This document shows, in pieces, positions 1-64,000 of a DNA stretch of 64,000 nt; positions within the stretch are counted from its first letter, which is position 1, and the number at the start of each line of letters is the position of its first letter. Position numbers and translations under genes: made by a program. The stretch is from Candidatus Dojkabacteria bacterium (lineage in GTDB: Bacteria > Patescibacteriota > Dojkabacteria > B142 > OLB20). The notes beneath the pieces are model-generated. The model saw only the letters and a program-made list of their open reading frames with translations, made no database searches and was not told where the DNA came from. The stretch is taken from contig DAOMOX010000001.1 of the NCBI GenBank assembly GCA_035444565.1, positions 130,335 through 194,334 of the forward strand. The letters are read 5' to 3'.

Positions 1-2
1 AT

Positions 3-854
3 GACCAGTCAGAAATAGATGAATGGAGGAATTTCATGAAGGTTTATCAGATTCCAAAGGCAATCGAGATGATAAATAAAATCCAACCTGATATTGTGCA
101 TAATCATTTTGCCTGGAGATTTATTCAGTTTGAGAGGTTTATCGATTGTCCGATGTATACAACAATACACGGACCCATAACCTCAATTCACGAAAGATAT
201 ACTTATGCAGATCACCCTGATCATAATTATATTTCTATTTCGGACAATCAAAGAAAAGCTATGCCTGAATTGAACTGGGTTAAGACAATTTACAATGGTA
301 TTGATGTTAGTAAATTTGAAGTTGGGAAAAAAGAGGACAGAAAGTATTACGCATTTCTAGGCAGAGTATCACCAGAAAAAGGCATAAAAGAAATTTGCGA
401 AACGATTAAAAAGACAAACCATAAGCTCGTAATCGCTGCGAAGGTAGATACTGTTGATAAAAAATATTACAATGAGGAGATTGCTCCTTTGATTGATGGC
501 AAGCAAATTAAATTCATCGGGGAAGTCGATCATAAAGGGAAAAATAAACTTCTTAAAAATGCTAAAGGATTACTACTCTTGTTAAATTGGGAAGAGCCAT
601 TCGGTCTAGCGGTTGTAGAAGCCATGGCATGTGGCACTCCAGTCATTGTAAATAAACGTGGATCTATGCCAGAATTAGTTGTGGACGGAAAGACTGGTTA
701 CTTAGTAGACACACTTGAAGAAATGCAAGCACGGATGGACGATGTCGACAAAATCGACCCTCACGAATGCAGAAGTCATGTGGAGAAAAATTTCTCACAC
801 ACAAAAATGACTAAAGATTATTTAGATTTAGCAGGTAAAATTATTGGCTCATAA
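3..854 (+). CDS. GT4-family glycosyltransferase. The 5' end is partial: the frame is open to the window edge and the first Met in the track is at 36.
   Basis: C-terminal GT4 motif EPFGLAVVEAMACGTPVIV. No stop in frame upstream of the listed Met back to position 3. Confidence 0.6.
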   Translation, partial: DQSEIDEWRNFMKVYQIPKAIEMINKIQPDIVHNHFAWRFIQFERFIDCPMYTTIHGPITSIHERYTYADHPDHNYISISDNQRKAMPELNWVKTIYNGIDVSKFEVGKKEDRKYYAFLGRVSPEKGIKEICETIKKTNHKLVIAAKVDTVDKKYYNEEIAPLIDGKQIKFIGEVDHKGKNKLLKNAKGLLLLLNWEEPFGLAVVEAMACGTPVIVNKRGSMPELVVDGKTGYLVDTLEEMQARMDDVDKIDPHECRSHVEKNFSHTKMTKDYLDLAGKIIGS

Positions 855-860
855 CATATC

Positions 861-1448
861 ATGACAGATGGATTAATTTTAGACATCGACGATACTCTGG
901 CAGAAACTGCATTGACAGCAATTTCAATAATGCGTGAGAAGTTCAACCATCCAGATTCTGTGTGGGAATTATTAACCAAATATGAACAACCGGGAAACGT
1001 TCCAGAGTGGCAATCAATTGAAGCACAAGAATTTTTGTTAAAGACAATGCAAAGCGAAGAATTTTTGCTTAATTTACCAAGAGTTCCGGATTCTCTAGAA
1101 GTTATTGAAAAACTTTCTATAGACTTCCCTGTTCAATTCTACATGACATCTAGATTCACAAAACTTGAAAATCTGACGAAAGATTGGTTAAACAAGAACA
1201 ATTTCCCCACCAAAAATATCATATTTGTTGAACATACGAATTCTGATGATGCATGGAAGTTTAAATATCTAATCGAGAGAGGTGATGAAAATAGGATTTT
1301 TATTGATAACCATCTTCCGTCTTTTGGAACTAACGTTGAAACATATAAAGGGAAATTGATTTGGCTCAATCGTTATAACGAACAAACTGGATTAAAGGTT
1401 GTTTCGTTAAATTCTTGGCAATCAATTTACGACTATCTTAGGCAATAA
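861..1448 (+). CDS. HAD-superfamily hydrolase (nucleotidase-like).
   Basis: N-terminal LILDIDDTLA matches the DxDxT HAD motif I. Lies 7 nt after the GT4 stop. Confidence 0.45.
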   Translation: MTDGLILDIDDTLAETALTAISIMREKFNHPDSVWELLTKYEQPGNVPEWQSIEAQEFLLKTMQSEEFLLNLPRVPDSLEVIEKLSIDFPVQFYMTSRFTKLENLTKDWLNKNNFPTKNIIFVEHTNSDDAWKFKYLIERGDENRIFIDNHLPSFGTNVETYKGKLIWLNRYNEQTGLKVVSLNSWQSIYDYLRQ

Positions 1449-1943
1449 CTGCTTATAAATCCGCACTTTTTCCTCTAGCGAAATTCTTGCATAACGAGGA
1501 GAGGGAGATGGCAATCTCACAAACTGTGTTCTTATTTTAGAATCAAGAATTGGGGAAAAGAACTTGTTAAAAGTATTTTCCACAAACGCACTTGTAAAGA
1601 ACACCCTTAGAAGATTGGATTCATTTAAAATATCAACTATAGAGTAATTGTGAGTAATATTGACCAGATTTGAATCAGAACTATTATTGTGTTTTCGTTC
1701 ACAGCTTTCAATAACATCAGCAAATCCAATTTTCAAATCATTAAACAAATTGATTTTTGAATTTTTGTCTTTTAGTGGAACTCCATATACTCCTTCCAGA
1801 ATCCTCCATAACTGATTGTACTTACTTCCATAATACCAATCATATCCGGTATTTAGCTCTAGACCCTTTGAGTAAAAACTTCCCAGAATGATGTATTTTA
1901 TATCCTTTGGAATGAAGTTCCCTAGTATATGTTTCTCTATCAT
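1422..1943 (-). CDS. Uracil-DNA-glycosylase-superfamily protein, closest to family 6 (hypoxanthine-DNA glycosylase-like).
   Basis: ILGSFYS and YYGSKYNQLWRIL resemble the GSFPS / YY..NxFW motifs of UDG family 6. Confidence 0.4.
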   Translation of the reverse strand: MIEKHILGNFIPKDIKYIILGSFYSKGLELNTGYDWYYGSKYNQLWRILEGVYGVPLKDKNSKINLFNDLKIGFADVIESCERKHNNSSDSNLVNITHNYSIVDILNESNLLRVFFTSAFVENTFNKFFSPILDSKIRTQFVRLPSPSPRYARISLEEKVRIYKQLLPKIVVN

Positions 1944-1990
1944 ATTTATTACAAATTGTTTACTAGATTTAAAATTTAATGAAACAGTAG

Positions 1991-2257
1991 ATGGCTATTA
2001 TTAATTATATTATAAATCTAATCATGCCTTACAAAAGTAAAAGAGAACTACCGAAAGGTGTAAGAGATAATTTACCTCTTGATGCTCAAGAGATTTACCA
2101 AGATACGTATAACAGTGCGGAAGAATTTTATAAAGAGAAGTCGAAAAGGAAAAATCCAAATGAGTCTAAGGAAGAAGTTGCTGCAAAAGTTGCTTGGAGT
2201 GCAGTGAAGAGCAAGTACAAGAAAGTCGATGATAAGTGGAAACGAATTAAGATTTAA
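1991..2257 (+). CDS. ChaB-family protein.
   Basis: The LPxxVRDNLPxxAQxIY...AWSAVKxKY pattern is typical of ChaB. Confidence 0.5.
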   Translation: MAIINYIINLIMPYKSKRELPKGVRDNLPLDAQEIYQDTYNSAEEFYKEKSKRKNPNESKEEVAAKVAWSAVKSKYKKVDDKWKRIKI

Positions 2258-2273
2258 ATATTATTTATAAATT

Positions 2274-2603
2274 ATGGAGTTTATTAAAAATTATTCTTTG
2301 TCCATTGTACTAATTACACTATTTATAGTGAGTTGGGTTGGTCAGTATTATTTCCAATACAGAGACGAACAATCCCAAGCCGAGATGCACAATCAAGAGT
2401 TTACAATGAGTGAATTCACAGACTCATTCCTCACGAACACATTTGAGAACTGGCAATCAGAATTTCTACAACTCGCGACGATGGTTATTCTAACATCCAA
2501 ATTAAGCCATAAAGGAAGTCCTGAATCTAAGGACTCTGAAGAAAAAACTGAAAAGAAATTAAATATGATTTTAGATGCCGTACGGAAAGGGGAAAATAAG
2601 TAA
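2274..2603 (+). CDS. Hypothetical small membrane protein.
   Basis: One N-terminal TM helix followed by an acidic/lysine-rich tail. Confidence 0.3.
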   Translation: MEFIKNYSLSIVLITLFIVSWVGQYYFQYRDEQSQAEMHNQEFTMSEFTDSFLTNTFENWQSEFLQLATMVILTSKLSHKGSPESKDSEEKTEKKLNMILDAVRKGENK

Positions 2604-2620
2604 GGGTTGTAAATGTATTG

Positions 2621-2917
2621 TTAGTAAAATCCAGGATCAAACCTATGAGTATCCATTCTTTTAGCACCCGATAAAGAACCACCACAAGTGGAGCAATGGT
2701 CAAGTCCAGTACAAACATTTATATTTCCACAATGAGGACATTGTCTTTCCTGATCTGAATCAACAGAGTATTTCCCAGCCATATCGGGATTTTCAGAATA
2801 GAAAGCATCTCTCTGACTTTCTAGGTCATTTTTTGGCTTTATTGTTTTTTTGGCTCTTGTGAGTTTATTTCTGATTCCATGATTATTTACAAATGCAATT
2901 CTGACGCATAATAGCAT
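2621..2917 (-). CDS. Hypothetical zinc-ribbon protein.
   Basis: CPHCG...CSTCG four-cysteine cluster. Confidence 0.3.
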   Translation of the reverse strand: MLLCVRIAFVNNHGIRNKLTRAKKTIKPKNDLESQRDAFYSENPDMAGKYSVDSDQERQCPHCGNINVCTGLDHCSTCGGSLSGAKRMDTHRFDPGFY

Positions 2918-3017
2918 AAGATTAATCTTATTCTCTAATAAAATTGCTCTGCATTTAAATGCTAAGACTTTTTCTAAAGTTTTACTATTACTAAAGAAAA
3001 AAAACTATCATATATAC

Positions 3018-3046
3018 TTGTGATATATCTGTTCAGGTAGTATAAT
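3018..3046 (+). promoter_or_regulatory. Sigma70-like promoter: TTGTGA, 17-nt spacer, TATAAT.
   Basis: -35 TTGTGA at 3018-3023 and -10 TATAAT at 3041-3046 with a 17-nt spacer, about 28 nt before the ATG at 3074. Confidence 0.35.
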
Positions 3047-3073
3047 TCCTAATGGTTTTTATAAGTTAACATT

Positions 3074-5527
3074 ATGATGCCAGAAGGAGAATACATCACA
3101 CCAAATCAACCCAATGAAGGAATTGGGTCGATACCTGCGCTTGAAAACCCTGCAATTCCTCCTACCAGCAATACTTTACAGTCAAGGGGTCAGTTTTTAG
3201 GTTTTGATGCTCTCAGAAATCTTGCCCAAGCAAAAAGGGATCAGATTCACGGTAATATTGACTCTCCTATTACATCAGAAGAAAATCTTAATTATGTCCA
3301 CGAATTTAACCGAGGTCTACTCAGACTAATCCCTACATGGGTAAAAGCTCCAATTATCGCTGCTGGACTTATAGCAAGCTATCCAAAAGACGAATTAATG
3401 AATCGAAGAAAATTCCTAAAGGTCGGTGGGTTTATTACTGCTGTCGGCACATTCCTTGCTGGCTGTGGTGGTGAACCTGGGACAGGCACATTAAACCTAA
3501 CAAGTTCAGGAGAATACGTTAGCAGCTCAGAGGACGAGATAGACGGATTAGCGTTGCTTGAAAAAGAAAGCTGGACTGCGGATGAGTTATTACAGTACCT
3601 ACAGTTTGCAGGTATTGGTGGAGTGTTGAGCTACACTGCTGCTGACGCAGTATTAACTAGTAATCCTCGAAATGACGTAATAAGTGCCCTACGTGCTGCC
3701 ATTGATGCAGGAGAAAATCTTAACTACAGAGTAGCTATACTCGATTTATTTGATGCCGTAGACAATACGATGCCTGAAGCATCACAGAGCATTGTCAACA
3801 CTCAAGAATTAGCTAAACCGGAACAATTCAGATCTTTAGGATTAACCAATCCTGATGGATCGATACCTCAAAGTTGGGCAGAAGTAAAATTCAACAGAGC
3901 TATAACCGGGGAAGTTACAGACACCAGATTTGGCGGTAGAACTATGGAATATATCTCTTCTGGAGAAATAATAGAAGGTTTTGATATTACAAAACCAGAT
4001 AGTAAAGTAACATTTCTTGGTGAGACTAGAAGTTCAAAAAATGTCGCAATTAGAATCCAAGACAGTACAGGACAAACCGCTGAAGTACTAGCCCAAAGAA
4101 ATGTAATGTTCCCTAATTTCAATAAAGACAGAGGTTATAGACTTATTACTCCTGATGGAACAGCACAAAAGATATTTACACATTTAGAGGCAAGACACCC
4201 AATAAGTATGACCGATGTATCAAATTTTATGGGAGGTATAGGACCGAATGCTGAGGTAGACTATTTGATTAAGTGTGCCGGAGAACGAGGTCCAGTGGTC
4301 ATGGGAGTTAGGACTTTACATGATAATAGAGTACATGATGTAGTATTCAAAATGGATCCAAGAATTAATCAATTATTGGCAGAAGATAAAATTGATGACG
4401 TTATAGAGTACGCAAGAGCACTTCCTGAAGACCGAATCATTACCGCATATGATTCTTTCGATAGAATAAATGGTTTAAGCGATGAAGTACTTGAAGTACA
4501 CAAACGTTATAGGAATGTTTTTAGTCTACAAAAGAATACTATGGTGTATGAAACACTACCTAATGGTGATTATCTAAGACTACCATCTAGAGGACCCGGC
4601 ATTATAAGATGGGCAGCTCAATTGGGAAAACTCACGAGAGGAAATCCTAGGATGGGTCAAAAAATTGGAAAAGTTTTAGAAGTTATTTCAAAGAATCGAC
4701 CGAAACTTAAAGCAACTGCTTCTGTAGTAGGTGCAGTACTTGAAGTACTTGCTATAGAAACTGCAAAGGTTGCACTTGATGTATATGAAGCTGGGACTAC
4801 ATATGATCGTTTAAACGAACGCGCGAATCTTTACAATGAATTCGGCACAGGAGATGGACCAATTGCGCCTTATTCACTTGATAGATATAAACAAAACTTT
4901 ACTCTAACAACAACTCCTTCTACTTTTGCTGATGCTAATGGACAAATAGTCACTGGTAAAGCAGCAATACTACCTCCCCTAAAAGGCTTACCAACTAGTG
5001 AAGGCGCAACGCTTGCAGGAATCACGTTTGAAAGAGTAAAACCTACCAACGAGATTCCAGAAGATGCAAGTCTGCTAGATTTGAGTACACTAAAAACACA
5101 GATTGAACTAAATCAAATAAGAATGGGAGTTGCAAACCATCCCTTTAATAGAGGAATTGAAAGCCTTAACTTTTTGTACGCAAGGCAAAATACGTATAAT
5201 GAACCCTATCAAATTGGTTTCCCAGCATTGCCAACTGAATATGGAGAATTGCCAAAGAGAATCGGAATATTTTTAGATGGGGAAGTCATGAAATTTTGCA
5301 CTGTTGATTATGCCAATGAAACTGGATTAGGTGAAAACCTTGGGACAGAGTTTGCGTACCCTGTAGAAGTCACACACCCAAGAGATTTAGTAGCATATTA
5401 TGGCTCATACCAGGAAACACTAAAACATATAACAGCAGCTGATATTGATGGCAGAAGTGGGAATTTTGTTGTAAAATATAGTATAATTAATAATAATCAA
5501 GTTAATATTCAAGTTACACCAGCTTAA
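3074..5527 (+). CDS. Large secreted lipoprotein of unknown function. A Tat-type signal with a lipobox (MNRRKFLKVGG...LAGCGG) sits at residues ~109-133, so an alternative start at 3398 is possible.
   Basis: Twin-arginine motif RRKFLK, hydrophobic core, LAGC lipobox. No recognisable catalytic domain. Confidence 0.5.
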   Translation: MMPEGEYITPNQPNEGIGSIPALENPAIPPTSNTLQSRGQFLGFDALRNLAQAKRDQIHGNIDSPITSEENLNYVHEFNRGLLRLIPTWVKAPIIAAGLIASYPKDELMNRRKFLKVGGFITAVGTFLAGCGGEPGTGTLNLTSSGEYVSSSEDEIDGLALLEKESWTADELLQYLQFAGIGGVLSYTAADAVLTSNPRNDVISALRAAIDAGENLNYRVAILDLFDAVDNTMPEASQSIVNTQELAKPEQFRSLGLTNPDGSIPQSWAEVKFNRAITGEVTDTRFGGRTMEYISSGEIIEGFDITKPDSKVTFLGETRSSKNVAIRIQDSTGQTAEVLAQRNVMFPNFNKDRGYRLITPDGTAQKIFTHLEARHPISMTDVSNFMGGIGPNAEVDYLIKCAGERGPVVMGVRTLHDNRVHDVVFKMDPRINQLLAEDKIDDVIEYARALPEDRIITAYDSFDRINGLSDEVLEVHKRYRNVFSLQKNTMVYETLPNGDYLRLPSRGPGIIRWAAQLGKLTRGNPRMGQKIGKVLEVISKNRPKLKATASVVGAVLEVLAIETAKVALDVYEAGTTYDRLNERANLYNEFGTGDGPIAPYSLDRYKQNFTLTTTPSTFADANGQIVTGKAAILPPLKGLPTSEGATLAGITFERVKPTNEIPEDASLLDLSTLKTQIELNQIRMGVANHPFNRGIESLNFLYARQNTYNEPYQIGFPALPTEYGELPKRIGIFLDGEVMKFCTVDYANETGLGENLGTEFAYPVEVTHPRDLVAYYGSYQETLKHITAADIDGRSGNFVVKYSIINNNQVNIQVTPA

Positions 5528-5537
5528 ATATAATTCG

Positions 5538-5774
5538 ATGAGTAACGAAGCTCCTATAACACCAGATGATATTGCAAAATTCCTAGTAGATTATTCTATA
5601 AGTAAACCTGAAGAAGCCGCAGCAGAGGCAGGTAGATTATCACAAGATCCTGAGAGGTTAGTATTAATTATTGGCCCAATGTTTCCCAACGCAGTGACAG
5701 TACAGGAAGCGATACAACTGGAAAGGTCTGGCACACCAATCAGTTTACAGGCAACTGATGATGGAGTAGATTAA
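5538..5774 (+). CDS. Hypothetical small acidic protein, probably co-transcribed with the lipoprotein.
   Basis: Starts 10 nt after the upstream stop on the same strand. Confidence 0.3.
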   Translation: MSNEAPITPDDIAKFLVDYSISKPEEAAAEAGRLSQDPERLVLIIGPMFPNAVTVQEAIQLERSGTPISLQATDDGVD

Positions 5775-5794
5775 TATTTAAGAAAACAGGGAAA

Positions 5795-6433
5795 CTACAA
5801 ATTCACCCCATCCACATACCACCCCGCTTCAGTAAAACGCACTATTGATAAGCCAGTATTGTTGATTTTAATTCTATAAATCAGGCGATCATTGAACCCC
5901 ATGATATAGTGCAACAGTACCCGAATCGTCATAGAGTGAGTAAAAACGCCAATATCCAGAGTCTTCCCGATATAGTTTTCATTGTAAATAATTTCATCAA
6001 AAAGCCATTGCATCACCCTCCTTTGCACCATAACGAGAGATTCACCTTTGGGGGGAGTGAAATATGGCCCCATTAGATTCATCGACTTAGTTACTTCAGA
6101 GGTATAGATTTCATCACGTTTTCCACCTGCCCAATCCCCGACACTATACTCTACAATTCTGTCATCTTTCTTTATTTCATCAGTATTAAATCCAATTTTC
6201 TCTGTGGCAATCTGTGCTGTCTGGTAGGCCCTCATAGAGGAAGATGAATAGACAAAATCAAATTTTATGCGCTTACGTTTTAAAGTAAGTCCTAATTTAG
6301 CAGCTTGTCTTTCGCCCTTTGGAGTGAGAGGTGATTCATGGGACTGGCCAACTACTAATTTTCTCTCAAGATTAATTTCACTTTCACCATGTCGGACGAT
6401 GTAGAGGGTCAGACTTGTATTTTTATGGAGCAT
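5795..6433 (-). CDS. Histidine phosphatase (phosphoglycerate-mutase-family) protein.
   Basis: LYIVRHGESE matches the RHGE catalytic motif. Confidence 0.6.
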   Translation of the reverse strand: MLHKNTSLTLYIVRHGESEINLERKLVVGQSHESPLTPKGERQAAKLGLTLKRKRIKFDFVYSSSSMRAYQTAQIATEKIGFNTDEIKKDDRIVEYSVGDWAGGKRDEIYTSEVTKSMNLMGPYFTPPKGESLVMVQRRVMQWLFDEIIYNENYIGKTLDIGVFTHSMTIRVLLHYIMGFNDRLIYRIKINNTGLSIVRFTEAGWYVDGVNL

Positions 6434-6501
6434 TCATATAGACTAATCTAAACTAGGAACGAAGGAGTTTTTCCCTATCACAAAATTTATCAGTTTAAAA
6501 A

Positions 6502-7260
6502 ATGGATTCACCAACACAAATCGAATCAAATGGAAGCAAAAGTGAAGACGAACTTTTAGCGGAAGAGCTGGATATTAACTTGATTGAGTTAAATCTTGCA
6601 CAAAATTTCTATAAAGGTCTCCAAACTCCACCGACCAGGGATGAAATGAAATTATTACTTACACATTATTCTGTCGCTAGGAACCAGGAGAAACAAGGGG
6701 CACCAGGAGTTAGCATCCCCTACGCTTTAGAAACAAGCATGAGGGATACATACTTTTTAGATAATTCGAAACTAGGATATGAACGCCCAGAGTCTCATAC
6801 AAGAACTCTACCCAAATCAAAAATGAGGATAAACCAAGAAAAAGAAGACAGGGCCGTTTCAGTAAACCTCGCAACCAATTATCCAGCAAGAGTTCTACCC
6901 ATTCATTTAATAAATTTTATAAACAACTACTTCAACTATGTAGGGATAACCGAGAAAGCAAGAAATATAGATATTAGTCCCTTAGCAGAAGTGCAAAAAT
7001 ACCTATCTCGTGGGAATAACCTAGAAAGTGCTATAAATGATGTAATAGAGACAGTTCTACTTGAGCTACCAAAAAGTAATAATAAGCCTGTACAGATTGA
7101 GGACGATTTAACACCCTATGAAAAAATGAAGTTGATAGAAAAAGCTTTTGAAAATTTCAAAGAGGAGAGGAAAAAAGTCGGATTGCGAGAAAAGTACCTA
7201 CAGCATTTAAAGAGCGGGGATAGCATGGAAAGTGCTTTGAAAAAGACCTTTGGTAACTAA
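6502..7260 (+). CDS. Hypothetical protein.
   Basis: Long ORF with normal composition. No recognised domain. Confidence 0.4.
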   Translation: MDSPTQIESNGSKSEDELLAEELDINLIELNLAQNFYKGLQTPPTRDEMKLLLTHYSVARNQEKQGAPGVSIPYALETSMRDTYFLDNSKLGYERPESHTRTLPKSKMRINQEKEDRAVSVNLATNYPARVLPIHLINFINNYFNYVGITEKARNIDISPLAEVQKYLSRGNNLESAINDVIETVLLELPKSNNKPVQIEDDLTPYEKMKLIEKAFENFKEERKKVGLREKYLQHLKSGDSMESALKKTFGN

Positions 7261-7357
7261 TAGTAGAATAGGACTATTCCTATAATACAACTTTGGCAAT
7301 TCCTAAATTATTTAAGAAATTATATCCCTTTCGCACATATTAGTTTCTACCATAAAC

Positions 7358-7388
7358 AAAAACCGGAGGATTTCTCCTCCGGCTTTTT
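7358..7388. terminator. Rho-independent terminator. The stem is palindromic, with A-run/T-run flanks on both sides.
   Basis: CCGGAGGATTTCTCCTCCGG at 7363-7382 followed by CTTTTT. Preceded by AAAAA, so it could act on either strand. Confidence 0.5.
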
Positions 7389-7866
7389 AGTACAAAATCA
7401 AACTAGCATTTATGCTCTGTCTGATCTTCCGTCATTATTGTTGTTTCCTGATTGGTTATAATTTTGCTGTTCTGTGTATTCTCTTTGATCAGTATTAGAG
7501 AATTCATCGTTTCTCTGTTTGTTTCTTTCGTTCATATTGATATTAGACGAGTCATTTCTGAATTGACTTCCTCTATCATTCTTGTTCTTATTACCCCTGT
7601 TTTTATTGTTACTATTGTTGTTTTGATTATTCATGAGAATAATTTAACAATTTATATAGACTCCTATCTGCAGATTACTATTGGAGAATAAACAGTATAC
7701 ATACAAAGAGTTAAACAAGGTTTAAGCAGGAGTAAAGCTTTTGAAAAGAATTGTAGATCGACACCCTTTAATTAAGTCATAAAATTATTTTTATATTAAT
7801 TAAAATATATTTTACTTTTATTCAGATTCGTTTTATTCTTATTTTAATACATTTTATATTAACTCG

Positions 7867-9303
7867 ATGGACCAAACTCAATTGCGAAATTTCCTAGAAA
7901 TTCCATATGACGAATTACAAAATTTAAATCTAGAAGCTAAAAGACGTTTCACAAATAAAGAATCAGAAACCAGTGTTAGAAAGTACTATATTGATTACTT
8001 AAAAAGCGAACCACGTCTTAAAGCTGTCACTCTATGTTTTTCGGATATAGAAGGACGTTTTCATATGCTCGATTACGACAAAGAATACTTTATTAAGAAC
8101 CTTGATGGACTAACTTTCGACGGTTCATCAATTCGAGGTTTTTCAACGATAGACCAATCCGACCTTCGATTAAAACCTGATTGGTACTCTTTTAGATGGC
8201 TACCTAGTGATGTATTTGGACCAGGAAAAGTTATAATGTTCGGATATGTTTGCGAACAAGATGGTTCACCTTACTCGTGTGATTTTCGATATTCATTACA
8301 TCTCACACTGCAAGAGATGTATAAGAAAAATAAACTAGAATATTTTGTCGCACCTGAACTGGAGGGCTTTTTACTCAGTGGCCAATATGCAGAACAATCA
8401 TTCGATGAGAAAGAAGGTTTCCAGGAAGCATCCGAAGGTGGCTACTATCACACATTACCGACAGACACATTGAAATTATTTATTGATAAAGCCGCAGAAG
8501 CTCAACGTGCGTTAGGATTTGAAAACGAAAAGGATCATCCCGAAGTCGCACCATCTCAGTTTGAACTAAATTTCTCATACACAGACGCATTACTTGCATG
8601 CGATCAAATACAACTTTACAAGCTTGTCTGTCGACAAATTGCACACAATATGGGGATGACCGCATCGTTCTTGCCCAAACCAGTTGTTGGGATTAACGGA
8701 AACGGTATGCATATTAATTTGTCATTACATAAATCTGGTAAAAACTTGTTTTATGACGAGAATGATGAGTCGAAATTATCAAAAACAGCATGGGAATTTA
8801 TATCAAGAATTCTAAACCATGCGAATGACATCTGTTTAATTCTAAATGCTAGTGTAAATGCCTACCGTAGACTTGATCCACATTTTGAGGCACCAAATCA
8901 AATAAAATACTCATATACGGATAGAAGTTCCATGATAAGGATTCCTCTTTCAACACAGAAATCCACTCGCATAGAAATACGCTCTGTAGGTCCTGACACA
9001 AACCCCTATGCAGTAGCACTGGTTCTTTTAAAAACAGGCCTTGAAGGAGAAGACCTTGAGACAGACGAAGATAAAAGACAGCGCACAAGGGTGCTTCCGG
9101 ACTCTATCCAAGATGCTATTAAACAATTCAAGGCATCGGAATTTGTTGGTAATGTTCTAGGAGAATATGCAAAATCAAAGTACGTTGAACAAAAACAAAT
9201 CGTTGCAAATAGAAGCCCAAAAGATCTTGGCAAAACTATTAAAAATGGAGAGGTTTTATACCATCACGAAATCACCAATCAGGTTTTGTGGAATAAATTT
9301 TGA
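7867..9303 (+). CDS. glnA: Glutamine synthetase.
   Basis: KPVVGINGNGMHINLSL resembles the GS ATP-binding region. The 478-aa length fits GS type I. Confidence 0.8.
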   Translation: MDQTQLRNFLEIPYDELQNLNLEAKRRFTNKESETSVRKYYIDYLKSEPRLKAVTLCFSDIEGRFHMLDYDKEYFIKNLDGLTFDGSSIRGFSTIDQSDLRLKPDWYSFRWLPSDVFGPGKVIMFGYVCEQDGSPYSCDFRYSLHLTLQEMYKKNKLEYFVAPELEGFLLSGQYAEQSFDEKEGFQEASEGGYYHTLPTDTLKLFIDKAAEAQRALGFENEKDHPEVAPSQFELNFSYTDALLACDQIQLYKLVCRQIAHNMGMTASFLPKPVVGINGNGMHINLSLHKSGKNLFYDENDESKLSKTAWEFISRILNHANDICLILNASVNAYRRLDPHFEAPNQIKYSYTDRSSMIRIPLSTQKSTRIEIRSVGPDTNPYAVALVLLKTGLEGEDLETDEDKRQRTRVLPDSIQDAIKQFKASEFVGNVLGEYAKSKYVEQKQIVANRSPKDLGKTIKNGEVLYHHEITNQVLWNKF

Positions 9304-9407
9304 GTATTCTCTAAAACTATAGGTTAATCGACGCATTCTTTATCGATACATTTTTATTGTTTTTCGATATCTTTTGTGTTACAATTTCTCAAATTTAACC
9401 ACAAAAC

Positions 9408-9884
9408 ATGAAAAAGAAAGAGACTCTTTTCCTTAAATCAGTAATATTATTGATTACTCTTGCAGTCGTTACATTCCTAGTATTCCTAACAATCCCCTTT
9501 CGGAATGAATTATCTCAACCTTATGAAGAAAGGGATTACCTTCCAATATTCTCAGTTATATACTTTTCATCGATGCCTTTTCTATATGGCTTGTACCAAT
9601 CATTCAAATTATTAACTTTTATTGATAGAAACAAAGCTTTTTCAAAGTTAGCAATATCTTCGTTAAATAGAATCAAACTGTCTTCACTTACAATTTCTGC
9701 AATATTTACTATCCATCTTCCTTTCATCTTTAAGATTGCCGATATGGATGATGCTCCTGGGTTAATGTTGATTGCACTTATTATCATTTTCGCTACCTTT
9801 GTAGTAGCTATTTTTGCAGCAGTCTTACAAAAACTCCTTCAAAACGCAATTGATATCAAATCTGAAAACGAACTTACTGTTTAA
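9408..9884 (+). CDS. Membrane protein (DUF2975/YoaS-like), paired with the downstream HTH regulator.
   Basis: Four predicted TM segments. Followed 10 nt later by a YozG-like HTH gene, a known pairing. Confidence 0.4.
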   Translation: MKKKETLFLKSVILLITLAVVTFLVFLTIPFRNELSQPYEERDYLPIFSVIYFSSMPFLYGLYQSFKLLTFIDRNKAFSKLAISSLNRIKLSSLTISAIFTIHLPFIFKIADMDDAPGLMLIALIIIFATFVVAIFAAVLQKLLQNAIDIKSENELTV

Positions 9885-9893
9885 ATTGTAACA

Positions 9894-10109
9894 ATGGGAA
9901 TAATAATTAATATCGATGTAATGCTAGCCAAAAGGAAAATGAGCGTCACCGAACTAGCTCAGAAAGTAGGCATAACCATGGCTAATCTCTCAATTTTAAA
10001 GAACGGAAAAGCAAAGGCAGTTCGTTTCTCAACCTTAGAGAGTATTTGCAAAGCACTCGATTGCCAACCGGGGGATATATTAGAATACAGGAAAGACCAT
10101 AAAATCTAA
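9894..10109 (+). CDS. XRE-family (Cro/C1-type) HTH transcriptional regulator.
   Basis: MSVTELAQKVGITMANLSILKNGKAKAVRFSTLESICKALDCQPGDILEY matches the YozG-like HTH. Confidence 0.6.
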   Translation: MGIIINIDVMLAKRKMSVTELAQKVGITMANLSILKNGKAKAVRFSTLESICKALDCQPGDILEYRKDHKI

Positions 10110-10548
10110 ACGCTTAACATGTGGCCAGATTTTATTCAAATTTATGTACCTATCTTCCAGAGAGGACTTAAATTTTAGATAGTTCCCAGTATTCTTGTTA
10201 TTTTCAACCTAAAATTTTGTGTTGGTTTGTTTAATCTATAACTGGGAATGGTTCACCACTTTCCCCGGTTATATCTTCACCTTCAATAATATCATCATTT
10301 ACAATACGATCGGTACTCATGGTTTTAATTTAAAAATTAAAATATTTAGAATGGTTACCAATATATTAATTATTATATCCTCCGATTGTAAATTTTAATT
10401 AATCCCATTGTAAATTATTTGAAAACGCCTAAGTTACTGATTGAAATGATTATGCAGGGATTTGATAATAACTATAACTTTTAACTTTGCTAGACAACTA
10501 TTTTAGAAGTATAATTCACTTGAGGCGAATAATTATTAGGGAAATTTT

Positions 10549-11922
10549 TTGAGTTTAACACTCCACAAAGGATTGTCTCCCCTAGCCGACCGATACGGAC
10601 AACTTGTTGCACCCCTCTCAGATTATCTTTCAGAATCAGCTTTAATAAAATATCGAGTTGAAATCGAAATAAGATATTTACTAAAATTGTCAGAGTACGG
10701 AGTTGTCAAAAAACTCAACAAAGTTGAAATATCAGACCTAATAAAAATAATCAAAGATATTGATGACAAAGATATTCAAACAGCGAAAGAATTTGAAGAC
10801 GTAGTTCACCATGATGTAAAAGCAATCGAATTGTTACTACGTGAGAAACTCAAAGAAATGAATCTTGAAGAGTTAATCGAGAAGATTCATTATTGCCTCA
10901 CTTCGGAAGATGTAAACAACATTGCATACAGATTGATGCTCAAATATTCAGTTTCCGAGGTTTTAATGAAAGAACTCCAAAGTTTCATTTCCGAATTAGT
11001 TCAATTTTCAAAAGAAACGAAATCTACCGTAATGATGGCTCGTACACATGGGCAGGATGCAGTACCAACTACTTTAGGCAAAGAAATCGCAGTCTATGCA
11101 ACACGATTGTTCAAAATATATAAGAAGATAGAGAGGAATAATCTTACGGGAAAACTTGGCGGAGCAATTGGTGGATGGAATGCACACCTATACTCCGAGC
11201 CTCAAATTGATTGGATGAAATTTTCTAAAGAATTTGTTGAATCGTTGGACCTCGAGTTTAACGAATTCACTACGCAGATAAATCCTTACGACGATGTAGT
11301 CGAGCTTCTTTCATTGATACACCAAATAAACTCAATTATGATTGATTTCAATCAAGATATGTGGCGCTACATTAGTGACGATTGGATAAAGCAGAAATCT
11401 GATAGCAAATCAGTAGGTTCTTCAACAATGGCACAGAAGGTTAATCCAATAAATTTCGAAAATAGTGAAGGTAACGCTCAAGTTGCAAATGGATTAATCG
11501 AAGCATTAAATCGCACATTACCAATATCGAGATTACAACGTGATCTATCAAATAGCACCATTGTGAGAAATATCGGCCCCGCTATAGGTCATTCTTTGAT
11601 TGTCATCAAAAGTGCCTCAAGTGGTTTCTCAAAAATCCATCCTGATTTTGTGGCAATCGAACTTCATCTTATGTTTAATTGGTCAATCCTAGCAGAACCT
11701 TTACAGATATTACTTAGGAAAAATAATATCGAGAATTCATTCAATTTGGTAAAAGAACAGATGATGGGCAAAAAACTATCCAAGAAGGCATGGATTAAGA
11801 TGATAAAGGAAATGAATATTCCGAAAAATGTCAAGAATGAGATCTTGATGCTGAATCCAAGAACATATACAGGTTATTGCGAAAGTGTTGTAGACGACGC
11901 TATTAAATTAATCAAATTCTAA
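10549..11922 (+). CDS. purB: Adenylosuccinate lyase.
   Basis: SPLADRYG and SSTMAQKVNPINFENSEGN are close to E. coli PurB motifs. Confidence 0.8.
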   Translation: MSLTLHKGLSPLADRYGQLVAPLSDYLSESALIKYRVEIEIRYLLKLSEYGVVKKLNKVEISDLIKIIKDIDDKDIQTAKEFEDVVHHDVKAIELLLREKLKEMNLEELIEKIHYCLTSEDVNNIAYRLMLKYSVSEVLMKELQSFISELVQFSKETKSTVMMARTHGQDAVPTTLGKEIAVYATRLFKIYKKIERNNLTGKLGGAIGGWNAHLYSEPQIDWMKFSKEFVESLDLEFNEFTTQINPYDDVVELLSLIHQINSIMIDFNQDMWRYISDDWIKQKSDSKSVGSSTMAQKVNPINFENSEGNAQVANGLIEALNRTLPISRLQRDLSNSTIVRNIGPAIGHSLIVIKSASSGFSKIHPDFVAIELHLMFNWSILAEPLQILLRKNNIENSFNLVKEQMMGKKLSKKAWIKMIKEMNIPKNVKNEILMLNPRTYTGYCESVVDDAIKLIKF

Positions 11923-11947
11923 TTATTTTAATTCTTTAATTTTTCTC

Positions 11948-13303
11948 ATGAATAAACCAAGAAAAAACAGCATCGGATTTTGCGGAGGTGCTTATGGAGA
12001 CGAAGGTAAAGGAAGATTTGTTGATGAATATGTACATAAATTTGCAAAAAAGGGTAAGGTTGTACTTTATCGTGACAATGGAGGATCAAACGCTGGTCAC
12101 ACGGTGGCATTTGATGATGTAAAACTTGCACTCCATCAGTTACCCTCAGGTGTATTCGTAAAAAATGTTGTCTGTGTACTTGGAAAAGGTATGGTTTTGA
12201 ATCCAAACGATTTACTGATGGAAATTGAAGAAGTGAAAAAAGCTAGCGGAGGCAAGATTATTGCAGAAATAAAGATTGATGAAATGGCAGCACTATCCCT
12301 CGATACTCACAGAGCATTTGAAACAGCATTGAGTAATTATCAGTCAGGAGGGAAAGGATCAACTGGACGGGGAATCAGTCCTGCATATATGGATGTAATT
12401 CTAAGACATCCACTAAGAATGAGAGATTTGAAAAAATGGGATGAAAAGAAAATCCAAGCCCACTACAAATTATACAAAAACCTAATTAAAGGTTTAGGTT
12501 TTGATTTGGCTAAAATGGAAGCAAAAAGACTTGACGGAACAACTACTTTTGTAGGTTCAGAGAAAGAATTCGTTAACGAATTGAAAACTCACGCTTCGAA
12601 ATTAAAGAAATACATCGAAGATGTTACAGGATTTATAAAAGAAACATGGGCAAATACAAAAGATTACGCATACGTTTTCGAGAAATCTCAAGCGATTGGC
12701 TTAGATATGAGATACGGAGTCTATCCCGACGTTACCGCTTCTGACTGTACACTTGGTGGTGTTACCTACTCCACAGAAGGAACAATCGACTCATTCCAGA
12801 TTGAAAAAAGAGTCGCAGTTATCAAAGCTACATATATGTCTAGTGTCGGAATTAGGAAAATCCCTACCTTGGTTGAAGGTGAGTTTGCAAATAGAGTACG
12901 TGAAGATGCAAACGAATACGGTGCAACCACCAAACGTCCTAGAGGAATAGCATATCTTGACTTACCAGCAATCAAATATTATCAAAAAGCTGGATATACA
13001 ACACATCTAGGCCTTACACATATGGATATAGTCTACAAAGATACTCCAGTTATGGTTTGTATTGGGTATGAAATTAATGGAAAACCAGTGGATTATAGAC
13101 CTGATCAAGAATATTTATTGAAAGTAAAACCTGTTTACAAAGAATTCAAAACATGGGACCAGAAAGCCATGATGGAAGCTCGAAAAGAGTCAGAAATTCC
13201 GAAAAATGCACAGATTTTCCTAAAATATGTAAGTGATTATGTAGGATTACCTATTTTGGTTATTGCGATGGGACCCAAGAGAGAGGAGACGATTTTCATG
13301 TAA
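11948..13303 (+). CDS. purA: Adenylosuccinate synthetase.
   Basis: GDEGKG P-loop, GGSNAGHTV, GSTGRGISPAY and EYGATTKRPRG match PurA signatures. Confidence 0.75.
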   Translation: MNKPRKNSIGFCGGAYGDEGKGRFVDEYVHKFAKKGKVVLYRDNGGSNAGHTVAFDDVKLALHQLPSGVFVKNVVCVLGKGMVLNPNDLLMEIEEVKKASGGKIIAEIKIDEMAALSLDTHRAFETALSNYQSGGKGSTGRGISPAYMDVILRHPLRMRDLKKWDEKKIQAHYKLYKNLIKGLGFDLAKMEAKRLDGTTTFVGSEKEFVNELKTHASKLKKYIEDVTGFIKETWANTKDYAYVFEKSQAIGLDMRYGVYPDVTASDCTLGGVTYSTEGTIDSFQIEKRVAVIKATYMSSVGIRKIPTLVEGEFANRVREDANEYGATTKRPRGIAYLDLPAIKYYQKAGYTTHLGLTHMDIVYKDTPVMVCIGYEINGKPVDYRPDQEYLLKVKPVYKEFKTWDQKAMMEARKESEIPKNAQIFLKYVSDYVGLPILVIAMGPKREETIFM

Positions 13304-13325
13304 TAGTTACTTGGAATAAAAAAAG

Positions 13326-13352
13326 AAGGCAGTCATTGACTGCCTTTTTTAT
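13326..13352 (+). terminator. Rho-independent terminator after purA.
   Basis: AAGGCAGTCATTGACTGCCTT followed by TTTTTT. Confidence 0.55.
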
Positions 13353-13359
13353 ATTACAA

Positions 13360-13596
13360 TTAACTTCGAACATGTTCAATTACTATACCGGTCAAAGTAA
13401 GAAGTCCGGATAATGCAGCACCAGCCAAGATGCTTAATCCAGCTTCAGCCTGTCCCGTATATCCTACTCCAGGTTCAAAACTACCAGGAAAACTTATGAA
13501 TGCTTTGGCGACACCCCCAGCTAATGGAAGTGCAGCAATAATACAACCTAAATTGTAACGATTGTTTCTTGAACTCTCAGAATTTGAATTTTCCAT
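13360..13596 (-). CDS. Hypothetical small membrane protein.
   Basis: Gly/Ala-rich TM segments. Confidence 0.3.
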   Translation of the reverse strand: MENSNSESSRNNRYNLGCIIAALPLAGGVAKAFISFPGSFEPGVGYTGQAEAGLSILAGAALSGLLTLTGIVIEHVRS

Positions 13597-13703
13597 AACT
13601 TTTAATACAAATTAATATATATCTATTATATCACTCTTACGTAATTCATAGTTAAAAACAGACTTCGAAGAAATTAATATTTGGGTAATGATAACAAGAA
13701 GTT

Positions 13704-14129
13704 TTAATTAGGGAATTTGTCGGTAAGGAATTTTTTAATGCCTAATGCAATTTTCAATCCTGCCTCACCAGAAGCGCCCTGAATTAACCTTACCATCTCA
13801 TCGACATCAACCCATATTGCACCTTTCCCTTCTTTGACCTCGAAAATCCAATTATCTTTATCGACATTTAACAGATAGACATATCTTGTGACTAATTTCC
13901 CTTCAATCTCATCCGTGAAATTTCCCACCTCTAGGAGTTCTTCGCTGGAGATATCGGTTCCTAGTTCCTCAATTGTTTCTCGAATCAGTGCTTCCTTAAT
14001 CGACTCACCCTCCTCGATACTCCCTCCGAAATATCCCCATCTAGGTGGTTTAAAACCCTCACGATCCTGAATTAAAATTTCGCCTAATTGATTTAACGGA
14101 ATCAGCAATGCTTTGGTAACTTTTTTCAT
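13704..14129 (-). CDS. NUDIX hydrolase.
   Basis: Nudix box GGSIEEGESIKEALIRETIEELG. Confidence 0.6.
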   Translation of the reverse strand: MKKVTKALLIPLNQLGEILIQDREGFKPPRWGYFGGSIEEGESIKEALIRETIEELGTDISSEELLEVGNFTDEIEGKLVTRYVYLLNVDKDNWIFEVKEGKGAIWVDVDEMVRLIQGASGEAGLKIALGIKKFLTDKFPN

Positions 14130-14181
14130 ATTAATAAACCAAATTCTAATAGTTGTGAGAATTATAACTTACAATTATATG

Positions 14182-14394
14182 TTATACAGAATGTGTTTTT
14201 TGAGTTGCGCTCCCACCACGCCGCCAACCTGCAACAGAACTAATACCAGCCGTTATTAGGGGGAGATATCCAAGAATTTTGTCATGTATTTCAGTTACAA
14301 ACAATCCTACAATCATACCCAAAACAGCGCCAACTAAAGCGTATGTAATTCTATCCATATCAGGATCATTGCAAACTTCATTCATAACATTCAT
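14182..14394 (-). CDS. Hypothetical small membrane protein.
   Basis: Two hydrophobic helices. Confidence 0.25.
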   Translation of the reverse strand: MNVMNEVCNDPDMDRITYALVGAVLGMIVGLFVTEIHDKILGYLPLITAGISSVAGWRRGGSATQKTHSV

Positions 14395-14530
14395 TATAAC
14401 ACCGAAACAGTTTTATTCATTCATATACGCATAATATGAGTGATTTACAAAATCTTTACAGTACAAATACTTTCTCTCAAACTTTCCCCCATATACTTAA
14501 TAGAAAATAATAATTAATTGACAATAATAA

Positions 14531-15160
14531 GTGAATAACAATCCCGAAGTTAAGGAAGAAGTAGTTAGAGAACCATCCGAAGAGCAACCTATTAGAAGAA
14601 GTATGATACCGCTCTATACAAACCTATTTTTAGTCTTTGTATTATTGGCTTTCCTTCTCTTAGTATTTGTGTTTCTGATGATGTTTCTTTCAGACTATTT
14701 AGAATCAATTGCGTTACCTCTGAATATGATTGTAATCACACTGTTAGTTGGTTTTTATCTTGTCTACTTTGTATTGAGTTACTTAAATTATCGATCCGTG
14801 AGTTATATGTTAATACCAGGTTCAATTCAAAAAACAACATTAAATACAATTGATCAAATTCCGGGGAAGATATTAGTTAAAGAAGGATTCTTTTATAGAA
14901 ACAAGTTACTTTTAACAATGAATGACTTTGACCACATTAGAATTGAAAAATCATTTGTCGGGAGAGCTTATAATTTTGGACATATTTATCTTATGCAAAT
15001 TGACGAGTTAGTAAGCACAAAGAACTATGTTCTTACCAATGTATATGAACCTGAAGAGGCAGCTACATTAATTCAAAAAATGATTGATGTTGAAATATTC
15101 AAGTCAACACCTGCTAGAAGTAATACTAGCGATGAAAAAAGTGATGGAAAATCAAAATAG
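14531..15160 (+). CDS. Membrane protein with a bPH_2 (YdbT/DUF304-like) domain.
   Basis: Two TM helices then a YRNKLLLT...IRIEKSF...GHIYL segment. Confidence 0.35.
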   Translation: MNNNPEVKEEVVREPSEEQPIRRSMIPLYTNLFLVFVLLAFLLLVFVFLMMFLSDYLESIALPLNMIVITLLVGFYLVYFVLSYLNYRSVSYMLIPGSIQKTTLNTIDQIPGKILVKEGFFYRNKLLLTMNDFDHIRIEKSFVGRAYNFGHIYLMQIDELVSTKNYVLTNVYEPEEAATLIQKMIDVEIFKSTPARSNTSDEKSDGKSK

Positions 15161-15240
15161 AAGCCGAATTTACACAAAATTAACAGAAGCTTCACAATCC
15201 ATCACCTATAATAGTTTATAATTTATGCGAGTTAATTCAA

Positions 15241-15624
15241 ATGTATGATGATGAAATGAATGTACTAGTTTGTGAAGACGATCCAGGAATACAAGATCTT
15301 ATGGAGATCATGTTAGAAGATATGGACTTCGAAGTTATGAAATGCGACAACCAAGAAAGCGTCAAAGAGCTAATGTCTACCGAAAAAGTAGATATAGTAA
15401 TCATGGATTACTGGCTTAGTGACGGGAAAGCTGACGACGTAATCATCGAAACGAAGAAGAAATATCCCGAAGTCCCTATTCTTGTGGTTTCTGCGGACAC
15501 AAATCTTGACGAAGTAGTGAAAAAACTTGAAGTAAATGACTATTTAAAGAAACCATTTGATATAATTGAGTTTCAATCTAAAATTAAAGAACTATCAGAT
15601 GGTACCAACAATAGTAGTAATTGA
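15241..15624 (+). CDS. Stand-alone response-regulator receiver protein.
   Basis: Acidic pocket VLVCEDD, phospho-acceptor D in IVIMDYW, conserved K in YLKKPF. Confidence 0.65.
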   Translation: MYDDEMNVLVCEDDPGIQDLMEIMLEDMDFEVMKCDNQESVKELMSTEKVDIVIMDYWLSDGKADDVIIETKKKYPEVPILVVSADTNLDEVVKKLEVNDYLKKPFDIIEFQSKIKELSDGTNNSSN

Positions 15625-16279
15625 CGACGACAAAGCACTGCTCGATTATCTACAGGAGTTATTCAAAACTACCGAAGAGATGAACGTAAAGGGCTTTACC
15701 TCTGGTCTTGCTGGACTCAAATACCTCAAGAATGAAACCCCAAAACTCATTCTACTTGATTTAGGACTTGAAGATATTCATGGTTCTTCCCTTTGTGGGG
15801 AAATTCGTAAAATACACGAGACATTACCTATAGTTATTCTTACAGGCGATGATTCAAAAGACATGTTAATCCGATGTCTAAACATGGGTGCTGACGACTA
15901 TATTACCAAACCATTCAATAACGATGAACTCATTGCCAGAGTCAAGAGTAAGCTTCGCAACACAGGCATTGAGGACGAAAAACAAATATTAAAAATCCAA
16001 GACCTTGTATTAAATCCCGAAACACTTGAAGTGACAAAAGCCGGAAAACCTTTAACGCTTACAGGTAAAGAATTCCAGTTACTACAATACCTGATGCTAA
16101 ATAGTCACAAAGTCTGCACTAGAGACAAAATCCTTTTTTCTGTTTGGGGATACTCAGCAGATATTGATACCAGAGTAGTAGATGTTCATATAGCAAAACT
16201 CAGGAAAAAACTAGAGGGCAAGGATACAAACTATATACAGTCTTTGAGAGGCTTTGGATACAGAATGCTTGAGACCTAA
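15566..16279 (+). CDS. OmpR-family response regulator (receiver plus winged helix). The true start is probably the Met at 15599.
   Basis: VVIDDD...LLDLGLED...ITKPF receiver and C-terminal LTGKEFQLLQYLMLN...VWGY...VDVHIAKLRKKLE winged helix. Confidence 0.7.
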   Translation: MSFNLKLKNYQMVPTIVVIDDDKALLDYLQELFKTTEEMNVKGFTSGLAGLKYLKNETPKLILLDLGLEDIHGSSLCGEIRKIHETLPIVILTGDDSKDMLIRCLNMGADDYITKPFNNDELIARVKSKLRNTGIEDEKQILKIQDLVLNPETLEVTKAGKPLTLTGKEFQLLQYLMLNSHKVCTRDKILFSVWGYSADIDTRVVDVHIAKLRKKLEGKDTNYIQSLRGFGYRMLET

Positions 16280-16532
16280 TCGAGGTCTCTTTCGATACTT
16301 TGGATTTGTTCAAGCAAAGATGTACAAGAATCACTAGCCTTTTGAACTAATTTCTGGTTTTTTTCAATAAAATCAGAATTATCTGCTTTATTAATATTTG
16401 CACGAAGCATTTGGAGATAGCCAGATATTACAGTGATAGAACTTTTAGTTTTATGTACCTTAGATTTCAGATTTTGCTTTTTATTCATGACTAATTTTAC
16501 AACAGATGTAAAGCCTTCAGGTATTAAAATAA

Positions 16533-18383
16533 ATGAATTTTAAGAAAGCAATACAAACCAAAAACGAGAACTTGAAATTTAAGTCTACTTTGATAAATTT
16601 ACTTAAAATAGTATCCAACCTATTCGCACCTATCCTTACTGCTACAATTATAATTTCCTCAAGAATGTATCTAGAGGAAGGACTTTATCCAGCCCCTTTC
16701 CAACTACTCACGTTAGTTGTGATGTTTCACTCATTAACAGGTAAATTCTACGCTGGGGTATCTGCCACATTTATTACTACCCTGGGAGCCCACTTCTTTC
16801 TTATGCATCCAGCCTGGGAATTCAAACTAACACAATCTACCTATCTTGTGCCCACTTTGGAATTTTTCATACAGTCAATAATAATTGCCTACATTACTTC
16901 AAAATTTATTGGCAATCTTCGAGAACTCCGAAAGACTTCGAAAAATCTAGAATATGCTAGACAAAAGTTCAAATATGTCTCTGAAGAAAATACAACTCTC
17001 TTTGCGGTAACGAGTACAGACGGAACTGTGCTAGAAGTAAATAAGGCATTCTCAATCTTAGTCCCTGGTGGTGAAACGGAATTACTAGGAAATAAAATAT
17101 ATGAATGTCCACCCTGGAACAACGCTACAGGTTCAAAAGATCACTTGATAAAAACTATCGAGAATATAACAGATTTCAAAACTTCTAATTACGAAGACAT
17201 CCTCTATCTAGCCGAAGAAACCAAAATATACGTCAATGTTAGTGTTACCCTCATAAATACAGACGACTCAAATCCATTTCTAATAATCTCTGCTTCTGAT
17301 ATTTCCGATAAAAAGAAGTCTGAAAAAAGCGCAAAGAAAGAACAGGCATTATTCTCCAATTTCATTCACTCTAATATCGTTGGATTGATCTTCACAGATT
17401 CACAACGACATATTACGAATGCAAATCGCAAATTCCTAAAAATGTTGGGCTATAAACTGAGTGAAGTCAAAGAAAAAAAACTTGAACTGATCTCTGTTGT
17501 ACCAGTCACATATCATCAACAAAAATCTGACACCATCAAGAAAATCCTAAAATACGGCTACGGGGGTCCAATCGAAATCGAAATCGCGCATAAAGATGGT
17601 TCACTTGTCCCGGTATTACTTAGTGGTATTATTGTTGATCCCGATGAAAAGTCATTTCTATTTTTATTTGTAGATCTTACTGAACAAAAAAAATTAGAAA
17701 GAAAAAAGGATGAATTTATTAGTATCGCTAGTCATGAAATAAAAACTCCTTTGACAATAATCAAAGGATACCTACAACTACTCAATCAAAAATCCTCAAT
17801 TAATAACTATAAGGACTTCCCTAAATATATGTCAGTACTCACACGCGAAGTAAATAAACTCACCGATTTACTAAATGTTATGTTAGACATTAGTAGAATC
17901 GAAACTAATAAATTCAAACTAAATATACGTGAAGTAGATATAGTCGATCACACAAAAAAATCAGTTCTCGCTGTTGAGCCAATGTTAAAGGGTAGAATTA
18001 TAAAATTTGAAAGTGATATGAAAGAACTGACTATTGAGGCTGATCCAAATCGAATAAATCAAGTCACTATGAATTTACTAACTAACGCTATTAAACATTC
18101 TCAAAGGAAAGGCGAAATTATAGTTAGTGTCAAAGAAGTAAAAAATGGAGTAAAAATATCCGTACAAGACTTCGGTAAAGGTATTCATGAAGAAAAACTA
18201 GATAAAATTTTTACAAAATTCTTCCAAATTGACAAAGCCAAAGGTAATATTGAAGGTCTTGGTCTGGGGCTCTTTATCTCTAAAGAGATAGTAAAAGCTC
18301 ATCATGGACAGATTGATGTTGCGAGCGAATTCGGCCACGGAGCTACCTTCAGTTACACACTTCCTCAAAAGCAAAATTCTTAA
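16533..18383 (+). CDS. Sensor histidine kinase (membrane region, PAS-like, HisKA, HATPase_c).
   Basis: ISIASHEIKTPLTIIKGY H-box. N/G boxes LLTNAIKHS, QDFGKGI, GLGLGLFISKEIV. Confidence 0.75.
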   Translation: MNFKKAIQTKNENLKFKSTLINLLKIVSNLFAPILTATIIISSRMYLEEGLYPAPFQLLTLVVMFHSLTGKFYAGVSATFITTLGAHFFLMHPAWEFKLTQSTYLVPTLEFFIQSIIIAYITSKFIGNLRELRKTSKNLEYARQKFKYVSEENTTLFAVTSTDGTVLEVNKAFSILVPGGETELLGNKIYECPPWNNATGSKDHLIKTIENITDFKTSNYEDILYLAEETKIYVNVSVTLINTDDSNPFLIISASDISDKKKSEKSAKKEQALFSNFIHSNIVGLIFTDSQRHITNANRKFLKMLGYKLSEVKEKKLELISVVPVTYHQQKSDTIKKILKYGYGGPIEIEIAHKDGSLVPVLLSGIIVDPDEKSFLFLFVDLTEQKKLERKKDEFISIASHEIKTPLTIIKGYLQLLNQKSSINNYKDFPKYMSVLTREVNKLTDLLNVMLDISRIETNKFKLNIREVDIVDHTKKSVLAVEPMLKGRIIKFESDMKELTIEADPNRINQVTMNLLTNAIKHSQRKGEIIVSVKEVKNGVKISVQDFGKGIHEEKLDKIFTKFFQIDKAKGNIEGLGLGLFISKEIVKAHHGQIDVASEFGHGATFSYTLPQKQNS

Positions 18384-18459
18384 CACAATCATTACAATTC
18401 TAAAATGTTTCTTTCATAGAGTTTAACTACACTATGTACATAATTTTTAATTAACCATT

Positions 18460-18666
18460 ATGTACAAAGTAAATAAAACAATCTCACAAGAACAAGAGCT
18501 TGATAGTATCAAGTCAAAATTTATAAAAATGTCAGGACCAAAGCTTGCTTTCGGAACAGTTATCGAAAAGAAAAATACTCCAAAAAGTAAAGGTGCAGCT
18601 TACAAGGCCACCAAGGATTGGTTATCAGAACTTCCAACAGATTACATGATTGTTGAAATGCTTTAA
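18460..18666 (+). CDS. Hypothetical small protein.
   Basis: ORF only. Confidence 0.25.
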   Translation: MYKVNKTISQEQELDSIKSKFIKMSGPKLAFGTVIEKKNTPKSKGAAYKATKDWLSELPTDYMIVEML

Positions 18667-18709
18667 GAATTAAACAAATTATTATATTTTTAATTATTAA
18701 CTACCCACA

Positions 18710-18913
18710 ATGAGAAATAGACAAAGTACACATTTTGAGACAAAAGTATTAGACGGTGTTTACCAACCTAGATTCTACACAAATACAGTAGACAACATAA
18801 AAGCAACATCATTAAACGAAGTTACAGTTGCTTGGACCAAACCAGTTTCAGCACTTTCATGGGAAGAACTTGAGGAAAGATACAAGATGAAAGGTGCTAC
18901 AAACTTATATTAA
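18710..18913 (+). CDS. Hypothetical small protein.
   Basis: ORF only. Confidence 0.25.
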   Translation: MRNRQSTHFETKVLDGVYQPRFYTNTVDNIKATSLNEVTVAWTKPVSALSWEELEERYKMKGATNLY

Positions 18914-19236
18914 TAATTGTGAATGAATCGTTCAAAAATCAAATTGCCTCTATTTTTACCGCCTAAACTTGCACTTTAGATTGCAGAAAATCCATACCCT
19001 AAACTCTACAAAAAATCCCTTCCAAACATCCGATAGTGCTAGCAGCATAATTAATTAGTGAATATTCACAATATCTGTTATAATGACTCAGCCATTTTGA
19101 TTTGAATCATAAAGGTTTTTAGGACAAAAAAGTACAAGTTACTCTGCATAAGCATATCTCCTTCGAACCTGACTGCCACAAGCAGGTTATTTCATCATTA
19201 AACTGGAATTTAGTTAAATTCTTTATATATACATAC

Positions 19237-20418
19237 ATGTATACACAACGTTTTGGGCAAGCGAGCCATGGTCGAAGGAATAGATTTAATCGACGCAGTA
19301 ATCGCAAAGTAAGCAAAGGTGTAAACCCAAGCTTATTTATTAATAAAATTACATCTTCGGTCGAAGAAAATGTCTACGAACCGAAATTTACTTTCGAGGA
19401 CTTCAATATTAGTCCCGAACTTAAATCCAATTTGAAATACAAAGGTTTTCACAAACCGATGCCTATTCAAGATCAAGCGATTCCGCATTTACTTCAAGGT
19501 AAAGATCTTATCGGTATTGCAAATACTGGAACTGGAAAAACATTAGCATTTTTAGTGCCGATGTTAGAGAAGGTTATGAATTTAGAAAACGAAAAGGTAC
19601 TTATTATCGCACCAACTAGAGAGCTTGCTGTTCAGATTGAAGAGGATCTGCATGCACTTACCTACAGAATTGGCGTTAATAAAGTTGTATGTATCGGAGG
19701 AACTAGTATAAATCAACAGATTTACAAGTTGAGAATGAATAATCAATTCGTAATTGGTACACCAGGTAGACTTTTAGACTTGGAAAAAAGACGTGCTTTA
19801 AACTTCAATAGGTTCACAAATATTGTTCTAGACGAAGTTGATCGTATGTTTGATATGGGTTTTGTAGATGATATTAAATTCATCTTAAGCCAATTACCAG
19901 AAAGTCGACAATCTCTTTTCTTCTCAGCCACACTTGATAACAAAATCGAGGGGTTGATCAGAAGTCATTCAAAAGATCCAGTAATGGTCTCAGTGAAAAC
20001 TAGAGAAACAGCTGATCATGTTGATCAAGATGTTGTCAAAGTCGCCTATGGTCAGAACAAAATGGAAGTTCTTCACGATATGTTAATCAAAGAAGAATTT
20101 GAAAAAGTATTGATATTCGGTAGAACCAAAATGGGTGTACACCGATTATCTGAGGATTTACAGAGACGAGGCTTCAAAGCAGAGTCAATACACGGAGACA
20201 AAACACAATATCAGAGACAAAGATCACTTAAAAATTTCAAAGAGAACAGAGTGAATATTCTAGTTGCCACTGATGTTGCGGCTCGTGGCCTCGACATCCC
20301 AAATGTGTCACACGTTATTAATTTTGAAGCTCCCGACAACTATACCGACTATGTTCATAGGATCGGTAGAACAGGTAGAGGGAATAAGATGGGGAAAGCG
20401 TTGACGTTTGTGCAGTAA
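19237..20418 (+). CDS. DEAD-box ATP-dependent RNA helicase.
   Basis: Motif I ANTGTGKT, PTRELA, DEVD, SAT, HRIGRTGR. Arg-rich N terminus and a long 5' UTR. Confidence 0.8.
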   Translation: MYTQRFGQASHGRRNRFNRRSNRKVSKGVNPSLFINKITSSVEENVYEPKFTFEDFNISPELKSNLKYKGFHKPMPIQDQAIPHLLQGKDLIGIANTGTGKTLAFLVPMLEKVMNLENEKVLIIAPTRELAVQIEEDLHALTYRIGVNKVVCIGGTSINQQIYKLRMNNQFVIGTPGRLLDLEKRRALNFNRFTNIVLDEVDRMFDMGFVDDIKFILSQLPESRQSLFFSATLDNKIEGLIRSHSKDPVMVSVKTRETADHVDQDVVKVAYGQNKMEVLHDMLIKEEFEKVLIFGRTKMGVHRLSEDLQRRGFKAESIHGDKTQYQRQRSLKNFKENRVNILVATDVAARGLDIPNVSHVINFEAPDNYTDYVHRIGRTGRGNKMGKALTFVQ

Positions 20419-20783
20419 TTAGATGCCATTATAAAGAAAATCTCAACCAAGCTTAGTTGCTGGTAATATACCATCCTCTTCAAGCTCTCTTTTTACTCTT
20501 TCTTCATACTCGGCTTCATTTTCACGAATTGGAGTCACTACTGGCGATATGTATTCTTCATATCCGCCACCAACATTTGACCCCTTTAATACGCGTTTAC
20601 CCTCCCATGGATGTTGCCACTTATCAGCCGGATCCGGAATCTCTCTTTCTTGACTATTTCCCATTAAAGAAAATTAATAATTTGAATTCAGACAAATTGT
20701 ATATTATCACTAAATTTATTACACTATTTTTTACTTCTATTGCTATTATGCCTTAATATATCAATCGCTGTAACAAAATAATT

Positions 20784-21317
20784 ATGTGGAAAATATTAAG
20801 TTCTAGAGATGTTTATAAAAATCCTTGGCTTAAAGTTAAAGAGGATAAGGTAATAATCGAAAGTGGTCGAGAAAGAACCTTTACCACAGTCGATATCAAA
20901 CCAGGTGTATCTGTTTTGGTAGTTGATGAGAAAATGAGTGCCTATTTAAGTAAAGGTTATCAGTATGCACTTGATGAAGAGATTACAGGTGTTACTGCAG
21001 GGGGAGGAATTGACGATGGAGAAAGTCCTCTCGAATGTGCCAAAAGAGAATTAAAAGAGGAAACTGGTTTTATAGCAAGTGAATGGATTGAGTTAGGAAA
21101 GGTTCATGCGATCACAAGTGGCATAATTTCTTCCCCAAATTATTTATTTCTCGCTAGAAACATTGAATTCGGAGAGAAGTCTTTGGAGGATACTGAAAAA
21201 ATCACAACATATAAATTGCCACTTAAGGATGCTTTCAATATGGTAATTAGTGGGGAAATTACTCACTCTGCTTCTGCGGTATTGATTATGAAAGCTTGGA
21301 ATTATTTAAACAACTAA
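20784..21317 (+). CDS. NUDIX hydrolase (ADP-ribose-pyrophosphatase-like).
   Basis: Nudix box GGGIDDGESPLECAKRELKEETGF. Confidence 0.6.
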   Translation: MWKILSSRDVYKNPWLKVKEDKVIIESGRERTFTTVDIKPGVSVLVVDEKMSAYLSKGYQYALDEEITGVTAGGGIDDGESPLECAKRELKEETGFIASEWIELGKVHAITSGIISSPNYLFLARNIEFGEKSLEDTEKITTYKLPLKDAFNMVISGEITHSASAVLIMKAWNYLNN

Positions 21318-23177
21318 ATTCTGCTTCGCAATCTCAGATAAATTCTTACGTTTTGACCAGATTCTCTCGGTTTTAGTCAAATATTGTTTTCTTAATCGAA
21401 GGTTTTTAGGTGTAACCTCAAGAATCTCATCCTTCGCCAAGAAGAACAGAGCAAATTCTAATGTTAATTGTTTAGGAGCTTTAAGCTGTATTTGAGTAAT
21501 CTCTGCCTGATTTCTCCTAACTCCTGATTTGGCTCTTTCTTTTGTGGGATTAACTTCTAGATCTTCTTCGTATTTATTGATTCCGATAATCATACCCTCA
21601 TAAACTTCAGTAGCTGGAATTACAAATAATTCTCCCCTTTCCTGAATCGTATTCAGTGAATAAGCTGCAGTTACTCCAGTATCAGAAGAAACTATTGCTC
21701 CTCTTCTGAAGAACTCAACCTTTGGACCTTGCTCTACGAACTCTAACATCGAGTTATGCATAATCAAGTTACCTTTGGTTTCGGTAATAAGGATATTTCG
21801 AAGTCCGAGTAGATTTGAAGTTAGAATCTTGTATGAAAAATACGTTCTGCCTGCATCCGTGTCCATGGAAATCATTTCACCTTTTCTACCACTTACAGTG
21901 TTTAATACAGTTCCACCGTATTCTTCAGGTACTTCAATGAATAGTTCCTCAAGTGGCTCATATTTCTTGCCATCAATCACTTTCGTTATGACTTCAGGTC
22001 GTCTCACTTGAAGTTCGAATCCTTCTCTACGTAATTCCTCAAGTAAAATTGAGAGTTGTAAATCTCCTCTACCTGCAACGTAAAATGAGCCCTGATCTGT
22101 TTTTTCTATATTTAAAGAAATATTTTGTACTGCTTCTTTTTCAAGTCTTTGCTGTAATTGCTTTGCGGTTACAAATTCTCCATCTTTTCCTACAAATGGA
22201 GAAGTATTCGCTTCAATTTTGATCCTTACAGAAGGCTCCGAAATTTCAATTATTGGTAATGGATCAATATTTTCTGATGTACTAACTGTTGCGCCAATTG
22301 CTCTTGAATCGATTCCAACTAAGGCAATAATCTCACCTGTTGCAGCTTTATCAATAGGTGTAAATCCCAGACCATGCTTTACCATAATCTGCTTGACTTT
22401 ACCCCTTGTGAGGATTTCAGGTTTTTCTGGACCAGGGAGTGAAACTACAACACTATCTTCTAACTTTATAGTTCCACTCAAAACCTTCCCGATTAGATAA
22501 TTTCCGATGTGTGAATCGTAATCTACGGAAGTAATCTGGAATTCGAATGGTGCTTGTGCATCACCTTCAGGAGCTGGAATGTATTCAATAATCTTATCGA
22601 GCAAACTTTTGATATTTGCTTCTGAATTTGTGTCTTCTGGAATTTCATCCCATACTTTTCCGTCCCTTGCTATAGCATAGAATACTGGAAATTCAAGTTG
22701 ATCATCCTCTGTAGCCAAAGTTAAGAATAAATCTTGAATTCTTGATAAAGTCTTAGCTAAGTTTGAAGCAGGTTTATCAATTTTATTAATTACAACAATT
22801 GGTTTCAACTTGAATTCTAATGCTTTTTTCAACACAAATCTTGTTTGAGGCATGGGACCTTCTTGTGCATCAACGATAATCAAACAGCCCTCGGCCATAT
22901 TCAGAGTTCTTTCCACTTCTCCACCAAAATCAGCATGACCAGGTGTATCGATAATATTAATATGGTAACCATTGTATTCCACAGAAACATTTTTAGCTTT
23001 GATTGTAATCCCCTTTTCTCTCTCCAAATCTCCAGTATCAAGAATCATACTTTGATTCATTTCTTCTTGGTTTTCACGAAAAACATGAGTCTGCTTCAAA
23101 AACGCATCAACAAGGGTTGTCTTCCCATGATCAACGTGGGCAATTATTGCTATGTTTCTAATTTTGTTCTGGTCCAT
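21306..23177 (-). CDS. typA: Translational GTPase TypA/BipA.
   Basis: The N terminus is near-identical in pattern to E. coli BipA (NIAIIAHVDHGKTTLVD, DTPGHADFGGEVER, PIVVINKID). 623 aa. Confidence 0.85.
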   Translation of the reverse strand: MDQNKIRNIAIIAHVDHGKTTLVDAFLKQTHVFRENQEEMNQSMILDTGDLEREKGITIKAKNVSVEYNGYHINIIDTPGHADFGGEVERTLNMAEGCLIIVDAQEGPMPQTRFVLKKALEFKLKPIVVINKIDKPASNLAKTLSRIQDLFLTLATEDDQLEFPVFYAIARDGKVWDEIPEDTNSEANIKSLLDKIIEYIPAPEGDAQAPFEFQITSVDYDSHIGNYLIGKVLSGTIKLEDSVVVSLPGPEKPEILTRGKVKQIMVKHGLGFTPIDKAATGEIIALVGIDSRAIGATVSTSENIDPLPIIEISEPSVRIKIEANTSPFVGKDGEFVTAKQLQQRLEKEAVQNISLNIEKTDQGSFYVAGRGDLQLSILLEELRREGFELQVRRPEVITKVIDGKKYEPLEELFIEVPEEYGGTVLNTVSGRKGEMISMDTDAGRTYFSYKILTSNLLGLRNILITETKGNLIMHNSMLEFVEQGPKVEFFRRGAIVSSDTGVTAAYSLNTIQERGELFVIPATEVYEGMIIGINKYEEDLEVNPTKERAKSGVRRNQAEITQIQLKAPKQLTLEFALFFLAKDEILEVTPKNLRLRKQYLTKTERIWSKRKNLSEIAKQNLVV

Positions 23178-23351
23178 AATTCAATTTTCATAAAATCCCT
23201 GAATACACGAAAATCCTCATATAATAGGATTTGTAAGTTCATGCTTCAAGGGGGAAGTTAAACATAGTCATTTTAACACATTTTGTGTGTATTTCGTTGA
23301 TTCTAGGAACAAATATATCTGTCTCAATTAGGAAGTATAGATGTCAGATGC

Positions 23352-24569
23352 TCACCTCCTAAATAATTTTTTCTTCAAATATCTATTTATAACTACGAAT
23401 AATCTTGAGTATTGGTTTTCAAATAAAACACTTAATATTTCATCGAAATGGAACAATGAAACAGCTTTAACCCCTCTGGTTATATTTCTATCACTTAATT
23501 TGCCATATACAAGTTTTGAGAGTTTTTCTGCAATCCAATATTCCTTTCTGAGATAACCTTTGGCTTCTTTCTCGTATTGACTGAAAACGAATTCATTCTT
23601 CCGAATTGCTTCATCTATGTATTTCGAAGCTAGTGTGGCATTTCTCATCCCGTAACGAATCCCTTCTCCTCCTAACCAATTAACAGAGGATACGACATCA
23701 CCTATGCCTACTACCCTGCCATTTTGATATGTATCTTTTCTTTTCGAGTTGTAGAAAAGCGTACCTCCGTGTTTTTCTGTGATTGTATATTCTTTTTTAT
23801 CCAGTCCGAGATAGTCCTCGATTATCTTCTCAATATATTCTGCAGGTTGGATTGGTTTTTTGAGATATTGAGGGTACCAGGCAACGCCAATTTTATATTC
23901 CTTATTGCTCATTGGGAAAATCCAGCCATAGCCATTTGAGATTTATTTGTACCCCAGGAAAAATTGAAAATCTTTAGAATCTATCTCTTTTTTAGTTTTC
24001 ACAATGAATTCAAGTCCTATTCCTTGAACATAATTCTTCGGATTATCTCTCTTTCCAGTAATCGATCTAGCACTTCCTGTTCCATCGACTAAAACATCGG
24101 TCACCACATTCTCGATTTTTTTATTAATAGAATTATATAAACTAATCTCTAAACTTCCCTCACCTAGGGTTTTGTGTTTTTTATATTCCCAACCCAACTT
24201 CACCTCTCCATGATGCTTCTGTACCTCATCAAGTAAGAACTCCCGTAGTTTTGTAAAATCCATTACAACACCTTTATTTTCTGGGGATATCCATTTTTTC
24301 TCGAAGTTAGTTGATACCAGGGTTAATTTGTTCCAGTAGGTTGCTACGACACTTTTAGGGAGTTCGAATTCTTTCAAAATACTAAGTGGAGCACCTGCAC
24401 TTGAGAAATTATTCAAACTTAAATCTCTAACTCGATCAACAATGAGGACTTTATGTCCTTTCTGAGTCAATAACCTGGCACATTGTCCCCCAGACGGACC
24501 CGCTCCAACTATCACAACATCGTATATTTTGTTTTTCTGTTCACTCATTTTTATTCTCAATAATCTCAT
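23352..24569 (-). pseudogene. Geranylgeranyl-reductase-family FAD oxidoreductase interrupted by one in-frame TAA at 23943-23945. It is listed as two ORFs, 23943..24569 and 23352..23912.
   Basis: N-terminal part has YDVVIVGAGPSGG Rossmann and DGTGSAR. The GGR motif GYGWIFP spans the stop. C-terminal part has GIGDVVSSVNWLGGEGI. Both pieces are in the same frame. Confidence 0.5.
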
Positions 24570-25044
24570 AGCTGTCGTAACCTTTCAATTCCTCCAAGGA
24601 AGGCACTTCAAACTCAGAATACCACTTTTCAATGTTCTCCATCGAAATATTAAATACTCCTTTAGGTGCTTCGGCGTTTCTTTTAGCTAAGCGATGTTTT
24701 AGAAGTTCTAGATCAGCTTTGAATAAGTAAATAGTGACTTCTGCTCCGATATTTTTTGCCTCTGTTTTATACCTCTCTCTTTCTTCAATTGACCAAAAAC
24801 CATTTTCAAGTAGAACTGTGTTCCCTAATTGTAATAATTTCTTGGCTTGAATCCATTGTCTTGATTCTACAATATCTCTAACTCTGTCCATTTCAAGGAT
24901 GTTGGTTTTATCTGCCAATAAGTCATAAACCCAATCGTCTGGGCAAAGTCTTACTATTGGCTTTTCTTTCTCTAATTTTTTCGCAAGTGTGGTTTTCCCT
25001 GTTCCAGGAAGACCACAAAATAAGAATAATTTTCCAGTGCTCAT
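24541..25044 (-). CDS. P-loop kinase (AAA_33 / zeta-toxin-like fold).
   Basis: Walker A GLPGTGKTT at the N terminus. Small size. Confidence 0.5.
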   Translation of the reverse strand: MSTGKLFLFCGLPGTGKTTLAKKLEKEKPIVRLCPDDWVYDLLADKTNILEMDRVRDIVESRQWIQAKKLLQLGNTVLLENGFWSIEERERYKTEAKNIGAEVTIYLFKADLELLKHRLAKRNAEAPKGVFNISMENIEKWYSEFEVPSLEELKGYDSYEIIENKNE

Positions 25045-25252
25045 GATAGATTAAAAATTTATTAATTATACTAGTTCAAAGTTTTAGTATAAATGGGATA
25101 TCAACATTAATAGTCTTTTACAAAAGTAATTTTATTTACTACTTTTTTTCTATTGACTTTGGCTTTTTCTAAACTATAATTATAAAAATATGATTTATTA
25201 ATGACTAACTTTCAACGCGAGAAATTACTAATCAATACATACTAGTTTATTA

Positions 25253-25275
25253 GGAGCCAAAGGCTCCTTTTTTTT
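25253..25275 (+). promoter_or_regulatory. Terminator-like hairpin plus T8, 17 nt upstream of the ABC-operon start. Candidate attenuator.
   Basis: GGAGCCAAAGGCTCC followed by TTTTTTTT. No + strand gene lies upstream for it to terminate. Confidence 0.3.
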
Positions 25276-25292
25276 GGCCTAAAATAGGCACT

Positions 25293-26078
25293 ATGAAAAA
25301 GAAAAATAGAAAAATACTCTCTTATTTAATAAAAATTTCACTGATTCTGATACTGCTATTTATTTGGGAACAAATTGTAATTAGCTTCGAGATACCCAAA
25401 AGAATACTTCCAAAACCTAGTCAGATTATTGATTATTTATCAAGCGACTTTAGTTCGGGAAAGTACACATTACTCATAAAAACACTTCTTAGTTTCCGCG
25501 ATGCATTAATCGGATTCTCCATTTCTGTAATTTTAGGCACATTACTAGGGATAATTTTTCATCAATTTAAAATACTTAAAACAATCTTCTCTCCATTCAT
25601 TTTAATTTCACAATTATTACCAGTCCCTGCTTTCGCGCCAGTAGTAGCAGCATTGCTAGGATACGGATTTGAAACAAAAATCATTATTATCGTACTGTTC
25701 ACGATTTTCCCAGTAATTGTGACAGTTGAAAGCACAATTTCCAGTTTATCCGCCAACTATTTTGCTTTGTTCTCATCATACAATGCAAAAAAAATCGAAG
25801 TAATTAAAAAACTCTTCCTACCATCAATTCTTCCTGACTTGATAACCACAATGAAAATTTTAACAACTGCATCCATAGTGACATCAATAATCGCAGAACT
25901 CCCTTTGACAGTAAGTGGTGGGATTGGAAAAGACATTTACAACTCATTTAATAATCAAATAACTACTCGTGTATGGGCAAGTCTAGTTATGCTATGCACA
26001 GTTTCAATATTATTTTTCAAATCGATGCTCGAGATTGAGAAAACCATTATTAATAAATATCGCTATGCAAAAGAATAA
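25293..26078 (+). CDS. ABC transporter permease (NitT/TauT/SsuC family).
   Basis: Six TM segments. The operon also has an ATPase, a second permease and an NMT1-like binding protein. Confidence 0.7.
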   Translation: MKKKNRKILSYLIKISLILILLFIWEQIVISFEIPKRILPKPSQIIDYLSSDFSSGKYTLLIKTLLSFRDALIGFSISVILGTLLGIIFHQFKILKTIFSPFILISQLLPVPAFAPVVAALLGYGFETKIIIIVLFTIFPVIVTVESTISSLSANYFALFSSYNAKKIEVIKKLFLPSILPDLITTMKILTTASIVTSIIAELPLTVSGGIGKDIYNSFNNQITTRVWASLVMLCTVSILFFKSMLEIEKTIINKYRYAKE

Positions 26079-26856
26079 CAGTATTGAAATAAAAGAATTA
26101 TCAATCCTTTACAACGACTTAAAAATCGGTCTTGAGGCTGTATCAAAAGTATCGTTCGATGTGAAAAATGGGGAATTCATTTCAATCGTAGGACCATCTG
26201 GTTGCGGTAAATCAACCATACTGAAAGTTATCAGCGACACTCTTGATCTCTCGTATTCCGAAACAAGAGGTGACGTAAAGGTACTGGGAAGTTCACCTAA
26301 AAAAGCCAGAGAACAAAGGAAAATCGGCTTCGTATTCCAAAAACCGACACTACTCCAATGGAGGAATCTTGAGAAAAACGTGAGTTTGCCATTGGAAATT
26401 ATCGGATTAAACAAAGTTGAGATTAAAAAACGAGTCAAGAAGTTGTTGAAAATGGTCGAACTTGAGAAATATGCAAGTTATCATCCTGACCAATTATCAG
26501 GCGGAATGCAGCAGAAAGTTTCAATCGCTCGAGCACTTGCATATGACCCAGAGATCCTATTAATGGATGAGCCTTTCGGAGCATTGGATGAAATAAATCG
26601 CAGAAAAATGAATGACGAATTACTTAGTGTATGGAAAGAGACGGGGAAAACTATCGTCTTTGTTACACACAGCATCGAAGAAGCGATCTATCTCTCTCAA
26701 AGAATCATCGTTTTGACAAAACAACCCGGGAGAATTAAAAAAATCATCAATGTAGAGCTTCCTTATCCCAGAAAGGAAGAGTTAGGAAGCATGAAGTTTT
26801 ATAAGTATATAAATCAAATTCGCTCATTATTGGAAAATGAAGAAGAAATCGTTTAA
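26035..26856 (+). CDS. ABC transporter ATP-binding protein (SsuB/TauB-like).
   Basis: Walker A GPSGCGKST, signature LSGGMQQKVSIARAL, Walker B LLMDEPFGALD. Confidence 0.8.
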   Translation: MRKPLLINIAMQKNNSIEIKELSILYNDLKIGLEAVSKVSFDVKNGEFISIVGPSGCGKSTILKVISDTLDLSYSETRGDVKVLGSSPKKAREQRKIGFVFQKPTLLQWRNLEKNVSLPLEIIGLNKVEIKKRVKKLLKMVELEKYASYHPDQLSGGMQQKVSIARALAYDPEILLMDEPFGALDEINRRKMNDELLSVWKETGKTIVFVTHSIEEAIYLSQRIIVLTKQPGRIKKIINVELPYPRKEELGSMKFYKYINQIRSLLENEEEIV

Positions 26857-27595
26857 AAATTTTAAAGATTTAATTGTGATGGCACTTTCCTTGGGCGTGT
26901 TTTTCGTCATCTGGGAACTATTTGTTAAATATTCTGATATAAGTGCCACCGTATTGGTAGCTCCTTCTGAAATTCTTCCAGTTATCACGAATAACTATGA
27001 TACATTACTTAAAGAATTGAAATACACCTCCGAAGAAGTTCTCTATGGATGGTTTTGGGGAAATCTCCTCGCTTTAGTGACTTCAATAGTTATATTTTCC
27101 TATAAAAAAATCTCCGATTCAGTCATAAGTTTAGGGGTTATTGTGAATGCAGTACCTTTGATTGCACTCGCTGCGATTCTAGGCGGATTTATCGGTACAG
27201 ATCAAAACGCAAAAACTATCATTGTTGCTATATTATGTTTCTTCCCGATGTTAATTGTGACAACCACTGCTTTCAAACGAGTAAACGGAGACTACAAAAG
27301 ACTTTTTGACAGCTATAATTCAAGCAAACCTATAACGTTTATCAAACTGATTTTCCCTGCGAGTTTGCCAGCAATTTTCACAGTCTTGAAACTTAACGTG
27401 GTCAATGCAATCACCACCGCAATAGTAAGCGAATTTTTTGGAGCACACGGAGGGATAGGTCAGTTCATACTAGCTAGAAAAGGTTTTTATGATCTGCCGA
27501 TGGTTTGGGCAGGAATATTTTTCATAGTAATTAGTGGGAGTTTGTTCTACTTCACGATAGAAATCGCGAAGAGATTATTTATAAAGTGGAATTAA
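26837..27595 (+). CDS. ABC transporter permease (second subunit).
   Basis: Polytopic. In the operon. Confidence 0.7.
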   Translation: MKKKSFKNFKDLIVMALSLGVFFVIWELFVKYSDISATVLVAPSEILPVITNNYDTLLKELKYTSEEVLYGWFWGNLLALVTSIVIFSYKKISDSVISLGVIVNAVPLIALAAILGGFIGTDQNAKTIIVAILCFFPMLIVTTTAFKRVNGDYKRLFDSYNSSKPITFIKLIFPASLPAIFTVLKLNVVNAITTAIVSEFFGAHGGIGQFILARKGFYDLPMVWAGIFFIVISGSLFYFTIEIAKRLFIKWN

Positions 27596-27622
27596 TTTAT
27601 TTTTATTTTTTATTTTTTTAAG

Positions 27623-28714
27623 ATGACAGAAAGCAAAAGCTCCCCAGGCAAATGGGTTTTCGTTTTAATTCTGGCGTTTATTGCTGTAGGCAGCATATAT
27701 ATGTACAACAATAAATCAGCTGACACAGAAAGCGACGACGGAGAAAAGGACAAGATAGTCCTTCAATTGAAATGGGTTCCACAAGCTCAATTTGCAGGTT
27801 ACTTTACTGCATTAGAAAAAGGCTATTACGAAGATGAGAATATCGAAGTAGAAATCAAATCAGGTGGTGTAGGAATCAACCCAGTAGATGTTCTTATTGC
27901 TGACGATGCTGACGTAGCAGTCGCCTGGACAGGTAACGTACTACCTGCAATTGCAAAGGGTGAAGAGTTGGTAAATATCGGCCAAGGACTTCAAAGTACT
28001 GGTATGGTTTTGGTAGCAAAAAAATCTTCCGGAATAGTAAACCCTGCTGACATAGCAGGTAAAAAGATTGGTGTGTGGGCAGGAGGAAATGAAACTGAGC
28101 CATTTGCTTTTATTGCTAAACAAGGACTTGATAGGGACAAAGATGTTGAAATAATTTCGCAAGCATTCGATATGAACCAACTTTTAAATGACGAAATCCA
28201 CCTTGCATCAGCTATGAAATATAACGAATTAGAGCTAGTTTTTGAATCCGGATTAAAAGAAGAAGATTTGACCATCTTCGATCTTGAGGACTCAGGGGCT
28301 GGTATGCTTCAGGATGGTCTATTTGTCAGAAGAGATTATCTTGATGAAAATGAAGATGTGTTAGTCAGATTTCTAAGAGCAAGTATGAAAGGATGGGACT
28401 ACGCTATCATGAATCAAGAGGAAGCAATCGATATGATTGGCATGGACTTCACAGAGAATGACGTAACAGCAAGACCTCATCAGCTAAAAAGTATGGAGCA
28501 GATGGCGAAATTATTCATTGCTGACAAAGGTACATCTGAAGGTTTGTTCTTTATTGATGAAGATAAACTTGAGAATACGGTAGAAATCGCTAGAGAGTTT
28601 GTAAAGGAAGTGAAAGAAGGAGAAGACTTCAATATAGAGGATATTTACACGAACGATATCTGGGAAGAAGCTGTAAAAGAAGTCGATTTTAGTGATTACA
28701 GTGAAATTAACTAA
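27623..28714 (+). CDS. ABC substrate-binding protein (NMT1/THI5/SsuA-like).
   Basis: N-terminal anchor/signal. LKWVPQAQFAGYF is typical of NMT1-like binding proteins. Confidence 0.7.
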   Translation: MTESKSSPGKWVFVLILAFIAVGSIYMYNNKSADTESDDGEKDKIVLQLKWVPQAQFAGYFTALEKGYYEDENIEVEIKSGGVGINPVDVLIADDADVAVAWTGNVLPAIAKGEELVNIGQGLQSTGMVLVAKKSSGIVNPADIAGKKIGVWAGGNETEPFAFIAKQGLDRDKDVEIISQAFDMNQLLNDEIHLASAMKYNELELVFESGLKEEDLTIFDLEDSGAGMLQDGLFVRRDYLDENEDVLVRFLRASMKGWDYAIMNQEEAIDMIGMDFTENDVTARPHQLKSMEQMAKLFIADKGTSEGLFFIDEDKLENTVEIAREFVKEVKEGEDFNIEDIYTNDIWEEAVKEVDFSDYSEIN

Positions 28715-28728
28715 TTAAATATTAAACA

Positions 28729-29142
28729 ATGAAAACATTTGTCGAAAGATTACATAAAGGTTCAGATCTTAAGCTCGAGATTAAGCGAATTGCAAAGGAG
28801 AATCATTTTTCTGCAGCCTGCATTGTTAATGCAGTCGGAAGTTTAAGCAAACTAATTGTAAGAACCGACGTTAGGGATGGAAAACCTGTAATCAAAGAAT
28901 ACGGCAAAGTTGAAGTTGTTTCATTAATTGGAACTATCGGCAAAGACGGTGACCACCTACACATCCATATCGCAGGAGGACAAATAGATGGTATTGTTGT
29001 AGGTGGTCACCTCGTAGATGGATGCATAGTGCATACAACGGTGGAGCTTATGTTTCTAGTAATGGAAGAAATGGAATTTATCACCGAACTAGATTCAAAT
29101 ACTGGTTTCGATGAATTGGTTGTGAAGAAAGTAAAGTCATAA
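28729..29142 (+). CDS. PPC/PCC (DUF296) domain protein.
   Basis: HLHIHIAGGQIDGIVVGGHL matches the DUF296 core. Confidence 0.55.
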   Translation: MKTFVERLHKGSDLKLEIKRIAKENHFSAACIVNAVGSLSKLIVRTDVRDGKPVIKEYGKVEVVSLIGTIGKDGDHLHIHIAGGQIDGIVVGGHLVDGCIVHTTVELMFLVMEEMEFITELDSNTGFDELVVKKVKS

Positions 29143-29158
29143 TTATTAATTAATATTA

Positions 29159-29833
29159 ATGAAAAAGCATAATGTGAGGGTAATCAACACCCCGATGGTA
29201 ATTGATTTGATTACTAAATTAAGAGATATAAACACAAATTCCCAACTATTCCGAATTTATTTGAACGAAATCTCAAAACTTTTGATCTACGAAGCATTAA
29301 GTGATGTAGAAATGAAAGCTAATAAAGTTCCGACTCAAACTGGAATTGATTTTGAGGGTGAAACAATTGGAGAAAGAATTGCATTCATCTCAATTCTACG
29401 AGCAAGTCTAGGGATGCTTTCTTCGGCAATGGAATTCTTCCCTGAAGGTGAATTTCACTGTCTTGGAATGAAACGTAACGAAGAAGATCCAAATAATATC
29501 GAACCCAATTTCTATTTGGACCGACTTGAAGAAATGAGTCCGAAAACTAACAGAGTCTTAGTCATGGATCCAATGTTAGCTACTGGTGGTTCGATGATCT
29601 CGGCACTCAAATCAGTAAAAGAGAAACACGGCTTTAAAGGAAAGATTCAGGTTTTGAGTTTAATCACTGCTCAACCTGGAGCAGAAGCCATCTATAAAAA
29701 ATTCCCAGAGGTTGAAATAATATGTGCTGGTTTAGATGAGAAACTAAACGAACATGCTTATATCATTCCAGGACTGGGGGATGCTGGAGATAGGCTTTTT
29801 GGAATCAATACCGACTTGACTACAATACAATAG
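29159..29833 (+). CDS. upp: Uracil phosphoribosyltransferase.
   Basis: 224 aa. PRPP-binding VLVMDPMLATGGS and the C-terminal YIIPGLGDAGDRLFG motif. Confidence 0.8.
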   Translation: MKKHNVRVINTPMVIDLITKLRDINTNSQLFRIYLNEISKLLIYEALSDVEMKANKVPTQTGIDFEGETIGERIAFISILRASLGMLSSAMEFFPEGEFHCLGMKRNEEDPNNIEPNFYLDRLEEMSPKTNRVLVMDPMLATGGSMISALKSVKEKHGFKGKIQVLSLITAQPGAEAIYKKFPEVEIICAGLDEKLNEHAYIIPGLGDAGDRLFGINTDLTTIQ

Positions 29834-30024
29834 TAATGGACAAGATTTATAAGTTAGGCAATCGTTATATAAATGCGCTATAATAGTACATGGTATTAGA
29901 TACCAATATTTTGCTTGAATCTACACAATTGTTGACTGAGGAACATAACGCTTTTCTTCCCCATTTTAGTACCAAGCATTCCATTTAAGTTTGGCGTAGA
30001 TAGAAACTTAGAATCTATAGAAAT

Positions 30025-30885
30025 ATGCAATCAAGCAACAGCATTCTAGTTTTACCCACAATCCACAATATCGAAGAAGTGATCTCTGGATTATCTGCAA
30101 AGTATAAATTAACGAAGGGCAAATTCTCTCAATTGGAATACATCCTGAAAGATGGAAAAGTTATTTTAAGACACGCAGGTCGCGATATTAAAGAATTCTC
30201 CAACGTATGGCTCTCTTCATATTGGAGATCGAGAGATTTAGCATACGCAGTGAAGCTTTATTTAACACACAATGAAATTTCACATACTTATGTTGAAAAA
30301 GCTACGTCAAAACTAACTGATCAAATAATTTTCGCACTAAATAATATTTCAATTCCAAATACTTTTTTTATTGATGACGAAGACATTTCAAGTCATATTG
30401 ATACAATTGAAGATGTCTGTAAGTACCCATTAATAATCAAAGACATCACTGGCTCAGGTGGTCGCCTTTCTGCATTAGTCAGTAACAGAGAACAACTACT
30501 TGATAAATACAAGGAGTTACCTAAGCGAAAGAAATATTTATTCCAACAATTCATTCCCAATGATTACGATTGGGGAATTTTAATCGTAAATGGAAAAGCA
30601 GTCTCGGCAGAGAAAAGTTTTTCTATTCAAGGTGAGTTTTTAAATAACGCTTGTAACGGAGCAAAAGAAGTTTTCGTAGAGATGAATGAAGTTCCGCAAC
30701 ACATTATAGATATGGCAATAAAATCGACTAAACTATTGAAGTTAAATTGGGCACGCGCAGATATCGTTATTGATAAAAAAACCAATAAAGCCTACATCAT
30801 GGAGGTTAATCGATGTCCTGGTATTAGTACTGGATCTTCTGAAGTTATCGGAGCTCAGATATTCTTGGATAATCACCTAGAATAG
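30025..30885 (+). CDS. ATP-grasp-domain protein (RimK-like ligase family).
   Basis: PLIIKDITGSGG, FQQFIP and MEVNRCPGI resemble ATP-grasp motifs. Confidence 0.55.
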   Translation: MQSSNSILVLPTIHNIEEVISGLSAKYKLTKGKFSQLEYILKDGKVILRHAGRDIKEFSNVWLSSYWRSRDLAYAVKLYLTHNEISHTYVEKATSKLTDQIIFALNNISIPNTFFIDDEDISSHIDTIEDVCKYPLIIKDITGSGGRLSALVSNREQLLDKYKELPKRKKYLFQQFIPNDYDWGILIVNGKAVSAEKSFSIQGEFLNNACNGAKEVFVEMNEVPQHIIDMAIKSTKLLKLNWARADIVIDKKTNKAYIMEVNRCPGISTGSSEVIGAQIFLDNHLE

Positions 30886-30915
30886 ACAAAAAAAGAGCAG
30901 ACCGAAGTCTGCTCT
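30886..30915 (-). terminator. Rho-independent terminator for cspA, read on the minus strand.
   Basis: AGAGCAGACCGAAGTCTGCTCT preceded by an A7 run on the + strand, giving a T7 run after the hairpin on the minus strand. Confidence 0.55.
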
Positions 30916-30934
30916 CTATTAAATTCTGTAAATT

Positions 30935-31141
30935 TTACTCTACTAGTTTAATATTTACTGCACTTAGACCCTTTTGAGTTTCTTCAACATCGAATTCGAC
31001 ATTATCGCCAACTCTTAGTTTTCTAGTAGCAAGTTCGCCTTCTAGGACACTTTCATGATAGAAAATATCTTTGTCTGCGCCTTCTTTACTGATAAAGCCG
31101 AAGCCTTTGTCTGTAACAGTTTTTACTGTACCGTTTGCCAT
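30935..31141 (-). CDS. cspA: Cold-shock protein (CspA family).
   Basis: 68 aa. GTVKTVTDKGFGFI RNP1 motif and FYHESV. Confidence 0.8.
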   Translation of the reverse strand: MANGTVKTVTDKGFGFISKEGADKDIFYHESVLEGELATRKLRVGDNVEFDVEETQKGLSAVNIKLVE

Positions 31142-31281
31142 TTTTATATATAAAAAAATAAAATTCGTTAGGGAAAACTCTAGAGAAACTTTTGGGGGAT
31201 TGCCTAAATATTCTTCCTAAACTTGAACTATTATAACATAAAGAGAAAGTTTAAACTACTTTACCTATCAAACAAAGATAT

Positions 31282-31560
31282 TCAATAACTATTAATGATT
31301 AACAATATCATCACTATCCACCCCAATAATTTTCTAAACCTATTAACCCCTTGTGTGAGTTCCAAGTAGGCCCATATAAACAAGAAGCCCATACTTAACT
31401 GGTTAAACATAGAATTGTATGCTGGAAGAACTTTTAAGTAGACAATGATTTTAGATACTAACCAAATTAATAGTGGTGCATTCGGAAATTGCCATAGAAC
31501 AAGTTTCCCTGTCTTATCATAGAAAAAATATTTATATATGCTTATTAAATCCCCTCGCAT
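31282..31560 (-). CDS. Hypothetical small membrane protein.
   Basis: Three hydrophobic segments. Confidence 0.3.
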   Translation of the reverse strand: MRGDLISIYKYFFYDKTGKLVLWQFPNAPLLIWLVSKIIVYLKVLPAYNSMFNQLSMGFLFIWAYLELTQGVNRFRKLLGWIVMILLIINSY

Positions 31561-31628
31561 CTTAAAATTGAATTGATTGAAGTAATACTATAACATTTTA
31601 TATATACATTAATTATCAGTATCGTTTT

Positions 31629-32234
31629 ATGTGTGGAAGATTCCATCTAGAACCAGATGAAGATTTTTATCCTCGATTTAAGTTAAAACATAAAGACGAC
31701 GATTATCCTCTTCAACCAAACCATAATATTAAACCTGGCCAAATTATCCCGACCATAATTCACCAAGATAAAAATAACAAATTAACAGGTATGAAATGGG
31801 GTTTCGTTCCAGTCTGGGCAAAAGATCCTAAGATTGGATATAAGTTGATAAATTCAAGATCAGAAACAATCTTTGAAAAACCTTCATTCAAACACGCAAT
31901 AAAAAACACTCGTTGTTTAATACCAGCTACAGGATTTTACGAGTGGGACGAGAAAAAGAACGCTCACCTTTTCCAACTTAAAGGAGTGAAATACTTTGCT
32001 ATTGCTGGGATTTTTTCTGAATGGAAGGACCCTCAAGGTGAAATTCTTACAACCTGCTCCATCATCACTCGAGAAGCAAACAAAGATGTTAAGGATGTAC
32101 ACGAAAGGATGCCAGTGATATTAGATGAAGAATCTGAAAATGAATGGTTGTCAAACGATGACATAGGTTATATTGAACATGTTCTCAATAAACCTACTGA
32201 TAAGTCCCTATCGTCACGTATCGTCACCCTTTAG
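31629..32234 (+). CDS. SOS-response-associated peptidase (SRAP/YedK, abasic-site processing).
   Basis: Begins MCGRF with the catalytic Cys2. ~200 aa. Conserved GMKWGFVP. Confidence 0.75.
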   Translation: MCGRFHLEPDEDFYPRFKLKHKDDDYPLQPNHNIKPGQIIPTIIHQDKNNKLTGMKWGFVPVWAKDPKIGYKLINSRSETIFEKPSFKHAIKNTRCLIPATGFYEWDEKKNAHLFQLKGVKYFAIAGIFSEWKDPQGEILTTCSIITREANKDVKDVHERMPVILDEESENEWLSNDDIGYIEHVLNKPTDKSLSSRIVTL

Positions 32235-32261
32235 TCACGAGAATTCACAGAACCGCTCAAA

Positions 32262-32849
32262 TTAATAAGCAAGCATAACAGAAGTTGCAACATTCTCTCT
32301 TAATTCCTTATCGTACTCATATGTTATTTTTACTTCTAACTTTCCCTCCTCTAATTGCGTTGCGTAGTAGTTATTAAATTTATCTCGAGAAACCGATTCA
32401 TCCGTGAATTGGCCAGTTTTAACCCTAAAGATGGTTATTTCATTGATGGGCATCTTATTTAATTTCTCAGCATTATTTTCAAGAATAGGTCCGGAAATTG
32501 GAAAATCACAATCTTTTACAGCGACATCTTCACAGGCACCATTTTCCTGTGCAATATGTGTAGCATCAAATCCATCATAGTAACTCACGTAATCGTATTC
32601 GATATAATCACTGCCAATCTCGGTAAGAATTGCATATATATGTGAATCTTCGGGTTCACTTTTCATAGTTTCAACTAATTGATTAACCGCGTATACCTCT
32701 TGTTTCAGCATGTCTACTTCCATATTCAATCTCGTGTATTGCCGAACGAAATAAAAACAATTGAAATATACCAATAGAAAAGATATATACATAAACAATT
32801 TCCATCCGATAAAATATTTCCAGTTGAGAACTCTCTTTTCAATTTTCAT
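32262..32849 (-). CDS. Hypothetical membrane-anchored protein.
   Basis: N-terminal TM. No recognised domain. Confidence 0.35.
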   Translation of the reverse strand: MKIEKRVLNWKYFIGWKLFMYISFLLVYFNCFYFVRQYTRLNMEVDMLKQEVYAVNQLVETMKSEPEDSHIYAILTEIGSDYIEYDYVSYYDGFDATHIAQENGACEDVAVKDCDFPISGPILENNAEKLNKMPINEITIFRVKTGQFTDESVSRDKFNNYYATQLEEGKLEVKITYEYDKELRENVATSVMLAY

Positions 32850-33261
32850 GGTATTTCATTAATAAAGTATTACTTTATAGTAGACGTAGTGGTCAGAGGA
32901 ATCAATCAATTCGTATCAAAGTCGAGGTTATTATTAGTTTAATTTATTTGATGGAAGAGATAGTATATAAAAGAATATAGTAGAAACTTAAATTTTTACA
33001 AAATTCAACAGATGGAAGGTGCGCCAAGAATAGTCATCATAGAGAATCCAAAAGAGAAGTATGGTGTAGTAGGTGAAGAAATAGCACCGGGAATATATGT
33101 TGTAGTTCCAGTTGATGATCCTTATGCACAAGAAGGCACTTATGATTATCAAGGCGCCGAAAAAAGTCACCATTGGGTACATGAGCCAGAACAGGAGGAT
33201 CAATTTCCAACAGCAAATCCTACTTAAGGAAAATATTTCAACTATATAAAAAACCAATAAA

Positions 33262-33334
33262 TGCGCTGAGCAAGATTCGAACTTGCAACCTACTGCTTAG
33301 AAGGCAGTTGCTCTATCCATTGAGCTATCAGCGC
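33262..33334 (-). tRNA. tRNA-Arg (anticodon UCU). 73 nt, no encoded CCA.
   Basis: Clean cloverleaf: GCGCTGA/TCAGCGC acceptor, GCTC/GAGC D-stem, ACTGC-CTTCTAA-GCAGT anticodon arm, GCAAG-TTCGAAT-CTTGC T-arm. Confidence 0.85.
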
Positions 33335-33351
33335 ATTTATTGCTTTTGTAT

Positions 33352-33504
33352 TACCTACTGCTTATCCCGCTCATTGTATGCGAACTTAGTGAGCATTACA
33401 ATGACGTGGATCCCAATCCTTCACAAATCATATCTACGGGATCCTCGATGATTTATAGACTCGCTCCGCTTCGTCCAAATCATCGGGAGAAGGCAGTTGC
33501 TCTA
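33352..33504 (-). other. Pseudo-copy of the tRNA-Arg D-stem/anticodon-arm/variable region, split by a ~124-nt structured insertion at the anticodon loop.
   Basis: GAGCAACTGCCTTCT (33488-33504) and AAGCAGTAGGT (33352-33364) match tRNA-Arg positions ~22-47 but are separated by an insert. No acceptor or T-arm. Confidence 0.4.
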
Positions 33505-33788
33505 ATCAACTAGAAAATCAGACTTTCATGAACATAGTGAAGTGAAAGGCTAGATTTTCTGTTGTCCCGTACGAACAAAGTGAGATACGGGACCTCTCTT
33601 TATCAGTATGCTATTTTCAAAACATCAGCATTATACCGCTGAATGCTCTCTATTATAATGTTTTTCCCTATTTTTTTCATCTTTTTTCACGGATTCTAAT
33701 ATTTTGCGTTAGAATCCAAAGTTGTCTAAGTGGACAAACAATATAATCACACCAATGCTCTACTCTTTATACATTTTATATAGAGCAT

Positions 33789-34451
33789 ATGAACAAAGCA
33801 CCAACCGAACTTGAAGTATTTATCCACGACATTGCAAGCCCACTTACGAATATTGGCATCAGTCTAGAGAATATGAAATCTCATATTTATACTAATCCTC
33901 GTAAACTCGAGAAGACAATAGTGGCAACACTTGACTCACTTGAATATTTGCACTCAATATCTAGAATCCATAATTCCTATTTTTTTGATAATAAAGACAC
34001 CAAGTATTCGGTAGAAGAGTTAATACGTAAAATTGTTACAAATAAATTCGGCTTCATAATCGACCAAAACAAAATATTGCTTTTGTATGACGTACAAGAG
34101 GAGCTTACAATTAATTATGACAAACTATTATTGAACAGAGTAATTACTAATATCATCTCGAACTCAATTGATGCGCTTTTAGAGAAAACACCTCATAAAC
34201 CGAAAAAAATAAAAATTTCAATAAAGAACTTACAAAACAAACTGGTGATTACAATCTTGGACAATGGAATTGGAGTTGACAATAATTTAATTAAAGAAAT
34301 TTTTAATTATGGATATTCAGAAAAAGACTCCCATTTTGGTATTGGTCTCCCAGTAACTAAAGATATTATTGAAAATAGGTTTGGGGGAGTGCTGAAGTTT
34401 CAATCCCTAAGCGGTATAGGGACCTTAGTAAAAATTATACTTCCAATTTAA
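33789..34451 (+). CDS. Soluble histidine-kinase-like protein (HisKA-like H-box plus HATPase_c).
   Basis: FIHDIASPLTNI H-box. ITNIISNSIDAL, ILDNGIGVD and GIGLPVTKDII ATPase boxes. Confidence 0.6.
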   Translation: MNKAPTELEVFIHDIASPLTNIGISLENMKSHIYTNPRKLEKTIVATLDSLEYLHSISRIHNSYFFDNKDTKYSVEELIRKIVTNKFGFIIDQNKILLLYDVQEELTINYDKLLLNRVITNIISNSIDALLEKTPHKPKKIKISIKNLQNKLVITILDNGIGVDNNLIKEIFNYGYSEKDSHFGIGLPVTKDIIENRFGGVLKFQSLSGIGTLVKIILPI

Positions 34452-35119
34452 ATCCTACAAAGATAACCATAACCGTGCGAGGTCTCGATGAAATCCTTTG
34501 CTTTTATTCTTTTTAGTTTTTTTCGCAGGTTCGAGATATAACAATCAACAGTGTTATGGGTAATATCTGGCTTGTCTAGCCAAACATTTGAAACAAGCCT
34601 ATCCCTAGATACCATGCAATTTTTGTTTAGTATCAGAAACTCTAGTAGTTTGTGCTCCCTCTTTGTTAAGGATTCACAAAATGCATCTTTGCGAATACAC
34701 ATTCCTTGAAAATCGATTTCAATTTCGCCAATTTTATGAGTTGAGTATCTCAGCATAGGGGGTTTGCTGATTAACCTTTCAATACGTGCGATCAATTCGA
34801 TATGGGAGAAAGGTTTTGACAGGTAATCATCTACACCGATTCGGAAGCTTTTAGCAAGATGTTCTGAGGATGCCTGACCTGTCAACATAAGTACTGGAGT
34901 TTCAATATCTCTAACTCTGAGATTATTGATAATCTCATCACCATTCATTTCCGGGAGCTTGTAGTCAACGAGAAGACAATCAAAATGTTTCGATATCGCG
35001 TATTTGTAACCTTTTCTACCGTTGTCTACTATGGTAGTATTAAATCCATGTTGTTTTAGAGACTCTCTTAGAGTAAATGCAAGTTGAAGATCGTCTTCAA
35101 TAATTAATAAGTTTTTCAT
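34448..35119 (-). CDS. OmpR-family response regulator.
   Basis: LLIIEDD receiver and a C-terminal winged helix (REHKLLEFLILN...VWLD...VDCYISNLRKKL). Confidence 0.7.
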   Translation of the reverse strand: MKNLLIIEDDLQLAFTLRESLKQHGFNTTIVDNGRKGYKYAISKHFDCLLVDYKLPEMNGDEIINNLRVRDIETPVLMLTGQASSEHLAKSFRIGVDDYLSKPFSHIELIARIERLISKPPMLRYSTHKIGEIEIDFQGMCIRKDAFCESLTKREHKLLEFLILNKNCMVSRDRLVSNVWLDKPDITHNTVDCYISNLRKKLKRIKAKDFIETSHGYGYLCRI

Positions 35120-35164
35120 ATTTATATGTTAGAATCTAAATTCGCTTAAATAAGAAATTCAAAT

Positions 35165-35917
35165 ATGAAGTTACGTAAACGTATACAACTTATGGTTTTG
35201 TCATTATCGATAGTTAGTTTTCTAGTACTGACACTATTCTTCTTCGTGATGAGCAACGAAGGCAGTGATATCTCAGCGCAGGATTATGATCTAGCAGATT
35301 CACTCTTGATTGATAATCAAAAAATCAACCTCTACTACGATAACAACAACAACCAACTGAAGGATAGCGAAGAATCAACATGCGAACAATGCGCTTCAAA
35401 GCAAATTTTAATTGAAATCGTCACAGATGTTGGAAAGGAACTAATAGTTAGAGAAACCGAATCCGACGGAACACTAAATCTTAAGTCAATACGAGTATCA
35501 GCTCTTTGGGCATATCTTCCAGAAGAAAAGTTAATTATTCCTACATTCACATTCACCAATATGATGGATAATTCAGAATTTGATATCCCTGTTATAGCCT
35601 TAAACTACGAACTTGTAGGAGAAAACTCAAATATCGGAAATGTAGATTACAGAAATTTGAATAATAATAATTATGAAATAGATTTTGAATATAAAAATAT
35701 CATTCCAGTATTAGATAATTTCCTTAATTCAGACCTACCAGTGTGGTATGTTTACTATCCTAATGCAGATGTTGTTGATAATTACTACATCTCGTCAGGC
35801 TTAATAGAAACCACCAACGAAAAGACAAATAATTCTTCAACTTTCTGGCATTTTGTTCAGGAGTATTCCACTATCGACAACATCGATCAGTACAAATTAC
35901 TAATACCGAAGGTTTAA
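35165..35917 (+). CDS. Hypothetical secreted or membrane-anchored protein.
   Basis: N-terminal signal/TM. Asn-rich. Confidence 0.35.
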   Translation: MKLRKRIQLMVLSLSIVSFLVLTLFFFVMSNEGSDISAQDYDLADSLLIDNQKINLYYDNNNNQLKDSEESTCEQCASKQILIEIVTDVGKELIVRETESDGTLNLKSIRVSALWAYLPEEKLIIPTFTFTNMMDNSEFDIPVIALNYELVGENSNIGNVDYRNLNNNNYEIDFEYKNIIPVLDNFLNSDLPVWYVYYPNADVVDNYYISSGLIETTNEKTNNSSTFWHFVQEYSTIDNIDQYKLLIPKV

Positions 35918-36675
35918 GGGGCGGTCAGAGTCCACAAACTTGCTATATAAATCACTGCCAGAATCATTGTCAAAAGCTTTCTACTTTTCACCTTTTCAGG
36001 AAGATTCCTAAGTAAAAAATTATAAATTACTAGTGCTAAGGAAATCTGAGCGATAAAAAGTATTGTTAATAGATTAAAGTTAAAAAAGCTATATTCGAAA
36101 TTAATTTCAAAAGGAAGTTTCTCATCTAACAAAATTATAACCATCGCAACGATTCTCATGAATAAGTATCCTCCAATTGCTACGGTGATTTGATTTAATA
36201 AGAATTTTCTATCATCTTGTTTAATCTTAAGAACCCTAAATAACAAAACGATTAGAAGATTTATTCCCAAAACAAACATTATATAAGCACCCCACATAGC
36301 ATAATTTAGAAAAGCTACTTGTTTCGCGATTTCGTTTACCGAGAGATCATTTGCTCGTATGTATGAGGTTAGAAAATATGTAGAAAATGTAACAAAACTT
36401 GAAATTAATAGAAATACAATTAGTTTAATTGTGCTTGGTGGTAAGTAGACTTTGACAAATTCATCAAAATCATAAAAGAATTTAAAAAAATCCGTACTTT
36501 TATGATTCTTATTAGATTCTTTAATTTTGGTAAAGTTGATTTTAGGTTTTTTAATAACAATTTTCATATGAGTTGAGTAAAAATTGAAGAGTAGGTAAAT
36601 TAAAGATAGAATGAATATAGTATCCCTGTCAATTAATAATAAATATGCCCAAGAAAATACATCAGTCAAAAACAT
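35914..36675 (-). CDS. Hypothetical polytopic membrane protein.
   Basis: Five or six hydrophobic helices. Confidence 0.3.
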   Translation of the reverse strand: MFLTDVFSWAYLLLIDRDTIFILSLIYLLFNFYSTHMKIVIKKPKINFTKIKESNKNHKSTDFFKFFYDFDEFVKVYLPPSTIKLIVFLLISSFVTFSTYFLTSYIRANDLSVNEIAKQVAFLNYAMWGAYIMFVLGINLLIVLLFRVLKIKQDDRKFLLNQITVAIGGYLFMRIVAMVIILLDEKLPFEINFEYSFFNFNLLTILFIAQISLALVIYNFLLRNLPEKVKSRKLLTMILAVIYIASLWTLTAP

Positions 36676-38429
36676 CAGTTTTCAAGAGATACAAATCCTT
36701 GATACTCCTACCATTAGGGACTGTCATACTATTAACATTGTGTGTACTTATTTTTGGACTAGGACTCGATAAAAGACTTTTTGATAGTTCTCTAGAGGGT
36801 TACATTTTTGATAAGAATAAAAACCCGATTATTGGTGCAAATGTATGTATCAAAGACAACTGTGCTATAACTGGAAATAATGGATTCTACAAAATAAAAG
36901 AACTCAAGTTAGGAAACAATAAAATTATTGTTACCTCTGACAAACACTTAAATCTCATAGAATCAATTACTATTGATAATGGCGTTAATACCCTTAGTGT
37001 TGAATTAACAGATGCAACACTTGCAAATTTAACTGTAACCATAAGTGATGTGAGTGAACTTCAACTTAACGAGCTTAAATTTTTATTAGATGATAAAGAG
37101 TTAATAGAAAAAACAAGTAAAATAGACGAAAAGACTATTGAACTGAAATTAGAAAACAAGAAAACTGGACTTTACAAGCTTACAGTTGTATCCAGTTATT
37201 ATGTAGACGAAGTCATCGATTTGATAGTAGAACCAGATATTGAAAATAAATATGATATCAAGTTAGAACCTTCTTCAACTTTCAAAATCTATATTCAAAA
37301 TTGGTTGGATTCCACGTCACTCGCAAATACTCAAGTCACTATAGGTAATGACACTGAACTTAGTACAGATGATAAAGGTATGTTAGCAATAAACGAACTT
37401 TCAATTTATGAGGAAGAATTTTTGATTGAAAAAGATGGTTTCTTGAAACAAACATATTCTCTTGTAAATCTACATCCAGGGATAAATCCTGATTTGACTA
37501 TCAAGCTTGTTCCCTATGGTAAGATTACATTCGTGAAAGAAACTGCACTTGGAAAACAAATATTCTTGAGTAATTACGACGGAAGCGAAGCAAGACAACT
37601 CACAGTAGATGGTATGAACACAAATCCATGGATAGATGAAAAAAATGAGAAAGTATACTTTCTAAAAAACCAAGTTGATAAGGCAAACATTGTTCATTGG
37701 GTTGATTTCCTAGGAGAAGAGACAAAGTTAATATCGACAAAGACTGATCAGCCTGCGAGGAAATTAGACTTAGTTAATTATAGGAAAGATATTAGAATTT
37801 TTATAAGAGAAAACGAAAGTGACAGCAAGATTATAAAAACCAATTTAGACGATAATCAAGAAAGTATTTTATACGACCTATCGAATAGAGAATTACAGGA
37901 TTCATTACTTTCCCAAGATGGTAATCAATTTATATTTAGCTTTGTAAGTAAAGAACAGTCAAATTTAGCCGAAGAAGGAATTTACACTAACAATATCCGC
38001 TTCAATCGTACGACAAACCTTATAAAATATAATACAGGTTATGAAAAACGAGTATCTCAACCAAAAGCAGTAAATGATGATGGAAATATCTTAGCATTAA
38101 CTCTCGATGGTGAGTTATTTATTCATAGTTATTCTGGCGAACAAATCGAAAGAATAACAAATGACAATATTGAGAAATCTACATTTCATTTCCAACCAGA
38201 GACTAACAACATAACTTATATCAGAAACATCGAAGGCAAGAAAGAGCTTGTTCTTGTGGATCCTTTTTCAAAGGTTATGAAAATATTAGTTCAGACTGAC
38301 GCAGAATCTTTCGATTATCGGTGGTTGACTAAGGATATTTTCAACTACGTAAGTAATGGAGAGTTGTGGATTTCCTCGGTTAACAACTTAGAGTCAGCCA
38401 AACTTGTAGACAAAACTGTTACGCTTTAG
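36645..38429 (+). CDS. Membrane-anchored protein with a CarboxypepD_reg-like domain and TolB/PD40-like beta-propeller repeats.
   Basis: N-terminal TM. GYIFDKNKNPIIGANVCI...FYKIKELKLG then a PD40-like FLSNYDGSEARQLTVDG. Confidence 0.5.
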   Translation: MPKKIHQSKTSVFKRYKSLILLPLGTVILLTLCVLIFGLGLDKRLFDSSLEGYIFDKNKNPIIGANVCIKDNCAITGNNGFYKIKELKLGNNKIIVTSDKHLNLIESITIDNGVNTLSVELTDATLANLTVTISDVSELQLNELKFLLDDKELIEKTSKIDEKTIELKLENKKTGLYKLTVVSSYYVDEVIDLIVEPDIENKYDIKLEPSSTFKIYIQNWLDSTSLANTQVTIGNDTELSTDDKGMLAINELSIYEEEFLIEKDGFLKQTYSLVNLHPGINPDLTIKLVPYGKITFVKETALGKQIFLSNYDGSEARQLTVDGMNTNPWIDEKNEKVYFLKNQVDKANIVHWVDFLGEETKLISTKTDQPARKLDLVNYRKDIRIFIRENESDSKIIKTNLDDNQESILYDLSNRELQDSLLSQDGNQFIFSFVSKEQSNLAEEGIYTNNIRFNRTTNLIKYNTGYEKRVSQPKAVNDDGNILALTLDGELFIHSYSGEQIERITNDNIEKSTFHFQPETNNITYIRNIEGKKELVLVDPFSKVMKILVQTDAESFDYRWLTKDIFNYVSNGELWISSVNNLESAKLVDKTVTL

Positions 38430-39447
38430 ATAATTCCTGAACCCAGTTATACAATTTACCAATTCCTTCATGGACACTTGTTTGAGGTGCCCATCCAAAA
38501 TCATTTAATGCCTTGTTGTTATTGCTGATAAACACTTTTTGATCTCCAGGTCGCCATGGGAAAAATTCAGTTTTGACCTTGGATTGAAGGATTGATTCGA
38601 TGACATCTAATGCTTCAATTAAAGAGACAGAATTCACAAGTCCACCACCAACATTGTAAATTTTACCCGATGTGGTTTCCAAGTTGTCGATTGCCATATC
38701 GTATGCACGAAGAAGATCATCAATATAGAGTAAGTCTCTTACTTGTTTCCCGTCACCAAATATTTTTATTGTTTCTTTCTGATAAGCAGTTCTTAAGAAA
38801 TGAAAAACCCAACCCTGATCTTCGGTTCCCCATTGTCTTTGTCCATAAATACATGACTGTCTAAACACTAGAGTTTTTAATCCGTAAATTCTAGAAAAAT
38901 CACGAACATATTGGTCCGCACTTCCTTTCGAACAACCATATGGAGAATGGAAATCGAGATTAACATCTTCTGAAACACCCTCTAATAGAGCATCATCTGA
39001 AAATGCATATCTACCGTTTTTCTCCTCTACATTAAATTTTTCTAATCCTCCATAAACTTTATTTGTAGAGGCGAAAACAAAGACTGCGTCAGGACTGTGT
39101 TGTCTCATCGCATCCAGAACATTTAGTGTCCCTCTTGCATTGATTTCAAAATCCTCAATTGGATTTACGACAGAATCAGTCACTGCTACTTGAGCTGCTT
39201 CATGGAAGACAAAATCTTTACCCTGGACTGCCTTGGTAACCGACAATTCATCCCTGACATCACCCCTAATGACTTGTAGGCCTCCACCGAAGGATTCAAG
39301 CCATGGAAGATTTTTCTCTACATTGTTTCTGGAGAAATTATCAAAGATGGTTACGTTTGCTTTGTTCTGAAGCAGATATTTGGCTAAATTAGACCCAATG
39401 AAACCTGCACCACCAGTAATTAATACATTCTTTTTGTTCCAGTTCAT
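38419..39447 (-). CDS. NAD-dependent sugar epimerase/dehydratase (SDR family).
   Basis: VLITGGAGFIGSNL Rossmann and YGCSK catalytic YxxxK. Confidence 0.75.
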   Translation of the reverse strand: MNWNKKNVLITGGAGFIGSNLAKYLLQNKANVTIFDNFSRNNVEKNLPWLESFGGGLQVIRGDVRDELSVTKAVQGKDFVFHEAAQVAVTDSVVNPIEDFEINARGTLNVLDAMRQHSPDAVFVFASTNKVYGGLEKFNVEEKNGRYAFSDDALLEGVSEDVNLDFHSPYGCSKGSADQYVRDFSRIYGLKTLVFRQSCIYGQRQWGTEDQGWVFHFLRTAYQKETIKIFGDGKQVRDLLYIDDLLRAYDMAIDNLETTSGKIYNVGGGLVNSVSLIEALDVIESILQSKVKTEFFPWRPGDQKVFISNNNKALNDFGWAPQTSVHEGIGKLYNWVQELSKA

Positions 39448-39459
39448 AGTTTTAATTTT

Positions 39460-39495
39460 ATAAAAAAATAGGGTGCCGCTACTGCGACACCCTAG
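39460..39495 (-). terminator. Rho-independent terminator for the surface-protein gene.
   Basis: On the minus strand, TAGGGTGTCGCAGTAGCGGCACCCTA followed by TTTTTTTAT. Confidence 0.5.
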
Positions 39496-39511
39496 ATTGT
39501 ATCAGTAAATC

Positions 39512-42247
39512 CTAATCTGTTAAAATCCCACCATTGGTTTTTCTTTTACCGATTAGATTTCCAACATATATGTGACCACCTAGTGCGAAGAATGCAATTC
39601 CCGAAATTATTGCTATTACTGGTATGATAATCCTGTTTGTATTATCACCTAGTATTCCTGTTGCTGGAAGACACATTACATTTACAGTGTGTACTGCTCT
39701 ACCGACTTCTATTCCATCCTGTTTCACTATCACGGTATTAACATAGGTCCCGAAATCAGCGTTTTGAACTGTAACTGAATATGTAAAGGTCTTAGTTTCG
39801 TTTGCAGCCATATTTGTATCTGCCCATACTATTTGGTTCAGGTCGGCATTATATACACCACCTGCAGAGATGGAACTCACACTTAGCAAATCTCCAGTCA
39901 CTTTCTCATCCAATATGTCTGTAATTTCCAATACTCTACTTTCAGAGGTTGGGTTTGTAACAGTCACTGTGTAGACAACTGTCGCAGATGTATCTGCTTG
40001 ACATGTTGGTGCAGAGGTTTTGGTTACTGTAACATTCCCTGGTACTACTACTGTTGTAGGATCATCATCTGTGACGACCTCTTCAGTATCTACTGATTTG
40101 GCAGTTACTGTAACAACATTTACAAAACCAGAGTTTACATTTGCTTGGGTACATGTAAATGATTTCGATTCTCCAATGGCAAGTGATACTTGAAGAGTAT
40201 CGGCAGTACCATCATCTTCTGTTAGATATCTTGTACATGATAGTGCTAATGGATCAGTAACATTTACATTTTCCAATGCAACTGCACCGATATTAGTTAC
40301 GGTAATGTAGAAAGTTGCAGTACCACCTTTTTCAACAGTCTGGGTATCTTGAGCCACTGAGTGATTTTCTACTTCCGATTTCTGTACTCTAATCGCCGGA
40401 GTTCCAGCTAATACAACTTCACTATCATCTTCATCCTCAACAGGGGACCTTCCATCGATAGGTGTTCCTATCACCTCGGCAACATTAGTATAGGATTCAG
40501 TAACATTAGTATCTTGACATGAGTAAGAAACACTTTGATCAACCTTAAGAACACCTGCAGGGGTACTGTCGGCTAAGTCTTCTGTCGAGATATTCCTAGC
40601 ACACCCTGGTGCCATTGCATCTGTAACGACTACATCTTTCAAGTCAATTTCTCCGGTATTTGTAACTGTGATATGGAATGTTGCGTTACCTCCTGAAGCT
40701 ATGATTTGGAAATCAGTGGCATTATTATGATCAGCAATTTCTGATTTGATAATTTGAATTTGCGGATTTAATCTAAATATACCAGCATCCCAACATAGAT
40801 CGGTTTCTCCTGCATCTAGTGTTATGTTTCCTGTATAACCAGTCGATATGTTTGCGTCACTATCTTTACAAGAATCTGTACCAGCGCCTTCAGGACTATA
40901 CGCAAAACCAGTTGGAAGCGTAAATTTGACCACGTATGTTCCTGCTTCTACGTTATCAAACAGATAACACCCTGTATTATCCGTGGTCTTTGTCTGTAGT
41001 GCTGTAGTTGAAGTCGAACTAGTATAAAGACCAACCGTTACGCCAGGCACACCAGTCGCTTCAGTGGTGTCTTGTATACCATCTTTGTTTATATCTTCCC
41101 AAACACAGTCTCCAATCTTTCCAACTTGCAGATAGTAACCTGCATCCCACGAATTGTCTGTCTGTCCAGCAGTTAAAGTGATGACCTCAGTTTTTCCTGA
41201 AACTACGTTTGCATCGCTATCTTTATCATTATTCGACCCTAAGTTTGCACCTGTTCGCGTGTAACTAGGTATATCTTCAAATTCAACAATATATTTCCCA
41301 GCATCAATATTTCTAAATGTATAATTACCTAATGCATCTGTTTGCAGTGTTGCAATCGCTGTGGTACCCGTATCTGTATATAAGTTAACTGTAACCCCTT
41401 CTATTCCTGGTTCTCCATCATCTTGAATACCATTTTTGTTGTTATCTCGCCATACGAAGTCTCCTAGATTAGCTTTTAATGGCTCTGGGGTAGGTGTTAG
41501 AGATGGAGTGACAGATGGTGTTATTGTTGGTGATGGTTTTGGTGTAGGAGTTGGTGTTGGTGTATCCTCAACAGCATTCCAAACTACTCTTACTCTATAT
41601 TCATGGGAACCATTACAAATTGGATCATCCTTATCTGTTCCAGTGGTTCTGTTACACCACTCTTCTGGTGGTCCATCCAATCCGGTAAAATTTATATCTA
41701 CAACCAAAGCTCCTTTCGAACTATCCCAATTCCCTGTCACAATCTTTGGAGTAGCAGGGAACCATGTGTTATCTTTTGTTTCATCAGCGTGTGGCAAATT
41801 AAATGGACCGATTTGCGCATTTGTGTAACCCAATGCTTTCAATGCATTAATCTCAGCGGTACAATCAGCCTGATCGGTACCGTTACCTAAATCTTCCATT
41901 ACAATCGTTTTATTTAATCCAGGAATTTTTAATTCGTGAGTTTCGTTCATTTGAACTATACAACTAGTATTTCCCGCACTCCAACCCCATTGTGTTTCGA
42001 TTTTAACTGTACCTTCTTTGAAATTAGTTGGTATTTGGAATGTTTCCTTTTGGGCTGGTTTTTGTTTCCAAATATCACCCACTCTCCACTCTGTTACAAC
42101 TGGTTCAACTGCAGCATCACTGTCATCAGGTGCGACTTCTCTTTTTTGGAAAAGGTACACACCAAGTATCAACATAAGAAACACAAAAAGACTTGCAACA
42201 GCAGCTATAATAAGCGTTTTGGTTCTTTTATCGTATGAAGTATTCAT
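39512..42247 (-). CDS. Large cell-surface protein: signal/TM, (TP)n linker, SdrD-B-like and DUF11-like Ig-fold repeats, C-terminal LPATG sorting signal plus TM.
   Basis: TPTPTPTPKPSPTITPSVTPSLTPTPEP linker. Repeated GDxVWxDxNxNGIQD (SdrD B-like). TVTNTG (DUF11-like). C-terminal LPATG, then a hydrophobic helix and KRK. Confidence 0.6.
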   Translation of the reverse strand: MNTSYDKRTKTLIIAAVASLFVFLMLILGVYLFQKREVAPDDSDAAVEPVVTEWRVGDIWKQKPAQKETFQIPTNFKEGTVKIETQWGWSAGNTSCIVQMNETHELKIPGLNKTIVMEDLGNGTDQADCTAEINALKALGYTNAQIGPFNLPHADETKDNTWFPATPKIVTGNWDSSKGALVVDINFTGLDGPPEEWCNRTTGTDKDDPICNGSHEYRVRVVWNAVEDTPTPTPTPKPSPTITPSVTPSLTPTPEPLKANLGDFVWRDNNKNGIQDDGEPGIEGVTVNLYTDTGTTAIATLQTDALGNYTFRNIDAGKYIVEFEDIPSYTRTGANLGSNNDKDSDANVVSGKTEVITLTAGQTDNSWDAGYYLQVGKIGDCVWEDINKDGIQDTTEATGVPGVTVGLYTSSTSTTALQTKTTDNTGCYLFDNVEAGTYVVKFTLPTGFAYSPEGAGTDSCKDSDANISTGYTGNITLDAGETDLCWDAGIFRLNPQIQIIKSEIADHNNATDFQIIASGGNATFHITVTNTGEIDLKDVVVTDAMAPGCARNISTEDLADSTPAGVLKVDQSVSYSCQDTNVTESYTNVAEVIGTPIDGRSPVEDEDDSEVVLAGTPAIRVQKSEVENHSVAQDTQTVEKGGTATFYITVTNIGAVALENVNVTDPLALSCTRYLTEDDGTADTLQVSLAIGESKSFTCTQANVNSGFVNVVTVTAKSVDTEEVVTDDDPTTVVVPGNVTVTKTSAPTCQADTSATVVYTVTVTNPTSESRVLEITDILDEKVTGDLLSVSSISAGGVYNADLNQIVWADTNMAANETKTFTYSVTVQNADFGTYVNTVIVKQDGIEVGRAVHTVNVMCLPATGILGDNTNRIIIPVIAIISGIAFFALGGHIYVGNLIGKRKTNGGILTD

Positions 42248-42340
42248 AGAGTTACGGTATCAAAAAATAGATATTATTAATAATCTAACACAAGCGCAAA
42301 GCGATGTTAAATAATTTTAGAGGAATTTACATTACGGGAT

Positions 42341-43084
42341 TTATGAGTGAAGACTTTCCAAAAAAGCGAGTACGTCTTCCCAACTCTTGGATGTGTAGTC
42401 AGCATAATCGTCAAGTTCTGTTCTATGAACATTTTCTGTGAAAAGCACAAACTTATCTACTTCTCCACTTTTTTTTACTTCGTAATCAGTATAACCATCT
42501 CCTATCATAACTTTATTACCAGATAGTTTCAGATTTTTTACACATTCTATTTTTCCGCCTGTCTTACATAAGGCAATATCTCTATCAATTCCTGAGATAT
42601 TATCCTCTAAATCATAAATAAACTTGTTGGACAAAACATTCATTTCGTCAATTCCGAATTCTTTTACGATTGGAACAATCCATTCTTCAAAACCACCAGA
42701 AATTATATAGATATTAGAAGAGTTATCTTGAAAAAAATTCTTGTTTCTAATAATTGATTCTGAAATATTTTCCTTTAATAAATCTACTAAATTTGCAATA
42801 TCGCTTCTGGATGACTTGAACATTTTCAGCCTAGAATCCAAAGAATCTTGGAAGCTGATTTTTCCAGTCATACCTTGATTTGTTATCTCTTCAATTTTGT
42901 TTATTATTTCTTGTTTACGAGTATTCCCATTTAAAGTAATTTTTGCGAGTTCCTCCAGTCCTTCAAGTTTTACAAAGGTACTATCAAAATCGATTATTAT
43001 ATTTGTATTTAAGTCAGATAGGTTCATAAAATCGATAAAAACAAGGAGTAATATATCAGAAATATTAGGTATCTGGAAATTCAA
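42341..43084 (-). CDS. HAD-IB (phosphoserine-phosphatase-like) hydrolase.
   Basis: IIDFDSTF (motif I) and GDGYTDYEV (motif III). Confidence 0.5.
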   Translation of the reverse strand: MNFQIPNISDILLLVFIDFMNLSDLNTNIIIDFDSTFVKLEGLEELAKITLNGNTRKQEIINKIEEITNQGMTGKISFQDSLDSRLKMFKSSRSDIANLVDLLKENISESIIRNKNFFQDNSSNIYIISGGFEEWIVPIVKEFGIDEMNVLSNKFIYDLEDNISGIDRDIALCKTGGKIECVKNLKLSGNKVMIGDGYTDYEVKKSGEVDKFVLFTENVHRTELDDYADYTSKSWEDVLAFLESLHS

Positions 43085-43353
43085 AAGATGAATTTTATCA
43101 ATATTAATTGTATTATTAGTTATATTTAATAATATTATGGATAATACTGGTCAAATCCTCCTCATCACTTTGGTCACCGCGATTGGAAGTAGCATTACTA
43201 CATATTTATATCGCAAGAGAAAGATAGCAAAAAAGGACTATAGTTTGTCAGATCATGCCAAGACTAAAAGACCCGACATAACTATCGGGATGTAAACGAT
43301 GATTGGAGTTTTTTAATAAGCAAGTTATAATTGCCTCATGATTTATTTCTGAC

Positions 43354-45087
43354 GTGAAGAGGTTTTCCAAATATAAAATATTACTACTTTTAATAATCCT
43401 TCTCGGTGCATTCTTACGTTTCTACAATCTCGACTGGGGCGATCAAAATTTTTTCCATCCAGACGAAAGGAACATAGCAATAGCCACTTCAAATATTAAT
43501 TTTATTAGAGGTGACTATAATCCTGACTTTTTTGCTTACGGAAGCTTTCCCATTTATATGATTTATATCGTTTCGAAGGGAGATTTCGAAACTTCACTAT
43601 TATTTGGAAGGTTATTAAGTGCTATTTTTTCTACTATAAGTTTGTATCTAATATACCTCATAACCAAAAACCTACTTTTTTCAATATTGCTCAAAGATGG
43701 TGAATCAATTAAGAAAACTAACAAGATTGAAACATATTCATTACTTGCTGTCGCATTGGCAGCTTTCTCTCCGGGTTTAATCCAATTTGCACACTTCACA
43801 ACATTTGAATCATTTCTTACATTTGAGTACTTGTTGTTTACATTTCTGGCACTCAAATTATTAAATAAGCCTTCTTTCCTCAATTATGTATTTATAGCAG
43901 TCATAATGGGACTTTCTGTAGGAACGAAGATAGTCAGTCTCTTTTTGGTTGGGGTATTTCTAGTGATTCATTTCTTCGTTAATCTCAAAGGAAGAACGAA
44001 GGATACAAATAAGTTGAAATTTATTATTAAATTCCCTTTCAAATTTCTTAATAATAAGTTCTTTTCAGCGGTTCTGTTATCAATCCTTATTTTCGTTCTC
44101 ACAAATCCATTTATTTTTCTAGATTATCAAAACTTCAGAAATTCACTTAATTATGAAAGTTCTGTTGCAAGAGGCACACTGCCAGTTTTCTACACACAAC
44201 AATTCTTAGAAACCATTCCATTCGTATATCAAGTTTTGTACGTTTTCCCAAGTCTGATAAGCTGGCCACTTACGATTTTCTCGTTATTTGCACTGTTTTA
44301 TCTGATTATTTATTGTCTAAGGTATGGTCTTAGGTACATTTTCAAAAACGAATCCAAGACCAAACTTCCTATTATTGTATTCACGCTTATCGGGCTAGGT
44401 TACACCGCCTTCCACTTAACAATGTATGTTAAATGGAGTCGATATATGGTTCCTTCAATTCCTTTTTTAATAATTGCCTTCGTCATAGTTCTGGTAAATC
44501 TTTCGTATAAACGTCATAAAATGATTAGATTGATTTCGAAATCCACATTATTTGTGGTTTCAATATTTGCAATTATTCAAGGGTTGAATTTCTTTACAAT
44601 CTATCTTAAACCCGACCCTCGACTTGAAGCTGCAACTTGGCTAAAAGACGATGCAGAGAATAGCGATACTTTTGCAGGAGAAGTCTACGATATTGGAATG
44701 ACTGCGTTCAATGGAGCTGTAGGCAATCATAGAATTACCGAGTATGACTACTACAATCTTGACGATGGAATAAACGATCAAGCTGAATTAGAATCACTTA
44801 ACAAGTTGATGGATGAGTCAGAGTATGTCATTGTGCCCGCCGAGAGAATATATCCTACAAGAGTTCGACTGAAAGATGAATTCCCAAACGGATATCGACA
44901 CTATGAACAACTTTTTGAGGGAGAATTGGGGTTCGTCAAAGTTGCTGAGTTCACCAGAACCACATATCTAGAAGATTTATTTGATATTAGTTTTTATAGT
45001 GGAGGAATATTTATGCCTTTGAACTACGATGAAACATTTAGAGTTTTTGATCAACCTACTGTAACAATCTTTAAGAAAAACACATGA
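43354..45087 (+). CDS. GT-C membrane glycosyltransferase (ArnT/PMT-like, GT39/GT83 family).
   Basis: N-terminal LRFYNLDWGDQNFFHPDER is characteristic of ArnT/PMT_2. About 12 TM segments. Confidence 0.55.
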   Translation: MKRFSKYKILLLLIILLGAFLRFYNLDWGDQNFFHPDERNIAIATSNINFIRGDYNPDFFAYGSFPIYMIYIVSKGDFETSLLFGRLLSAIFSTISLYLIYLITKNLLFSILLKDGESIKKTNKIETYSLLAVALAAFSPGLIQFAHFTTFESFLTFEYLLFTFLALKLLNKPSFLNYVFIAVIMGLSVGTKIVSLFLVGVFLVIHFFVNLKGRTKDTNKLKFIIKFPFKFLNNKFFSAVLLSILIFVLTNPFIFLDYQNFRNSLNYESSVARGTLPVFYTQQFLETIPFVYQVLYVFPSLISWPLTIFSLFALFYLIIYCLRYGLRYIFKNESKTKLPIIVFTLIGLGYTAFHLTMYVKWSRYMVPSIPFLIIAFVIVLVNLSYKRHKMIRLISKSTLFVVSIFAIIQGLNFFTIYLKPDPRLEAATWLKDDAENSDTFAGEVYDIGMTAFNGAVGNHRITEYDYYNLDDGINDQAELESLNKLMDESEYVIVPAERIYPTRVRLKDEFPNGYRHYEQLFEGELGFVKVAEFTRTTYLEDLFDISFYSGGIFMPLNYDETFRVFDQPTVTIFKKNT

Positions 45088-46214
45088 ATATTGTAATGTT
45101 AACTACTTATTATCACCCTCATGTCAGTGGACTCACACTTTATTTCCAGCGTTTAGCTGAAGAATATGTAGAACTTGGACATAATGTCACAATTTTGTGT
45201 GCACAACATGATAAAAATCTAAAGAGCAAAGAAATTATCAAAGGAGTAAAAGTCATAAGAACTCCTTATCTAATCAAAATTAATAAAGGCATGATTTTGC
45301 CTAAAATCATTATTGATGCTTGGAAACCATTGAAGGAGGCTGATGTATTGCATAATAATCTCCCATCCATAGAAGCGCTTCCAGTGGTAATACTGGCTAA
45401 GCTGTTTCGTAAGCCAATAGTCACAACTTATGTTTGCGATATCACACTACCCAAATTTTTCGGAAGTAAATTATTGGATAAAATCATAGATATTAACCAT
45501 CATCTCGTACTAAAACTCTCAGATACCATAGCTTCATTTACACTAGATTTTGCCAAGCATTCTAGAGTTTTGAAAGGATATTATAAAAATACCGTAGAGG
45601 TATTACCCATAGTAGAACTGAATAAGAAACATATAATCAAAATAAACGAGTTAGAGAATTCTCCCCATCCTCGAATCGGCATGGCGACTAGAATTGCAGC
45701 GGATAAAGGTATCGACTATTTGGTAAATGCATTGCCATTAATTTGGAAGAAATATCCGACAGCCGAGTTATTCATAGTTGGAACTATTAACGCAGTGGGA
45801 GAAGAAAAGTATTTAGAAAAACTCAAACCATTGTTTAAGAAATATGAAGAAAAAATACATTTGTTAGGACAAATAGATCCAAACGCAATGCCTTATTATT
45901 TTAAAAACATTGATGTTTTAGTTGTGGCCAGTACAAACTCTACCGAGGCTTTTGGCATGGTACAAGTTGAAGCTATGCTAGAGGGGACACCAGTTGTGGC
46001 TACCGATTTGCCGGGTGTCAGAGTACCCATTAAAACAACTGGTATGGGTGAAATTGCAAAAATTGCTGATAGTGAAGATTTAGCGAAGAAAATTATCAGT
46101 GTGTTAAGCAATGCTAAATCCTACTCCATGGACACTCTCCATAAATTCAATAAACAAAGTGTGATTGAGACAAACCTGAATTTATATAAAGACTTGTTGA
46201 AAAGAGATGAATAA
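45084..46214 (+). CDS. GT4 glycosyltransferase.
   Basis: EAFGMVQVEAMLEGTPVVATD matches the GT4 E-x7-E region. Start overlaps the upstream stop (ATGA). Confidence 0.7.
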   Translation: MNIVMLTTYYHPHVSGLTLYFQRLAEEYVELGHNVTILCAQHDKNLKSKEIIKGVKVIRTPYLIKINKGMILPKIIIDAWKPLKEADVLHNNLPSIEALPVVILAKLFRKPIVTTYVCDITLPKFFGSKLLDKIIDINHHLVLKLSDTIASFTLDFAKHSRVLKGYYKNTVEVLPIVELNKKHIIKINELENSPHPRIGMATRIAADKGIDYLVNALPLIWKKYPTAELFIVGTINAVGEEKYLEKLKPLFKKYEEKIHLLGQIDPNAMPYYFKNIDVLVVASTNSTEAFGMVQVEAMLEGTPVVATDLPGVRVPIKTTGMGEIAKIADSEDLAKKIISVLSNAKSYSMDTLHKFNKQSVIETNLNLYKDLLKRDE

Positions 46215-47811
46215 ATCGATACTGAAGAAATACCTACCATTCCTAACCTTCATCATCTTCTGTATTTATATTATCACCATAGAACTTTCATATTATTTTG
46301 ATTCCTCATTAGGAAAAATAGGGGTTGTATTATGGTATATGTTGGGAGTCCTACTTATCACGCACACTATTCTTGAACTTTTCAGTTTACTGAAAAAAGT
46401 ATCTAAAGGCCATTTCATAGTACCACTTGTTATTTTTCTAATATTAAATGTTGTTGGAATCTTCTATATGGCCAGGCCTGAAAACATAAGCTTGGAAGCG
46501 ACCCAACAGGTAAGTTGTGCAATTAATAATTTCTCAGTTTCGGAAGACTGGGGATATTTTCAAAATTGCTTTCTAGGTTACCCTGCAAGACAATTTTTAA
46601 TGCCTTTAATTCCTAGCTTAGTTGGTAAAAGTGTCTTCACACTACATCTAGGTAACTATATATACTTCCTAATTGGCCAAGTCTTATTTTTATCGGTCTC
46701 AGCAAAATGGATTTCCCCGACTAAAAAAATCCAGGTGTATTTGGTTTCGATGTTATTAATCATTCCTTTTCATTTTCATTTTTTTAACTACTTAAATCTA
46801 ACCTTCGAACAAGCATTTTATCCAATCGGACTCGGGTTAATTTTGTTTTCAACTTTGTTGAATATGAAGTTACAGATTAACGTCCGCAATATTTTGATTT
46901 TCCTAATTTCGGGATTACTTATAATCTCTTCATACACAACTGCACTTGCATATATTCCACTAATATTTTTATTCGGATTGTATTTCCTAATAATACAGAA
47001 ATCTAGTAAAAAGCATAAAACAATAATTTTGTCATCACTAATTACACTGGCCGTGTCATTAGTAGTATCACTCGCATACAGAGGGGACTTGCGGTTTGAA
47101 AATAATAAGGAAGTTCTGGACAAAGAAAAAACGGAGCTAATTGTTCGAACAATCTTCGGGCTCAGTGATGGTATAAATTTTGTTTCTCCAGTTTTTACAC
47201 TAATTTGGATTCTGACCTTGGTATCTGCACTTCTATTTAAGTTTAGATTGCTTGGGGTTGTATTTCTGGTTTGGGTAATTGCAGTATTCCACTCATCCGT
47301 TTCAACACATGGTTACGCAGGTCCTGACATGGTTTTCTCATTATATCGAGCGAGTGTTTTAATCCCACCAATGCTGTTCTTACTACTTTATAATAGAGTT
47401 GGTTTTTTCAATAAAAAATATTCTTTAATAGTGGTTTTGATTTTATTGATAAGTGGATTGCTCTTTCAATACGACTATTATAAAACTAAAGCCGATAACA
47501 AATCCGTAATACTTTACGAACTATATACTACTCTAAACAGAGAAGTCGAACCCCCAAAGGAAAAGCTTTATCTTTTTGAACTAGATAAAGAACCATTTCT
47601 CCCAATACTCAATGGTAGCGGATATTTTATGAAAGATATCGAATTAATTTTTACCAAAGATCTGTGCATTGTCGATTCTAAGAATTCCGCAATCCTCTCA
47701 GATAAAGCTATTCCTGATGTAGAATGTGAGAACGAAGTTGATTATAATCAACTTGACCAAAAATCTTTAACCATAGAAGGAATAAATGATACTCTTTATT
47801 TGTATCAATAA
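46207..47811 (+). CDS. Polytopic membrane protein (possible GT-C fold or polymerase), hypothetical.
   Basis: More than 12 TM helices. Embedded in the glycosyltransferase operon with start/stop overlaps. Confidence 0.4.
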   Translation: MNKSILKKYLPFLTFIIFCIYIITIELSYYFDSSLGKIGVVLWYMLGVLLITHTILELFSLLKKVSKGHFIVPLVIFLILNVVGIFYMARPENISLEATQQVSCAINNFSVSEDWGYFQNCFLGYPARQFLMPLIPSLVGKSVFTLHLGNYIYFLIGQVLFLSVSAKWISPTKKIQVYLVSMLLIIPFHFHFFNYLNLTFEQAFYPIGLGLILFSTLLNMKLQINVRNILIFLISGLLIISSYTTALAYIPLIFLFGLYFLIIQKSSKKHKTIILSSLITLAVSLVVSLAYRGDLRFENNKEVLDKEKTELIVRTIFGLSDGINFVSPVFTLIWILTLVSALLFKFRLLGVVFLVWVIAVFHSSVSTHGYAGPDMVFSLYRASVLIPPMLFLLLYNRVGFFNKKYSLIVVLILLISGLLFQYDYYKTKADNKSVILYELYTTLNREVEPPKEKLYLFELDKEPFLPILNGSGYFMKDIELIFTKDLCIVDSKNSAILSDKAIPDVECENEVDYNQLDQKSLTIEGINDTLYLYQ

Positions 47812-47815
47812 TTAA

Positions 47816-49642
47816 ATGAAGAAATATTTAACAAAACTAAATTTTTACGAGATTGTATTACTTGTATTAATTGTTCTTTTAGCTTCTTATTTTAGGTTTA
47901 CCGGAACAAATTGGGATAATTTTGCACACCTTCATCCTGATGAGAGATACATGACAATGGTAGCCATTGCCGTGCAGTGGCCTGAAGACTTTGAAGAGTA
48001 TCTTGATCCGCAGACATCTCCACTTTCCCCTTACAACAATAACTTTGGTTCTTACATTTACGGGACACTTCCTCTATTTTTCGTGAAATATGTTGCCGAT
48101 AGTTTGGAATTAGGCGATTACAACAATCTCCACCTAGTCGGAAGGACCTTGAGCGGAATTCTAGATATTGGAAATCTCTTATTAATATATTTAATTGGCA
48201 ACAATATCTATAGAAAACGTCTTGGATTAATTGCGGCGTTATTCTATGCAGTAGCAGTTATGCCAATTCAACAAAGTCATTTTTTCACAACAGATACGTA
48301 CGAAACATTTTTCGCTTTGATTACATTCCTACTATTAATAATTTTTCTAAAGGTTAGATCACCCATGATTAATGTTTCTCTTAGCATTTTAATAGGAATC
48401 TCTATGGGACTTGCCCTTGCAAGTAAAATCTCAGCTGCAGTATTTGGATTGATGATTGGTGTTGCTTTAGCTATGAAATTCCTACAACAGTTAAAAAGAT
48501 TTTCACTTCCAAGAAATATGTTTTATGTTGTTGATTTTGCTCTTCTAATCCTTATCACAATTTATGTCGTCTTCCGGTTAGCCTCCCCATATATATTTAA
48601 TGATGCTAGTTGGTTGGATATCACCTTGAATAAAAGCTTCCTCGAGTCTCTTAATTTCCAAAGATCTGCGATTACAGGTGAAGTTATATTCCCGCCTTCG
48701 ATGCAATGGTTCGAAACTACCCCATACCTATTTCCTTTGAAAAATATAATAGTATGGGGACTTGGTATTCCGATAGGAATAAGTGCGATCTTTGGACTTG
48801 GATATTTTGTTTATGAACAGATTCTATATCTGAAGCACCATTACAAATTAAAGCAACTTCTTACACCACTTACATCCCCATTATTAATAGCATTTATCTG
48901 GATAATTGGTGATTTCATTTACAGAGGCGGAAATTTTGTAAAGTCGTTTAGATATTTACTGGCGATACTCCCATTCCTCACAATTTTTGCAGCTTTAGCA
49001 ATTTACCAACTAAAGAAAGTCAATAAACGAATTTATTATATTGTTTTGGCACTGGTGTTTTTACCTACACTGCTTTGGGCTTACGCGTTTACGAACATAT
49101 ATAGAACAACCACAACAAGGATTGAAGCATCAGACTGGATTTACGAGAATGTTCCAGCAAATAGTACTGCAGTTGTTGAACATTGGGACGATGGTATACC
49201 ATTTAAAACGTTGGTACCTCCTCCTCATTTATACAATGCAACTGAACTCGCTGTTTACAATCCAGACGATCATACAAAGATTCCTTATCTTTTCGAAGTA
49301 CTTAGTAAGACGGATTATATATTTATAAGTAGTGATCGAGCACGAATGACAATCGGAGAGCTTCCTGAGAGACACCCTGTTATGGCATCGTATTATTCCG
49401 CTCTTGATGATGGTTCTCTGGGGTATAAATTAATAAAAGAAGTTTCATCTTACCCGCAAATTTTCGGAATTGAAATAAATGATAGTAAAGCAGAAGAAGC
49501 TTTCTGGGTATATGATCATCCAACTGTTAGAATATACAAAAAAGAAAGACAATTGCCTATGAATGAATTCTCTTGTGTACTTGGCCGTGAGAAGGGTTCA
49601 GTTTGGAGTGAATCTAGATGTGTAAATATAAACGAATTATGA
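47816..49642 (+). CDS. GT-C membrane glycosyltransferase (ArnT/PMT_2-like), second copy.
   Basis: YFRFTGTNWDNFAHLHPDERY matches the same motif as the 43354 gene. Confidence 0.6.
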   Translation: MKKYLTKLNFYEIVLLVLIVLLASYFRFTGTNWDNFAHLHPDERYMTMVAIAVQWPEDFEEYLDPQTSPLSPYNNNFGSYIYGTLPLFFVKYVADSLELGDYNNLHLVGRTLSGILDIGNLLLIYLIGNNIYRKRLGLIAALFYAVAVMPIQQSHFFTTDTYETFFALITFLLLIIFLKVRSPMINVSLSILIGISMGLALASKISAAVFGLMIGVALAMKFLQQLKRFSLPRNMFYVVDFALLILITIYVVFRLASPYIFNDASWLDITLNKSFLESLNFQRSAITGEVIFPPSMQWFETTPYLFPLKNIIVWGLGIPIGISAIFGLGYFVYEQILYLKHHYKLKQLLTPLTSPLLIAFIWIIGDFIYRGGNFVKSFRYLLAILPFLTIFAALAIYQLKKVNKRIYYIVLALVFLPTLLWAYAFTNIYRTTTTRIEASDWIYENVPANSTAVVEHWDDGIPFKTLVPPPHLYNATELAVYNPDDHTKIPYLFEVLSKTDYIFISSDRARMTIGELPERHPVMASYYSALDDGSLGYKLIKEVSSYPQIFGIEINDSKAEEAFWVYDHPTVRIYKKERQLPMNEFSCVLGREKGSVWSESRCVNINEL

Positions 49643-50427
49643 ATACGACTATAAATTTAATCAAAAGAATAAAATATTACCTGATTTCTATTAAAACTCT
49701 ACTTATCAAAGTTCCCCTCAAAGTTCTTTGGAATATGACTTTTAACAAGGAAACAGTGCTAAAACTTGACGACGGTGCCTCATTCAAATTAAGGAACAAA
49801 TTCGATTTATGGGTTGTGAAAGAAACCTATCTAGATGAAGATTATCGAATTGATGATGACTTGATTGCTGAAAATCCAACTATTATCGATATTGGCGCAT
49901 ATATTGGTGACTACGCAATCTGGGCTGCAAAAAAATACTTGAATTCGAAAGTTTATGCTATTGAGCCTGTTAAAGAAAATTATGATTTAGTTTTAGAGAA
50001 TATCGAAAACAGTTCACTAAGCAATATTAAGCCCTATCGATTAGCACTTCACAGTTCCGAAACGGAACAATATCTGAAAACAAAGAACATCAGTCTTAGC
50101 CAAAGCTTCATTGCACAAAATGAAGAATCCATGGACGAAAAATCTCCAAGTATGTCTCTCAAAAACTTTATGAAAGTAGAAAATATTAAAAAATGTCATA
50201 TCTTGAAAATGGACTGTGAAGGTTCAGAATATGATATTTTACTTAATTCAGAAATCACATTCCTGAAAGAGAAGTTCGACAATATCATCTTGGAGTATCA
50301 TACGCATCCCGAATATTCATACAAGGATTTGGTTAAGCATCTTGAATCAGCAGATTTTGAAGTGGAGATAATCGCACCGAAGTTTGAGAATGGAACTGGA
50401 TTTATGAAAGCAAAGAAGTCTAAATAA
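49618..50427 (+). CDS. FkbM-family SAM-dependent methyltransferase.
   Basis: IIDIGAYIGDY SAM-binding Gly-rich loop and LKMDCEGSEYDIL FkbM motif. Confidence 0.6.
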   Translation: MCKYKRIMNTTINLIKRIKYYLISIKTLLIKVPLKVLWNMTFNKETVLKLDDGASFKLRNKFDLWVVKETYLDEDYRIDDDLIAENPTIIDIGAYIGDYAIWAAKKYLNSKVYAIEPVKENYDLVLENIENSSLSNIKPYRLALHSSETEQYLKTKNISLSQSFIAQNEESMDEKSPSMSLKNFMKVENIKKCHILKMDCEGSEYDILLNSEITFLKEKFDNIILEYHTHPEYSYKDLVKHLESADFEVEIIAPKFENGTGFMKAKKSK

Positions 50428-51382
50428 TTTCCCGAATCTGACTAGCGATTGCCACTCTATCAATTTTATACTTCTCCCACAATTTTCGATGACTTCCAGA
50501 CTCACCGAAAGTATCGTCTATGCCCACTATTTTTGTAAATACGGGATGATTTTCCGCAACAATTCTGGAAATGCTCTCTCCGGCACCACCCCAAATATTA
50601 TGCTCTTCTACAATCAACAGTTTTCCTGTTTTACGAACAGACTCTAATATACCTTCCTTGTCTAGTGGTTTGATGGTATGGAGATTTAATAATTCGACAT
50701 TTCCACCATCTTTATCTACTTCTAGTACAGCTTGAAGAGTTTCATAGACCATAGATCCAGTTGCGATTACGGTTAATTTATCCCCTGATAAAAGTTTCTG
50801 AACTTTTCCAATCTCAGTATGTGCGTCTTCTTTCAGGAAAACTGGAAATTTTTCTCTTGTGAGTTTCATATATATCGGTCCCTTAGCTCTTGAAATCAAA
50901 TGTGTCATGGTTTTTGTTTGATTGTAGTCAGCAGGATTGACAATTACCATGTTAGGGATAGCTTTCATCATAGCGATGTCACTCTCCATCTGTGCGGATG
51001 CTCCATCTGGACCGACATGAAAACCGTAATGAGATGAAACAACTTTGAAATTTTGGTTTTTAATCGAACCGATTCTAATTTGTGCAATATTCAATCCAGG
51101 ACTAAATGCCGCAAATGAGGTAATAAAAGGAATTTTGCCATAATGGCTCAAACCAATTGCTATACTCGCCATATTCTGCTCTGCAACTCCAATTTGTAAA
51201 TACCTCTCTGGGAATACCTCCATAAAGTCGTTTAATTTTAACGAACCTGGAAGATCTGCATTCAATACCACAACATCGTCGTTTTCATTTGCCACAGATA
51301 CAATCGCCACACCAAAAGCTTCTCGAGTTGCCATTTTCTCAAGTTCAGACTCGTTTTTATAGTTTTCTAACAAATACTCCAT
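50420..51382 (-). CDS. Transketolase, C-terminal (pyrimidine-binding) subunit.
   Basis: Split-transketolase architecture. The N-terminal subunit lies 12 nt upstream. Confidence 0.8.
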   Translation of the reverse strand: MEYLLENYKNESELEKMATREAFGVAIVSVANENDDVVVLNADLPGSLKLNDFMEVFPERYLQIGVAEQNMASIAIGLSHYGKIPFITSFAAFSPGLNIAQIRIGSIKNQNFKVVSSHYGFHVGPDGASAQMESDIAMMKAIPNMVIVNPADYNQTKTMTHLISRAKGPIYMKLTREKFPVFLKEDAHTEIGKVQKLLSGDKLTVIATGSMVYETLQAVLEVDKDGGNVELLNLHTIKPLDKEGILESVRKTGKLLIVEEHNIWGGAGESISRIVAENHPVFTKIVGIDDTFGESGSHRKLWEKYKIDRVAIASQIREII

Positions 51383-51394
51383 TTCGTGTTTCTA

Positions 51395-52234
51395 CTAATT
51401 AAATTTATCCAACTCTGCTTGAAGTTCCTTAAGTGCTTTCTCGACTTCTACAGGATCGTCTTTCCAATCGTGATATTTATAAAGTCGTTCCATAAAACTT
51501 ATATCCTCACCTGCTATTGTGTGTGCGATAATCGCGACAGGTTGATCAATATTCTTCACGAAATCAAATATTTGCAATATTTCATTGTAATCGTGACCAT
51601 TAATATCGAGTGCTATCCAACCGAAACTCTCATACTTTTCTTTTAAATTTCCTAAAGGCATTATGTCTTCTGTATTGCCATCAATTTGGACGTGGTTCCT
51701 ATCTACAATGACCACAAGGTTGTTTAGGCTCCACTTGTTGGCTGACATTATCGCTTCCCATGTCTGACCTTCTTGATGCTCACCGTCGGAAGTAATCACA
51801 TAAACTTTATTTGGCTTTGAATCCATCGTCAAACCGAGTGCCATTCCTACTCCTTGTGATAATCCTTGTCCGAGTAGACCACTTGTATTCTCAACTCCCG
51901 GAATTCCCAATTTGGGATGACCTTGAAGAAGAGAGTCAATTTTACGTAGATTATTTAGTTCTTCTTTGGGAAAAAAGCCTTTTCTCGCAAGTGCTGCATA
52001 AAGTATAGGGCAAACATGCCCGTTTGATAACAAGATGTAATCCCTCTCATCCCAATCAGGGTTAGTTGGATCAAGATTAGCTACTTTGAAATATAGACAA
52101 GTTACAATGTCAGCAATACTGAAAGCACCTCCAATATGACCTGAATCAGCCTTATCGAGCATTTTTATCACGTCGATTTTCAACTCATAGGAGAGTTTAC
52201 GAAGTTTATCTAATTCTTCTTTGCTATAATCCAT
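51395..52234 (-). CDS. Transketolase, N-terminal (thiamine-diphosphate-binding) subunit.
   Basis: SGHIGGAFSIADIV, GHVCP and ITSDGEHQEGQTWEA resemble TPP-binding motifs. Confidence 0.8.
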   Translation of the reverse strand: MDYSKEELDKLRKLSYELKIDVIKMLDKADSGHIGGAFSIADIVTCLYFKVANLDPTNPDWDERDYILLSNGHVCPILYAALARKGFFPKEELNNLRKIDSLLQGHPKLGIPGVENTSGLLGQGLSQGVGMALGLTMDSKPNKVYVITSDGEHQEGQTWEAIMSANKWSLNNLVVIVDRNHVQIDGNTEDIMPLGNLKEKYESFGWIALDINGHDYNEILQIFDFVKNIDQPVAIIAHTIAGEDISFMERLYKYHDWKDDPVEVEKALKELQAELDKFN

Positions 52235-52235
52235 A

Positions 52236-52838
52236 TTACTTTATTGAAAATTCAACAGATTTTCCACCAAATGATTCTGTATAGAGAAGAGAAAAGACAG
52301 TCTCCTTAGCAGGCACTTCATATGTTATCCACCCTCTATGTTCTTGTCCTGCTGGTAGAGTACCAGAAGAAAAAGTGGGTTGTTTTGCTCCTCCAAAAAC
52401 AACACCATAAGAATAATTGTCTGAGTCCTTTAATTTGAAATTATAGTCCGAATAATAGACAGATTCATCTGAATCGTTAACCATATATAATTCTACCGCG
52501 ACATACTTCATATCAGTATCTGGTGAATAAAAATCATCCTCCGGCATATATTCCATATCAAATTCGTTAATACTGAGTTTCAAACCATCAAGATTGGCCG
52601 TCTCTTCTACATCCAAATATTCGACCTCATCCCTCTGTGGAGTAACTGTATCAAATATCTCTGTAAGTCTATCATTATCTTCTATTATTGTGGGACTTGG
52701 AGTTGCGAATAGCGCTATTGCCATAAACGTCCCGCAACAGAAACATAGAAATAGGAATATGGCAATCGCGAGGACTATGAAAATAGTCTTGTTGCTACCA
52801 GATTTTTGTATTGGTTGATTTACTTCAGCCTGTTCCAT
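52236..52838 (-). CDS. Hypothetical membrane-anchored protein (DUF4352-like).
   Basis: N-terminal TM and a C-terminal beta-rich domain. Confidence 0.35.
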   Translation of the reverse strand: MEQAEVNQPIQKSGSNKTIFIVLAIAIFLFLCFCCGTFMAIALFATPSPTIIEDNDRLTEIFDTVTPQRDEVEYLDVEETANLDGLKLSINEFDMEYMPEDDFYSPDTDMKYVAVELYMVNDSDESVYYSDYNFKLKDSDNYSYGVVFGGAKQPTFSSGTLPAGQEHRGWITYEVPAKETVFSLLYTESFGGKSVEFSIK

Positions 52839-52949
52839 TAATAATGATTAAGAAATAATAATAAATCATATCAAAAATAAGATATTATTATTAGACCTCT
52901 TACCTTTTTCTGTTTTTTATGTAAGAATATCTTTTAAATAATCCCCAAT

Positions 52950-54032
52950 ATGTCACACAAATTTTATATAGGTGGAGGAAAAACGGCTGATTGGCCAAAC
53001 CTTCCCACCCAGACTTTCGCGCCCGTTATGGGTCTAAATTACAGAAACGTATTGCTTTTGCAACAAGTTTCTGATGTCAGCTCTCGCAATCAGGTTGACA
53101 CTTCAGTCAAATTCGGCCCATTCGAGCTGAAAGTTCCAATTATGACAGCTGCCATGGACAGCGTCAGTGGAGAATTGATGATTCGTACACTTCATGAACT
53201 TGGTGCACTAGGCACTTTGCCACGTGCGCACACAGAAACAGAGTTCAAAGAAAACCTTGTTATTTGCAAATCACTAGCAGAGGAAAATATTTCATGTGTC
53301 TACTCCGTAGGATTAGCGAATGCTACTGAAGAAGCAAATAAATATATTTCAAACGGTGCGAAAGTAATTTTGATAGATGTCGCACAAGGAGGAATGAAAA
53401 AAATAGTTGAGCAGGCAATTAAAATTAAAAAGAAATTCCCTAAAGTTCATATGATTGCAGGAAGCATTTGCACCTATGATGTCACAAAAATGTACATCGA
53501 TGCAGGAATTGATATGATCAAACTTGGTGTCGGAAACGGAAGCGCATGCGATACAAGACAACAAGCAGGCACCGGAACACCTCAGCTATCTGCAATTCTG
53601 GATGCAACATTAGCAGATGATGTCACCATCATCGCTGATGGCGGAATAAAATATCCCGGAGACGTAGCATTGTCTCTTGCGGCTGGAGCGGATATGGTGA
53701 TGAGCGGCTCAATATTTGCTGGGACAACAGAAACTCCTGGAAGAGTAATTAATGGCGTAAAAACATACAGAGGACAAGCCTCAGCAGAATATATGAAAGA
53801 TCATGGAATTAAAAAAGCGCATAGAAGTATAGAAGGAATCAGTATGAATGTTCCTTACAAAGGTGACGTGAAATATGTTATAGAAAACTTTGCTGCCGGA
53901 TTACGTTCTGCTTTTAGTTATAGTGGTGCTACAAATCTCAAGGAGTTCCAAGATAGAGCTATTTTTCAATATATTGGAGAGAACACATTTACTAGGGAGA
54001 GTCTACCTCAGGTACCCGTAAACTTGCAGTAA
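52950..54032 (+). CDS. IMPDH/GMP-reductase-family enzyme without a CBS insert (GuaC-like).
   Basis: 360 aa. GVGNGSACDTR contains the catalytic Cys. GTGTPQLSAI and ADGGIKYPGDV match GuaC/IMPDH motifs. Confidence 0.65.
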   Translation: MSHKFYIGGGKTADWPNLPTQTFAPVMGLNYRNVLLLQQVSDVSSRNQVDTSVKFGPFELKVPIMTAAMDSVSGELMIRTLHELGALGTLPRAHTETEFKENLVICKSLAEENISCVYSVGLANATEEANKYISNGAKVILIDVAQGGMKKIVEQAIKIKKKFPKVHMIAGSICTYDVTKMYIDAGIDMIKLGVGNGSACDTRQQAGTGTPQLSAILDATLADDVTIIADGGIKYPGDVALSLAAGADMVMSGSIFAGTTETPGRVINGVKTYRGQASAEYMKDHGIKKAHRSIEGISMNVPYKGDVKYVIENFAAGLRSAFSYSGATNLKEFQDRAIFQYIGENTFTRESLPQVPVNLQ

Positions 54033-54087
54033 GAGTTAAATTAGAATATCATTAGTCATAAATTAATTAACTTTAACAGAAACTAAA

Positions 54088-54339
54088 ATGCCAAAAAGTG
54101 TGAATAAACTCGTAAAACAAGCTAGTGTTGTTGCTTCAGCAATAGGAGCAGGAGTTCTAGCCGGTCTTATGCTTGCCCCTAAATCAGGGAAAGAGACCAG
54201 AAAAGATATTAAAAACAAACTTGACGAGACTAAAGATAATATCGAAAAAAAAGGTACAGAAGTAAAGACAGATATGAAAGAAAAAACAGAAGAAATGAAG
54301 AGAGAAGTCGAGAAAAAAGTCGAAGAATTGAAGAAATAA
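54088..54339 (+). CDS. YtxH-like small protein.
   Basis: AGVLAGLMLAPKSGKETRKDI then a K/E-rich coiled region. Confidence 0.45.
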   Translation: MPKSVNKLVKQASVVASAIGAGVLAGLMLAPKSGKETRKDIKNKLDETKDNIEKKGTEVKTDMKEKTEEMKREVEKKVEELKK

Positions 54340-54358
54340 TTTTCAATCCAAAAAACTA

Positions 54359-54387
54359 AAACACGCATTAAACATGCGTGTTTTTTT
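54359..54387 (+). terminator. Rho-independent terminator.
   Basis: AACACGCATTAAACATGCGTGTT followed by TTTTTTT. Confidence 0.55.
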
Positions 54388-54425
54388 ATGCTAATCTATA
54401 TTCATAAATATTATTTTTCCCATTT

Positions 54426-55751
54426 ATGGATAGTTTTGAAAATAGTCCCGACACAACACCAACCCCAGGTGAACAATTAAAACCTACTACTACAAACCCA
54501 CCAACACCAACTCCCGTATCTGCTACAACTTCAAAAACTAAATCAAAGAAAAACTTACTAGAGATTGGAATACTAATAATCATCCTCGCTATCTTGGGAG
54601 GACTTGTTGCATATTATTTAATCTCAAAGAATCAGACAATTTCCATTCCACAGGAGTCAGATACAAACGATCAAGCAAATGGGGAAACAACAACTCAACC
54701 CACACTTGTAGTAGTAACACCTACAATCGAGCCAAGAGAATTAAAGGTACTGGCTGATTGTAAGATGCATAATATTAGTCCTGACGGAGAAATATCCGTG
54801 TTATACGAGAAAGAAGAATTATGCGATTATAATAATCTCATAATTGACGATACCCAGCAATATATTGCTGTTTGGGGTAATTCACGCAAGCTACTAAAAG
54901 TATCTGATGGGACCCTTAATGATTTACCAGAGAATTTATCATTTGGATACTACCATCCGACAAGTAAAAATCTATACACGAAATCTTTTGAAGAAACTTC
55001 ATCCGTTTTGTACAAAGGAACATTGACCAATCCAAAAGTAACCAAAATATTTGAATTTGAACTAACAATGGGAGGACGCGGACCAATGGCAGAAGACGAC
55101 GGTTACATCGCTCCAAACAGTTCAGAAAGTTACATAATTTATCAAGATACAACTACAAATGATTTCTTTACTGAATCGAAACTAGTGCCTCCAAGCTACA
55201 ATGGAGGTATGGTTGTTTTTACATCAACAGGTAGTAAATTAATTGAAGTTGAGGGAGCATTTCGGACTCGTTGGATTGACGATAGTTCACTTGTCACATT
55301 GGTAAAAAACGAGAATAACACACAAGTGACCATAAGGAAGTACACAATCACACCAGATGGTAAGTTCAGTTTCGTAGATTTGTATCGTATTAATGATAAA
55401 TCAACTTTTGGAGAAATCTATAATATTGACATAAGTAATAAAACTGCCCTACTAAACGTTTATAAAGAGGAAAAGCATTTGGCTTACATAGCAGATTTGT
55501 CTGGTGATACCACAACTCTAGTGAAGTATTCAGACATTCCTGCAAATTCACATCTAATGGGTAATGAAAATTTACTTGGTTATGGTTTAACCGAATGTGA
55601 TCCAACAAAGGGACTCGAACAACCAGAAGAATTATCATGTCCTGTGGCAGACTGGGTTTTCGATGATTACAAAACAGATATTAGAATATACAACTTAGTC
55701 ACAAAAGAGAAAAAGACCCTACTCAAACTAGACGAGATGTATTTACTCTAA
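54426..55751 (+). CDS. Hypothetical secreted or anchored protein with a Thr/Pro-rich linker.
   Basis: TTPTPGEQLKPTTTNPPTPTPVSATTS then a TM, then a ~350-aa extracellular domain. Confidence 0.4.
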   Translation: MDSFENSPDTTPTPGEQLKPTTTNPPTPTPVSATTSKTKSKKNLLEIGILIIILAILGGLVAYYLISKNQTISIPQESDTNDQANGETTTQPTLVVVTPTIEPRELKVLADCKMHNISPDGEISVLYEKEELCDYNNLIIDDTQQYIAVWGNSRKLLKVSDGTLNDLPENLSFGYYHPTSKNLYTKSFEETSSVLYKGTLTNPKVTKIFEFELTMGGRGPMAEDDGYIAPNSSESYIIYQDTTTNDFFTESKLVPPSYNGGMVVFTSTGSKLIEVEGAFRTRWIDDSSLVTLVKNENNTQVTIRKYTITPDGKFSFVDLYRINDKSTFGEIYNIDISNKTALLNVYKEEKHLAYIADLSGDTTTLVKYSDIPANSHLMGNENLLGYGLTECDPTKGLEQPEELSCPVADWVFDDYKTDIRIYNLVTKEKKTLLKLDEMYLL

Positions 55752-55759
55752 AATAAGGA

Positions 55760-56689
55760 CTACTTAAAATAAGGCACTCTCCACCATTTAATTGGGTCGA
55801 CGAATCTGTAGTCTCGATTTAATTTCGAGATTTTATCATAATCCTCTGGAGTCATCTCGAAATCAAGGGCTTGTTTGTTTTCTTTGATTCTAGCCTTTGT
55901 GGTACTTTTCGGAATGATTACAACATCTCTACTGATACCCCAATTTAATGCAATTTGAGCAGGTGATTTTTTATATTTCTTTGCAAGTTCCAAGATAACA
56001 TCATCTTCCAACAAGGAATCCTCACCTTCATCTCGTCCGCCAGGTGAGCCCATTGGCGAATACGCGGTTACAAGAATATCTTCGTGTTTCATATATTTCA
56101 GGAACAAATCCTGTGTATTGTATGGATGAACTTCGATTTGATTAACTGCAGGGCGTATTTTCGCATAAGAAAATAACTCAAGCATCAACTGAGTTGAGAA
56201 ATTTGAAACTCCAATAGATTTTACCAATCCTTTTTCGACTAGATTCTCCATCGCTTCCCAAGTTTCTCTAAGTGAGACATTTTCAGTTCTGATGTAACCC
56301 TCACTATCTAATGGTTCATTTTCCTCACCGGATTCGAAAGCAATTCCCCAGTGAATCAAATACAAATCAAGATAATCAAGTTTCAGATCTTTGAGAGTTT
56401 TTCGGCAAGCCTTCTCAACATTTTCTTTTTTGTGCTTTGTATTCCATAACTTGCTGGTGATAAAAATATCCTCACGTTTCACTTTGCCCGAGTTGAAAAC
56501 TTCCTCAAATGCTTCTCCAATTTCTTTCTCATTGCCATAAACAGCAGCACAATCGATGTGTTTATAATCTGCTTCAAGTAATGCATATTTAACAATTTCT
56601 CCAACTACCCCTTTCTCTGACCTCCATGTTCCAAGACCAAAAGATGGCATAGTATTTCCATTGTTCAGTTTGAATTCTGTATGGATCAT
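55760..56689 (-). CDS. Aldo/keto reductase.
   Basis: GLGTW...DCAAVYGNE and IGVSNF are AKR-family motifs. Confidence 0.75.
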   Translation of the reverse strand: MIHTEFKLNNGNTMPSFGLGTWRSEKGVVGEIVKYALLEADYKHIDCAAVYGNEKEIGEAFEEVFNSGKVKREDIFITSKLWNTKHKKENVEKACRKTLKDLKLDYLDLYLIHWGIAFESGEENEPLDSEGYIRTENVSLRETWEAMENLVEKGLVKSIGVSNFSTQLMLELFSYAKIRPAVNQIEVHPYNTQDLFLKYMKHEDILVTAYSPMGSPGGRDEGEDSLLEDDVILELAKKYKKSPAQIALNWGISRDVVIIPKSTTKARIKENKQALDFEMTPEDYDKISKLNRDYRFVDPIKWWRVPYFK

Positions 56690-56835
56690 ATCAAAGAAAA
56701 ATAAATTAATATATAAGCAAATTATATATCACTTTGAGTATAGAATTTCTATTCAAATTGACATGTAAATCTAGTTTTATTAGATATTTGATATTTGTTA
56801 TAGTTTAGATGAACTTAAAATTCCAGAGATTATAA

Positions 56836-58311
56836 ATGCAGAAAATAGTTATCATCATTGTTGTATTACCATTAATATTCCTAGTGTATTCGAGAGAATT
56901 GATAAATACAAAAGCTCAATCGACTGAAGATATTAACACAAGTGTTGCCCCAGGAACTGAGTGGCAAAACGTACCAGGGAATGCTCTATACAATACTGAA
57001 GAGTTCTCAGTGATGCAATTTGAAGCTAAATATGACTGTACTGGAGATGGCCTTGGTGATACAGCAGAAGCTTGCGGTGCTGTTGCGAATTCTGGTTTCG
57101 GTTTGGATCATCGGGACATCATTTCTTTTGATCCTGACAAAGTTGTTTCAACTGCAGAAGGTGCTCCAATTGTACACATCAGTCTCAATCAAGCAGAGAA
57201 TGCTTGTCCTGCAGGGACATATTTGATAAAAAATGATGAATGGATGACAATTACTCGAAACGCAGAACTTCAGTCTGCAAACTGGATTGACGATGTTGTG
57301 GGTTCTACAATTACAGGATTAGGAGGATTAAAAAGAGGTAATGTTTGCGTTATAGATGGAGTTAGTTATGATGGTGAAAATCCTGAATACGGAACATCTC
57401 GAGATGAAAAATCTAAAATTATATTATCGAATGGAACTGAAATATGGGATTTGTCTGGGAATGTGTGGGAACATCTTCGCATAGACGATGCTGATAGTGT
57501 GATACCTCGTGTAAATATGCCGACTTTAAGCACTACTGCTGATGATGGAACTTCTGGAGGTTGGGGAGAATTCACAGACATCGACGGTTATGGCATGCTT
57601 TCTTACGACATCATAAGACCCTTGGATTCATCATATAATTCAACTCATGGGGTTGGACGGATCTGAATATTTGGTGATGATGAAGTATCCGCTGGTTTGA
57701 GAATTGCATTACGTGGAGGTTCATGGACAAGCTTAATCGATGGTGGTATTTTCACAATGAGTCTAAGTGTGGCTGATGTAGGAAGCAACGAAGATATTGG
57801 CTATCGCTGTGCTGGTCCTGCAATTGTTTACCCTACAAATACCCTTACCCCTACATTAGTTCCAACAAACACGCCCCAACCTACTGTGACACCAACTCCA
57901 GTAATAGATATGAGGATTACAAATATTAACGCTATCTACATATTAACTAATGTCTTTACATATTATTACCCTTACAACAACAATATTAAATTTAAAGGGA
58001 TAACACACCCATTGGCATTTGTGAAGATTACAGTTAATTCTGAACCTAAGATTTGCGAAACTACTGCAGACGCAGAAGGGAACTTCGAATGTACATTCTC
58101 ATATATTGAGAATGGTTTGCATACAGTGACAATAGTAGCAACAACTACTGATGAACAGGTCATAACTTATCCTCAAATTACATTAGGGATTAACATGAGT
58201 TTGGTGCCAACTGGCAATGGTTCTCTCATCTCAGTAATAGTTGGAGCCATTATTTTTATATTTGGTATACTAATTACTCGGTTTAAATCACCACGTCTTA
58301 ATTACAAATGA
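56836..58311 (+). pseudogene. FGE/SUMF1-domain (sulfatase-modifying-factor-like) protein interrupted by an in-frame TGA at 57664-57666. Listed as ORFs 56836..57666 and 57697..58311.
   Basis: GNVWEH before the stop and RGGSW after it are the two hallmark FGE-sulfatase motifs. Both pieces share a frame. The C terminus has a T/P linker and a TM. Confidence 0.45.
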
Positions 58312-58784
58312 CCTTCCTATCACATGCACTCGTTGGGGCTTCAATCGGAGTTGCGTTATCAAATATCACTGGAGTAGATTCAAATTTAACAGTTCCATTG
58401 AATATTGGACTTTCATTGCTTCCGGACATTAATTTAATCTGGAGGAAGATTTCCGACCACCATAATGATATTACACATTACCCATTTCTCTGGGTGGTAT
58501 TAGCAACAATTGTGTGGTATTTAGAGCCTGCGACACATATATATTCTATGTCGATTTTATTGTCTGGATTATTCCATCTCATTTTAGATACTTTTGGGAT
58601 GAATGTAGGTGTTCATTGGCTCGCGCCCTTCCATTCAAAAGAGTTTTCGTTTACTAAAATACATCCACAACCCAAACAAAAGTCTGTGAAATCAAAGATC
58701 AATCAATTCCATAATTCAAAACATAGTTACATCGAACTTATTACGATTTTGGCAAGTACCTTTGTAATCTGGGCATTATTTTAG
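58308..58784 (+). CDS. Membrane-bound metal-dependent hydrolase (DUF457/YdjM-like).
   Basis: SHALVGASIGVAL and HLILDTFG match His-rich motifs in TM helices. Confidence 0.45.
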   Translation: MTFLSHALVGASIGVALSNITGVDSNLTVPLNIGLSLLPDINLIWRKISDHHNDITHYPFLWVVLATIVWYLEPATHIYSMSILLSGLFHLILDTFGMNVGVHWLAPFHSKEFSFTKIHPQPKQKSVKSKINQFHNSKHSYIELITILASTFVIWALF

Positions 58785-59363
58785 TAACTCGTCTAGTTCT
58801 TCGACTTTATCGATAATGGCTAAGGGTTTGGCTTCTCCTAAAATTTCTCTAGAGTGCAATCCCCAAGTAACCCCTATTGCATCAATATTGAGTTTCCTGG
58901 CTTCATTTATATCTCCAACTGTGTCAGTCACAAATATACAATCTTCCGGCTTTGCATCATATTTGTCCATTATCATTTGTAGTTTCTCCACCTTGCTTGG
59001 ATTTATGTGTACATCATAAATATCATCAATAAACTCACTAATTCTTTTCTCAGACAGAAAATTTTCAATTCCCTCTCTAGGAGAACTACTACAAATCACA
59101 ATTGTTCTGTCATTGTATTTTTTCAGGAAATCATACAAAGGGTAAAACTCAGTCTCTACTACTCTTTTGTTATACATATCAAAATATATTGGATAATGTT
59201 CCTTCTCATATCTAATAGCTGGTTTTAACATGGGATTAGATTTCCCATGATCAATATGGTCTTGTTCTGTTACATCGGGGAAAAATTTCCGTGACAATTC
59301 AAGGTGAAGTTGCATAGTATTTGCAAGGACACCGTCGAAATCGAATATTATTACTTTTTTCAT
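58776..59363 (-). CDS. HAD-IA hydrolase (phosphatase).
   Basis: IIFDFDGVLANT motif I. Confidence 0.6.
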   Translation of the reverse strand: MKKVIIFDFDGVLANTMQLHLELSRKFFPDVTEQDHIDHGKSNPMLKPAIRYEKEHYPIYFDMYNKRVVETEFYPLYDFLKKYNDRTIVICSSSPREGIENFLSEKRISEFIDDIYDVHINPSKVEKLQMIMDKYDAKPEDCIFVTDTVGDINEARKLNIDAIGVTWGLHSREILGEAKPLAIIDKVEELDELLK

Positions 59364-59608
59364 ATTATAATGACTGATTATAAATCTCTAAGATGCCTGA
59401 GTACATATTTCTCAAGAGTCTGTCTAACCTCAATATCAGGAATTTCTTTTATTTTCTTCTTTAGAGTCTGAACTTCACTCACATCTTCAAGCTCCTTTAG
59501 AATTTTAGCACCTTGCTTAGATAAAATTGATTTGTCAGTCAGAACTCGCGCTATATCTACGCCTTCTTTTATATATGTATTTAAGGCTGTGTTTTGGTCT
59601 AATTTTCG

Positions 59609-60154
59609 TTACTTCGGAAGGCTCAACAATCCTTTAATCACAACTTTCTTTGTCTCATCTTTATTAAATACTACATTTAAATATGTCTCTGCGCCATATT
59701 TTGATTTTGAGATGTATTTCAAATGCGGTAATAAATCTTCCTTATAATAAGCTCTTTGCCCAGTGAGATTTGAGAATATCTTATGTATTGGTTTAACTTC
59801 CAAAATCCCCATCACCACTCTGTAGTTGCTATTTAATATTGGCTTCAATAAAGTTTCAATATGTTCGATCGTTAGATTTGTAAAATCCGCATCCAGGAAT
59901 AGAATAATATCCCCTTTGGCTTTTTTAATTCCCTCTGCCATTGCATTCCCTTTGCCTTGATTTAGATGGATATCGATAATTTGAATCTTATTTTTGAAAT
60001 TATTAATTTCTTCAAGAGTGTTGTCAGTTGAGCCATCATTAATACAAATTACCTCATCAACTTTGGGAGATTTCAATATCACCTCTAATACTGTAGTGAT
60101 TGTCTTTTCCTCATTATATGCAGGAACGATTGCGCTAATAAAGTGTTTTGACAT
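59609..60154 (-). CDS. GT2 glycosyltransferase (dolichyl/polyprenyl-phosphate sugar synthase-like).
   Basis: ISAIVPAYNEE, INDGSTDNT and FLDADF (DxD) motifs. Confidence 0.6.
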   Translation of the reverse strand: MSKHFISAIVPAYNEEKTITTVLEVILKSPKVDEVICINDGSTDNTLEEINNFKNKIQIIDIHLNQGKGNAMAEGIKKAKGDIILFLDADFTNLTIEHIETLLKPILNSNYRVVMGILEVKPIHKIFSNLTGQRAYYKEDLLPHLKYISKSKYGAETYLNVVFNKDETKKVVIKGLLSLPK

Positions 60155-60237
60155 ATAGATTAGATTAATTAGTGGGAAAGTATAGCATGTGATGAGAAGG
60201 GGTGGAATGTTTCCGATTTAGTCACAAAGCGGGACCG

Positions 60238-60489
60238 ACGGGACTCGAACCCGCAACCTCACGCGCTTGCCCCGTAAGAATTTATTCTGTACGGGGTGAC
60301 AGATAAATAATGTTTACAGGAAAAATGAGAATACGGACAACCATAGACAAAAAAGCGGGACCGACGGGACTCGAACCCGCAACCTCACGCGCTTGCCCCG
60401 TAAGAATTTATTCTGTACGGGGTGACAGATAAATAATGTTTACAGGAAAAATGAGAATACGGACAACCATAGACAAAAAAGCGGGACCG
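60238..60489 (-). repeat. Two tandem 126-nt units. Each is an 89-nt spacer carrying a CCCCGTA...TACGGGG hairpin plus a 37-nt copy of the tRNA-Asp 3' half.
   Basis: 60238-60363 and 60364-60489 are identical. The 37-nt segment equals tRNA-Asp positions 38-74. In tRNA sense the spacer ends CTGTCA-[31-nt hairpin]-C then GCGTG. Confidence 0.8.
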
Positions 60490-60490
60490 A

Positions 60491-60564
60491 CGGGACTCGA
60501 ACCCGCAACCTCACGCGTGACAGGCGTGTGCTCTAACCAGTTGAGCTACAATCCCGCTTTTTTG
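60491..60564 (-). tRNA. tRNA-Asp (anticodon GUC). 74 nt including discriminator G, no encoded CCA.
   Basis: GGGATTG/CGGTCCC acceptor, TA, GCTC-AACTGGTTA-GAGC, CACGC-CTGTCAC-GCGTG, GCGGG-TTCGAGT-CCCGT. Confidence 0.85.
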
Positions 60565-60796
60565 TCTATTCAATTATGAAGAACAATAAAGTCTAATACC
60601 CAAATAAACGAGAGCTATTTATCCTCCGTAGTTTTACGAAGGAGGACAATCCCGCTTTGTGACTATTGACGACTTGTATAGAACGGATAGATTATAGCAG
60701 AATTTGGAGAAAAATATTAAGAGATTGAGAAATTTAGAAACGAAGTAACTCTTTAAGAGAACCTAAGAAATTATTTCTAATTATTAAAATTATTAA

Positions 60797-61164
60797 TGCC
60801 GCGGAGAGCCCAGGATTTAATCCGGGGGAATCCCGTACAAACTTCATTTCACTCGTTTTACGGGACAAGCCTCAAAGGGATTTCTCTCCCGCTAAACTTC
60901 GTTAGCGGGACAAGCCACCACCACCTTTGAAGAGATTAACTAAGTTGCTGCTGCGGAGAGGAGTTTTACTAGTAGTTGATGAACGTAGTGAATCTACTAC
61001 TAGTTATCCCTGCATATATCAGATTCCATTTAACTTTGTCAGGGAGAACCTCAAGTATCCTTAGCTAGTTGAATGATAAATGCTGCGGAGAGCCCCGGAT
61101 CTAATCCGGGGGAACCTCAATCATAATGTTCCCACCACCACCTCAATAAAGATAAACAAGTTGC
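60797..61164 (-). repeat. Three degenerate tandem tRNA-Leu-derived units (pseudo-tRNA fragments) with hairpin insertions.
   Basis: Each unit begins (T)TGCTGC(T)GCGGAGAG, like the tRNA-Leu 3' end. They retain AAGGGATTTCTC and CCACCACCACCT blocks homologous to the intact gene. Confidence 0.5.
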
Positions 61165-61248
61165 TGCTGAGGACAGGAGTTGAACCTGCAAGGGATTTCT
61201 CCCACTACCACCTCAAGGTAGCGTGTCTACCAATTTCACCACCCCAGC
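61165..61248 (-). tRNA. tRNA-Leu (anticodon GAG), class II with a long variable arm. 84 nt.
   Basis: GCTGGGGTGGTGAAATTGGTAGACACGCTACCTTGAGGTGGTAG...GCAGGTTCAACTCCTGTCCTCAGCA is close to E. coli tRNA-Leu architecture. Confidence 0.85.
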
Positions 61249-61371
61249 AGCAATTTGTTTATCCTATCGATTTTATTTACCCTTTGTAGCTTAAACGAAG
61301 AAAGGCCACCACAGCATTTAGTGCTTTAGACAACACCTATTTTATCAAATAATGTGGGAATTCGTTACTAT

Positions 61372-63060
61372 TTACTTCTTCTTCGTCAAATAGTACTCTA
61401 ACCTCTTACCGAAAAGTAGTCGAGTGTGGGCTTCGATACCAGGAAGGAAGACGATGAAAAAGGTGATGTATGGGAGGAAAACCCATTCGAGTAAAGTCAG
61501 AATCGTTTTCAAGAAACCTTTTCGATCACTTTTCGGCTTTACAAAGTAATAATCGGTGAGGATAAGTCCAATTAAAAACCAAACTGTAATTTGTATTATG
61601 AATCCTGAGACAGTTGGTAACCTACTCCCAAGAACAGTTCCGGCAAACTGGGGATTGATGAGATATGGTAAGTTTCCGCCTAGTACTAATATGAACGTAA
61701 CAACAACTCCAACAATATGATCGAAGAAGACATGAAGTGCCACATAAGCAGCTCTAAGTGAAATTTTGCCTTTTAAAGTAAGCTTGGCGACTTGCGAAAG
61801 CATCCAACCATCAATTGTTACACCCCATATCCAACGTCTTTGTTGAAAATAGTTATTCTTAATAGTTTCGGTGTGAGTTGAACCTTCGGCAGCATCTGAC
61901 ATTGTCTTCAGAAACAGAGGTACTGTGGAGACCTTGTTGGGAAATTTGAATAAACTTTTAAAGAAGATATGAAAGTCTTCTGGCGTAATCCAAGGTGTCC
62001 AGTATCCAATCTGGTCAATTAACCAGAATGACGCGGTGTAAGTTGAAAAAGGTACTAATTTATCTGGTCTCAACTGACCAGTCATGTTATATAGACTTGA
62101 GATAGAGTTTTTCACTCTAGCGTAGAACTTCAGTCTCCAGATATTAGAATAGAAAATGATAGCTCCAGTATAGAATTTGTAATGGGCGTCTTCTCGTAAT
62201 GAATATTCATATGATAATTTAGCAAAATGCTGCTTGTGGATAAGCGAATCAGCATCACAGCTCGTCATTGTAGTTTTTTTCATATCCCAACCGAGTTCTT
62301 TTATTTTTTCGACAGCAAACTTTCCCGCCCAAGCCATATTTGATGATTTCCCAATAATCTCATCATCTTGCATAACATGGCTACTAACCCAGAAATTTTC
62401 GAAATTGTCTCCGAATTCCTCTTTTAAACGATATGACTTCTGAATTCCTTCTTCATCCCGGGCTTCAGCTGCCATTAATACTGTGATTTGCTTCGTTGGA
62501 AAAGTAGACGCGCTAATTGCACGAACTGTGTCAGCTAGAACTTCGTAAGGTTCTTTCCAATGAGGAACCATGATAATATGGTGCAAATCTCGAGTATCGT
62601 TATGAATTCCCTGCTCTCTTAAAATCTCTAGATTTTCAATCTCTTTATTAATAAATCTTTCGGTTTTTCGTTTTTCAATTATGAATGCATACCTATCCAG
62701 GAACTTCGGAATTCTTTTGTTTTTGTGGAGCTTTTCTTTTTGGGATTCAAAAGTTGTATTTTGCACATCTACTAGTTCCAGTTTCAACCTCTCTATACCT
62801 GCTTCTGGATTGTGCAGATCGACAATCTTTTTCATCCAATCAATACCTTCTGTTGTACGAATTTTGATAACTGCCAAAGCTACCAAAATGAAATAGCTTA
62901 TAGATTTGTACAAAAAGTACACATTGAAAATAATAACTGCGTAAGCTGTGAAAACTGGAGCCGTCAAAGCTCCCAAGACTGGGCTAATTATTACTAGTAA
63001 AACTACTAAGGAAGGAATCTTTTCAATGAGTTTTTCACGTCTTGTGATTATTCGAGACAT
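61372..63060 (-). CDS. Processive family-2 membrane glycosyltransferase (cellulose/chitin-synthase-like).
   Basis: QQRRW (the QxxRW motif). N- and C-terminal TM bundles flank the cytosolic GT domain. Confidence 0.65.
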   Translation of the reverse strand: MSRIITRREKLIEKIPSLVVLLVIISPVLGALTAPVFTAYAVIIFNVYFLYKSISYFILVALAVIKIRTTEGIDWMKKIVDLHNPEAGIERLKLELVDVQNTTFESQKEKLHKNKRIPKFLDRYAFIIEKRKTERFINKEIENLEILREQGIHNDTRDLHHIIMVPHWKEPYEVLADTVRAISASTFPTKQITVLMAAEARDEEGIQKSYRLKEEFGDNFENFWVSSHVMQDDEIIGKSSNMAWAGKFAVEKIKELGWDMKKTTMTSCDADSLIHKQHFAKLSYEYSLREDAHYKFYTGAIIFYSNIWRLKFYARVKNSISSLYNMTGQLRPDKLVPFSTYTASFWLIDQIGYWTPWITPEDFHIFFKSLFKFPNKVSTVPLFLKTMSDAAEGSTHTETIKNNYFQQRRWIWGVTIDGWMLSQVAKLTLKGKISLRAAYVALHVFFDHIVGVVVTFILVLGGNLPYLINPQFAGTVLGSRLPTVSGFIIQITVWFLIGLILTDYYFVKPKSDRKGFLKTILTLLEWVFLPYITFFIVFLPGIEAHTRLLFGKRLEYYLTKKK

Positions 63061-64000
63061 TAGAAAATATTAAAAACAGCGTCCTGATAATCTATTACAA
63101 TCTTGTCCCAAAGGTAATTATGTGCAAGTTCGTAATTATTTTTCGAGAACTTATTTATCATTTTGGCATCTTTTGAAAGAAGTTCCAAATGCTTTGTAAG
63201 TGTTTTTACATCTTCGAAATCATAGAGCAATCCGTTATCTTTGTTTTTAATCAAAAACTTTCCACCCTCAGTTCTGGTTGACACTACTGCGCATTTCTTT
63301 GCCATTGCTTCCAAAATGCTTATTCCAAAAGCTTCCCAACGACTTGGCATTACAAATATTTTACTTGCGGTCAGTATCTCATCTCGGGTAATATCACTGG
63401 GGTTTTCTAGGAAAACCACATATTTCTCGACTTCTAGATTTTTTACAAGCGTTTTCAAATGCATCAAATATCCTCCCTCTCGTCCCATTGCAACAAATCT
63501 GATAGTCGGCTTAGTCTTGGCAAGCTTCGGTAATGCTTTAATCACCTGTTGGATACCTTTGTATTCTTCGAACCTGCCAGTGTATGAAATTATGAATCTT
63601 CGATTTAAGCCATAATCAGTTAATGCTCGGCTTGTCTTTATGGTCCTCAATGTGACTTCATTGATACCATTTGGTAAATATTTAATTTTCTCTTCATCGA
63701 TTCCGTAAGCTTTTATCCATCTATATTGATCAGGATTAACCTGAATAACCAATCTGTATAATCGATTTAAGAACAATCTTTGATTAAAAATATATAACTT
63801 TTTGAGTAAAATCTTAATTAATGAATAGTTCCCATGTGCCATAAATGGTCCATGTGGAGTATTTATCATCTTAGTTTTTCGATGGACGATTTTCTTAAGA
63901 ATCAAAAACAGATCCTGCCAATAAAAACCAAATCCATGAACATGAATCAAATTTGCTTTACTCCTCAAAAGTCCGAATAACATCCCTGGATAGAATCCCA
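63060..64000 (-). CDS. GT4 glycosyltransferase. The 5' end runs off the window edge (first Met at 63983, frame open beyond it).
   Basis: C-terminal GT4 region EAFGISILEAMAKKCAVVST. No in-frame stop between 63983 and 64000. Confidence 0.55.
   Translation of the reverse strand, partial: GFYPGMLFGLLRSKANLIHVHGFGFYWQDLFLILKKIVHRKTKMINTPHGPFMAHGNYSLIKILLKKLYIFNQRLFLNRLYRLVIQVNPDQYRWIKAYGIDEEKIKYLPNGINEVTLRTIKTSRALTDYGLNRRFIISYTGRFEEYKGIQQVIKALPKLAKTKPTIRFVAMGREGGYLMHLKTLVKNLEVEKYVVFLENPSDITRDEILTASKIFVMPSRWEAFGISILEAMAKKCAVVSTRTEGGKFLIKNKDNGLLYDFEDVKTLTKHLELLSKDAKMINKFSKNNYELAHNYLWDKIVIDYQDAVFNIF

Follow-up and report, generated by a model that had tools for sequence, protein, structure and literature searches.

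Partial tRNA-Leu(GAG) copies with inserted hairpins in a Dojkabacteria genome: probable remains of very small selfish elements that enter tRNA genes

In a 64-kb stretch of Dojkabacteria DNA, which we analysed as a whole and call the window, an intact tRNA-Leu(GAG) gene is accompanied by three short units that resemble parts of a tRNA-Leu and are interrupted by small hairpins. The locus raises the question of where such fragments come from and whether an active process rather than chance has placed them there. As assayed with ARAGORN and Rfam, the window contains three tRNA genes, all on the minus strand:

33335..33261, minus strand: tRNA-Arg(TCT), intact (ARAGORN, Rfam)
60555..60481, minus strand: tRNA-Asp(GTC), intact (ARAGORN, Rfam)
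61165..61248, minus strand: tRNA-Leu(GAG), the allele called type A below, intact (ARAGORN; Rfam 49.9 bits)

An earlier note on this DNA had assigned tRNA-Leu to the plus strand, with the units upstream of it; the gene in fact lies on the minus strand, running from 61248 to 61165, so that the units sit 3' of it and follow the gene. The leader and trailer of tRNA-Leu(GAG) form a 22-nt inverted repeat (61242-61263 and 61151-61172) that lengthens the acceptor stem. We collected syntenic loci, designated here by L numbers, by means of a neighbouring gene for a 562-aa glycosyltransferase-like protein, at 98-40% protein identity; the same gene assigned the organism to Candidatus Dojkabacteria, within Patescibacteria. 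The ancestral order, as found in L016, L018 and L023, is this gene, tRNA-Leu(GAG), about 90 nt, and tRNA-Asp. In L010, L014 and L016 the tRNA-Leu locus is in the clean ancestral state and the three units are absent; variable cargo genes lie between tRNA-Leu and tRNA-Asp in L008, L010 and L014.

The three units are 3' partial copies of tRNA-Leu(GAG), which extend from the anticodon loop or the T arm to the 3' end:

61081..61146, minus strand: unit 1, positions 33-76 of type-B tRNA-Leu, anticodon loop to 3' end (nhmmer E 0.0063)
60949..61054, minus strand: unit 2, fragment of the T arm and acceptor 3' side, TTGAGGTTC...AACTCCTCTCCGCAGCA (nhmmer E 6e-4 after excision of inserts)
60929..60948, minus strand: junction between units 2 and 3, GCAACTTAGTTAATCTCTTC, a copy of the tRNA trailer (D4/D5 repeats, spacing 216-217 nt)
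60797..60928, minus strand: unit 3, tRNA-Leu from about position 36 to 76, with three inserted hairpins (nhmmer E 9e-5 after excision of inserts)

These E-values were obtained with an HMM built from 17 tRNA-Leu(GAG) genes. In a search of the whole window, unit 1 (61146..61081) matched HMM positions 33-84; units 2 and 3 reached significance once their palindromic inserts had been removed, at cut points picked post hoc. The homology of the units to tRNA-Leu exceeds chance, and the blocks AAGGGATTTCTC, CCACCACCACCT and TGCTGCGGAGAG, by which the earlier note had recognised the tRNA, are present where it placed them. In contrast to the nhmmer search, the Rfam tRNA covariance model (RF00005) gave no match in 60797-61160 even at E<=10, because partial, insert-interrupted copies go unscored by a global tRNA model. 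An Infernal-type search of this kind, which had been proposed as the means of refutation, would lose all of the units. We concluded that they are interrupted partial copies, that is, tRNA gene fragments, and not pseudogenes in the tRNAscan sense. They had also been described as tandem copies; the partial copies are real, but TRF called no tandem repeat in 60797-61248. The junction between units 2 and 3, which was compared with L004 and L011, marks an old repeat period left by unequal recombination.

Six hairpins are inserted in the units: one in unit 1, two in unit 2, and three in unit 3. Read on the minus strand, unit 1 is TTGAGGTGGTgGTGGGA...TGAGGTTC[CCCCGGATTAGATCCGGGG]CTCTCCGCAGCA; its variable arm is degenerate and its hairpin, CCCCGGATTAGATCCGGGG (61093-61111), lies in the T loop, after TTC. 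The T loop of unit 2 holds both of its hairpins, TCCCTGA..CAGGGA (61007-61045) and ACTAGTAGT..ACTACTAGT (60968-61004). Unit 3 begins on the 3' side of the anticodon loop, at about position 36, and has an intact variable arm (GAGAAATCCCTT); CTTG followed by TCCCGCTAA..TTAGCGGGA (60887-60914) is inserted in that arm, CTTG followed by TCCCGTA..TACGGGA (60831-60869) stands between positions 53 and 54, and the hairpin CCCCGGATTAAATCCTGGG (60809-60827) is in the T loop. For this outermost unit only two hairpins had been reported, TCCCGTA..TACGGGA at 60831-60865 and TCCCGCTAA..TTAGCGGGA at 60887-60910, each with CAAGCC after it on the plus strand; both are real and were described exactly, but the count was too low. 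The folds of these two are much more stable than those of shuffled sequence (z -3.5 and -4.1, the range for three hairpins of the array being -3.5 to -4.1). In the window, hairpins with a YCCCG stem are confined to the surroundings of the three tRNAs. The string CTTGYCCCG, with one mismatch allowed, gave no clear excess (14 occurrences against 7.7 expected), and its exact matches all lie at tRNA loci; the loop motif CTCACTTCGTTC showed no window-wide enrichment at 3 mismatches and recurs solely near tRNA fragments. We also observed a recurrent hairpin loop motif of approximately ACGAACGAAGTGAGT.

The units had been regarded as copies of the gene beside them; their homology to tRNA-Leu is upheld, but their derivation from the resident gene is not. 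Two tRNA-Leu(GAG) alleles alternate as the intact copy among close relatives. The window shares an intact type A (GCTGGGG...) with L011, L006 and L137, whereas the intact copy of L004, L008, L010, L012 and L014 is type B (GCTGCGG...CCTCTCCGCAGCA). All of the units in the window end in type-B and not type-A sequence; their ends, CTCTCCGCAGCA, differ from the TGTCCTCAGCA of the resident tRNA and match the allele that is intact in L004, L008 and L010. In L012 the 3' end of the counterpart of unit 2 shares a lineage-specific base with the resident tRNA (CCACAGCA). A 5' fragment of type B is also present in the window:

61304..61315, minus strand: 5' fragment of type-B tRNA-Leu(GAG), positions 1-12, GCTGTGGTGGCC (alignment with L008, L010 and L012)
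61280..61305, minus strand: hairpin CCTTTCTTCGTTTAAGCTACAAAGGG, directly after the type-B 5' fragment

This 12-nt fragment of the window stands at the place that the intact gene takes in L008, L010 and L012. By eye only, the hairpin CCTTTCTTCGTTTAAGCTACAAAGGG resembles that of the tRNA-Asp 5' fragment (CCTCCTTCGTAAAACTACGGAGGA, then TAAATA).

The relation between the two alleles is clearest in L137 and L138, where the order at tRNA-Leu is B(1-30, with a hairpin), a spacer, an intact A with its leader and trailer, a hairpin, and a pristine B(33-76). In these loci, therefore, type A with its complementary leader and trailer is nested in the type-B anticodon loop, and modified forms of this nested layout are found in L006, L004, L011 and the window. 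As the pristine B(33-76) is the counterpart of unit 1, we take unit 1 to be the displaced B(33-76). More generally, all of the units derive from another tRNA-Leu(GAG) allele, whose 3' parts have been displaced; the resident gene, together with its own leader and trailer, is nested in that allele. Units 2 and 3 are probably older or duplicated displaced 3' parts that have gathered more hairpins. Neither the order nor the number of units is the same in the window and L011, and unequal recombination between the repeated 3' ends explains the difference.

The description of the units as decaying did not hold. When the window is compared with L004, identity is 43% at 4-fold degenerate sites of the neighbouring gene, 89% in unit 1, 80% in unit 2 and 57% in the spacer between these units. 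The corresponding values for L011 are 65% at 4-fold sites, 99% in unit 2, 92% in unit 3 and only 86% in the intact tRNA. Since identity is well above that of neutral sites, the fragments are either constrained or were exchanged after the hosts diverged, and the conservation of fragments and hairpins fits poorly with inert scars. In the comparison with syntenic loci, which the earlier note had suggested, orthologous units were found in L004, L011 and L012.

A second tRNA locus with partial copies and hairpins, also claimed previously, does exist in the window; it is tRNA-Asp, followed by perfect 126-nt repeats. A third, not included in that claim, is tRNA-Arg with an upstream pseudo-copy:

60219..60665, minus strand: tRNA-Asp sister locus (repeat and inverted-repeat analysis, ORF-remnant alignment)
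60653..60646, minus strand: old 5' fragment of tRNA-Asp, 8 nt, GGGATTGT
60645..60622, minus strand: hairpin after this 5' fragment
60586..60556, minus strand: 31-nt remnant of the 3' end of a GIY-YIG ORF
33353..33505, minus strand: tRNA-Arg(TCT) pseudo-copy, D arm and anticodon arm, 17 nt upstream of the intact tRNA-Arg
33564-33593: further hairpin of the tRNA-Arg locus, GTCCCGTA..TACGGGAC

At the tRNA-Asp locus the outer leader, TAGTCACAAAGC, stands with the 5' fragment and its hairpin, and the outer trailer, GCTTTGTGACTA, pairs with this outermost leader; the inner, intact tRNA-Asp has a leader/trailer pair that differs from the outer one. After the tRNA come two perfect 126-nt repeats (TRF), each consisting of a spacer, CTGTCAC, the hairpin CCCCGTA..TACGGGG, CAAG and the tRNA 3' half; in one assembly of the same strain the repeat count is lower by one. 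The stems of the Asp hairpins in the window, L012 and L008 keep their pairing through compensatory changes. In the tRNA-Arg pseudo-copy a 124-nt multi-hairpin insert (CCCG..CGAGGATCC..CGGGA) is located in the anticodon loop.

The kind of element from which such loci may descend was found in relatives. In three Dojkabacteria loci (L014, L035 and L021) a split tRNA-Asp encloses an ORF of 81-89 aa, and the two of the three products that were scanned proved to be GIY-YIG proteins (Pfam PF01541, E 3e-17 and 2.5e-16). The protein consists of the catalytic domain alone, and its closest PDB matches belong to the UPF0213/SLX1 group (1zg2 and 1ywl, E 2e-15 and 1e-13). In the window, the insert 5' of tRNA-Asp ends in 31 nt that align with the end of the ORF of L014 (z 7.6, 0/300 shuffles), and the equivalent ORF-end match in L012 had a z of 10.5; the window tRNA-Asp locus is therefore a degenerate element, in which the ORF has been lost by deletion and its last ~30 nt have been left.

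Occupied and empty alleles could be compared in L137 and L138, contigs that encode an identical copy of homologue P0007. These two are 99.9% identical up to tRNA-Asp position 25 and 99.2% identical from position ~66 on; between these points L137 has a clean 490-nt insertion within tRNA-Asp relative to the empty L138, L139 and L141. The insert begins with a two-hairpin module (TCCCGA..TCGAGGATCC..), continues with an 85-aa GIY-YIG ORF that extends into the tRNA behind it, where U8-A9-G10 provides the stop codon, and ends with a 96-nt leader-tRNA-Asp-trailer, which is 100% identical, and a spacer. In the 3' piece of the old tRNA-Asp the T arm has been swapped for TCCCGCCC..GGGTCGGGA. An element of defined structure is thus present in one and absent from another relative at tRNA-Asp, inside the old gene around the anticodon loop. 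This presence/absence polymorphism between near-identical genomes was seen at tRNA-Asp and not at tRNA-Leu.

At tRNA-Leu the evidence is of another kind. No GIY-YIG ORF or significant remnant was detected by tblastn in the 64-kb window or by profile search of translated upstream regions in the Leu array, and among the loci examined none had an ORF-bearing element nested in tRNA-Leu(GAG). At the DNA level, one weak match to a GIY-YIG remnant was obtained upstream of tRNA-Leu, that of L004 to the L052 ORF end (z 4.0, p 0.01, 45 tests). Because the Leu array holds no ORF, its link to the GIY-YIG element is drawn by analogy, and the shared architecture, the shared hairpins and the adjacent Asp locus make this link the most likely one. 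The earlier claim of an active process rather than chance holds, the process being specific to tRNA genes; at the adjacent tRNA-Asp and in many other genomes this layout is arranged around a small GIY-YIG gene.

To judge by its distribution, the protein family is not peculiar to this lineage. It has many members in Patescibacteria and Bacteroidota-like genomes, and all five of the homologues that were looked up (5/5) are located beside tRNAs. For a scan of metagenome loci, a profile of 24 diverse members was too divergent; a closer set of 6 worked and gave >600 matches, of which 80 loci were kept. A tRNA was present in 63 of the 80, and in 58 the nearest tRNA was at <=250 nt, co-oriented with the ORF in 57 of these 58; the tRNAs for Asp, Pro, Val, Ala, Gly, Met, Glu, Ser, Phe and Cys were all represented. 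Exact copies of tRNA 3' tails occur after the ORF, as do tandem arrays of ORF plus fragment; a fragment in this position typically comprises all of the tRNA but the part ahead of its D arm, with a hairpin precisely in place of the anticodon arm. A hairpin of the form YCCCG..CGGGR starts between -30 and +120 nt of the ORF end in 54/77 loci, and 135 such hairpins were counted versus 16 +/- 4 in shuffles. Most of the 55 distinct hairpins start with TCCCG and end with CGGGA, a few starting with CCCCG; their inner 1-4 bp covary and most of their loops are 2-8 nt long. The second recurrent hairpin site in the metagenome loci is the T loop, after TTC or between 53 and 54, and these sites match those of units 1 and 3 in the window. 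One locus, L046, has ORF remnants between pseudo-tRNA-Gly copies and also a tRNA-Leu(GAG) 3' fragment that carries T-loop inserts. Among 2.9 million viral contigs there were merely 3 partial matches to the family, which points to a chromosomal location. Rfam searches of the Leu region and 12 element loci at permissive thresholds gave nothing but tRNA matches and no intron family; one weak match to YrlA (E 0.029) was accounted for by the tRNA-Asp T arm.

From these results we consider it probable that the Leu array is what is left, without the gene, of repeated invasion of tRNA-Leu(GAG) by a family of very small selfish elements. A complete element comprises a stand-alone GIY-YIG ORF of ~85 residues, YCCCG...CGGGR hairpins and a replacement tRNA, supplied either as an intact copy with paired leader and trailer or as just the missing part. 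It enters a resident tRNA gene around the anticodon loop and splits the old gene, so that its 5' and 3' pieces flank the element, and after insertion one working tRNA stays with the cell. We propose that the predicted nuclease cuts element-free tRNA genes and that repair copies the element-bearing allele, as in homing; the halves of the tRNA would provide homology arms that travel with the element. The replacement tRNA would let an essential single-copy gene be the target, and the type-A tRNA-Leu cassette may have entered type B by this same route. As the replacement tRNA of L137 is identical to the target, simple destruction of the recognition site by the insertion does not explain why the new copy is spared. 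By interrupting the old halves, the hairpins may either protect these from cutting or leave them too short for recombination to remove the element.

A broader proposal is considerably more tentative. The GIY-YIG tRNA cassettes could represent an unrecognised mobile class across Patescibacteria and Bacteroidota-like lineages, in which the substrate of a minimal, putatively structure-specific nuclease of the Slx1 type is either the DNA of tRNA genes or the hairpins with their near-invariant TCCCG/CGGGA base, the replacement tRNA permits destruction of an essential target, and ORF-less fragments such as the three units are selected, either as non-autonomous partners mobilised in trans or as structures that shield the element or the tRNA locus from cutting and recombination.

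Other explanations were weighed against the same data. Ordinary tandem duplication, through slippage or unequal crossing-over with a breakpoint within the tRNA gene, followed by neutral decay and with the hairpins as unrelated palindromic insertions, would account for the perfect 126-nt repeats at tRNA-Asp, whose copy number varies between assemblies of the same strain, and for the old ~217-nt period in the Leu array, where the order of units in the window and L011 fits unequal recombination. It leaves unexplained, however, the nested order of 5' piece, full gene and 3' piece, the distinct inner and outer leader-trailer pairs, and the origin of the fragments in another allele; the recurrence of YCCCG..CGGGR hairpins next to GIY-YIG ORFs in unrelated phyla, where they take identical positions within the tRNA, and a level of conservation above neutral also speak against it. 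As a full account we regard it as unlikely; units have been amplified and reshuffled by unequal recombination between repeated tRNA ends, but as a secondary process. It is very unlikely, in our judgement, that the units are scars of tyrosine-integrase elements (prophages, islands or cis-mobilisable remnants) that integrated at sublocations in the anticodon and T loops, restored the 3' part of the tRNA and were later deleted. Fragments that begin in the anticodon loop or T arm and run to the 3' end are the classical att signature (PMC9897764; PMC4383910), and the variable cargo between tRNA-Leu and tRNA-Asp in L008, L010 and L014 would be consistent with such elements; but in the flanking and cargo ORFs that were scanned Pfam detected no integrase or transposase domains, the spacing of the units is 66-132 nt, there are 5' fragments as well, the sequence of the fragments is that of the other allele and not of a regenerated tRNA, and the L137 insert is 490 nt long and codes merely for the GIY-YIG protein and a tRNA.

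That the units are functional RNA or DNA elements maintained by selection, for example processing or termination signals of tRNA-Leu, decoys or non-autonomous elements mobilised in trans, has a small but real chance of being correct. The identity of units 1 (89%) and 2 (80-99%), compared with 43-65% at 4-fold sites and ~55% in spacers, and the compensatory changes that preserve pairing in hairpin stems speak for such a function; yet the units match no Rfam family, L010, L014 and L016 do without them, and recent horizontal exchange of elements would likewise raise identity. An assembly artefact or chance similarity of low-complexity sequence has practically no probability. Short-read contigs do break at the 126-nt repeat (L001 and L003), but three independent assemblies, made from different runs, agree at 100% identity over the Leu array, orthologous units occur in L004, L011 and L012, and the nhmmer E-values are 0.006 to 9e-5; for the Leu array this explanation is refuted. 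Several further candidates were rejected: retro-copying of mature tRNA, because the copies include trailers and are without CCA; introns or split tRNAs of the archaeal (BHB) type, because the fragments are without partners and always occur together with an intact tRNA; a group I intron, there being no Rfam intron match and no 5' halves in the unit fragments; and a CRISPR array, the units being tRNA fragments and not spaced identical repeats.

The proposed selfish element, of which the Leu array would be a remnant, shares features with several known systems. SegB of phage T4 is a free-standing GIY-YIG homing endonuclease encoded in a phage tRNA gene cluster (PMC2330249), and it also drives segmental amplification (PMC13096335); common to both are a GIY-YIG gene among tRNA genes, its co-inheritance with flanking tRNA sequence, and local tandem amplification. 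SegB, however, belongs to a phage, contains a DNA-binding region and cuts the DNA of a related phage at one site (PMC2330249); whereas the element described here is chromosomal, encodes the catalytic domain alone, without the DNA-binding domain typical of classical GIY-YIG homing enzymes, lies inside a split tRNA gene, and has a replacement tRNA and conserved hairpins. Integrative elements that target tRNA genes (Islander, PMC4383910; PMC9897764) likewise restore the gene and leave a displaced fragment at the junction, with breakpoints in the anticodon and T loops and arrays that can accumulate; unlike them, the element here has no integrase, is ~0.5 kb long, carries a whole tRNA with leader and trailer, and has fragments on both sides, in which YCCCG..CGGGR hairpins take the place of arms. 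Bacterial group I introns that are associated with GIY-YIG homing endonuclease genes (reviewed in PMC3984707) are also selfish insertions in the tRNA anticodon loop that keep tRNA function; here, in contrast, there is no ribozyme, and a second gene copy is supplied instead of RNA splicing. In comparison with all three, the domain-only nuclease, the gene replacement and the hairpin-substituted pseudo-tRNA pieces set the element apart.

Short GC-rich hairpins inserted in non-coding DNA are also characteristic of REP and MITE palindromic repeats, but the hairpins of the window are found only inside tRNA fragments and at defined tRNA positions, and their copies are non-identical, with the outer 5 bp alone constant. 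The distal repeats of the E. coli tyrT operon are 178-bp units that each contain the last ~19 nt of tRNA-Tyr, and they resemble the Leu array in that a tRNA gene is followed by tandem units repeating its 3' end. No hairpin inserts, nested gene or 5' fragment are known in the tyrT repeats, nor is a link between them and a nuclease gene. The stand-alone UPF0213 and prokaryotic Slx1-like GIY-YIG proteins (PDB 1zg2 and 1ywl; PMC1564403) have the same minimal domain; UPF0213-type proteins are treated there as minimal GIY-YIG proteins, with association to tRNA genes unmentioned (PMC1564403). We found no description of small GIY-YIG elements embedded in tRNA genes in the searchable literature, outside of which most subscription journals lie, and an earlier description is possible.

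If the proposed explanation is correct, the tRNA genes of small-genome bacteria would be a battleground of a minimal selfish element that brings with it a spare for the essential single-copy gene it enters. This would explain why tRNA loci can be littered with fragments that confuse annotation, why close relatives have differing alleles of the same tRNA, and why short-read assemblies break at tRNAs. The large UPF0213/Slx1-like family, for which we found no described role in bacteria, would gain a testable one, the candidate substrate of the nuclease being tRNA-gene DNA together with a hairpin that has a near-invariant TCCCG/CGGGA base, and the occupied and empty alleles of L137 and L138 supply the sequences for a direct test.

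Sequence related to the tRNA-Arg(TCT) of the window was found immediately outside the intact gene.

within 33353-33593, minus strand, pseudo-copy of the D and anticodon arms of tRNA-Arg(TCT), 5' of the intact tRNA-Arg(TCT)

The anticodon loop of this pseudo-copy held a 124-nt insert consisting of three hairpins (TCCCG..CGAGGATCC..CGGGA), and a separate hairpin, GTCCCGTA..TACGGGAC, also lay upstream of tRNA-Arg(TCT) in the same minus-strand interval (33353-33593). The architecture of the 124-nt insert was common to the T-loop inserts of three compared loci (L021, L035, and L127), and it also matched the D-arm/anticodon-stem insert of L137, a contig carrying a 490-nt element in tRNA-Asp. At a Daviesbacteria locus, an interrupted tRNA was full-length.

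L051, 1420-1935, two copies of tRNA-Glu(CTC), one intact, the second full-length but interrupted

The D loop of the second copy contained two TCCCG..CGGGR hairpins, and both of these also occurred in the 5' fragment that lay upstream of the L051 ORF for the small GIY-YIG nuclease of the proposed element. A motif close to ACGAACGAAGTGAGT recurred, in both orientations and in distant lineages, within the loops of hairpins adjoining tRNA fragments; the stems of these hairpins were unlike one another, and the motif showed no enrichment elsewhere in the 64-kb window.

L008 10400-10560; L004 ~8990-9020; L011 6613-6647; L046 960-1300: sites of the near-ACGAACGAAGTGAGT motif

The ends of the GIY-YIG ORFs overlapped tRNA sequence. 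An ORF located 5' of an intact tRNA ran into it and was terminated by the TAG at the conserved positions U8-A9-G10; for an ORF located 3' of the tRNA, the final codons were supplied by the D arm and the hairpin of the tRNA fragment.

L137 5378-5635; L014 9143-9397; L035 9298-9044; L046 1501-1752: GIY-YIG ORFs with such ends

The surroundings of tRNA-Leu and tRNA-Asp were a hot spot of variable cargo genes in four compared loci.

L008 8121-10127; L010 8661-9914; L014 5754-8998; L011 5748-6308: variable cargo regions

Apart from a weak M48 peptidase match, the cargo genes of these four loci had no Pfam match, and they were unlike even among genomes with a 98% identical neighbouring gene product.

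In the window, the tRNA-Asp locus had a nested layout.

60219-60665, minus strand, tRNA-Asp nested within an older copy of the same tRNA
60297-60414, minus strand, weak Rfam match (23.7 bits, E 0.029) to YrlA, a Y RNA-like family

The outer leader paired with the outer trailer (inverted repeat I5), and the inner leader and trailer formed a different pair (I3). Spacer, hairpin, and 3' half made up a perfect 126-nt repeat in two copies, one copy fewer being present in public assembly GCA_035444845.1; short-read contigs broke at these repeats. The YrlA match scored far under the Rfam gathering score, and we rejected this identity because the alignment was supported by the tRNA-Asp T arm inside the repeat.

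Leader and trailer paired in all three window tRNAs, lengthening the acceptor stem by 8-15 bp.

61151-61172/61242-61263, tRNA-Leu leader/trailer pair
60469-60486/60552-60569, tRNA-Asp leader/trailer pair
33253-33260/33336-33343, tRNA-Arg leader/trailer pair

An acceptor stem extended in this manner is unusual among bacterial pre-tRNAs. The ends of the duplicated tRNA cassette coincided roughly with those of the leader/trailer helix. As the pairing was also found in L138, the near-identical, element-free allele of L137, we concluded that it is a trait native to the clade.
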